Source: an uncultured Candidatus Saccharibacteria bacterium (GTDB lineage Bacteria; Patescibacteriota; Minisyncoccia; UBA6257; GWB1-50-10). Taken from it: a DNA stretch of 39,557 bases. The stretch covers positions 1 to 39,557 of the forward strand of contig CAZXDO010000040.1 in NCBI GenBank assembly GCA_964639325.1. Direction: 5' to 3'. Position numbers and translations under genes: made by a program. The notes under the pieces are model-generated. The model saw nothing but the letters and a program-made list of their open reading frames with translations, did not search any database and was not told where the DNA came from. The first letter of the stretch is position 1; the number at the start of each line of letters is the position of its first letter. Below are positions 1-39,557 of the stretch, piece by piece.

Positions 1-1
1 T

Positions 2-2803
2 GGTCAAATAAATATAAATTCTGCAAACAATTCTTATTTAAAAGAAATTGTAGGGATTGGCCCAGTTTATGCTCAAAAGATTATTGAGCTTCGTGAAGAG
101 GAATTATTTTGGTCCTTAGACGATCTTGCGCGTATTTCCGGTATAGCTGATACAAAAATATCTCAAATTAAAAAGGAAAATTTGGCCTGTGTGGCCAGTC
201 CTGAAGATTCTACTTTTACACCTTATAAGAAAATTACTTATAGCGGTGGTGGTGGCGGAGGAGACTCTAGTAGCAGTTCTAATGAAAACAATCCTCCCAA
301 TGCCCAATTTTCATACTCTCCGGAATCACCAATAAAAAATACTCAAGTTTCTTTTGACGCCTCATCCTCAACAGATGACAACAAAATAATTTCTTATCAA
401 TGGGATTTTGGTGATGGTGAATCTTCAACGATTTCTAAAGCCACTACTACCCACACTTATATTTCATCAGGCAGTTATCAAGTTAGTTTGACAGTTTTTG
501 ATTCTGAAAACTCTTCTTCAACCGCCACCGAATTAATTTATGTAACTAGTGCTGTTTCAGGCGAGACAGCAAAGCATATTGTTATAAGTGAGGTAATGCC
601 GGGATTAGACGGAGAAGCAGGGAAAGAATGGGTTGAGCTTTATAACCCAACTGAAAACGAAATTAATTTAGCTAACTGGTCTCTTAAGAGAAAGTTAAAT
701 AAAAACACCACCTCTACACAAACTTTAGTAGGAGAAATTGCGGATTCAATAATTCTGCCTAATGGTTTTTATTTAATTAGCAGCCAGGATTACTCAAGTT
801 TAAATTGTGACGAAACTTATAGTCACATTTCTTATCATCTTGCTTATAACGATGATGGAATTATTTTATATAACAATTTAGGAGAAAAGGTTGATGAAAC
901 ATTTTATGATTCTATTCCGGCAGGTAAAAGTTGGGAAAGAAATGCATTTGAAAATAATACTTGTTATTCCGCTCAGGGCAATTACGAATTTAAAGGAAAT
1001 GGCTGTGAAGGATTAAACTCTTTTAGTATTCGTGACAATCCTAATCCTCAAAATTCAAGCAGTTTACCGGAACCGAGAAAAGCTCCGATTTCAAACCAGC
1101 CTTTTTCTATGACCTACGACCCGGAAAAATTAAGAATTTATTTTAATTGGGACGAATATAAAGACTTTTCCGGTTCGGCAAACAGTATTTTGTACGAAAT
1201 AAAAGAATATTCCAGTCCCGGAATAGTAATTTTTAGTTCCACAACACTTAATTATTCAAAAAAAATAAATGAAGTGGGGCGTAATTACAACTTTTCTTTT
1301 CAAGCTTTTGATGTAGATGGGTTAGGATCAGCAATAACAACCTCAACTATTTCGGTCCCAAGCCTTGTTGATAATTTTTATATATACGAAGATCCAAGAC
1401 CCGAATCAAGTAATAATTATTTAGCTGAATTTTATTACCCAGATTATCCATTTATTCCAGACATATATAGAAACAGTGACAATCAAACAAGAAAAATGAT
1501 GGTTGTTTATTTAAACAAGGAGCCGCCTAAAATTAATTCATTCACTTTACAGGGAGGAGGTTATGGATGGAAAAACTTAAATGAAAAAGATGTTATCCAA
1601 ACAAAATTTAGCCATTGCGCCGGGGGAGAGAAAAAAGAAAAAGCTATTTTATTACCCGACATTTCAAGCCTTTGCACAAATAGCGGAACTGCCAGTGCTT
1701 ATTCTTTAAATTATGACGATTACGGTTTAGGTGAAGACAATCACATTCTTATCAAACTTGCCAGTTCCACAAGTGATATAAATTTTAATAACCAAGACTA
1801 TTTTACCCTTTCGTTCTATGGTTATCGAGAGTCTCGTTCTGGACGAAATTATTTTGATCTAGTGGCGGTTGATAAGAAAAAGTATTTCTTTCAAGAAACA
1901 AACCCGGAACACGAAGCGCCATTTTTAGGTGATTTAAATATTAATTTTGACGGAGTTTCAAACCTTAATATTAATTGGCCGATAGTTACAGACCCGGACA
2001 CTGTTGATTTTCAAATAAATTACGAGATTAATTTTATTGATATTTCAAATTCTTCATCAACTGAATTTAATAACGAAAATTGGGAAAGTAACGGAAACAG
2101 AACTTTCTATACTAAAAATGTATCTCCCGGTAAAACTTATTTCATCGGGGTTAGGGCTAGAGATGATTTTAATAATTATTCTGACGTTTCTACCACAACC
2201 TGGTCTTACCCACCATCTTTAGTTGTTTTTAAACAAGAAGAGATAAATGATTGGACAGATGGTACAGATTCTTGGGGAAGAGTAAATAAGGTTTCAGGAG
2301 AAGCTAATAAAGCCAGTTTCCAAAGCTTAAAATTTTTTAAAGATATATCTTTTGATAAGGCAGCGGTAAAAATAAAACAATTAGATACTATTCATACCTA
2401 CGATTCAAATATAAGATTATCTGTTTTAAAAAGTACCAGCACCGGTCCTGATTTTGATAATGTTTTAGCCAACTCGGTCAGAAGTAATATTTTAAAACCT
2501 GATTTTGAAGAAGATTTTATTTTTTCATTTAATAATCCGGTAAATTTACAAGCAAATGAAGAACATTGGTTTGTTTTAGATGTTTCTAGCGGAGGATATG
2601 CAGACAAAGGGTATTTTAATAACGAATGGGCCAATGCCGTGAAGAAGGGAAATGTTTATCAAAACGGGGAGGCAGGAACAGGCCGTTATAAAGGGAAAAA
2701 TAGCAATTGTTCAGATATTTCGGACGGCTTAAACCAATGCAGTTTTGATGGTAATTATCATCTCGGTCCTGCTGACTGGTATTTAAAACTATTTTCCGAT
2801 TGA
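2..2803 (+). CDS. 5'-truncated surface/competence protein: ComEA-like helix-hairpin-helix + PKD + lamin-tail (LTD) + FN3-like domains
   Basis: The frame is open from base 2, upstream of the listed TTG at 182, and reads GQININSANNSYLKEIVGIGPVYAQKIIELR...DDLARISGI (ComEA HhH). It is followed by PKD (YQWDFGDG) and LTD (VISEVMP...EWVELYNPT...NLANWSL) motifs. Confidence 0.8.
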   Translation, partial: GQININSANNSYLKEIVGIGPVYAQKIIELREEELFWSLDDLARISGIADTKISQIKKENLACVASPEDSTFTPYKKITYSGGGGGGDSSSSSNENNPPNAQFSYSPESPIKNTQVSFDASSSTDDNKIISYQWDFGDGESSTISKATTTHTYISSGSYQVSLTVFDSENSSSTATELIYVTSAVSGETAKHIVISEVMPGLDGEAGKEWVELYNPTENEINLANWSLKRKLNKNTTSTQTLVGEIADSIILPNGFYLISSQDYSSLNCDETYSHISYHLAYNDDGIILYNNLGEKVDETFYDSIPAGKSWERNAFENNTCYSAQGNYEFKGNGCEGLNSFSIRDNPNPQNSSSLPEPRKAPISNQPFSMTYDPEKLRIYFNWDEYKDFSGSANSILYEIKEYSSPGIVIFSSTTLNYSKKINEVGRNYNFSFQAFDVDGLGSAITTSTISVPSLVDNFYIYEDPRPESSNNYLAEFYYPDYPFIPDIYRNSDNQTRKMMVVYLNKEPPKINSFTLQGGGYGWKNLNEKDVIQTKFSHCAGGEKKEKAILLPDISSLCTNSGTASAYSLNYDDYGLGEDNHILIKLASSTSDINFNNQDYFTLSFYGYRESRSGRNYFDLVAVDKKKYFFQETNPEHEAPFLGDLNINFDGVSNLNINWPIVTDPDTVDFQINYEINFIDISNSSSTEFNNENWESNGNRTFYTKNVSPGKTYFIGVRARDDFNNYSDVSTTTWSYPPSLVVFKQEEINDWTDGTDSWGRVNKVSGEANKASFQSLKFFKDISFDKAAVKIKQLDTIHTYDSNIRLSVLKSTSTGPDFDNVLANSVRSNILKPDFEEDFIFSFNNPVNLQANEEHWFVLDVSSGGYADKGYFNNEWANAVKKGNVYQNGEAGTGRYKGKNSNCSDISDGLNQCSFDGNYHLGPADWYLKLFSD

Positions 2804-2830
2804 TTAAAAGACTTTTTAACCTATTTATTT

Positions 2831-2871
2831 CAACTTGGGGGTTCCCGACACCCCCAAGTTGTTGTGGATAA
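2831..2871 (+). repeat. REP-like palindrome copy 1 + TGTGGATAA
   Basis: CAACTTGGGGG-TTCCCGACA-CCCCCAAGTTG-TTGTGGATAA. Confidence 0.95.
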
Positions 2872-2934
2872 GTCTAAATATTAATGAACCTCCGTAGGTT
2901 TTTTAGCTAATGCAAATAGGTGTAAATTAAATAT

Positions 2935-2970
2935 AAAAAAAGCGGCTTTATTTATTAAAAAAAGCCGCTA
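2935..2970. terminator. Probable intrinsic terminator for the minus-strand gene ending at 3060
   Basis: AGCGGCTTT...AAAGCCGCT inverted repeat with an A-run on the left, between convergent genes. Confidence 0.55.
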
Positions 2971-3059
2971 AAGTTCCTTATTTTTTTGTGAACGGGTTTT
3001 ACTTGCGAGGCATAATATTCTGCCTTTTCTTAAATTTTTAGCATAAAGGTAAAAAAAGT

Positions 3060-3749
3060 TCATTGAACATCTGTTACCTTATCGTCAACAAGGGTAATTT
3101 TTATATCCTCGTATACTAAAATTTTCTTCGAACCGAGATCAATAGTCTTCTCAGGAATATCAAAAATCTCAACAACTTGTTCAGATGACATACCTAAAGA
3201 AATCGTTTTTGTGGATGATGCAACATCCTCTTCCGGTTTTAGCCATACATAAATATCGTCTAAGATACTTTCAGCAGATAAACCATCAATACCGCTTTCA
3301 TATTGAAACTTAACAAACAGTTCATATGGTTGCGACTGTGTTGTACCTTTTTTAACTACATCAAAAGTTTCAACTGTTCCCATGGATAAATTTACAAAGT
3401 CTTTTCTAATTTTCACTCCGTAAAGATAAAGCCGTTCTCCAACTTTTAACGTACGTCCGGATCCTTCAGAAAATATTCCACCGCCACCTTCAGATACTAA
3501 GTCATTGTTTTCAATTACCGATACTACCTTAACCATTTTTGGTGGATCAGCTCGTAATCCTTCTTTCTGAATTACCAAGACTGTTCCGCGTTCTTTAATT
3601 CGAAGACTGAGGTTTCGTGTTGTTAACTTAAAGCGATTGGTAATAGCAGTTTCAAGCGAATCTGGGCTTACTGCCCGTGCAGGAATAACAATTATTGCTA
3701 TTATGCTCATTGTTATTATTAATCTGAAATACAAAATTAGTCTTTTCAT
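3060..3749 (-). CDS. Secreted hypothetical protein with C-terminal SmpA/BamE-like domain
   Basis: Likely start MKRLIL at 3749 after a G-rich RBS; signal peptide ending ARA; C-terminal ISLGMSSEQVVEIFDIP...VDDKVTDVQ resembles the SmpA_OmlA pattern. Confidence 0.6.
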   Translation of the reverse strand: MKRLILYFRLIITMSIIAIIVIPARAVSPDSLETAITNRFKLTTRNLSLRIKERGTVLVIQKEGLRADPPKMVKVVSVIENNDLVSEGGGGIFSEGSGRTLKVGERLYLYGVKIRKDFVNLSMGTVETFDVVKKGTTQSQPYELFVKFQYESGIDGLSAESILDDIYVWLKPEEDVASSTKTISLGMSSEQVVEIFDIPEKTIDLGSKKILVYEDIKITLVDDKVTDVQ

Positions 3750-3879
3750 TTTCCTTCCCCCCATATTAAGTTATTAATATACTAATTTATTTATATTATT
3801 ATTACATTTTTTTTATTAAAATGTCAAATAATTATACAAAACGACCGATATAATGAAATGTTATCAATATGGTTATTTT

Positions 3880-3920
3880 CAACATGGGGGTTCCCGACAC
3901 CCCCAAGTTGTTGTGGATAA
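3880..3920 (+). repeat. REP-like palindrome copy 2 + TGTGGATAA
   Basis: CAACATGGGGGTTCCCGACACCCCCAAGTTGTTGTGGATAA. Confidence 0.95.
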
Positions 3921-3952
3921 GCCCGGTTGATTTTTAAGAGGCGTTTATTGAT

Positions 3953-3981
3953 TTGACTAAATCAATATTATTTTGTAGTAT
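3953..3981 (+). promoter_or_regulatory. Putative sigma70 promoter
   Basis: TTGACT-17 nt-TAGTAT upstream of RBS GAAAGGAG and ATG 4028. Confidence 0.5.
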
Positions 3982-4027
3982 ATTATCAGTAGAAACTTAA
4001 AAAATAAATAAAGAAAGGAGTTTAGTA

Positions 4028-5083
4028 ATGAAAAAATTAGTAATTTTTCTGGCATTGATGATTTTCCCGTTTTTTGCTTTTACTGCAACTAACTGGATTG
4101 TCGTAGCCGGCTTTAGCCCCGGATCGGCTGTTATTCCTGAAGAAGGAAAAGAATCGCTTGCGGAATTAGTTGAAAATCAAGACCCGGAAGGTAAAGTAAT
4201 CCGAATAATTGGTTTAGCCGACACTCTTCACTGGAATAGTAAATCTTTTTCAGAAGGTGAAGTTGCAGATACTACCTTAGCTTATAAAAGAGCAGAGGCA
4301 GTGGCTTTATTTTACGAAAGTCTTGGCTGGCAAACTGAAATTATCTCAATTCAAAATTTTATTCCGAGATACCGAGGTCATCGAGGAGTACAAATTCAAT
4401 TGGCTGAAAAAGACGTGCCTTTAATTAGAAGAGGCGCTTCCTCAGAAAGAGTAGGAGATTTGATTTTGAAGGTTACTTCTAAATCAGGTGATTCTATAAA
4501 ATCTGAAGAACATAAAATTTCTGCCGATGAATTAATTAAGGATTGGGAAGATGGTGATCCGGCCGTAAGGGAGATTATTTTTAATGTTCCCGTTGATACT
4601 ACTAAGAACGACACTCTTAGCCCTAAAACAGTTTTTGCTGGTCCAAAAGTAAATTGGACTTTCAATGCTGGCCTTAGAGCCTGGAGCGCTGGTTCGCCCT
4701 GGGATTTATTAACACCGGTCGCAGGCTTTGGCTTGTATAAAGACAATTGGGGAATTTCTCTTGGGGGCGGTTTTACGCCTTGGGAGAGAACTGATCCTTT
4801 AGGGAATCGTAAAGATGCATTAGTTTATGCAGAACTAACTAGTCCTTGGCCCAAAGGCCCCGTTAATCTTAAAGGCGGTTTTATGGCTGGTTGGGAATTT
4901 TTTTCCGAATCAGATAACTGGACGATGAAAGTTTTAAGTCCTTTTTTAGGACTAAGTTATCAATGGAAAATGCTTGAAGCATCGCTTTTTTACTCTCCCG
5001 CAAAGGTAAGTTCGTTAACGGAGGAATCTAGTTGGAAGCACGGAGTGATGATTAGTTTTAATGTTTTAATTGGAAATGAATAA
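4028..5083 (+). CDS. Secreted protein with N-terminal OmpA-like domain and C-terminal beta-barrel-like region
   Basis: Signal peptide; FSPGSAVI...IRIIGLAD...LAYKRAEAV resembles OmpA_C; the C-terminal half has Gly/aromatic alternating strands ending WKHGVMISFNVL. Confidence 0.55.
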   Translation: MKKLVIFLALMIFPFFAFTATNWIVVAGFSPGSAVIPEEGKESLAELVENQDPEGKVIRIIGLADTLHWNSKSFSEGEVADTTLAYKRAEAVALFYESLGWQTEIISIQNFIPRYRGHRGVQIQLAEKDVPLIRRGASSERVGDLILKVTSKSGDSIKSEEHKISADELIKDWEDGDPAVREIIFNVPVDTTKNDTLSPKTVFAGPKVNWTFNAGLRAWSAGSPWDLLTPVAGFGLYKDNWGISLGGGFTPWERTDPLGNRKDALVYAELTSPWPKGPVNLKGGFMAGWEFFSESDNWTMKVLSPFLGLSYQWKMLEASLFYSPAKVSSLTEESSWKHGVMISFNVLIGNE

Positions 5084-5094
5084 GGAGGATAGAA

Positions 5095-6402
5095 ATGAAA
5101 AAATTAGTTATTCCAATAATTTTTCTTTTGAGTATTATGGGTTGCTCTAAAGCACCTTTTGATATACCCGAAGAAGAATTACCAAAGGAAATTTCATTTA
5201 TTGTTGAAGCAGTAGATGAAAAAGGAGACGAAATCATCGGTGCAGAAATTTTACTTGATACTGTAAAAATTGGAGAAACTCCGTTTCAAGGCAATGTTAG
5301 CCGAGGCAGTCACGTAATATTAGTTCGTAAACCAGGTTTTAAGGTTTATAGAAACAGATTTATCGTGACTACGGAAAGTTCTATTACTGAATATGCAGTA
5401 CTTGAAAAAATAGAAGCTGATGATGAAGAGTCGGAAATGATCCCGGTTTATGTAAAAGTAAACCAAGAAGCTCAGATCAAAATTTCCGGAGTTGAAGGAA
5501 ATGAATTGTTGGTAGATACAACAAGTATGGAATTATACATATCCTTAGAAGTTGGTATCTATAATCTTGAAGTGTCGGCAGAAGGTTTTTTACCCTTTGC
5601 CGAAAGTTTTGTTTTGGAATCCGGAAAATCAAAGACTTTTAATGTTCACCTTGAAAAAGAGGAAGAAATTGAAGAAATACCTCCTCCCACCGTCACAGTC
5701 AATGCAGTTGATACGGTGGAAGTTAACGAAGGAGCTTTTATTGAATGGAGTTCGACTGATGCAGATGAGATCAGTTCAAACTTTATGATGAATATGCCCT
5801 TCAATGGAAGTACTTATATTTCTTTCAGTGATCCCGGAGAGAAGGTAATGGAAGTTACGGTTTCAAACCAAGCAGGTTCAGAAACTGCTGCTGCCACTAT
5901 CTTTGTCAAAGAAGCAGAAGAGATTGAAGAAGAGGAAGAAGAGGAAGAAGAAGAGCCGGATAATAACTCAGGAATAATCACAATTCCTGTAGATGTTTTT
6001 GTAGCTGCCAGCGAAGATTTGCAGGTAGTTCATGAAGCAGCTGCTGTTACCATCGAAGAATCCGGTTATTACAGAATAACGGCTACGGTTGAGTACGACG
6101 GTAACGGAGAGAAAAACGAAAGTTATTTTCTTCAAGTCAGAAATCCTGAAGGTAATATTAATGTTCCTGAGAACCCAAATCTTTTAGATCTCTACAAGAT
6201 TGTGGAAGATGATGGAATAAACTCGGTTCATAAAGCCGAAAGATATTCCGGAATTTTTCAATGTTTTCAAGGAATAAATTACCTTGAACTCCATCACTAT
6301 TTTGAAATCGCCTATAACCACCCCGATTTCAAAAACGGTGACTTTAACGAAGATTCAGTAAGAATTACCAAGTTCAAGCTTGAATGGGCAGGCGAACTTT
6401 GA
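5095..6402 (+). CDS. Acidic lipoprotein with PEGA domain(s)
   Basis: Lipobox LSIMGC; GAEILLD..KIGETP...GSHVILVRKPGF is PEGA-like; poly-Glu linker; RBS AAGGAGG. Confidence 0.7.
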   Translation: MKKLVIPIIFLLSIMGCSKAPFDIPEEELPKEISFIVEAVDEKGDEIIGAEILLDTVKIGETPFQGNVSRGSHVILVRKPGFKVYRNRFIVTTESSITEYAVLEKIEADDEESEMIPVYVKVNQEAQIKISGVEGNELLVDTTSMELYISLEVGIYNLEVSAEGFLPFAESFVLESGKSKTFNVHLEKEEEIEEIPPPTVTVNAVDTVEVNEGAFIEWSSTDADEISSNFMMNMPFNGSTYISFSDPGEKVMEVTVSNQAGSETAAATIFVKEAEEIEEEEEEEEEEPDNNSGIITIPVDVFVAASEDLQVVHEAAAVTIEESGYYRITATVEYDGNGEKNESYFLQVRNPEGNINVPENPNLLDLYKIVEDDGINSVHKAERYSGIFQCFQGINYLELHHYFEIAYNHPDFKNGDFNEDSVRITKFKLEWAGEL

Positions 6403-6414
6403 TAATTTTGCTAC

Positions 6415-6443
6415 AAGCCCTCCTTTCTAAAAGGAGGGTTTTT
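6415..6443 (+). terminator. Intrinsic terminator
   Basis: CCCTCCTTT-CTA-AAAGGAGGG followed by a T-run, just after the stop at 6402. Confidence 0.75.
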
Positions 6444-6482
6444 ACTTGACATTTTTCTAAAATTATGTAAACTTATACCATT

Positions 6483-9041
6483 ATGAATATTTTAAAGAAA
6501 ACCACAATAATAGTTTCTATACTAGCTTTAACAGCCGTATTAGTTCCTAGCTTTGTTTTTGCTGGGAATACTTCAGTTTATTTTTCTGATTACTTACAGA
6601 CTAAAAATAATCCAGATGGCCACAAAAGTTATATAAGTAAAATTTTTGACCTCTCTTATGATGCCGATTATGAAGTTAAAGTATATTATAGGGCAAATTC
6701 AGGATCTAACGAAAAGTATGAAGAATTTAATGTATATGTAGACGGTTCTTTAATTGGTAAAGCTACTGATCCAAATGAAGGAGATGATTTTGAAAACAAA
6801 AGCCTTGGGACTCATAATTTTAATAGCGGAAGACACACTCTTAAGGTAGAGCACGCTCATAGTTACAGCCAAGTAGGCAACCAAAGTGTTTTTCCTTTAG
6901 AAGTTTCCTTTTCAAAAGAAAGCCAATCTCAACCTTCTTCCACCAACAATCCTCCCACAGCCAATGCCGGATCAAACAAACAAGTCAACGAAGGAAATCA
7001 AGTCACCTTACACGGTTCTGCCAGTGATCCTGACGGTGACTCTCTCTCATACAGCTGGTCATGCAACGGAGGCTACATCTCCAACATCTATTCTCTCAAC
7101 CCAACTTTCAACGCTCCTCAAGTGTCAGAAGACACTACATACATCTGTACCCTCAAGGTTACAGACTCCAACGGCTCCAAAGACTATGATACTGTAGCAA
7201 TTTCGGTTATTGATACGGACTATGACCAAGTTGACCTTCCTCAAGTTGTTACTAGATCAGCTTACAACGTAGAAGAAGACGGAGCTTTATTGAGAGGTTA
7301 CTTGGAAGATTTAGGAGAAGATTCCAGCGTTGAGGTTTGGTTTGAATGGGGGAGAACTACTTCATACGGATACGAAACCTCTAAAATGAATCGTTATAAT
7401 ACGGGCAGTTTTGATTGGAATTTAAATGGTTTGAATGATGATACCACATATCATTTCAGAGCAGTGGCAAGAAATGACGCAGGAATAGACAGAGGAAAAG
7501 ATATGTACTTTACCACCGATTCTTCATGGAGTGACCAAAATAATCGCCCTACAGCCGACGCAGGATCAGATAAGTATATTGACGAAGGAGATTCAGTCAC
7601 TTTACACGGTTCTGCCAGTGATCCTGACGGCGATCACTTAACTTATTTCTGGAGTTGTGATGATGGTTATCTTTCTAATCGTTATTCTCTATATCCAAAA
7701 TTTTATGCTCCGGACAATGTTTCAAGAGATACCGATATATCTTGTAGTTTGGAAGTTACGGACGAACATGGTCTTTCCGATTCAGATTATATAGATATTG
7801 AAGTAAGAGATAGAGATGAAATAGAATCTCCTGAAGTAGATACCTTAAATCCAAGAGATGTTGAGGAAGATAGAGCTGAACTAAGAGGTGATCTTGAAGA
7901 TTTAGGAGACGATTCCAGCGTTGAGGTTTGGTTTGAGTGGGGAAGAACCTCTTCTCTTGGTAATAGAACAAGCAGATCAACAGAAAGAGACGAAGGGAGA
8001 TTTTCTCAAAAGATTTATAATCTTGATCCCGATGAAACTTATTATTACCGCGCCATAGCAAGAAATGACAGAGGAACCGATTATGGACCCGTTGTTAAAT
8101 TTGAAACAGAAGGAACAGAGAAAGAATGGGGAAACAACGCTCCAGCCGTAAGTGCCGGGGCACATAAAGATATTTATGAAGGCCAATCTGTTACTTTAGA
8201 TGGTTATGCCGTTGATTCGGATGGTTACATTATTTCTAGAAATTGGAGTTGTACCGGCGGAACTTTAAGCCGGAGCGATGTAGATAAACCAATATTTTAC
8301 GCTCCTCAAGTTTCTAAAAACCAGTACTTTACTTGTGTCTTTTCTGCTACAGATAATGACGGGCTTAAAAGATCTGACGTTACCGCTGTGCTTGTTAGAA
8401 ACGAAACAGGAGGTTACCAAGAACCAATAGTGATACCTAGCAGCGGCGGAGACGAAGACTTAATAACTCTTGATAAATTAGTTAGAAACATAACCAGAGG
8501 GTCAAAAGAATGGAGTACAGATAGAATTGAAGCAGCTCCTTCTGATGAATTAGAATTTATGATTAGAGTAGCTTCTGTTTCTGACGACGTTGTTAGAGAT
8601 ATTGTTATTAGAGACAATATGCAAGCCGGTATTATCTACAAAGGAGATTTAACAGTTGACGGAAGATCTGATTTCAGAAATTTGGCAGAGAGTGACATTG
8701 ATATAGGAGACCTTTCTTCTGACGATACAAGAACAATTATTTTCTCAGCAGAATTGGAATCCGAATACTTCTTTGAAAGAAATGATAAAAATGTTTCTAA
8801 TACAGTATTAGCTTATAACAGCGAAGATTCCCAAACCGACATGGTGGTTATAGAAGTAGGAGATAAAGGTTCTTTCTTCGCCGCCCTTATTGGCAGCATA
8901 ACAAATATACCTTTCCTAGATTTTCTTATCTTGCTTCTCATTATCTGTATTATTCTCGTTCTTGTTGTTTGGTTAATGAATAAGTATTGGATTAAACCAG
9001 AAAGAAGAAAGGAAGAAGAAGTTAAACCAACTTTCTCCTAG
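6483..9041 (+). CDS. Large membrane-anchored surface protein (3 PKD/REJ-like repeats, 2 FN3-like repeats, DUF11-like domain, C-terminal TM)
   Basis: Signal peptide; NNPPTANAG/NNRPTADAG/NNAPAVSAG repeats; two LRGxLEDLGxDSSVEVWFEWGRT repeats; hydrophobic C-terminal helix. Confidence 0.75.
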   Translation: MNILKKTTIIVSILALTAVLVPSFVFAGNTSVYFSDYLQTKNNPDGHKSYISKIFDLSYDADYEVKVYYRANSGSNEKYEEFNVYVDGSLIGKATDPNEGDDFENKSLGTHNFNSGRHTLKVEHAHSYSQVGNQSVFPLEVSFSKESQSQPSSTNNPPTANAGSNKQVNEGNQVTLHGSASDPDGDSLSYSWSCNGGYISNIYSLNPTFNAPQVSEDTTYICTLKVTDSNGSKDYDTVAISVIDTDYDQVDLPQVVTRSAYNVEEDGALLRGYLEDLGEDSSVEVWFEWGRTTSYGYETSKMNRYNTGSFDWNLNGLNDDTTYHFRAVARNDAGIDRGKDMYFTTDSSWSDQNNRPTADAGSDKYIDEGDSVTLHGSASDPDGDHLTYFWSCDDGYLSNRYSLYPKFYAPDNVSRDTDISCSLEVTDEHGLSDSDYIDIEVRDRDEIESPEVDTLNPRDVEEDRAELRGDLEDLGDDSSVEVWFEWGRTSSLGNRTSRSTERDEGRFSQKIYNLDPDETYYYRAIARNDRGTDYGPVVKFETEGTEKEWGNNAPAVSAGAHKDIYEGQSVTLDGYAVDSDGYIISRNWSCTGGTLSRSDVDKPIFYAPQVSKNQYFTCVFSATDNDGLKRSDVTAVLVRNETGGYQEPIVIPSSGGDEDLITLDKLVRNITRGSKEWSTDRIEAAPSDELEFMIRVASVSDDVVRDIVIRDNMQAGIIYKGDLTVDGRSDFRNLAESDIDIGDLSSDDTRTIIFSAELESEYFFERNDKNVSNTVLAYNSEDSQTDMVVIEVGDKGSFFAALIGSITNIPFLDFLILLLIICIILVLVVWLMNKYWIKPERRKEEEVKPTFS

Positions 9042-9079
9042 AGTTTATTTCTCTCTAATAATTATTTGAAATACGGAAC

Positions 9080-9102
9080 AAGCCCAAATTATGGGCTTTT
9101 TT
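9080..9102 (+). terminator. Intrinsic terminator
   Basis: AAGCCCA-AATTA-TGGGCTT followed by a T-run. Confidence 0.6.
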
Positions 9103-9124
9103 CGTATTTTGATATAATGAATTT

Positions 9125-9319
9125 ATGAAAACTTTTATTTGTAAAAATTGCGGGGCTAGGTTTACCGGCAAAGATGTTGAAAGTTTTTATGGTAACAGTG
9201 GTTTTAGATGCCCTAAATGCGGTAAAAGAAATGCAGAGATTTTTGAAGAAAGAAATTTTAGAAAGAAGAAATGGAAAACTTTTGGGGAACTGCTTTTTCC
9301 AGAAAGTTCTAATAAATAA
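9125..9319 (+). CDS. Small zinc-ribbon protein
   Basis: CKNCG and CPKCG pairs; TG-A-TATAAT 6 nt upstream of the ATG. Confidence 0.65.
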   Translation: MKTFICKNCGARFTGKDVESFYGNSGFRCPKCGKRNAEIFEERNFRKKKWKTFGELLFPESSNK

Positions 9320-9329
9320 ATGAAATTAA

Positions 9330-9596
9330 ATGGCTAATATTACAATAATCAAAAGAGAGGAAAACAAGAACGGTTGGGAGTTTAACGTAAACGTAGACGG
9401 TCTGATTTTTGAAGTTAATCTTGATAAAGATTATTACGAAAAATTAACTAATAACCATATATCGCCGAATTCTTTAGTTATAAAATCATTTGAGTTTTTA
9501 TTAAGAAAGGAAAGTAAAGAATCAATTCTAAAAAGTTTTAATCTTAAAGATATTAATAAATATTTCCCGGGATACGAAAGAGAAGTAAATTTATAG
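9330..9596 (+). CDS. Hypothetical protein
   Basis: 88-aa ORF in operon-like spacing. Confidence 0.65.
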   Translation: MANITIIKREENKNGWEFNVNVDGLIFEVNLDKDYYEKLTNNHISPNSLVIKSFEFLLRKESKESILKSFNLKDINKYFPGYEREVNL

Positions 9597-9622
9597 AAAT
9601 CTTAACTATTACTATTTTTTAG

Positions 9623-9838
9623 ATGAAAATTGAAGTTTATGTAAAAACAAATGCCCGAGAAGAAAAATTAGAGAAAATATCAGAAAATCAATACAAGGCA
9701 TGGGTTAAAGAAGAACCTAAAGAAAATAAAGCCAATTTCGCCGTTATCAAACTTCTTTCCAAATGTTTTAAAACCCCACCTTCATTAATAAAGCTTTTGC
9801 GTGGAACCAAAGGAAAAAATAAGTTATTTGAAATTTAG
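9623..9838 (+). CDS. DUF167 (YggU/UPF0235) family protein
   Basis: VYVKTNAR...P.ENKANFAVIKLLSK...LLRG..GKNK pattern. Confidence 0.85.
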   Translation: MKIEVYVKTNAREEKLEKISENQYKAWVKEEPKENKANFAVIKLLSKCFKTPPSLIKLLRGTKGKNKLFEI

Positions 9839-9841
9839 ATA

Positions 9842-10846
9842 ATGAAAAATTTTAAAGAAATTTCTGTAATTGTTTTTGCTTTTGTTTTTATAGCCGCTAT
9901 TTTGTTTTTTATTTCTTTAAACAACTCTTCCCCGAATGACGAAACAAGTATTTTTGTGGTTAGCTCTTCTGCTACATCCACTAAAGATGTAGCCAAAAAA
10001 TTGGATTCAGAGTCTTTTATAAGCAGTAAATGGCTTTTTGAAACAATCTCCTCTATAGCAGGTATTAATGAAATTGAGCCGGGAGGTTATTCTTTAAAAA
10101 AAGGAACAAATTTTTTTAAAATAGTTAATATTTTTTCTAACCGTCCCGGGTTTGTCTGGGTTACTATCCCTGAGGGACTTAGAAAAGAAGAGATTGCTGA
10201 AATTATTGGAAACAAGCTTGATTGGAACGAAGGCGATAAAACCAGTTTTATTATTGCTCATACTGATGATGATTATACGGAAGGAGTCTATTTTCCGGAC
10301 ACGTATCTTGTCCCATACGGCGAAACCGGTTCTGAAATGGCTGAGAGAATGATTGATAAATTCAACGAAAAATTTCAACCTTATTCTGAAAAATTTGCAG
10401 AAGAAAATGTTAAATGGACTACCGGATTAAAGATTGCCTCCCTTATTCAAAAAGAGGCTCTCGACGAAGAAGAAATGCCCTTAATTTCAGGTATTATTTG
10501 GAATAGGCTCCTTAGCGGTATGCGCCTTCAAATTGACGCCACGGTTCAATACGCTCGTGGTTTAGATGGTTATGAAAAAGAAGCCGAGGATCTTGAGGTA
10601 GGTAAAAGTAACTGGTGGACGCCTATGAAAAAAGAAGATAAAGAAATAGACTCGCCTTATAACACATATAAACACGAAGGTCTTCCTCCGGCACCAATAG
10701 CTAATCCCGGGATTCCGGCCATTAAAGCCGCTCTCTACCCCCAAGAAACTGATTGTATTTACTATCTTCATTCCAATCATCAAATACATTGCTCTTCTAA
10801 TTACGATGATCATTTAGACAATATAGAAAGATATTTAAAAAAATAA
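9842..10846 (+). CDS. mltG: Endolytic transglycosylase MltG
   Basis: N-terminal TM; TIPEG, EGVYFPDTY, ASLIQKE, LQIDATVQY, SPYNTY..GLPPAPIANPG. Confidence 0.92.
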   Translation: MKNFKEISVIVFAFVFIAAILFFISLNNSSPNDETSIFVVSSSATSTKDVAKKLDSESFISSKWLFETISSIAGINEIEPGGYSLKKGTNFFKIVNIFSNRPGFVWVTIPEGLRKEEIAEIIGNKLDWNEGDKTSFIIAHTDDDYTEGVYFPDTYLVPYGETGSEMAERMIDKFNEKFQPYSEKFAEENVKWTTGLKIASLIQKEALDEEEMPLISGIIWNRLLSGMRLQIDATVQYARGLDGYEKEAEDLEVGKSNWWTPMKKEDKEIDSPYNTYKHEGLPPAPIANPGIPAIKAALYPQETDCIYYLHSNHQIHCSSNYDDHLDNIERYLKK

Positions 10847-10852
10847 GTTTCT

Positions 10853-10911
10853 CAACTTGGGGGTTCCCGACACCCCCATGTTGTCGATTTCATATTAAAC
10901 GTTGTGGATAA
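10853..10911 (+). repeat. REP-like palindrome copy 3; TGTGGATAA displaced by an ~18-bp insert
   Basis: CAACTTGGGGGTTCCCGACACCCCCATGTTG...GTTGTGGATAA. Confidence 0.93.
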
Positions 10912-10989
10912 GTATTATTTTTTTAGGTATATTTAAGTGTTTATTTATAATTTATAATACGGGCAAGTTTGTGCTAAAATTAAAGTAAT

Positions 10990-11310
10990 ATGATTGATTT
11001 TGAAGATTTTAAAAAATTAGATATTCGCATTGCTAAAATTATTGAAGCAGAAAATATTGAAGAATCTGAAAAGCTTTTAAAGCTTAAAATAAACTTAGGC
11101 GAAGAAGAGCGTCAAATCGTAGCCGGTTTAGGAAAAGAATATTCTGCAGATGATTTGGTTAACAAAGAAATTGTTGTTCTAGCTAATCTAGAACCTAAAA
11201 AACTTATGGGCTACGAAAGCCAGGGAATGCTCCTTGCTGCAGTTGATGACGGAAAACCAATTCTCTTAAAACCCGAAAAAGATGTTTCTCCCGGGACAAA
11301 AATAAGTTAA
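10990..11310 (+). CDS. Stand-alone tRNA-binding OB-fold protein (MetG C-terminal/Trbp111/CsaA family)
   Basis: FEDFKKLDIR...RQIVAG...NLEPKKLMGYESQGMLLA. Confidence 0.9.
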   Translation: MIDFEDFKKLDIRIAKIIEAENIEESEKLLKLKINLGEEERQIVAGLGKEYSADDLVNKEIVVLANLEPKKLMGYESQGMLLAAVDDGKPILLKPEKDVSPGTKIS

Positions 11311-11318
11311 ATAAAAAG

Positions 11319-11651
11319 ATGAAAATAAAAATTAAAGCAACTGATATTACTTTAACTCCGGCCATAAAACAGTATGTTGAAAAGAAAATGAAGAGTGTTG
11401 AAAAACTTCTTAAAAGTTTTGAAAAGGAAGGGGAGGCTTATGTCTACTTTGAAATTGCTCGAACCACCCATCATCACAAAAGCGGGAACGTTTTTTATGC
11501 TGAAGCTAACGTTGATCTTTTAGGGGAGAACGTTAGAGCCGAACAAAGAGCTGAAGACATTAGAGCTGCTATTGATAAAGTAAAAGATATTTTAAAAAGA
11601 GAGATAAAAGAATTAAAAGAAAAGCAAATAAATAATAGAGAAAGTAAATAA
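11319..11651 (+). CDS. hpf: Ribosome hibernation factor HPF/RaiA (short form)
   Basis: IKATDITLTPAIKQYVEKKM...DIRAAID. Confidence 0.85.
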   Translation: MKIKIKATDITLTPAIKQYVEKKMKSVEKLLKSFEKEGEAYVYFEIARTTHHHKSGNVFYAEANVDLLGENVRAEQRAEDIRAAIDKVKDILKREIKELKEKQINNRESK

Positions 11652-11659
11652 ATTACTTA

Positions 11660-12187
11660 ATGAAAATAAGTAAAAAATTTTTACAGTTTGAAGATAGTCC
11701 AGCTTTAATTATTGTTGCCGGATGGCAAAACGGTAAAATTTATTACGCCTATCAAGGAGAGATTGTTTTAAATAAAAAAATTGAAATTTCTCAACGTGAA
11801 TATTCTGATAAGGAAGGATATTTTGAGACAAGGTCTAATGTTCCCGGCCTTTCTCCGAAAGGGGGATCAGTATATGAAGGGAATAAACAGTACATTCGAA
11901 AAAAGTTTTTAGATAAACTTTCCAAACATGTTGAAAGTCTTATCAGGAGTTATAAAATAAAAGATATATATATTTTCTCTTCTCCGGAAGGAATAAGGAC
12001 TTTAGAAAAAGAGCTTTCTCCAGAAGCAGAGAAACTTATCAAAAAAGTAAATAAAGGTAATTATACCCATCTTAAGCCAAATGAATTACTTGAATTAATT
12101 AAAGAAACTCAGAATACTCCTGTAAAAACAATGAAAGAAGAAGCTAAAAAGATATTAGACAGAACTAAGAAAATTTTTAAAGGGTAA
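11660..12187 (+). CDS. Host-attachment/baeRF-like protein (tentative)
   Basis: Hydrophobic N-terminal strand, a long G/S loop, then KKFLDKL...IYIFSS; position directly after hpf. Confidence 0.45.
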   Translation: MKISKKFLQFEDSPALIIVAGWQNGKIYYAYQGEIVLNKKIEISQREYSDKEGYFETRSNVPGLSPKGGSVYEGNKQYIRKKFLDKLSKHVESLIRSYKIKDIYIFSSPEGIRTLEKELSPEAEKLIKKVNKGNYTHLKPNELLELIKETQNTPVKTMKEEAKKILDRTKKIFKG

Positions 12188-12202
12188 TATTTTTAGCATA
12201 GA

Positions 12203-12231
12203 TTGACACATTGTCATTTATTTGTTAATAT
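12203..12231 (+). promoter_or_regulatory. Putative sigma70 promoter of khpA
   Basis: TTGACA-17 nt-TAATAT with TG extension. Confidence 0.55.
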
Positions 12232-12294
12232 TTTAATAAATTAATCAGATTAGAGAGAAAGGTCGAAAAAAACAGTACGAACTAACGATAGATT

Positions 12295-12576
12295 ATGGCG
12301 AAAGAACAAGACCAAGAATTTCTTGAATTCTTAGTAAAATCCATTGTTGATCATCCTGAAGATGTAAAGGTTGATCGTAAAGTGGATGAAATGGGAGTAC
12401 TCTTGTCACTTCATGTTAGTCCTCAAGATATGGGTCAAGTTGTTGGCCGACAGGGCTCAACAGCTAAAGCAATTCGCACCCTTCTTAGGATTGTAGGTGT
12501 CAAGAATAACGCCCGGATTAACCTTAAAATAGAGGAACCGGATCGCGGAAGCGCTCCAGCTCCTCAAGCTGAGTAA
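12295..12576 (+). CDS. khpA: KH-domain RNA-binding protein KhpA
   Basis: LVKSIVDHPEDV...DMGQVVGRQGSTAKAIRTLL; next to trmD. Confidence 0.9.
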   Translation: MAKEQDQEFLEFLVKSIVDHPEDVKVDRKVDEMGVLLSLHVSPQDMGQVVGRQGSTAKAIRTLLRIVGVKNNARINLKIEEPDRGSAPAPQAE

Positions 12577-12603
12577 GGTTAAATCCTGAATTTAGAAAAT
12601 GCG

Positions 12604-12628
12604 AGCCCCGCTTATTAAAGCGGGGTTT
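12604..12628 (+). terminator. Intrinsic terminator
   Basis: CCCCGCTT-ATTA-AAGCGGGG then TTT. Confidence 0.65.
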
Positions 12629-12665
12629 GTGTTTGTTTATATTGTGCATATATACTAATAACATA

Positions 12666-13301
12666 ATGAAGTTTCATATTATTACAATATTTCCCGAAGC
12701 TCTAAAGAGTTATACCAATGAATCTCTTCTAGGCAAAGCTAAAGAGGAAAATCTTATAGAAATCAATTTTTATAATCTCCGGGATTATACCGAAAATAAG
12801 CACCGAAGCGTTGATGACAAGCCATACGGCGGTGGACCTGGTATGGTATTAATGATTGAACCGATATTTAAAGCAGTTGAGAGTATTAAGAAAAAAACAG
12901 AAGGTCGGGTTAAAACCATTCTTTTCTCAACTCGAGGCGATAAATTTGATGAGAAAAAGGCAAAAAGTTTTTCTGAGTGTGATGAAATAATTATGATTTG
13001 TGGGAGATATGAAGGAGTTGATGAAAGAGTAGCCAAAAACATAGCTGACGAAGAAATTTCAATAGGTAATTATATTCTCTCAGGAGGTGAATTGCCTGCT
13101 CTTGTAGTTACGGAAGCTGTTAGCCGTTTTATTCCTGGGGTTTTGGGAAAAGAAGAATCTTTAGAGGAAATAAAAGGTTCTTATCCCGTATATACCCGCC
13201 CCGAGTCTTTTAAAACAAGAAATAAAGAATGGAAAGTTCCTGATGTTCTTCTTTCTGGAAATCATAAAGAGATAGAAAAATGGAGAAAAGGTAATAAATA
13301 A
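12666..13301 (+). CDS. trmD: tRNA (guanine-N1)-methyltransferase
   Basis: Start better placed at MKFHIITIFP (12666); VDDKPYGGGPGMV, CGRYEGVDER, SIGNYILSGGE. Confidence 0.95.
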   Translation: MKFHIITIFPEALKSYTNESLLGKAKEENLIEINFYNLRDYTENKHRSVDDKPYGGGPGMVLMIEPIFKAVESIKKKTEGRVKTILFSTRGDKFDEKKAKSFSECDEIIMICGRYEGVDERVAKNIADEEISIGNYILSGGELPALVVTEAVSRFIPGVLGKEESLEEIKGSYPVYTRPESFKTRNKEWKVPDVLLSGNHKEIEKWRKGNK

Positions 13302-13350
13302 GGTGTTATTTGTTTGACTTTTTGTTTTATTTTAATTAATCTGGATAGAT

Positions 13351-14067
13351 ATGACAGAAGAAAAAATAAAAAAACCAGACGAGGTTATAGACGAAAATAT
13401 CATGAAAGAGTTGATTGATTTAGGCGTTCTTTATAGCCACAAAAAATCAAAGGCGCACCCTAGTATGCGTCCTTTTATAGGAGCTAATAGGCATGAAATA
13501 GATATTCTTGACGCCCGGGCAGTTTTAGATAGTTTAGAAAAAGCTGAAAGTTTTTTTGAAAAAACTTTATCCGGAAAGAAAGATGGTTTAATCCTTTTTG
13601 TGGGTACCTCTGCTCCAGCTAAAGATACGGTTAAAAAAATAGCCGAGGGATTAGAGCAACCCTATGTTATTAATCGATGGCTTGGAGGAACATTAACTAA
13701 TTTTAACGTTATAAAAGAACGTGTTAATTATTACCAAGGGATGTCCAAGAAAGAGAAGGAAGGTAAATTTGAAAAATACACTAAAAAAGAGCGGCTTGAT
13801 TTTTCTAACGAAATAGAAAAACTTTCTTATAACTTTAACGGACTCGTAAAATTAAACCGTCTTCCTGATGCTGTTTTTCTAGTAAATATTAAAAATGAAG
13901 AAACCGCTCTTCGGGAAGCTAAAAAAACAGGTATTCCTATTGTGGCAATAGTTGATAGCAATGATAATCTTAAAGAAATAGATTATCCTATTATTGCCAA
14001 TGACCATAACAAATCTAGTATTGAGTGGGTTTTAAATAATCTTAAAGAAAAAGTAATAAATAAATAA
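13351..14067 (+). CDS. rpsB: 30S ribosomal protein S2
   Basis: ILFVGT, RWLGGTLTNF, ALREAKKTGIPIVAIVDSN, PIIANDH. Confidence 0.95.
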   Translation: MTEEKIKKPDEVIDENIMKELIDLGVLYSHKKSKAHPSMRPFIGANRHEIDILDARAVLDSLEKAESFFEKTLSGKKDGLILFVGTSAPAKDTVKKIAEGLEQPYVINRWLGGTLTNFNVIKERVNYYQGMSKKEKEGKFEKYTKKERLDFSNEIEKLSYNFNGLVKLNRLPDAVFLVNIKNEETALREAKKTGIPIVAIVDSNDNLKEIDYPIIANDHNKSSIEWVLNNLKEKVINK

Positions 14068-14071
14068 ACCT

Positions 14072-14515
14072 ATGGAAAAAGAAAAAATTCAAAAATTAAG
14101 AGAAGAAACAGGAGCCGGTATCATGAATTGTAAAAAAGCTTTGGAAGAAGCAAGTGGTGATATAGAAAAAGCTAAAAAGATTATAAAAGAAAAAGGGATT
14201 GTTATTGCCGATAAGAAAAGTGACAGAAAAACCGGAGCAGGGTTTTTAAAAACATACGTCCACAACAATAGAGTTGGTGTTCTTATAGAAATAAGAACCG
14301 AAACTGATTTTGCCGTTAAATCAGAACCTTTTCAAAAACTAGCCCACGAAATTGCTATGCAAATTGCCGCTATGAATCCTAAAAACGTAGAAGAGCTTCT
14401 TGAACAACCTTTTATAAAAGATGAATCTAAAAATATTCAAGAAATTATTAAAGAAACAGTAGCAGAAGTAAGGGAAAATATAAACGTCGAAAGATTTACA
14501 AGATACGAAATATAA
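14072..14515 (+). CDS. tsf: Elongation factor Ts (short form)
   Basis: LREETGAGIMNCKKAL, ETDFA; follows rpsB. Confidence 0.95.
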   Translation: MEKEKIQKLREETGAGIMNCKKALEEASGDIEKAKKIIKEKGIVIADKKSDRKTGAGFLKTYVHNNRVGVLIEIRTETDFAVKSEPFQKLAHEIAMQIAAMNPKNVEELLEQPFIKDESKNIQEIIKETVAEVRENINVERFTRYEI

Positions 14516-14523
14516 AAAAATAG

Positions 14524-14880
14524 ATGTCTCTTGATTTTATTTTTGATCTAGTTATAGTCCTTTGTGTTGGTGCTATGCTTTATTTGGTAGCTCGTGTTTT
14601 ACCCAGAATAAACGAAGAGAAAGAAGATGTTTTAGGTTTTAAAACTCCCAAAATGCTTATTTATCTTGAAAAAGCAGATGAAAGATTCAAGAAAAGTAAA
14701 GAAAAATTTTTAAGGAAACTTAAGGTTATTGTTCTTAAACTTGATAACCATTTAAGCAACAAGCTTAGTAAATTTAAGAAGAATGGAGAAAAGAATGGAG
14801 GGTTACGCCTTGATTTAGACAAAGATTCTTCTTATTCTGAAAATATAAAAAAAGACAATAAAGAAAAAGAAGACGACTAA
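14524..14880 (+). CDS. Hypothetical membrane-anchored protein
   Basis: N-terminal TM and charged tail; operonic spacing. Confidence 0.7.
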   Translation: MSLDFIFDLVIVLCVGAMLYLVARVLPRINEEKEDVLGFKTPKMLIYLEKADERFKKSKEKFLRKLKVIVLKLDNHLSNKLSKFKKNGEKNGGLRLDLDKDSSYSENIKKDNKEKEDD

Positions 14881-14944
14881 GGTATTAGCACCCGTGTATA
14901 ACTAGCTCTGTTATTTAACAATTTTATAGGATATAATTTAATTA

Positions 14945-15730
14945 ATGCCGAGAAAGTGGACGAAGGAAGAAGAAAGGGAGAAACGAGAAGAATTGATAGA
15001 ATTGTATGTAAATCAAAACAAAACCATTAATCAGATCGGTGGCATTTTGAGTTTAGGTGATGCAACTGTATATAACCGCTTGATTCGGTTAAATATTCCA
15101 GTAGATAGAAGTAGGAAACCAAGATGTAACAACAGTAAAAGAGGGAACATAATAATACCCAAAAATTCCAGTAAATTAGCTGAGTTTGTAGGAATAATGT
15201 TAGGAGATGGTCACATAACTCCAACTCAAGTAACCGTGACTCTGGGTACAAAAGAGAGATTGTATTCTGACCGCATAGCTGATTTAATGGAAGAGCTGTT
15301 TAGTGTAAGACCTAATATTTTTATATCAAAACTAGGTCATTTAGTTCTTTACATAGGATCCGTTGATCTCGTAAGGTGGTTTGAAAAAATGGGCCTGGTT
15401 CATAATAAGGTTAAAGAACAAGTTGATGTCCCAGAATGGTTGTATTTTGAGGAAGAGTATTTAAAATCCTTTATAAGAGGATTATTTGATACCGACGGTT
15501 CCGTCTATAAACTTAGGTTTGGGGTTCAAGTTGCTTTTATCAATCGTTCCATAAGATTACTTGAATCGACTAGGGAAATATTAAAAAAATTAAATTATCA
15601 TCCTTCTAAAATAAGCGGTTACAAAATTTATATAACTCGCCGACCTGATTTAGATAAGTTTTTCAAGGAAATAAGGCCCAATCACGAAAAACATAACAGA
15701 CGTTATATAATGTTTACACGCGAATCATAG
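14945..15730 (+). CDS. HTH + double-motif LAGLIDADG endonuclease-like protein
   Basis: LAEFVGIMLGDG and FIRGLFDTDG motifs; N-terminal HTH-like KTINQIGGILSLGDATVYNRL. Confidence 0.85.
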   Translation: MPRKWTKEEEREKREELIELYVNQNKTINQIGGILSLGDATVYNRLIRLNIPVDRSRKPRCNNSKRGNIIIPKNSSKLAEFVGIMLGDGHITPTQVTVTLGTKERLYSDRIADLMEELFSVRPNIFISKLGHLVLYIGSVDLVRWFEKMGLVHNKVKEQVDVPEWLYFEEEYLKSFIRGLFDTDGSVYKLRFGVQVAFINRSIRLLESTREILKKLNYHPSKISGYKIYITRRPDLDKFFKEIRPNHEKHNRRYIMFTRES

Positions 15731-15758
15731 TTTATTATACTTCTACCTGTAAGCGAAT

Positions 15759-15841
15759 GCACGGGTATCTAAGCGGACAACAGAGATTGGCTGTAAACCA
15801 ATTGGCTTATGCCTACGGGGGTTCGAATCCCTCCCCGTGCA
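15759..15841 (+). tRNA. tRNA-Tyr (GTA), long variable arm, CCA not encoded
   Basis: Acceptor GCACGGG/CCCGTGC+A; anticodon arm ATTGG-CTGTAAA-CCAAT; T arm GGGGG-TTCGAAT-CCCTC. Confidence 0.95.
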
Positions 15842-15911
15842 CAAAATAAATAATCCCTATAAGGGATTTTTATTTTTTGAGGGGTTTGAAGAGGTGTGGG
15901 GTCAGACATAT

Positions 15912-15939
15912 TTGACAAAAGATATAGAATAAGTATTAT
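15912..15939 (+). promoter_or_regulatory. Putative sigma70 promoter
   Basis: TTGACA-16 nt-TATTAT. Confidence 0.45.
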
Positions 15940-15985
15940 TAAGGTAGTTAATTTAAAATTTAATAAAATAATGGAGGAACAAGAA

Positions 15986-16570
15986 ATGGAAAGAAAAAAT
16001 TTAAAGCGAATGAAAAACCTTACCTTTTTAAGGCATGTAAGATTGATGATGCTATCAATAACCGTGCTTTTGATATTTTTGTTAGTGGTAGGTCTGGTAC
16101 CGTTATGGTTTTTTACGGGATTTCTTATCCTATTTATTCCGGTTTCTTTTGTAAAAGAAAGACTGGAAATTTTATGGAGAGATTTACTGTGGAATCTAGA
16201 CAAAGAAATTTTTAAAAAAGAGTTAGAAATTTCAAAGTTAGAAAACACCATTGCCAAAGAAGAAGAAAAAATCTTTGGAAGTGGAAATGGAAACGAAAAC
16301 CAGGACTCAATTAACAAAATTACCAAAGGCTTAAAAGGAAACTACTTTAAGGTTAAAAAAGCTTACCAAAAAGAAGCGGATATTCATAAGGAAATAATGG
16401 GAATGTGGAAATTTTCCAAGAAAACAAAAATGAAATTTCCTATTATTGAAGCTAAATGGGGTCCAATTGAGGATATTGAAAGAAGGCATTTAATAGCCTT
16501 AATAAAGGCTGGGAAAGTGGCAAGAACAGAGAGAAAAATGAGAGAAAGGCAGTTGAAAGTTGTTGTTTAA
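15986..16570 (+). CDS. Hypothetical membrane protein (TM hairpin + coiled coil)
   Basis: Start inferred from GGAGG (15973-77) 8 nt upstream of ATG 15986; long hydrophobic segment followed by a charged helical region. Confidence 0.6.
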   Translation: MERKNLKRMKNLTFLRHVRLMMLSITVLLIFLLVVGLVPLWFFTGFLILFIPVSFVKERLEILWRDLLWNLDKEIFKKELEISKLENTIAKEEEKIFGSGNGNENQDSINKITKGLKGNYFKVKKAYQKEADIHKEIMGMWKFSKKTKMKFPIIEAKWGPIEDIERRHLIALIKAGKVARTERKMRERQLKVVV

Positions 16571-16641
16571 AAATTGTTCCAGAAAGCATTTTTTGCTTGC
16601 AGAATAATTTGTACTTTAAAAAATGAGAACTGATTAGGTTC

Positions 16642-16675
16642 AAAAAAACGAAGGCGTTAATCCTTCGTTTTTTTT
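16642..16675. terminator. Bidirectional intrinsic terminator
   Basis: A7-CGAAGG-loop-CCTTCG-T8. Confidence 0.8.
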
Positions 16676-16684
16676 GTTTCTAAT

Positions 16685-16771
16685 AAAAACCCTGCCCATC
16701 CAAAGGATAGGCAGGGATTGGAGGGAATCCTCTATATGCTTGCATACAAAGGACTATCACACTCACACATT
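16685..16771 (-). ncRNA. Putative ~87-nt small RNA (5' GU-rich strand, hairpin, UUCCCUCCAAU linker, terminator)
   Basis: Has its own promoter and terminator with no usable ORF between them; the mismatches in both stems are G-U pairs only on the minus strand. Confidence 0.65.
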
Positions 16772-16777
16772 AATCAC

Positions 16778-16805
16778 ATTATATCACACAGTTTTAAAAA
16801 GTCAA
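16778..16805 (-). promoter_or_regulatory. sigma70 promoter of the putative sRNA
   Basis: Minus strand TTGACT-16 nt-TATAAT with extended TG. Confidence 0.7.
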
Positions 16806-16807
16806 AT

Positions 16808-16848
16808 CAACTTGGGGGTTCCCGACACCCCCATGTTGGTGTGGATAA
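16808..16848 (+). repeat. REP-like palindrome copy 4 + TGTGGATAA
   Basis: CAACTTGGGGGTTCCCGACACCCCCATGTTGGTGTGGATAA. Confidence 0.95.
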
Positions 16849-16856
16849 CTTTTAAC

Positions 16857-17004
16857 AAGCTTGTCCCTGTGTTGGTTCGCAAAACAAATACTAACGCATT
16901 TGTTTTCCTGCACCTCTTGTGATAAGCAAAGCTTGTCCCTGCGTTGGTTCGCAAAACAAATAAATACTTCGTATTCATTTGTTTTTCTCACCTTCCTTGT
17001 GATA
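16857..17004. repeat. Two tandem ~72-76-bp structured repeats
   Basis: AAGCTTGTCCCTGYGTTGGTTCGCAAAACAAAT...ATTTGTTTT...CACCT...CTTGTGATA starting at 16857 and 16929. Confidence 0.9.
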
Positions 17005-17024
17005 GACTGAATTTAAGTTCATTT

Positions 17025-17182
17025 GTTGAACTATAAAAGTGGTTTTTTGGTTTTTTATAAAAAAATGGAGTTATGTAGGCGGCCGCGAGTAGAGCACTTA
17101 CACATTAAAATTGGAGGTCACCAATCGCGGTCGCCTATATAACTTCTTTTTATTAACCAAAAAACCACTTTTATATTTCAGC
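17025..17182 (+). ncRNA. Long rod-like hairpin, putative structured RNA
   Basis: Perfect 21-bp stem 17032-52/17155-75 and 22-bp stem 17067-88/17125-46 with three G-U pairs on the + strand; 36-nt loop; possible TG-A-TAGACT -10 at 17000-17008. Confidence 0.6.
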
Positions 17183-17298
17183 TAATGTATGAAATAATAA
17201 GAATCTGTGTTTTTTACGGCTTGGAAAAACCAAGTCTTTTGTGTGTTAACAAATAAAGAAAAAAGAGTATAGTTTTATAAACAACCTTTTGTAAAAAA

Positions 17299-19869
17299 AT
17301 GAAAAAATTTATTGAAAATATATTTTCTCCCGACAAACTTAAAGGGATAAAAAAAGAGGTAGAGAAGATAAATAAAAGGGAAGATGAGCTTAAAGACATT
17401 TCTCTGGAGGAGATTAGAAGTAAATCTGAAGAGTTAAAAAACAAGGCAAAGAACGGCGTTGATTTAGACAACCTTCTTCCTCTTGCTTTTGCTCTTGTAA
17501 GGGAAACCGCTAAAAGAACTTTAAAACAACGTCATTACGATGTTCAGCTTATGGGAGGAATCGCTCTTCATAAAGGAGAAATTGCTGAAATGCTTACCGG
17601 AGAGGGTAAAACCCTAGCTTCTACAGCCCCAATTTATCTTAACTCTTTACCCGGCAAAGGTGTTCACGTAGTAACGGTTAATGATTACCTCGCTAAACGT
17701 GACACTGTTTGGATGGGGCAGGTTTATGAAGCACTTGGCGTTTCAGTATCTTGTCTGGTTCACGACGGAGCATATATTTATGATCCTGAATACAAAGCTA
17801 AAGAAGAGTTTGAAAAACTAGACAAAGAAAGAGATGAAAAAGGAGGTTATAAAATAGTTGAAGATTTTCTAAGGCCGGTTTCTAGAAAAGAAGCTTATCA
17901 GGCTGATATAACTTATGGTACTAATCATGAGTTTGGATTTGATTATTTACGCGATAATCTTGTTCTCCGCCTGGAAGATAAAGTTCAAAGAAAACACAAT
18001 TATGCCATAATTGACGAGGTTGACAGTATTCTTATTGACGAAGCTCGGACCCCTCTTATAATTTCTACTCCCGACAAAGAATCCAGCGATCACTATAAGA
18101 AATTCACGAGTATTGTTAAAAATTTAAACGAAGAAGAGGATTATGAAATTGATGAAAAGAAAAAAATAGTTAACTTGACTGACTCAGGTTTTTCTAAAGT
18201 TGAAAAATTAGCCGGAGTGGACAATATATTCTCTCCGGAAAATTCTTCTTTAGTTCATTATTTAAATGAGTGCCTAAAAGCCAAAACTCTTTTTAGAAAA
18301 GATAAGGAATACGTTGTTAAAAAAGGAGAAATTATTATTGTTGATCAGTTCACCGGTCGATTAATGCCGGGAAGAAGATACTCCGGAGGTCTTCATCAAG
18401 CCATTGAAGCCAAAGAGGGTGTTGCTATAAAAAGCGAGAATAAAACTTTTGCTCAGATAACTATTCAAAACTATTTCCGTTTTTACGATAAATTAGCCGG
18501 CATGACCGGTACTGCAGCTACAAGCGCCGAAGAATTTTACAAAGTTTATAAATTAGATGTAGTTAAAATTCCACCTAACAAACCTGTAGTAAGGGAAGAT
18601 TATAACGATATTATTTACAAAACTAAGGAAGCTAAATACAAGGCTATTGCCAAAGAAGTAAAAAGGCTTAACGAAAAAGGCCAACCCGTTCTTTTGGGTA
18701 CAACTTCCATTGATAATAATGAAGTGATTGCTGACTATATTTCTAAAGAAGGTATAAAATGCGAAGTTCTTAACGCTAAAAACAACGAAAGAGAAGGTGC
18801 AATAATTGCCCAAGCCGGCAAAAAAGGAGCGGTAACTGTTGCTACTAATATGGCCGGAAGAGGGGTTGATATTGTTTTAGGGGGTTATCCTTTAGATAAA
18901 GAAAAAGCTGAAGAAGTTAAATCTCTTGGAGGGCTTTATGTTATTGGTACAGAGCGTCATGAAGCTAGAAGAATAGATAATCAGCTCAGAGGAAGAGCCG
19001 GGCGACAGGGTGATCCCGGTTCAAGCCGTTTCTTTCTATCTTTAGAGGATGATGTTCTTAGAATTTTTGGAGGAGAGAGAATTAGTAATATAATGCAGAA
19101 TTTTAATGTACCCGAAGATACGCCGATAGAATTTAATATGATATCTAAAGCTGTTAATCAAGCCCAAAAAAGGGTAGAAGGCATGAACTTTGATATTCGT
19201 AAATATCTTCTTGAATTTGATGATGTCCTAAACCGCCAAAGAGATGCTATTTACGCCAGGCGTATAAAATTTTTGAAAGCCGGAGAGAGTAACGAAATCC
19301 TTCCTATCGTTCGGGAAATAATTGAAACTCATGTAAATGAATCTGTGGCAAACCTTCAAAACGAAATCAATGAATTAATTAGGGTAAGGAACGATGAAGA
19401 GATTAAAAAGAGGGAAGAAGCTATAAAGGAAATGAAAGAAAAATTAAATGAAATTCCTGAAGAAATTGAACCGAAACGTTCCAATATGATATCTCGTCAC
19501 ATTACCAGAATAATGGACTCTCTTTGGGTTAATCATTTAGAAGCTCTTCAATCCTTAAAGGAGTCAGTTAACATTCGAGCATACGCCCAGCATGAACCAA
19601 TTGTTGAATACCGTCGAGAGGCATATAAAATGTATCAGCAATTAAAGAGAAATTTTAACTTTTTTGTCTTCAAATCAGTTTTTCAGATTCTTGAAGTCAA
19701 TTTAGATAAAGTTCAGGATCAACTAGAAGAAAAAAAGGAATCTTCTTCGGTTAACCGTTCTGGAAATAATGCAGAAAAAGGAAGAACTCCAGAGGGTAAA
19801 AAAATTGGAAGAAATGACCCTTGTTGGTGCGGTTCGGGGAAAAAGTATAAAAAGTGTCACGGGAAGTAA
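17299..19869 (+). CDS. secA: Preprotein translocase ATPase SecA
   Basis: TGEGKT, DEVDSILIDEARTPLIIS, ATNMAGRGVDI, QLRGRAGRQGDPG, C-terminal SEC-C motif GRNDPCWCGSGKKYKKCHG. Confidence 0.98.
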   Translation: MKKFIENIFSPDKLKGIKKEVEKINKREDELKDISLEEIRSKSEELKNKAKNGVDLDNLLPLAFALVRETAKRTLKQRHYDVQLMGGIALHKGEIAEMLTGEGKTLASTAPIYLNSLPGKGVHVVTVNDYLAKRDTVWMGQVYEALGVSVSCLVHDGAYIYDPEYKAKEEFEKLDKERDEKGGYKIVEDFLRPVSRKEAYQADITYGTNHEFGFDYLRDNLVLRLEDKVQRKHNYAIIDEVDSILIDEARTPLIISTPDKESSDHYKKFTSIVKNLNEEEDYEIDEKKKIVNLTDSGFSKVEKLAGVDNIFSPENSSLVHYLNECLKAKTLFRKDKEYVVKKGEIIIVDQFTGRLMPGRRYSGGLHQAIEAKEGVAIKSENKTFAQITIQNYFRFYDKLAGMTGTAATSAEEFYKVYKLDVVKIPPNKPVVREDYNDIIYKTKEAKYKAIAKEVKRLNEKGQPVLLGTTSIDNNEVIADYISKEGIKCEVLNAKNNEREGAIIAQAGKKGAVTVATNMAGRGVDIVLGGYPLDKEKAEEVKSLGGLYVIGTERHEARRIDNQLRGRAGRQGDPGSSRFFLSLEDDVLRIFGGERISNIMQNFNVPEDTPIEFNMISKAVNQAQKRVEGMNFDIRKYLLEFDDVLNRQRDAIYARRIKFLKAGESNEILPIVREIIETHVNESVANLQNEINELIRVRNDEEIKKREEAIKEMKEKLNEIPEEIEPKRSNMISRHITRIMDSLWVNHLEALQSLKESVNIRAYAQHEPIVEYRREAYKMYQQLKRNFNFFVFKSVFQILEVNLDKVQDQLEEKKESSSVNRSGNNAEKGRTPEGKKIGRNDPCWCGSGKKYKKCHGK

Positions 19870-19872
19870 CAT

Positions 19873-20490
19873 ATGAATAACTATATGTCTCATAAAAAAG
19901 TATATGATGGGCTTGCTGGAGAGTACGAAAAAAGAGTAGATAGTTTATTAGACGTTACTGAAAACGCAATGAATTATTTTTCCTCATATATTAAACCAGG
20001 AGATTTAATTTTAGATATCGGGTGCGGTGTAGGTATTGCGATAAGCTTACTTACAAAGAGAGGTTTCAAGGTTACTGGTATAGAAATGTCTCCAAAGATG
20101 GTTGAATTTGCTAGAAAAAGAAATCCTGAAGCCAAAATAATAATCGGAGATTTTTTAAAAATGAAATTTGATAAGAAATTTGACGCAGTTCTAGTCTTTG
20201 CATTTATACATTTATTTCCGAAGTCAGAAATTCCAGTAATACTCGCTAAAATAAAATCAATTTTAAAACCAGGTGGTGTTGCGTTAATTAGCTCTACCGA
20301 ATCATCAGAAAGTAAAGAGGGTATGTATTTAAAGGAAGATTTTGATAAAAAATATAAACGTTTCCGGAAATTTTGGATTGAACAAGAATTGAGAGAATCG
20401 CTAGAACAAGCCGGTTTTAAAGAATTAGCGTTAAAGAAATTTACTGATCCTTTTAATAAAACATGGATGGATTTCGTTGTACAAAATTAA
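19873..20490 (+). CDS. Class I SAM-dependent methyltransferase
   Basis: ILDIGCGVG, VTGIEMS, FDAV, LKPGG. Confidence 0.9.
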   Translation: MNNYMSHKKVYDGLAGEYEKRVDSLLDVTENAMNYFSSYIKPGDLILDIGCGVGIAISLLTKRGFKVTGIEMSPKMVEFARKRNPEAKIIIGDFLKMKFDKKFDAVLVFAFIHLFPKSEIPVILAKIKSILKPGGVALISSTESSESKEGMYLKEDFDKKYKRFRKFWIEQELRESLEQAGFKELALKKFTDPFNKTWMDFVVQN

Positions 20491-20601
20491 TCTGCATGAC
20501 ATTATAAGTTAACTTATTTAGTTATATAATTAAAAAAAATAACTTAGGACATGGAAAATCCGTATGATTAATTATTAAATAGCAAACAATAAAATAAAAA
20601 C

Positions 20602-20805
20602 ATGGAGTTAATCGGTTTTACACTTGAAATATTAGGAAAAATTTTAATTGCCTATACCGCCTTACGTGTTCATTTTCGGTTTCGGAAAGAACACAAGATA
20701 GATTCTAAGGTTTTTAATACTATGCGCAGAGAGCAAATTGTTGGAATTATCGGAATAACTCTCATTATCCTTGGTTATATTATTCAAATACCATTCAAAT
20801 TATAA
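20602..20805 (+). CDS. Small membrane protein
   Basis: 67 aa with two hydrophobic segments. Confidence 0.6.
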   Translation: MELIGFTLEILGKILIAYTALRVHFRFRKEHKIDSKVFNTMRREQIVGIIGITLIILGYIIQIPFKL

Positions 20806-20811
20806 TTTTTT

Positions 20812-20852
20812 CAACTTGGGGGTTCCCGACACCCCCAAGTTGTTGTGGATAA
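20812..20852 (+). repeat. REP-like palindrome copy 5 + TGTGGATAA
   Basis: Identical to copy 1. Confidence 0.95.
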
Positions 20853-20932
20853 CTTAATAAATTAAATTCGGGAGTTGTTAATTAATAAAAACCGCCCCCG
20901 AATAATTTTTATTTTTTGGTATACTAAAAAGA

Positions 20933-23515
20933 ATGAATGAATTCCACTCTAAAACGATAAAAGAAGTGTCCGGATTTTTTGAAGTTGATACTGAAAAAGG
21001 ACTTTCCGAAGACCAGGTTAAAAAAAGACGGGAAAAGTACGGAAAAAATATTATTCCTGAAGCAAAACCACCTTCGCGCTTTAAAATATTCATCTCTCAA
21101 TTTAAAAGTCCTCTTGTTTTTATCTTAGCTATTGCCGGCATTATTGTTCTTATTATGGGCAAATATACTGACGCAATTGTTATTTGGGCGGCAGTTATTT
21201 TAAATACGGCAATTGGTTATTTTCAAGAAAATAAAGCAATTAGAGCCTTAGATGAACTTAAAAAAGTTCTTAAAGTTACCGCTAAAGTTATCCGATCCGG
21301 AAACGAAAAGAAAATTTCCGAGACAGAGATTGTTCCCGGAGATTTAATTGTTTTAGTGGCCGGTGATAAGATTCCGGCAGATGCTCGGGTTATTAAATCT
21401 TGGAATTTGAAAGCCGGAGAGGCGGCTTTAACTGGAGAATGGATTCCTTCCCGTAAAGACACTAAACCATTAGACAAAAAAACGTCTCTTGCTGACAGGG
21501 AAAACATGGTTTATATGGGCACTACCGTGGAATCAGGTGAAGGTTTAGCAGTTGTTGTAAAAACCGGGAAAGATACTGAAATAGGTCATGTTGCTGTCAT
21601 GGTCCAAGGCATTAAAGAAAGAAAAACACCTTATCAAGTTAAAATAAAAAAATTTTCTTGGATTCTTGCTTCTGTTATTAGCTTAATTGCTCTCTTTATT
21701 TTTATAGAAGGTCTTTTAACCGGAGGAAAGTTTGTAGAAATGTTTACTCTTTCAATAGCCGTGGTGGTTGCTGCAATTCCCGAGAGTCTTCCAATTGCTT
21801 TTACCGCAATTCTTGCTGTAGGAATGCAGAAAATATTAAAAGAAAAAGGATTGGTTCGCCACCTCACTTCCGCTGAAACTTTAGGTAGCTCTTCTGTTAT
21901 TGCTACAGACAAAACACTTACTCTTACTGAAGGGAAAATGGAGGTTCAAGAAGTTTATACTTATAAATCTAAAGAAAAAGATGTTCTTGTAGCCTCTGCT
22001 CTTGCTAACGACGCTTTTATAGAAAATCCCGACGAACCTTTTGAACATTGGATTATTCAAGGAAACCCTACCGAAAAAGCTCTTCTTAAAGCCAGTATTG
22101 AATCCGGAATTTCTAGAAGAAAAATACTTAAAAAAGAACCGCTCGTTCATAAAATTCCATTTGACTCGGTCAAAAAATACATTTCTTCTTTTCATAAAAT
22201 TGAAAAAGGGACAAAAATATATGTTTCCGGAGCACCCGAATCTCTTATTAATCTTTCCGGTAATCTTTCTAAAAAAGACAAAGAAGAAGTTTTAGATAAA
22301 CTGAATGAATTAACCAATAAAGGCCTTCGTGTTGTGGCCTCCGCTTCGCGGACAATAACCCGTTTCAAAAAAGATGATCCGGAAAACAATATCAAAAAAC
22401 TGGATTTTTTAGGTTTTATAGCTATGAGGGATCCTATTAGAAAGGGTGTGAAAGAAGCTATTGAACTTGCCCGATCTGCCGGAATACACATACTAATGGT
22501 TACCGGAGATCATCCCCGAACAGCTCTAGCCGTAGCTCGAGAACTTAATATAACAGTTAATAATGAAGAGGTAATAGAAGGGAAAGAAATTGATGAAATG
22601 TCTGACGAGGAGTTACAAGAAAGTTTAAGCAAAGTTGGTGTTTATGCCAGAGTAGAACCAAAACATAAAATGAGAATTATAAACGCATGGCAAGATAAAG
22701 GAGAAGTTATTGCTATGACCGGAGACGGAATAAATGACGCTCCGGCCCTGAGAAAGGCCGATATCGGCATTGCTTTAGGTTCCGGTACCGACGTTGCTAA
22801 AGAAATTTCTGACATTATTCTTCTTGAAGATAAATTTTCAATTATTCCTAAAGCAATAAGGCAGGGGAGAGTTTTAATTGATAATATCAGGAAATCCATA
22901 ACTTATATGCTTTCAAGTGCTTTTTCAGAATTAATTCTTGTAAGTACGGCCATTGTTTTAGGTTGGCCTTTGCCGGTTACCGCTGTTCAAATTCTTTGGG
23001 TTAATCTTGTAGAAGGCGCTCTTCCCGGGATTGCTTTTACTTTTGAAAAAGGGGAAAAAGGGGTTATGAAAAGAAAACCCGAACCAAAGAATTCTCCTTT
23101 GTTAAATAAAGAAATGAAAGGAATTATCTTTATTATCGGTATAATTACCGACGTTATCCTTCTTGGAATATTTCTTTATCTTTTAAACAATACAAATTAT
23201 AATATTGAGCATATTCGAACTTTTATCTTTGTAGCTTTGATTATAGATTCTCTATTTTATGTTTTCTCTTGCCGAAACTTAAACTTAAATATTTGGCAAT
23301 ATAATCCTTTTTCCAATAAGTTTATTAACTGGACGGTTATTCTTAGTATATTTTTAATGCTTGCTGTTATTTACTTTCCCTTTTTACAGAATGTTTTTGA
23401 AACGGTCCCTCTTGATTTTATAGACTGGCTTCTTCTTAGTGGAGTTGGTTTTATTAATCTTTTTCTTATTGAGCTTATGAAATATTTATTTGTAAGCAAA
23501 AAAATAAGTAATTAA
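20933..23515 (+). CDS. Cation-transporting P-type ATPase (type II-like) with variant motifs
   Basis: VPGDL, DKTLTLT, DPIR, TGDH, TGDGINDAPAL; multiple TM segments. Confidence 0.92.
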   Translation: MNEFHSKTIKEVSGFFEVDTEKGLSEDQVKKRREKYGKNIIPEAKPPSRFKIFISQFKSPLVFILAIAGIIVLIMGKYTDAIVIWAAVILNTAIGYFQENKAIRALDELKKVLKVTAKVIRSGNEKKISETEIVPGDLIVLVAGDKIPADARVIKSWNLKAGEAALTGEWIPSRKDTKPLDKKTSLADRENMVYMGTTVESGEGLAVVVKTGKDTEIGHVAVMVQGIKERKTPYQVKIKKFSWILASVISLIALFIFIEGLLTGGKFVEMFTLSIAVVVAAIPESLPIAFTAILAVGMQKILKEKGLVRHLTSAETLGSSSVIATDKTLTLTEGKMEVQEVYTYKSKEKDVLVASALANDAFIENPDEPFEHWIIQGNPTEKALLKASIESGISRRKILKKEPLVHKIPFDSVKKYISSFHKIEKGTKIYVSGAPESLINLSGNLSKKDKEEVLDKLNELTNKGLRVVASASRTITRFKKDDPENNIKKLDFLGFIAMRDPIRKGVKEAIELARSAGIHILMVTGDHPRTALAVARELNITVNNEEVIEGKEIDEMSDEELQESLSKVGVYARVEPKHKMRIINAWQDKGEVIAMTGDGINDAPALRKADIGIALGSGTDVAKEISDIILLEDKFSIIPKAIRQGRVLIDNIRKSITYMLSSAFSELILVSTAIVLGWPLPVTAVQILWVNLVEGALPGIAFTFEKGEKGVMKRKPEPKNSPLLNKEMKGIIFIIGIITDVILLGIFLYLLNNTNYNIEHIRTFIFVALIIDSLFYVFSCRNLNLNIWQYNPFSNKFINWTVILSIFLMLAVIYFPFLQNVFETVPLDFIDWLLLSGVGFINLFLIELMKYLFVSKKISN

Positions 23516-23567
23516 CAAAATATAATTTGAAAAAATTTTTTAAGAGTTGTACACTTTAAAAATACGA

Positions 23568-24842
23568 ATGGAAAAGAAAAAGAAAAACGCAATTATTTTT
23601 TTAGTATTCATCGCTCTTCTTTCTATAGTAGCGGGTTTTTTTGTATATCAACCAGATTCAAAAACTGACGAATGGCGGCCTTGGAAATTAGGCCTTGATC
23701 TTGCCGGAGGGAGTTATCTTGTTTATGAAATTGATCTTTCAGAAGTTGATGATGCTGACCAAAGCACCGTAGTTAAAGGGCTTAGGGATGTAATCGAAAA
23801 AAGAGTTAATCTTTTTGGGGTTAGCGAACCTAGAGTTTATAACCAAAATGTTGAAGGCAGTCACCGATTAGTTGTGGAGCTTGCGGGCATTAAGGATGTT
23901 AATAAGGCTATAGAAGAAATTGGAACTACGCCCGTTCTTGATTTTAGAGAACTTAATAACCCGGAAGAAGCAGTAAGCACAATGGAAGCAACATCTACTG
24001 CCACAAGCACAATTTCGTATACCCGCACCGAGCTTACCGGCCGTTATGTTAAAGGGGCTCAACTTGGTTTTGATCAATACACCAACGAATCGCTTGTTCA
24101 TATTGAGTTTACTAAAGAAGGGGCCAAAATTTTTGAAGAAATTACAGGAAGAAATATTGGTAAGCCGGTAGCCATCTTTTTAGATGATGAATTATTAACC
24201 CAACCTACCGTAGAGCAAAAAATAACAGGAGGAAAAGCCCAAATTACCGGTAAATTCACGGTAGAAGAAGCCAAAAATTTAGTGGAACGTTTTAATGCCG
24301 GAGCCCTGCCCGCTCCTGTAAAATTAATAAATCAGCATACTGTTAGCCCTACTCTTGGTAAAGATTCCCTTGATAAGTCTATTAAAGCGGGCATTTGGGG
24401 TCTTTTGGCAGTTATTCTGTATATGATTATTTTTTATCGCCGCCTTGGAATTTTTGCTTCAGCAGCTCTCCTTATGTATGTTGCTTTGGTTTTCGGGATT
24501 TTTAAGATAATTCCCATTACTCTTACCCTTCCCGGAATAGCTGGGATAATTTTGTCTATCGGTATTGCTGTCGATGCTAATGTTTTAGTATTTGAAAGAA
24601 TGAAAGAAGAAAGAGCCCGCGGGCTTGTTTTCTCTCACGCAGTTGAAGAGGGCTTTAAGAGGGCGTGGAGTTCAATTAGAGATTCCAATATTACCACTAT
24701 TATTAGTTCTGTTATTCTTTTCTACTTTACCAGTGGTTTTGTCCAAGGATTCGCCCTTTCTCTTCTTATTGGTGTTTTGGTAAGTATGTTTAGTGCAATA
24801 GTTATTACCCGAAGCCTTCTTAGAGTTTTTTCTAAAGAATAG
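23568..24842 (+). CDS. secD: Protein translocase subunit SecD
   Basis: LGLDLAGG, RVNLFGVSEP, TVSPTLG, AVDANVLVFERMKEE; ATG start taken at 23568. Confidence 0.95.
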   Translation: MEKKKKNAIIFLVFIALLSIVAGFFVYQPDSKTDEWRPWKLGLDLAGGSYLVYEIDLSEVDDADQSTVVKGLRDVIEKRVNLFGVSEPRVYNQNVEGSHRLVVELAGIKDVNKAIEEIGTTPVLDFRELNNPEEAVSTMEATSTATSTISYTRTELTGRYVKGAQLGFDQYTNESLVHIEFTKEGAKIFEEITGRNIGKPVAIFLDDELLTQPTVEQKITGGKAQITGKFTVEEAKNLVERFNAGALPAPVKLINQHTVSPTLGKDSLDKSIKAGIWGLLAVILYMIIFYRRLGIFASAALLMYVALVFGIFKIIPITLTLPGIAGIILSIGIAVDANVLVFERMKEERARGLVFSHAVEEGFKRAWSSIRDSNITTIISSVILFYFTSGFVQGFALSLLIGVLVSMFSAIVITRSLLRVFSKE

Positions 24843-24856
24843 TTATATATAAATTT

Positions 24857-25744
24857 ATGAATATTATCGGAAAAAGTAAAATATTTATTTCAATCTCAGT
24901 AATCCTGGTTCTTATAAGCTGGGGAGCTATAACCTTTTTAGGTCTTAACTTTGGCATTGATCTTGTCGGAGGAACAGAATGGCAAGTTAATTTTTTAGAA
25001 AGGGAAGTAAGTGCTAGTAATGTTAGTACCTTTTTAAGCTCAGAATTTGATATAGAATCATCCGCTAAATCAATCAGCACCGGAGATATTATTATTCGCC
25101 TTCCTGACATAAGCGAAGAAAAACACGAAAACTTTAAAGAGTCTTTAATTTCTGAATTTGGAGAAATAGAAGAAAAAAGTTTTTCTAGTGTTGGGCCGGC
25201 CGTAGGCAGAGAATTGAGAGAAAAAGCTTTATGGGCCATAATTGGTGTTCTTTTTGGAATTTCTCTTTTTATTGCTTGGGCTTTTAGAAAGGTTTCTCGC
25301 CCTATTAATTCTTGGAAATATGGAATTACTGCCCTCCTTGCTCTTTTTCACGATGTTTCTATCCCTGTAGGAATGTTAGCCTTTTTGGGTTATTACAAAG
25401 GAATTGAAATTGATACAATCTTTATCGTAGCTCTTCTTGTTGTGATTGGTTTATCAGTTAATGACACGGTTGTTATTATGGATAGAATTAGAGAAAACTT
25501 GGAGATAAACAAAGGTAAAAAAACAGACTTGAAAGAGATTGTTAACAAAAGTGTTAATGAAACTATAATTAGGTCTATAAACACTTCCCTTACGCTTGTT
25601 GTTATACTTGTTTCATTAATGTTGTTCGGTCCACAATCCATTTTCTACTTCGTTCTTACCGTTCTTGTTGGTACTGTTTTTGGAACCTATTCTTCTATAT
25701 TTTTAGCAAGCCCTATATTGTATCTTTGGGGAAGGGAAAGATAG
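24857..25744 (+). CDS. secF: Protein translocase subunit SecF
   Basis: GIDLVGG, VGPAVG, FHDV, SVNDTVVIMDRIREN, RSINTS, GTYSSIFLA. Confidence 0.95.
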   Translation: MNIIGKSKIFISISVILVLISWGAITFLGLNFGIDLVGGTEWQVNFLEREVSASNVSTFLSSEFDIESSAKSISTGDIIIRLPDISEEKHENFKESLISEFGEIEEKSFSSVGPAVGRELREKALWAIIGVLFGISLFIAWAFRKVSRPINSWKYGITALLALFHDVSIPVGMLAFLGYYKGIEIDTIFIVALLVVIGLSVNDTVVIMDRIRENLEINKGKKTDLKEIVNKSVNETIIRSINTSLTLVVILVSLMLFGPQSIFYFVLTVLVGTVFGTYSSIFLASPILYLWGRER

Positions 25745-25795
25745 AAAAAACTGCCTTATTTTTTAATTTTTTACGGTTTTTTTCTGAACACCCCT

Positions 25796-25822
25796 TTGAC
25801 ATATTTGGTTTTATGGTATAAT
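25796..25822 (+). promoter_or_regulatory. Putative sigma70 promoter
   Basis: TTGACA-15 nt-TATAAT with TG extension. Confidence 0.5.
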
Positions 25823-25841
25823 ATTATAAACACAAAAAAAC

Positions 25842-26849
25842 ATGAAAGATATAAATAAAATAATAAATAACCTATTTTCAGGTTTTAATGATAAGCAGAA
25901 AAAAATAATAAACGAACGTTTCGGCCTTAATGGTGAAAGACGTACTCTTCAGGCTGTTGGAGATGATTTGGGTATTACTCGAGAACGGGTTCGTCAAATA
26001 GAAAACCAAGCTACAAAAGCCCTTAAAGCCCAAATTAAGAAAGAGTTTTCTGATCTAATCAAAATTGCCGAGAAGGTTATTAATAAAAAGAAAGGAGTTT
26101 GTAGAGACGATAAATTTATAGAAGAAGTTAAGAAAGTTAGTAAAGTTAAAGACTCTAATCACCTGGACAATAAAATCAGGTTTATTTTCCTTATTTCCGG
26201 CGTTCCTTGTTTTAATAAAGAAGACGATAATGTTTACGCTTTTTGGTATAGGAAAGAAGGGGATAAGAAAAATTTATTTAATTATTTAAAGGAAGCAATA
26301 AAATTCTTTGAAAAAAATAAAGAAGATATTTTAGAGAAAAAAATATACAAAGAGAAATTTAAAAATTCTGAGTTTGATAATTTTATCTCTATTTCTAAAC
26401 ATTTCGGAGAAAACGCTTTTGGTGATTTTGGTTTAAAGAAATGGCCTGAAATTGAGCCTAAAGTTATTCGCGATAAAGCTCACCTTGTTCTTAGAAAGAA
26501 AAATAAACCTCTTCACTTTTTAGAAATATCTAAGGAAATTAGAAATGCGGGAGTAGACGGAAAAAGAGTTCATATTCAAACCGTTCATAATGAATTAATC
26601 AAAGATAATCGTTTTGTTTTAGTGGGACGGGGTATTTACGGACTTAAAAATCACGGTTACGAAGGAGGTACCGTAAAAGAAGTAATAAAGAAAATTTTAA
26701 AAGAAAACGGCCCTCTTTCAGCTGATCAAATAGTAAAACTTGTTAATCAAAAGAAGATTTTAAAGGAAAACACTATTCTTTTAAATCTTCACAGCGGTGA
26801 TCACTTTGAATCTATTGGAGGCGGAAAATATCGTATTAAAAAAGCTTAG
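25842..26849 (+). CDS. Sigma70 region-4 HTH fused to HARE-HTH (RNAP delta-like) winged helices
   Basis: RFGL...TLQAVGDDLGITRERVRQIE; C-terminal PLHF..I...TVHNELIKDNRFVLVGRGIYGL. Confidence 0.8.
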   Translation: MKDINKIINNLFSGFNDKQKKIINERFGLNGERRTLQAVGDDLGITRERVRQIENQATKALKAQIKKEFSDLIKIAEKVINKKKGVCRDDKFIEEVKKVSKVKDSNHLDNKIRFIFLISGVPCFNKEDDNVYAFWYRKEGDKKNLFNYLKEAIKFFEKNKEDILEKKIYKEKFKNSEFDNFISISKHFGENAFGDFGLKKWPEIEPKVIRDKAHLVLRKKNKPLHFLEISKEIRNAGVDGKRVHIQTVHNELIKDNRFVLVGRGIYGLKNHGYEGGTVKEVIKKILKENGPLSADQIVKLVNQKKILKENTILLNLHSGDHFESIGGGKYRIKKA

Positions 26850-26915
26850 AACTTTATTTTTAGGTTCTTAAAAAACATAAACAGTTTCTTTTAAGGTAAG
26901 GGTAGCTCACATAGA

Positions 26916-28145
26916 ATGGATTTTATTCATGACATATTTCTCCTAATTAAAGATTTTATCGTTAGTTTTTGGTGGTTTTTTATACCTATATTTTTGTTAT
27001 TTGTGCTTTTGGATATTAAATCCTTTTACAAAAAACAGAAAAAGAAAAGTAAAATTAAGTGGTCGCTTATAGAAATTACTCCTCCTAGAGAAGTAGAAAA
27101 AACCCCAAAAGCAATGGAGCAGGTTTTTGCAACTGCCAGCGAAATTTCCGAAGGGTGGGCTTCTTTTGAAATTGTGGGTAGAGCAGGAAACACCCGCTTT
27201 TTTGTTAGAGTTCCTGAAGGATATCGCAATCTTATTGAATCTTCTATATACGCCCAATATTCTGAAGCCGAGATTAGTCTTGTTTCTGAGTACGAAGGAT
27301 ACGAAACTCAATTTTCTCATAATTTACCCAATAATGTTTATGATATTTGGGGGACTGAGTTGATTCTGGCTAGAGAAGATGGTTATCCTATAAAAACATA
27401 TCCTGACTTTAAAGAAGGAAAAAATGAAGGAGTAGTTGATCCAATTGCCGGTATTACTGAAATTATGTCAAAGTTAGAAAAATCTGAAGCAATCTGGCTT
27501 CAAATTCTTGTTAAACCGGCAGATAACAAAAAATGGACTAAAAAAGCCGGAGAATTAATTGATGAGGTTTCAGGTAAAAAAAAGAAAAGCAAGGGAGTTT
27601 TTGATTGGCTTGGACCTTGGGTTCATGCAATATCTGAATTTTTAGAAAACCTTATAAAAGGAATTTTTGAACCTCCTGAATGGACTGAATTTGAAAAGAA
27701 AAAAGATGAAGATAAAAAAGAAAGCCTGAGTCCCGGGAAAAATAAAATAATAGAAGCTATTGAAAACAAAGCGTCTAAGATAGGTTTTCACGCTGCTATT
27801 CGTTTTATTTATATTGATCGTAAAGATAGCTTTACAAAATCTAACATATCCGGAGTTATGGGTGCCTTTCGCCAGTTTAATACTAATAATTTAAATTCTT
27901 TAACTGAAAATAAAAAAGTTAAAACAAAAGTTAAAGGATTTTTTAAAGATAAAAAAACAGAAAAAAGAAAAAGAAAGGTGTTTTCTGATTACCTTATAAG
28001 AGATTTTCCTGAAAAAACTTCAATTTTGAATATTGAAGAACTAGCTACTTTATATCACTTCCCAGCTACAGATGTTAAATCTCCTTTCATTAAACGTGTT
28101 TCTGTCAAAAGAGGAAGTCCTCCTCCTGATTTGCCGGTTCAATAA
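26916..28145 (+). CDS. Membrane-anchored hypothetical protein partnered with a VirD4-like ATPase
   Basis: N-terminal TM; IEITPPREVEKTPKAMEQ, SFEIV, ILNIEELATLYHFP; 28 bp upstream of the ATPase. Confidence 0.65.
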   Translation: MDFIHDIFLLIKDFIVSFWWFFIPIFLLFVLLDIKSFYKKQKKKSKIKWSLIEITPPREVEKTPKAMEQVFATASEISEGWASFEIVGRAGNTRFFVRVPEGYRNLIESSIYAQYSEAEISLVSEYEGYETQFSHNLPNNVYDIWGTELILAREDGYPIKTYPDFKEGKNEGVVDPIAGITEIMSKLEKSEAIWLQILVKPADNKKWTKKAGELIDEVSGKKKKSKGVFDWLGPWVHAISEFLENLIKGIFEPPEWTEFEKKKDEDKKESLSPGKNKIIEAIENKASKIGFHAAIRFIYIDRKDSFTKSNISGVMGAFRQFNTNNLNSLTENKKVKTKVKGFFKDKKTEKRKRKVFSDYLIRDFPEKTSILNIEELATLYHFPATDVKSPFIKRVSVKRGSPPPDLPVQ

Positions 28146-28173
28146 TAATTGTATTTGAGTAATAATTATAAAT

Positions 28174-29676
28174 ATGAAGAAAAACATTGATAATGATATT
28201 ACCTTAATTGGAGAAACCGATTATCGTGACCAAAAAGTAAAATTTGGTATAAAGACTGACGATAGAAGACGTCATATTTACATCATTGGGAAAACAGGTG
28301 TAGGGAAAACAACTCTTCTTGAGAATATGGCTATTGCTGATATTGAGTCAGGAAAAGGAATTGGTATTGTTGATCCTCATGGAGAATTTGCAGAAAAACT
28401 TCTTGATTATATTCCTGAAAATCGTTTAGAAGATGTTATTTATTTTGATCCTTCCGACACAGAGCAACCAATCGGTTTTAACCCTCTTGAACAAGTTTCT
28501 GACGAACAGCGTCACCTTATAGCTTCTGGTATGATGGGAGTTTTTAAGAAAATATGGCCTGATGTTTGGTCAACAAGAATGGAGTATATTCTCAACAACA
28601 CTCTTCTTGCTCTTCTTGAATCTCCGGGAGCCACTCTTTTGGGAGTCCTTAGAATGTTTTCTGACGAGAAATACAGGAAAGAAATTGTTGAAAATCTTCA
28701 AGATCCGGTAGTAAAACATTTTTGGAAAGAAGAATTTGCTAAATACACCCAACGTCTTCAGATTGAAGCCGTCGCTGCTATTCAAAATAAAGTGGGTCAA
28801 TTTGTTACCAATCCTCTTGTTAGAAATATTATTGGTCAGCCCAAGTCTTTAATTGATATGAAACGTGTTATGGACGAGGGGAAAATTCTTATAGTTAACG
28901 TTTCTAAGGGTAAAATAGGTGAAGATAATATGGCTCTTTTAGGGGCTATGATTATTACCAAACTTCAGCTAGCGGCTATGACTAGAGCTAAAGAATCTGA
29001 TAAAAATTTCCGTGATTTTTTTCTTTATGTTGATGAATTTCAAAACTTTGCCACAGATTCTTTTGCTACTATTCTCTCCGAAGCTAGAAAATATCGCCTT
29101 TCCCTTACCCTTGCTCACCAATATATAAACCAACTTGTTGATAATGGAAATACTAGAGTAAGAGATGCAATTTTTGGCAACGTCGGCACTATAATTTCTT
29201 TCAGGGTAGGAGCAGCTGATGCTGAATTTTTGGAGAAAGAATTTGAACCAATTTATACCGCCAACGATCTTGTTAATCTTTCTAAGTATCATATTTATAT
29301 ACGTCTAATGATTGACGGAATAGCTTCTTCTCCTTTTTCTTCCAAAACCCTCCCTCCTAGAGATGTACCCGATGAGGTTTCACCCAAAGAAACTATTATC
29401 GAATTTACCAGGCGTAAGTATGGAACTCCTAGAGAGTATGTTGAAAAAAAGATTGGAGAGGAATGGACAGGGGGTAAACGGGAAAAACCAAAAACTGAGA
29501 AAGAAAAAACTCTCAAAGAAACATTATTAAAAGAAGAAGAACCTCAAAGGACAGAAAAAAAGTTTCCTAAAAACCCCAGAAAAGATGTTGAGATCGACAA
29601 GCTTCGCAACGTTCTTGAAGAAGCTTTAGGAGAAAGCCTTAAGGAAGAAAAAGAAAAAAGGGATAATAAAGAATAA
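28174..29676 (+). CDS. VirD4/TraD/HerA-like coupling ATPase
   Basis: RRRHIYIIGKTGVGKT (Walker A), VDPHGE, LYVDEFQNF (Walker B), SEARKYRL..TLAHQY. Confidence 0.88.
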   Translation: MKKNIDNDITLIGETDYRDQKVKFGIKTDDRRRHIYIIGKTGVGKTTLLENMAIADIESGKGIGIVDPHGEFAEKLLDYIPENRLEDVIYFDPSDTEQPIGFNPLEQVSDEQRHLIASGMMGVFKKIWPDVWSTRMEYILNNTLLALLESPGATLLGVLRMFSDEKYRKEIVENLQDPVVKHFWKEEFAKYTQRLQIEAVAAIQNKVGQFVTNPLVRNIIGQPKSLIDMKRVMDEGKILIVNVSKGKIGEDNMALLGAMIITKLQLAAMTRAKESDKNFRDFFLYVDEFQNFATDSFATILSEARKYRLSLTLAHQYINQLVDNGNTRVRDAIFGNVGTIISFRVGAADAEFLEKEFEPIYTANDLVNLSKYHIYIRLMIDGIASSPFSSKTLPPRDVPDEVSPKETIIEFTRRKYGTPREYVEKKIGEEWTGGKREKPKTEKEKTLKETLLKEEEPQRTEKKFPKNPRKDVEIDKLRNVLEEALGESLKEEKEKRDNKE

Positions 29677-29687
29677 GACCCAAAAAT

Positions 29688-30254
29688 TTAAACCCTTTCA
29701 GTATATTCTCCGGTTTCAGTATTTACTCTTACCACATCCCCTTTTTCTATAAAAAGGGGAGTGTTTATTTTATAACCTGTTTCTAGCACAACTTGTTTTG
29801 TTCCGCCTTCGGCTGTGTTGCCTTTTACTGCAGGAGGTGCTTCAACAACCTCTAAATCAACTTTAGGGGGAAGCTTAAGATTAATATGTTCTTCATTAAA
29901 TTTTAATATTTTAAGAATTAAACCCGGTTTTAAGTATCTTTTACAATCACCAATTTTATCTTCTAAAAGAAAAAATCTATCATTTGGGTTATCTGGGTTT
30001 TTAAACCAATATTCTCCTTTACGTTCTTGATGGTATAAAAATTCGGTTGATATTTCTTCAATTTCAGCTTCTTCAAACTTTTCTTTTTGATGAACAGTAA
30101 TTTCCTTATTCTTGCCTGAAGTTAGATTTTTTATAGAAAGTTGAACCACCGGAGCTCCTCTCTGTTTTTTAACATGAACATAGTTAAGAACCACATAAGG
30201 TTCTCCATCTTTTATAAAATTAACGCCCGGTTTTAAATCTGTATATGAAAACAT
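29688..30254 (-). CDS. efp: Elongation factor P
   Basis: DLKPG, PPAVKGNTA, LETG..INTPLFIEKGDVVRVNTETGEYTERV. Confidence 0.93.
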   Translation of the reverse strand: MFSYTDLKPGVNFIKDGEPYVVLNYVHVKKQRGAPVVQLSIKNLTSGKNKEITVHQKEKFEEAEIEEISTEFLYHQERKGEYWFKNPDNPNDRFFLLEDKIGDCKRYLKPGLILKILKFNEEHINLKLPPKVDLEVVEAPPAVKGNTAEGGTKQVVLETGYKINTPLFIEKGDVVRVNTETGEYTERV

Positions 30255-30331
30255 AGAGATTAGTAATTAGTAAAAGGAAGTAAGTCTTCCTAAAGTTGAC
30301 TTTTTTCTGGTAATCTAAATAATATCAACCG

Positions 30332-31417
30332 ATGAGCATAAATACAAATAAAAATAAAAAAGTTTTTGTTGGTCTTTCCGGAGGAGTTGATTCTTCCGTA
30401 GCCGCTTTGCTTTTGAAAGAAGCCGGATACGATGTCACCGGTGTATTTTTACGTTGTTTTAATTTGGATGGGTGTGCTGAATACGATGCTGAAGACGCTC
30501 GTTTAGTGGCCGAGTATTTAAATATTCCTTTCTATACCTTTGACTTGGAAAAGGAATATAAGGAAAAAGTAGTTGATTATATGGTTCAAGGATACAAAGA
30601 AGGTTTTACCCCTAACCCTGATGTTGTTTGTAATCGGGAAATAAAGTTTGGCCTTTTTCTTCAAAAAACGCGCTCCTTGGGAGCAGATTATGTTGCTACC
30701 GGGCATTATGTAATCAAAAGGAAAATTGGTGAAAAATTTGCCCTTTTTGCCGGAGAAGACAAAAACAAGGACCAAAGTTATTTTCTTTGGCAGTTAAACC
30801 AGGAAGATTTAAAACACTCTCTTTTTCCGGTAGGAGAATATACTAAAGAAGAAGTAAGAAAAATAGCTGAAAAAGCCGGTCTTCCTACCGCTCAAAAAAA
30901 AGATTCTCAAGGAATATGTTTTTTAGGGAAAATATCTTTAAAGGATTTCTTGAAAAAATATATTTCTGAAAAAAAAGGTGATGTTGTTTCTCTTGATGGC
31001 AAGAAAATAGGGGAGCACAAAGGTGTAAATTATTACACTATTGGGGAACGTCATGTAGGCATAGACAATCCTAAAACTTCAACTGGAGGTAAAACTCTTC
31101 CTTATTATGTGGCCGAAAAAGATATAAAGACTAATACTCTTGTAATGGCAGAAGGAAAAGATAATCCTGCCCTTTTCAAAAAAGAAGTTGTTTTGAAAAA
31201 CGTAAATTTTATTCGTCTAGTTAAAAAAGAAAAAATTAAAGTTAAAGCAAGAATTCGTTATCGCCAACCTTTGTTTGATGCTGTTTTTTATAAATTATCA
31301 GATAACAGCTATAAACTAACTTTTGAAGAACCTCAAAAATCAATTGCTCTTGGACAATCTGCCGTTATCTATACAAAAGACGAAGAAATGATTGGCGGGG
31401 GAGTGATTATTAAATAG
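30332..31417 (+). CDS. mnmA: tRNA 2-thiouridylase MnmA
   Basis: SGGVDSS, TPNPDVVCNREIKF, ATGHY, KDQSYFL, KKDSQGICF, GQSAVIY. Confidence 0.96.
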   Translation: MSINTNKNKKVFVGLSGGVDSSVAALLLKEAGYDVTGVFLRCFNLDGCAEYDAEDARLVAEYLNIPFYTFDLEKEYKEKVVDYMVQGYKEGFTPNPDVVCNREIKFGLFLQKTRSLGADYVATGHYVIKRKIGEKFALFAGEDKNKDQSYFLWQLNQEDLKHSLFPVGEYTKEEVRKIAEKAGLPTAQKKDSQGICFLGKISLKDFLKKYISEKKGDVVSLDGKKIGEHKGVNYYTIGERHVGIDNPKTSTGGKTLPYYVAEKDIKTNTLVMAEGKDNPALFKKEVVLKNVNFIRLVKKEKIKVKARIRYRQPLFDAVFYKLSDNSYKLTFEEPQKSIALGQSAVIYTKDEEMIGGGVIIK

Positions 31418-31421
31418 TTAA

Positions 31422-31462
31422 TTTATCAAAAAAGCCGGTGTTTTCACATCGGCTTTGATAAA
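31422..31462. terminator. Bidirectional terminator between convergent genes
   Basis: AAAGCCGGTG-loop-CATCGGCTTT, flanked by TTTATCAAA/TTTGATAAA. Confidence 0.65.
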
Positions 31463-31464
31463 AA

Positions 31465-31923
31465 TTAGTTTTTAAAAAAAGAGATACTTTCCATTTCTTT
31501 CATTATCTCCTTTCTCTCAAATTCTTTAGACTTCTTTAATTCTTTTCGAGCTCTTTTCATTAAAGAAGGCGCCCACCTGGCAGCGCAAGAGAGATGTTTA
31601 TTTGAAGGCCTGTTCTTTAAAAGTTTCTCCCAGGCTCTTTCTCTTAATGAAACTACACATTGAATAATACAACAAAGGTCATCATTTGTTATTCCTTTTT
31701 TCAAGAGTTTTTCCCAAGCTTCTTCTCTTAAAGATTTTATCCATTTAATAATATAACAAAGATCTTTATTATCAGGTCCTTTTTTCAAAAGCTCCTGCCA
31801 GGCCTTTTCTCTTAAAGGGATTATCCATCGAACGATATAACAAAGATCGTCATTTGTAGGATTTTTTTCTTTAAGTCTATTCCAAAGAATTTCAAGTTTA
31901 CTTTCCTCTACTAATAGGTTCAT
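31465..31923 (-). CDS. Hypothetical protein with four 28-aa helical repeats
   Basis: WxxLLKKGPxNxDLCYIIxWxxxLRExA repeated four times; RBS AAAGGAG. Confidence 0.7.
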   Translation of the reverse strand: MNLLVEESKLEILWNRLKEKNPTNDDLCYIVRWIIPLREKAWQELLKKGPDNKDLCYIIKWIKSLREEAWEKLLKKGITNDDLCCIIQCVVSLRERAWEKLLKNRPSNKHLSCAARWAPSLMKRARKELKKSKEFERKEIMKEMESISFFKN

Positions 31924-31996
31924 AGTAAATCTCCTTTCTTTTTAAAATTCTAGTCAGATTATGCTCTTTTTAAAAATTGATGTCAACTGTATAAAA

Positions 31997-32025
31997 TTGA
32001 CATTTATTAAAATATTTGTTATACT
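31997..32025 (+). promoter_or_regulatory. Putative sigma70 promoter
   Basis: TTGACA-17 nt-TATACT with TG extension. Confidence 0.6.
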
Positions 32026-32061
32026 TTCACCAGTTATTTAACTTATTAATAGGAGGTTGTT

Positions 32062-32808
32062 ATGAAACAATTAGTTTTTATTGTAACGATTTTATTTCTT
32101 GTTTTTGGATTTGTTGAATTTCAAAAAGCAAGAACTGAACCTCAGGAAGAAATTAGTAATGTAGTTTTTTCCAACCAAGAAATTAAAGATTTAGCAAACG
32201 GAGAAATTGTTAATAAAAGTTCTTCTGTTGTTTTATCATTTCCCGTTAAATTGGTTCCTGTAGTTGAAGTAGCTTATTATAAAGTTATTTCCTCCTACAA
32301 ATTCCAAAAAGGAAAGCTGCGAAAAATTCCCGGAACCGGTTTAGAGATTATTTCTCAAAAACCAAATCTTATCTTATCTTTCTTTTGGCTTTATTCGCCT
32401 GTTATTCTTATTTTTTTGTTTGCTTATTTTAGTTCAGGTAAAAAAGAAAAAGGAGAAAAGGAATTCATTTATTTTTTTGCAGTGATGTCATTAATAATTG
32501 CAGTTTCTATTATTATAGGAAAGTCTAATGGTTCTTTTGTGGGATGGATTTTTGGTTGGGTTGCCGGAATAATTGCTGTAACTTTTTATAAATCAACATT
32601 AAAAAAAGTTATTGCAATACTTACCGGATTATCTGCCTTTGCTTTCACGGGACTAATGGCAGGTTCATTTCTGGAAATACCTCCTGAAACGGGAGTATCA
32701 GACGTAATTCTTTGGCATTATCTTATTATTTACATTGCTTTTTGTTTTCTTGGTTTTGGTTTGAGAATGGTTATTGCTACGCAGAAAGATCTGGTAGCGA
32801 GCAACTAA
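32062..32808 (+). CDS. Hypothetical multi-pass membrane protein
   Basis: N-terminal signal/TM plus about five C-terminal TMs; RBS AGGAGG. Confidence 0.65.
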   Translation: MKQLVFIVTILFLVFGFVEFQKARTEPQEEISNVVFSNQEIKDLANGEIVNKSSSVVLSFPVKLVPVVEVAYYKVISSYKFQKGKLRKIPGTGLEIISQKPNLILSFFWLYSPVILIFLFAYFSSGKKEKGEKEFIYFFAVMSLIIAVSIIIGKSNGSFVGWIFGWVAGIIAVTFYKSTLKKVIAILTGLSAFAFTGLMAGSFLEIPPETGVSDVILWHYLIIYIAFCFLGFGLRMVIATQKDLVASN

Positions 32809-32812
32809 AAAT

Positions 32813-32839
32813 AGGCGGGTTTTTTAACTCGCCTTTTTT
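32813..32839 (+). terminator. Intrinsic terminator
   Basis: AGGCGGGTT...AACTCGCCT followed by a T-run. Confidence 0.7.
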
Positions 32840-32855
32840 GTTTGAATATATTTTT

Positions 32856-32896
32856 CAACTTGGGGGTTCCCGACACCCCCAAGTTGTTGTGAACAA
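32856..32896 (+). repeat. REP-like palindrome copy 6 + degenerate box TGTGAACAA
   Basis: Perfect 31-bp palindrome followed by TTGTGAACAA. Confidence 0.95.
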
Positions 32897-32920
32897 CTTT
32901 TTAAAATAGAATGTTAAGTA

Positions 32921-35900
32921 ATGGTAGATTTTCAGGAAAAATATAAATTATTAAACAAAGAACAAAAGGAAGTAGTTGATACTATAGAAGGACCGGTTCT
33001 CGTTGTGGCTGGTCCCGGTTCCGGGAAAACAGAAGTTTTAGGAATTAGAGTAGCTAATATTTTAAAAAAAACCGATATTTCTCCGGGGAATATTTTATGT
33101 CTTACCTTTACAGACTCTGCTGCTGTAAACATGAGAGACAGGTTAAAAGAAATTATAGGCCAAGACGCTTTCAAGGTGGCAATTCATACCTTTCATAATT
33201 TTGGAGTTGATATTATTAATTACCACCCCGAAATATTTTATAAAGGAGCAGTATTTTCCCCGGCAGATGAATTAACTCAGCTAGACCTTTTAGAAGGCAT
33301 ATTTTCTAAATTAAAATATGATAATCCCCTGAAAAAAATTCATCCTGAACAAGGGTACACATATTTAAGATCTGTCCAAAAATCAATTCAATATTTAAAA
33401 AAAGCAGGTCTTACTCCTGAAGAATTTAATAGTATATTAGACCATAATGAATCGTCGCTTAGTTTTTTAAATCCTCTCGTGGGAGAATATTTTAAAGATA
33501 AGATTAAAAAAGAAAATCTTAAAACCCTTCCCGAATTAATTGTAAAAATAAAAAGGTATAAACAAAAAAAGTTTCCCGTAAATCATATGAAATCTCTTGT
33601 TTCTTTTGTAACCGAATCCTTAGAACACAGCCTTGAAAAAGCACTAGAAAAAGAAGAAACAAAACCTCTTTCCGAGTGGAAAAGGGAAAGGATTTATAAA
33701 AATGAAGATGGAGATTATCTTTTAAAAGAAACAAAGCATTTAGAAAAAATGAGGGCTTTAGCTGAAGTTTATGGAGAATATAGGAAATTGATGTACGCCC
33801 AGGGCTATTATGATTTTGATGATATGATTTTAGATACTCTTACTGCTATAGAAAAAAATAGTGAATTAAGATATGAACTTCAAGAACAATTTCAATATAT
33901 TCTTGTGGATGAGTTTCAAGATACCAATGATGCCCAAATGAGACTTTTACGCCTTCTTACTTCAGCCGACGTTCATGAAGGAAGGCCCAACATTATGGCC
34001 GTGGGAGATGATGACCAAGCAATCTTTAAGTTTCAAGGAGCGGAAATATCAAATATCCTTAAATTTAAAGAATACTACCGCGATCCGAAAATTATAACCA
34101 TGGTTAAAAACTATCGCTCCCGACAGGATATTTTAGACGTAGCAAGATATATTATTACTCAAGGAAAAGAGAGGTTGGAAAATGTCGTTCCTGAAGTTAA
34201 TAAAATATTAAAATCAGTAAATGATGGTATTGCGGAAGGAGAAATTAAAAGCAAATCTTTCCCCACCATTGATCATGAATATATTTGGATAGCTAATGAA
34301 GTTAAAAAATTAATAGATAAAGGGTTAGAACCCGATAATATAGGGATAATTGCCCGTAAGCACAATGATTTAAAAATCCTCCTTCCTTATCTTGAAAAAA
34401 AGAAAATACCTGTTTCTTATGAAGCCCAGAGAAATGTTCTCCAAGAGCTCCATATAAGACAAATTATCCAAATATCCCGCTTAGTAATTTCTCTTTTAGA
34501 AAAAAACAAAGAAGTTTCGGATGATCTGCTTCCAGAAATTTTAAGTTATCCTTTTTGGGATATTGAAAGAAAGATTATATGGGAGATTTCCCGAAAAGCA
34601 TACAAGAATAAAGAATCATGGATTGACGTTATGCTAAATCACAAAAGTAAGAAAATAAACGAAATAGCTGATTTCTTTCTTTTTTTAGCAAAACTTTCTA
34701 AATATGAGCCGGTAGACAGGGTTATTGAAAAAATAATCGGAGCTAAGGTTCACGCGCTTCCGGACTCAGAAGACGATGATTTTGAAAATAAAGATAAAGA
34801 AAAATATGAATATATAAGCCCTTTTAAGGATTACTACTTTTCCCAAGAAAAATTTAAAAAAGACCCTGATGAATATTTAATTTTCCTTTCAGCCTTAAGA
34901 ACGTTTGTTTATGCTCTTAGGGAATATAAGCAAGGACAGATTATCGGCCTTCAAGATATGATTAATTTTGTTGAAACACATGAAAACAATAATATGGTTT
35001 TATCTGATAATGGAATTTTTCTCCAAAGTAGAAATACAGTTAATCTTCTAACCGCCCACAAAGCAAAAGGAATGGAATTTGACACCGTCTTTATTCTCAA
35101 TTGCCAAGATGATATTTGGGCAGGGAAACGACAAGGTTCTCGTCTTCCTTTTCCAAGTAATCTTCCCATTACGCCGGCCGGGGACAACAAAGATGACCAA
35201 CTCCGCCTTTTTTACGTAGCCGTAACAAGGGCAATCCGCCGTCTTTATTTTACTTCTTACGAAATGAGCAACACCGGTAAAGAAGATTCTCGTTTGCAGT
35301 TCATCTCTTCTCCAAATGATGAAAAATTAAATAAAGTAAATAAATTTCTAAGTCCGGAAATTGAAAAAGATAATAAAGAAAAGAAAATTGAAAAAGAAAT
35401 CTTAACTTCTCCATGGGGGTTAAATCATTACCCGCCCTTTTTGAAAGATGAAAAAATTCTTCTTAAATCTATTCTAGAAAATTATAAGCTTAATGTTACT
35501 CATATGAATAATTTTCTTAATGTAGTTGACGGGGGTCCTCAACTGTTTTTAGAACAAAACTTGCTTCGCTTTCCTCAACCCAAATCCGTATCCCTTTCTT
35601 ATGGAAGTGCAATGCATCAAGTATTGCATCAAATATATGAACATCTGAAGAAAACAAAAAGGATGCCCAATAAAAATAAAATTATTGATTGGTTTGAAAA
35701 ATTTTTAAAAAACCAACGTTTAAACAAACATGATTTTGCTCACTATTTTAAAAGAGGTAAAGAAGCCCTAACAGTTTTTCTTGAAAAAAATAAAAATAAT
35801 TTTAAAATAGGCCATTTTTCAGAATTTAGTTTTAAACAGGAAGGAGTAGTAATAAAAGAAACTCCTATTACCGGTAAAATTGATAAAATGGAAACAATAG

Positions 35901-36271
35901 AAAATGAAATAATAGTTTATGACTTTAAAACGGGGAAGTATTCTGAAAATTGGAAAGGTTCCAATGAGCGCGAAAAAATAAAACTTTGGAAATATAAAAA
36001 CCAGCTTATTTTCTATAAACTTTTAGTGGAAAATTCAAGGAAATTTGGAGGTAATTACAAAGTAGAGAAAGGATTTATTGAATTTTTAGAACCCAAGAAC
36101 AAAAAAGAAATAGTAAGCCTTCCTTTGGTTATTGAAGAAAAAGAAGTTGATCGTCTTGAAAGATTAATCATAGCTGTCTACAAAAAAATAATAAATCTTG
36201 ATTTTCCTGAAACAAAAAAGTATTCAAAAGATATTAAGGGTATAAAAGAATTTGAAGATAGCTTAATTTAA
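32921..36271 (+). CDS. UvrD/PcrA-type SF1 helicase with C-terminal PD-(D/E)XK nuclease
   Basis: AGPGSGKT, LVDEFQD, VGDDDQAIFKFQGA, NYRS, TAHKAKGMEF, RLFYVAVTRA; nuclease GKIDK...VYDFKTG...QLIFY. Confidence 0.92.
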   Translation: MVDFQEKYKLLNKEQKEVVDTIEGPVLVVAGPGSGKTEVLGIRVANILKKTDISPGNILCLTFTDSAAVNMRDRLKEIIGQDAFKVAIHTFHNFGVDIINYHPEIFYKGAVFSPADELTQLDLLEGIFSKLKYDNPLKKIHPEQGYTYLRSVQKSIQYLKKAGLTPEEFNSILDHNESSLSFLNPLVGEYFKDKIKKENLKTLPELIVKIKRYKQKKFPVNHMKSLVSFVTESLEHSLEKALEKEETKPLSEWKRERIYKNEDGDYLLKETKHLEKMRALAEVYGEYRKLMYAQGYYDFDDMILDTLTAIEKNSELRYELQEQFQYILVDEFQDTNDAQMRLLRLLTSADVHEGRPNIMAVGDDDQAIFKFQGAEISNILKFKEYYRDPKIITMVKNYRSRQDILDVARYIITQGKERLENVVPEVNKILKSVNDGIAEGEIKSKSFPTIDHEYIWIANEVKKLIDKGLEPDNIGIIARKHNDLKILLPYLEKKKIPVSYEAQRNVLQELHIRQIIQISRLVISLLEKNKEVSDDLLPEILSYPFWDIERKIIWEISRKAYKNKESWIDVMLNHKSKKINEIADFFLFLAKLSKYEPVDRVIEKIIGAKVHALPDSEDDDFENKDKEKYEYISPFKDYYFSQEKFKKDPDEYLIFLSALRTFVYALREYKQGQIIGLQDMINFVETHENNNMVLSDNGIFLQSRNTVNLLTAHKAKGMEFDTVFILNCQDDIWAGKRQGSRLPFPSNLPITPAGDNKDDQLRLFYVAVTRAIRRLYFTSYEMSNTGKEDSRLQFISSPNDEKLNKVNKFLSPEIEKDNKEKKIEKEILTSPWGLNHYPPFLKDEKILLKSILENYKLNVTHMNNFLNVVDGGPQLFLEQNLLRFPQPKSVSLSYGSAMHQVLHQIYEHLKKTKRMPNKNKIIDWFEKFLKNQRLNKHDFAHYFKRGKEALTVFLEKNKNNFKIGHFSEFSFKQEGVVIKETPITGKIDKMETIENEIIVYDFKTGKYSENWKGSNEREKIKLWKYKNQLIFYKLLVENSRKFGGNYKVEKGFIEFLEPKNKKEIVSLPLVIEEKEVDRLERLIIAVYKKIINLDFPETKKYSKDIKGIKEFEDSLI

Positions 36272-36276
36272 AGCAC

Positions 36277-37713
36277 ATGAAGGCTCATCAAATCTTTTTC
36301 TTTTCCGGCTTATTTTTTATTTCAGGAGTTTTTTTAAAAAGCATAGAAGCGGGTTTGTCAATTGTTTTGGTCGTCCTTATTTTTGTTGTATCTTTTTTAT
36401 TTCTTTATTTCTTAAAAAATAAAAAAAAGTTTATTGCCCTTGCTTTTTTATCTTTAATTATTTTTCTAGGTTCTTTCTATTATCATTTTTCTGATTTAAA
36501 TTTTAAAAAAACTATTCCCGAATACGGTAAAGAGATTGAATTATCAGGAGTAATAACAAATAACCCTGTTTTAAAAGATGGTTCCCTTAATTTTTATTTA
36601 AGATTAGATAATAAAAACAATTCTAAAATTCTAGTGCGCGTTCCCAAATATCCTTCTTTTAAATACGGTGACAAAATTAAAGTAAAAGGGGAGATAGTTA
36701 AAGCCAGATACAAAAGCTATAGAAATTATTTAGTTAAAGAAAAAGTTTCTGGAATAATGTATTCTCCTAAAATAGTTTTCCTAGAGTCAGGACAAGGTTC
36801 TCTAATAAAAGAAGAACTTTTTAGTATTAGAAATAAAGCTCATGAAGTTTTTAAAAAAAATATTTCACCTCAGGAAGCAGCTTTTCTGAATGGCATTACC
36901 TTAGGCGGTTACGAAGGATTTAGTTTTGAATTTAAGGAAGCAATGAGCGTAAGTGGAACAACCCATCTAGTGGCCCTTTCCGGTTATAATATTACTATTA
37001 TTATTGTCGTTTTTTCCTCTCTTTTTCTTTATCTTTTTTCCAAAAAGATTTCTTATACTCTAACTTCATTTTTGATTATCGCTTTTGTTCTTATGACCGG
37101 GGCCGAGGCCTCGGTAGTTAGAGCAGCTATAATGGGACTTATTGTAATACTAGCTTATTCTTCCGGTCGTATTTATGATATAAAAAATGCAATTATTTTT
37201 ACCGTTCTTGTTATGATTCTTATAAACCCCCGTGTCCTTGTCTTCGATATTGGTTTTCAACTATCCTTTCTTGCTGTGCTGGGTATTTTATATTTAAAAG
37301 AACCCCTTCAAAAATTAATAAAAATAGGGAACAAACCAGGCTTTCTTTCTTGGCGGGATAATCTTTTAACTACCGCCTCGGCTCAGTTGGCAGTTGCTCC
37401 TATTCTTATTTCTAATTTTGGCAGTTTTTCTCCCACCTCTCTTTTAGCTAATGTAATTATTTTAGAATTAATTCCTGTTACTATGTTTTTAGGTTTTTTA
37501 ATCCTTATTCTTTCTTTATTGTCTTATCACTCTGTCCTCGTTTTTAGCTGGATTGCCGAAGCCCTTCTTCTTCTTGAAACTAATTTTATTAAGTTATTTG
37601 CAAAAATAAGCGTACCTTTAGGAATCAATCTTGGAGTGTTAGGTTTCACCTTTTATTACTTTGTTCTTTATTTAATAATTATTAAAACACCAAAAATATC
37701 TAAAAAAATTTAA
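36277..37713 (+). CDS. comEC: ComEC/Rec2 competence channel (DUF4131 OB + Competence domain)
   Basis: GTTHLVALSGYNI, ASVVRAAIM, DIGFQLSFLA. Confidence 0.92.
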   Translation: MKAHQIFFFSGLFFISGVFLKSIEAGLSIVLVVLIFVVSFLFLYFLKNKKKFIALAFLSLIIFLGSFYYHFSDLNFKKTIPEYGKEIELSGVITNNPVLKDGSLNFYLRLDNKNNSKILVRVPKYPSFKYGDKIKVKGEIVKARYKSYRNYLVKEKVSGIMYSPKIVFLESGQGSLIKEELFSIRNKAHEVFKKNISPQEAAFLNGITLGGYEGFSFEFKEAMSVSGTTHLVALSGYNITIIIVVFSSLFLYLFSKKISYTLTSFLIIAFVLMTGAEASVVRAAIMGLIVILAYSSGRIYDIKNAIIFTVLVMILINPRVLVFDIGFQLSFLAVLGILYLKEPLQKLIKIGNKPGFLSWRDNLLTTASAQLAVAPILISNFGSFSPTSLLANVIILELIPVTMFLGFLILILSLLSYHSVLVFSWIAEALLLLETNFIKLFAKISVPLGINLGVLGFTFYYFVLYLIIIKTPKISKKI

Positions 37714-37720
37714 GCCGGAC

Positions 37721-37761
37721 TTATCCACACCAACTTGGGGGTGTCGGGAACCCCCACGTTG
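37721..37761 (-). repeat. REP-like palindrome copy 7 (inverted) + TTATCCACA
   Basis: TTATCCACAC-CAACTTGGGGGTGTCGGGAACCCCCACGTTG. Confidence 0.95.
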
Positions 37762-37786
37762 GAAATGTTAAATATATTAAATATTT

Positions 37787-38650
37787 ATGATTTCTCCTCT
37801 TATTAAAAAACTTGGAGTCAATAAAACAGCTGTTTTAGTCATTACTCTTTTTGTTTTTATTTGTCTCTTTTTTAATTATTTATTTTTATCTCCCGCCTCG
37901 GCAGTATATTTTTTAGACGTAGGACAAGGTGATTCTGAGTTTTTAATCCTTCCCGACGGGGTAAATATTTTAATTGACGGTGGACCCCCAAACGGAAAGG
38001 CTTTAGAAGAAATAAGCAATATTCTTCCTTTTACTGATCGCTATATTGATCTTGTTATTATGACTCATCCCGAATTAGACCACTTTGGCGGGTTAATAGA
38101 TGTTTTGGAAAGATACAAAACCGGGGCTTTTTTATATAACGGAAGAAAAGGAACAAGTTTAGCTTTGAGTGAGTTGGAAGAAAAAGTAAATAATAATGTT
38201 GATCAGCGTGTTATTTTAGAAAAAGGAGATAAGATAAGGTACAAAAATTATGTAATTGAAATAATTTCTCCGGAGAAAGATGAATACCTCAAAAACCTAA
38301 ATGACGGTTCTTTGGTTTTTAAGTTAAACACAGGAAATTCAACTTTCCTTTTTACGGGGGACATAGGAAGTGTAGTAGAAAAAGATTTAATTGGTAATTT
38401 AGGAAATATAGATGTTCTAAAAGTTGCCCACCATGGTTCAAAATATTCTTCTTCAAATAATTTTTTAAATATTACAAAACCTAAAGTATCTATAATCGAA
38501 GTTGGAGAAAATAGCCATGGCCATCCTGCGGAAGAAATTCTTGATAAATTAAAATCAATTAATTCTCAAGTGTATCGCACCGACCAAGATGGAACCATAA
38601 AGGTAGTTACTCAAGATAACTCAATTAAAGTATTTGTTGCCAAAAAATAA
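37787..38650 (+). CDS. ComEC-type metallo-beta-lactamase-fold nuclease domain protein
   Basis: FLDVGQGD, LIDGG, THPELDHFGG, FTGD, LKVAHHGS, HGHP, YRTDQDG. Confidence 0.92.
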   Translation: MISPLIKKLGVNKTAVLVITLFVFICLFFNYLFLSPASAVYFLDVGQGDSEFLILPDGVNILIDGGPPNGKALEEISNILPFTDRYIDLVIMTHPELDHFGGLIDVLERYKTGAFLYNGRKGTSLALSELEEKVNNNVDQRVILEKGDKIRYKNYVIEIISPEKDEYLKNLNDGSLVFKLNTGNSTFLFTGDIGSVVEKDLIGNLGNIDVLKVAHHGSKYSSSNNFLNITKPKVSIIEVGENSHGHPAEEILDKLKSINSQVYRTDQDGTIKVVTQDNSIKVFVAKK

Positions 38651-38683
38651 AAAGCTGCGAACTTTTCCGCAGCTTGTTTTTTT
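38649..38683. terminator. Bidirectional terminator
   Basis: AAGCTGCG-loop-CGCAGCTT with flanking A and T runs between convergent genes. Confidence 0.7.
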
Positions 38684-38684
38684 C

Positions 38685-39317
38685 TCAAGAATAATTCTTT
38701 TCATATATTTCTCGGGCCTTGTCTTGAACCGCTTCCTCTAAAATATCAGGAATTTTTCTTTTTCCAATAATTACTTCCTTAAACCACTTAGGAACATTTT
38801 CAGGGCGGATAACTCTTATCATTTTTATCATCTCCACCTCAATTAATTCTCTGCTATTACTTTCCCAAGAAGTATTTTCCCAAAGTTTCATTAACTTACC
38901 GGGATCAGATATGCTGGGTAAAATTTCTGAGTAAACTTCTGTCATTCTTGCCTCAACTACTCGTCTAATCCTGCTTTCCGGGGAAGTATTTTTCCATAGT
39001 TTTATTAATCTATCAGAATCTGATATTCCAGATAGAATTTTCGGGTAAATATCTGTCATTCGATCCTCAATTATTTTTCGAAAAAAGCTTTTAGATTTGC
39101 TTTTTTTCCACAATCTTATTAATCGGTCGGGGTCGTTTATTTTAAGAGAAATTTTTATCATTCTTTTTTTTAAAACTTCCCGACATCCATTTACAGAATT
39201 CATTCTTCTATAGAAATTTATCAACTGTTCCGGTTCTGATATTTTAAGTATGTTTTCGTAATCGTTTCCTTTTTCTTTGCCGAGAAATATTTCCAAATCT
39301 TTTTTAAGTTCATCCAT
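38685..39317 (-). CDS. Hypothetical protein with ~38-aa helical repeats
   Basis: ISDPDRLIKLWxxTSxES..R..IE.RM repeated three times, plus one degenerate copy; RBS AGGAGG. Confidence 0.7.
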   Translation of the reverse strand: MDELKKDLEIFLGKEKGNDYENILKISEPEQLINFYRRMNSVNGCREVLKKRMIKISLKINDPDRLIRLWKKSKSKSFFRKIIEDRMTDIYPKILSGISDSDRLIKLWKNTSPESRIRRVVEARMTEVYSEILPSISDPGKLMKLWENTSWESNSRELIEVEMIKMIRVIRPENVPKWFKEVIIGKRKIPDILEEAVQDKAREIYEKNYS

Positions 39318-39458
39318 TTTTCTTCCTCCTATTCTTTTGTTTTGGTACTAATTAATTTTATATTTTAATTATAACTTATACCTAATAACATACAATAATA
39401 CACAAAGATATTTAGAAATTTTTAAATTACACATCTATAACTCATAAAAAATAATTAC

Positions 39459-39489
39459 CAACTTGGGGGTTCCCGACACCCCCAAGTTG
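39459..39489 (+). repeat. REP-like palindrome copy 8 (no box visible in window)
   Basis: CAACTTGGGGGTTCCCGACACCCCCAAGTTG. Confidence 0.95.
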
Positions 39490-39557
39490 TCGTCGTTTTA
39501 CTCCTCCCCAGAAACCTGCTTGTTTCTGGCGCTTCGCTGTTTTCCAACACGGGGAAA

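Follow-up and report, generated by a model that had tools for sequence, protein, structure and literature searches.

Two RNA genes lying in front of secA, which we call RNA-A and RNA-B, are both conserved; their pairing at two sites covaries between genomes, and RNA-B is single-copy, tRNA-like and close to the start codon of the gene downstream. On this comparative evidence, with no expression data behind it, we consider the two-site interaction of RNA-A with RNA-B very likely. The window, that is the whole stretch of 39,557 nucleotides that was analysed, had been proposed in an earlier note to carry a dedicated pair of interacting RNAs, and this claim is supported, the intermolecular covariation in homologous loci being strongly positive. 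The pair offers a two-RNA interaction that is legible from sequence alone and comes with dozens of natural compensatory variants.

Two RNA genes in the gap before secA

The window is contig C40 of a genome assembly of 677,627 bases in 53 contigs, with 35% G+C and a completeness rated at 98%. The two RNA genes occupy a 728-base gap between a 224-aa ORF (15896-16570), which is unannotated and without a Pfam match, and secA (17299-19869, plus strand; SecA_DEAD, E 2.3e-118, plus five further families), whose closest named relatives belong to Parcubacteria-type CPR bacteria: Nomurabacteria, Kaiserbacteria and Paceibacterota.

RNA-A is a predicted small RNA of about 89 nt on the minus strand (16685-16773), in which a 5' seed (16760-16773), a stem-loop SL1 (16727-16754), a linker (16717-16724) and an intrinsic terminator (16685-16716; a 12-pair stem at 16716-16690 followed by a T run) succeed one another, all on that strand. 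Its promoter (16778-16805, minus strand) combines the -35 element TTGACT, a 16-base spacer with TG and the -10 element TATAAT, matching at 11 of 12 positions, and promoter and 5' end recur in relatives (BLAST, 60 relatives). The 89 nt fold at -40.2 kcal/mol with a z-score of -6.97, a stability reached by none of 200 shuffles, and R2, a model of RNA-A made from 30 sequences, recovers the gene at 16685-16776 with an E-value of 2e-7. SL1 is supported by the fold and by covariation: in the alignment of 30 A sequences all seven predicted pairs of its basal stem (7/7) covary, the sequences being altered on both sides. Terminator hairpins are present in 30/30 aligned sequences, which had been trimmed at such a hairpin. 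We infer, in the absence of expression evidence, that RNA-A has its own promoter and its own intrinsic terminator, as trans-encoded base-pairing sRNAs do. A 45-aa frame at 16718-16855 (plus strand) was rejected as a small ORF, since it enters a dispersed repeat and runs antisense to the promoter-terminator unit; RNA-type conservation and the covariation of the SL1 stem also count against a coding reading.

RNA-B is a plus-strand hairpin (17020-17187) with arms at 17020-17063 and 17144-17187 and a loop at about 17089-17124, folding at -88 kcal/mol (z -10.6). In the genus of the window the outer stem reaches an unusual length; the conserved core, made of the inner stem and the loop (17068-17147, plus strand), is matched at 73.6 bits (E 3e-15) by R1, a covariance model of RNA-B built from 21 sequences. 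Compensatory changes affect 12 of the 18 predicted stem pairs among 21 aligned B sequences, and the loop of the relatives keeps GAGCAC..CUCAC at its start and UUGGAGGUCACC at its end. An extended -10-like element, TGnTAGACT (17000-17008, plus strand), stands about 12 bases 5' of the hairpin base, and we infer that it is the promoter of RNA-B; the form TGnTAnnnT is found 5' of RNA-B in 23 of 42 loci. Between RNA-B and secA lie a terminator-like hairpin with a T run (17218-17241, plus strand; hairpin at 17218-17236) and a promoter-like site (17246-17273, plus strand; 10/12 matches).

Repeats fill much of the space between the two genes. A dispersed repeat some 47 bases long, with more than 40 matching places genome-wide, has a copy between them in the window (16804-16854, strand not assigned), and none was seen in the 91-base A-B interval of the relative G001; it stands outside the conserved module. 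Next to it, a repeat of about 72 bases is present in two tandem copies (16857-17005, plus strand), the second of which bears the promoter-like element of RNA-B, and a further copy lies immediately 5' of the gene for tRNA-Ala(UGC), at C52:932-1011.

The words which the earlier note had reported as shared by RNA-A and the loop of RNA-B are present at the positions it gave. On the plus strand a 14-mer occurs at 16760-16773 and at 17095-17108, identical at 13/14 positions, and the 8-mer ATTGGAGG occurs at 16717-16724 and at 17110-17117. RNA-B therefore carries in its loop a site 1 (17095-17108, plus strand) that is the complement of the A seed, with 15 predicted pairs and -18.7 kcal/mol, and a site 2 (17110-17117, plus strand) that is the complement of the A linker, with 8 pairs and -12.3 kcal/mol. 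The 14-mer pattern, with C or T at the variable place, is limited to these 2 sites in the whole 677,627-base genome; the 8-mer carries little weight alone because it has 33 copies there. When the partners of the first 18 nt of RNA-A are ranked genome-wide, leaving out its own antisense strand, the B loop gives the best duplex (-20.2 versus -18.3 for the next). Within the seed target, the 10-base core CACT[CT]ACACA has no other occurrence in the genome of the window. A target scan allowing G-U pairs returned 912 places with at least 10 contiguous pairs and is uninformative because the A seed is rich in G and U.

The complementarity between the two RNAs is confined to 14 + 8 bases in the window, and the 5' end of RNA-A (16773) stands 247 bases from the hairpin base of RNA-B (17020), without overlap; the criterion for a cis-encoded antisense RNA, location on the opposite strand with full complementarity, is not met. 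Since a single base separates site 1 from site 2, the simultaneous full formation of both helices may be sterically strained, a possibility that is our own inference. Furthermore, the proposal that both A segments are unpaired held only in part: the minimum-energy fold has the seed's 3' half partly paired with the linker, so that in RNA-A alone the two segments are not simply open.

Conservation of the pair across the order

The hairpin centre of RNA-B recurs in the relatives (BLAST, 60 relatives), and in 90 of the 151 genomes searched from the order R1 has a match, never more than one; these 90 belong to 24 of 32 families. RNA-A was sought in 21 genomes by looking, on both strands from -800 to +500 bases around RNA-B, for the sequence that forms the strongest duplex with the loop half containing site 1; the A seed ranked first in 16 of them and second in 2, and was not found nearby in 3. 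A second round of the complementarity search (29 loci) added 12 genomes with an adjacent RNA-A. R2 was run on 15 genomes, namely 3 positive controls and 12 in which no RNA-A had yet been found near RNA-B, and gave one strong match each (E 7.7e-5 or better) in the 3 controls and in 10 of the 12 others; of the remaining two, one had a weak match (0.03) and one had none. Complementarity search and R2 together identify RNA-A in 40 of the 42 B-bearing genomes examined.

The common architecture, present in many genera, consists of RNA-A with its promoter, 5' seed, SL1, linker and terminator, followed by RNA-B with a -10 element right before its stem. This tandem order, with RNA-A adjoining RNA-B on its 5' side, is seen in 31/40 genomes, and it is relative to this order that RNA-A is inverted in the window. 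A divergent RNA-A adjoining RNA-B is found in 4/40 (the window, G001, G010 and G133); in 3/40 RNA-A lies on the same contig at a distance of 3.2-3.6 kb, and in 2/40 it lies on a different contig.

The decisive evidence is the covariation between the two molecules. Duplex energies were computed for every RNA-A against every RNA-B, the 5' part of RNA-A being tested on the loop half containing site 1 and the rest of RNA-A on the half containing site 2. Over 40 genomes the cognate sum at site 1 is -684.7 versus a permuted mean of -523.0 (sd 15.7), and at site 2 it is -518.4 versus -421.9 (sd 10.3); the cognate sum was reached by 0/20000 permutations at site 1 and by 0/20000 at site 2, relatedness being uncorrected. 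In the first 18 genomes, 0/20000 permutations at site 1 and 1/20000 at site 2 had reached it. With both sites summed, the cognate RNA-B ranks first for 20 of the 40 A sequences and within the top three for 30.

The individual positions change on both sides of the helix. At site 1, position 6 is AU in 7 cases, UA in 8, CG in 1 and UG in 1; position 7 is CG in 9, AU in 3, UA in 3 and UG in 1; position -1 is CG in 16 and UA in 2. At site 2, position -1 is UA in 14, UG in 2 and CG in 2. The site 1 region takes 31 distinct 12-nt forms among the 40 genomes, which implies many independent changes even though relatedness was not corrected for. In several families (for example in G160) site 2 has shifted to an A-rich spacer and GGAGGUCACC is left unpaired. 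The pairs that are physically unlinked provide a fair test of prediction, and it was passed: A and B still match in G041, G092, G017 and G114, with energies of -20.5 at site 1 in G041 and of -18.6 and -18.1 in G092. The pair is thus conserved with compensating changes across the order, and sequence comparison shows that the pairing of the A seed with its target is maintained by compensatory change, as for trans-encoded base-pairing sRNAs.

These data bear directly on the most sceptical alternative, according to which the shared words are due to chance or are the remnant of a local duplication, without any RNA-RNA interaction. In its favour, the region is rich in repeats and the 8-mer is common, with its 33 copies. 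Against it, complementarity is kept through many variants, even where A and B are on separate contigs, and the order of the words is swapped, unlike what a simple duplication would leave. We regard this explanation as all but excluded.

Resemblance of RNA-B to tRNA-Ala(UGC)

A feature that the earlier note had not reported is the resemblance of RNA-B to tRNA-Ala(UGC). Two blocks of the B loop are identical to segments of this tRNA: an 8-mer (17090-17097, plus strand) corresponds to the end of the D-loop, the 3' strand of the D-stem and positions 26-27, and the 10-mer GGAGGTCACC (17113-17122, plus strand) corresponds to a stretch running from the end of the anticodon stem through the variable loop into the first bases of the T-stem. 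The blocks follow one another in the order of the tRNA with nearly the same spacing (15 bases in RNA-B versus 14 in the tRNA). In the genome the 10-mer occurs in RNA-B and in tRNA-Ala(UGC) (C52:1020-1094) only, and it is invariant in 21/21 aligned B sequences; in the tRNA-Ala(UGC) of relatives it is exact in G075 and has one mismatch in G030 and G160. Furthermore, five pairs of the B inner stem, one G-U included, are the same as the acceptor pairs 2-6/67-71 of tRNA-Ala(UGC). The stem G-U is retained in part of the B family only (GU 8, GC 7, GG 4 of 21).

When the B core is compared with the 45 tRNAs of the genome, tRNA-Ala(UGC) scores best, with 42.5 against 33.75 for the next, and none of 300 shuffles of the core reaches 42.5 (mean 29.7, sd 2.8); the same tRNA is also the best match for the RNA-B of 15 of 29 other genomes. 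RNA-B resembles a tRNA without meeting the conditions for membership of the tRNA family. Its alignment to tRNA-Ala(UGC) lacks the 5' half of the D-arm and most of the T arm, the tRNA model RF00005 gives no match at 17020-17187 at E-values up to 10, and ARAGORN, which finds 45 tRNAs in the genome with tRNA-Tyr alone on the contig of the window, finds none at RNA-B. We infer that RNA-B is derived from, or shaped like, tRNA-Ala(UGC) and that RNA-A covers its anticodon-arm-like region. The re-use of a fragment of a tRNA gene as a leader or partner RNA would be of interest in itself.

The absence of a known family, another claim of the earlier note, held, as neither RNA matches Rfam. The gathering-threshold scan of the window with Rfam 15 returned tRNA-Tyr only, and the E-value scan of 16500-17350 gave merely hairpin look-alikes far below threshold, among which plant miRNA models scored highest, with 38.3 bits where the cut-off is 200; T-box and tRNA models did not match RNA-B in that scan. 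Leaders that borrow from tRNA are known: the thrS operator binds its synthetase by tRNA mimicry, and T-box leaders bind tRNA at two sites. The likeness lies in a leader that carries, or reads, features of the tRNA anticodon arm. The ligand of the thrS operator is nevertheless a synthetase and not an sRNA, and the T-box binds a tRNA without resembling one.

Could RNA-B, with or without RNA-A, be a very divergent SRP RNA or 6S RNA missed by Rfam? This alternative is supported by the facts that RF00169 (SRP RNA) finds nothing in the genome, the region included, at E-values up to 10, nor in any of 61 genomes including 60 relatives, that RF00013 (6S RNA) finds nothing above its cut-off, and that RNA-B adjoins secA. 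The SRP proteins are also missing, however: PF02978 and PF00448 have no match in the genome of the window, the best tblastn hit of E. coli Ffh in it has an E-value of 0.77, and PF02978 is found in 0/61 genomes at the level of the order, 0/151 at that of the class and 0/151 at that of the phylum. Many CPR bacteria are reported to lack SRP subunits (PMC8080830). An identification of RNA-B as SRP RNA is therefore rejected, the proteins being missing along with RF00169. In the case of 6S RNA both the model and the size disagree. RF00013 has no match in the region at E-values up to 10 and a single hit genome-wide, away from RNA-B and at 12.3 bits against a cut-off of 46.4; a 6S RNA is expected to be a hairpin some 180 nt long that has a central bubble and an apical stem, and the B core measures about 60-90 nt in relatives, without a 6S-type central bubble and apical stem. 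The alternative as a whole is very unlikely.

Two possible contacts of the B loop with the ribosome were also discarded. The GGAGG of the loop was rejected as a Shine-Dalgarno sequence: such words precede 11.1% of 494 long ORFs and 11.1% of random windows, showing no enrichment before genes, and the 16S 3' tails lack CCUCC in 4/4 relatives with an assembled end. The invariant B block shows 11 bases of complementarity with helix 45 of 16S rRNA (copy on contig C41, by eye), and the idea was dropped because this segment of helix 45 differs in all 4 relatives.

The resemblance to a tRNA also recalls the suggestion that RNA-B is a sponge or decoy titrating RNA-A, whose true targets would be other mRNAs. 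A tRNA-like RNA-B does pair with an sRNA seed, and sponges derived from tRNA transcripts exist in enterobacteria. The 3' external transcribed spacer of a tRNA operon is such a sponge, a by-product of tRNA processing whose sRNAs have many mRNA targets; it shares with RNA-B the pairing of an RNA from a tRNA gene region with an sRNA seed, and differs in that RNA-B is a separate single-copy gene and that no other target of RNA-A has been seen. Against the sponge, moreover, the core of the seed target has no further copy in the genome, the B loop ranks first by duplex energy while the candidates after it lie close together from -18.3 on, and the variable part of the seed tracks RNA-B in 40 genomes, which would not be expected if other targets constrained RNA-A. 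This explanation appears unlikely, and the label of sponge or decoy given in the earlier note remains unproven.

An RNA-controlled leader or a free-standing RNA

Downstream genes were surveyed at 42 loci, 41 of which have an ORF after RNA-B and one of which runs into a contig end. The gene is secA at 17 loci, all in the family of the window, and murB at 18 (17 from 11 other families, plus G009; supported by Pfam in 4/4 tested and by blastp in 18/18). Single loci have ddl or the gene of ribosomal protein L3 (both by Pfam), and 4 loci have other genes that were not identified. The placement of the homologous loci upstream of secA, as first suggested, therefore holds only in the family of the window, murB following RNA-B in 11 others. 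This agrees with a scan of the 600 bases upstream of secA relatives (44-60% identity), in which neither R1 nor R2 matched any of 45 loci, four of them cut by a contig end; the secA linkage is accordingly limited to the window's own family. Among the titles of these 45 loci are Nomurabacteria, Parcubacteria, Kaiserbacteria and Paceibacterota, along with records labelled as Saccharibacteria.

In 20/41 loci the first long ORF begins no more than 20 nt from the end of the B model, and in 27/41 no more than 60 nt from it, the starts being the first possible start codons, unverified. A hairpin with a T run lies within 200 nt 3' of RNA-B in 13/42 loci, and 29/42 are without such a signal. In most genomes, then, RNA-B is most simply read as the 5' leader of the following envelope gene, an inference that goes beyond the earlier note and rests on sequence alone. 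In the window and in some other genomes it may end as a free RNA; in the genus of the window this possibility arises because a terminator-like hairpin and a second promoter-like site precede secA.

The model we propose, which we consider as likely to be wrong as right and whose functional part is inferred, is that a tRNA-derived 5' leader has its loop masked by a dedicated antisense sRNA, which in this way controls the envelope gene downstream. RNA-A would be a trans-acting antisense small RNA with essentially a single partner, the apical loop of RNA-B. The pairing of its 5' end with the 5' half of the loop would have as its core CACUCAC set against GUGAGUG, to which a variable extension is added, and its linker would pair with the 3' half, either near UUGGAGG or on the A-rich spacer that precedes it. 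RNA-B would be a hairpin derived from or mimicking tRNA-Ala(UGC), beginning at or near its own transcription start and reading straight into the next gene in most genomes, mostly murB, and secA in the family of the window. The masking of the anticodon-arm-like loop by RNA-A would alter the fate of the B-led transcript at the level of translation start, stability or processing, and the envelope gene would be tuned in consequence. That both RNAs are transcribed is inferred, without expression evidence, as are the direction of any regulation and its mechanism.

The main rival to the leader reading is that A and B, as two subunits, make up a stable bipartite RNA of housekeeping type, probably bound to protein. 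The invariant tRNA-like blocks would then be the protein site and RNA-A a structural partner, and the adjacency of murB or secA would reflect shared transcription and not regulation. Several observations favour it. RNA-B is single-copy wherever it is present, and in the window it has a terminator-like hairpin of its own and is preceded by the same ~72-base repeat as the tRNA-Ala(UGC) gene. The association of A with B outlasts changes of the downstream gene and physical unlinking, and an autonomous module would explain why it stays constant while that gene changes. GGAGGUCACC is invariant in 21/21 sequences and yet is not paired by RNA-A in several families, so another partner is needed. Indeed, the terminator-like hairpin and separate promoter-like site before secA, as well as the hairpins with T runs at 13/42 loci, equally fit a free-standing RNA-B and count against the leader reading. 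On the other side, no candidate protein partner was found, no terminator-like signal separates RNA-B from the next gene at 29/42 loci, the start codon is often at 20 nt or less, and a distribution over 90/151 genomes of the order, with weak divergent matches elsewhere, is narrow for a housekeeping RNA. The two-piece stable RNA remains possible. The statement of the earlier note that no protein partner is evident is not settled, and such a partner may still exist.

Could RNA-B be a tRNA-Ala mimic at the extreme 5' end of envelope-gene mRNAs, read by a tRNA-handling machine such as the ribosome, RNase P or a tRNA-dependent cell-wall enzyme? In this bolder reading RNA-A would be a dedicated 'anti-tRNA-like' RNA, gating the process by covering the anticodon-arm-like loop, and the setting would be bacteria without SRP, in which the 16S rRNA has no anti-Shine-Dalgarno tail in the four relatives examined. 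We consider it unlikely. If it were true, an RNA-only switch would link the expression of murB or secA to the state of tRNA or of translation, and it would be a natural counterpart of guide RNAs engineered to create or hide tRNA-like substrates.

Antisense masking of a leader, our preferred reading, has parallels in known systems. CopA and CopT of plasmid R1 are a case of antisense control by loop kissing, in which CopA is cis-encoded and fully complementary. As in the A-B pair, a small RNA targets a hairpin loop in the leader of a downstream gene, and the first contact grows into more than one intermolecular helix beside the intramolecular stems; A and B differ in being separate chromosomal genes, sometimes unlinked, with two short segments in swapped order. 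OxyS, an enterobacterial stress sRNA with many targets, forms with fhlA a two-site kissing complex that needs both sites for stability. The likeness is that of one sRNA and one mRNA leader meeting at two short separate sites, whereas RNA-A is seemingly dedicated to a single, tRNA-like partner. Some type I pairs, IstR-1/tisB among them, have the sRNA gene next to the 5' UTR of the target, a small toxin mRNA. RNA-A likewise is encoded beside its target, in tandem or divergently, and pairs far 5' of the start codon, but here the genes at stake are murB, secA or ddl, and a small ORF plays no part.

A search of full-text literature found no paper on a small regulatory RNA with its target in bacteria of the candidate phyla radiation. 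The A-B pair would provide a ready-made system for the study of RNA-based control in organisms that cannot be cultured alone, and its link with murB, ddl and secA suggests that it is the cell envelope that is controlled in these bacteria, whose regulatory equipment is minimal. The pair is kept across the order, and a diverged form was seen in no fewer than three genomes from other orders within the class. On a class-wide sample R1 has matches in 9 of 151 genomes, 3 of them from the window's own order and 6, all weak, from other orders. In three of these six genomes (G252, G236 and G199) an A-like sRNA stands 5' of RNA-B with a seed and a linker that fit, by eye, the diverged loop, and in G199 a murB-like ORF, so judged by a sequence motif without a Pfam test, directly follows the diverged RNA-B.

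Two repeats near the RNA-A and RNA-B genes

An extended -10-like element forms the end of a repeat of about 72 bases, which has two copies in the window (16857-16925 and 16929-17005) and is found elsewhere in the same genome, G000, on contigs C52 (932-1011), C41 (18904-19062), C50 (113-287), C46 (23224-23310), C37 (4576-4660) and C38 (13563-13691). This repeat may be a portable promoter module of stable RNA genes. The tRNA-Ala(UGC) gene is directly preceded by one copy.

A second, dispersed repeat of about 47 bases, which contains a G+C-rich hairpin and has a copy at 16804-16854, lies between the genes of RNA-A, the predicted sRNA, and of RNA-B, the hairpin upstream of secA. More than 40 further copies are spread across G000, those in the window being at 2830-2871, 3879-3920, 20811-20855, 32855-32901 and 37721-37761, with C28:84-133 and C53:53-100 as examples from other contigs. 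The 100-base 'tRNA-His' called by ARAGORN at C22:13279-13378 is a miscall of one of these copies. The minus strand of the repeat includes a word identical to the consensus DnaA box; several copies are located at contig ends.

Genes near RNA-A and variation at RNA-B

At 14945-15730 the plus strand carries an ORF of 261 aa, in which a LAGLIDADG_3 domain is recognised (E 1.2e-12), situated just 5' of a tRNA-Tyr(GTA) gene (15759-15842). It is followed, upstream of RNA-A, by a 224-aa ORF (15896-16570) in which no Pfam family was found. The plus-strand terminator of the latter (16642-16674) and the terminator of RNA-A face each other.

In two relatives, G005 (RNA-B locus L045) and G022 (L042 and L062), reading by eye revealed a word of 7-8 bases complementary to the GGAGGU of the RNA-B loop, placed between the RNA-B stem and the secA start codon. 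Inferred from sequence alone, this word might form a cis pseudoknot that would rival the RNA-A linker. Weaker forms of it occur in G034 and G017, and the window is without such a word after the RNA-B hairpin. In the relatives G143 (locus L068) and G158 (L072), RNA-B is adjoined by incomplete additional copies that resemble it, or by stretches that resemble its antisense strand.

Signal recognition particle and 16S-like genes

Neither Ffh, FtsY nor the RNA of the signal recognition particle (SRP) was detected in G000: PF00448 and PF02978 gave no match in this genome, and the best tblastn hit of E. coli Ffh against it had an E value of 0.77. In the phylum sample, PF00448 was matched in 1 of 151 genomes, marginally. 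SRP subunits are reported to be missing from many bacteria of the candidate phyla radiation (PMC8080830).

The assembly G000 contains two differing 16S-like genes, a full-length one at C41:16223-17758 and another at C7:62-2124, whose match is split into five pieces. In the C41 copy, helix 45 and the 3' tail are unusual and differ from those of four relatives, and the 3' end of the C7 copy is closer to the relatives'; CCUCC is absent from the 3' end of both. A foreign organism is a possible source of one copy, and the contamination rating of G000 is 2.3%. Two copies of the 72-base repeat lie on C41 about 1.1 kb downstream of the 16S gene.
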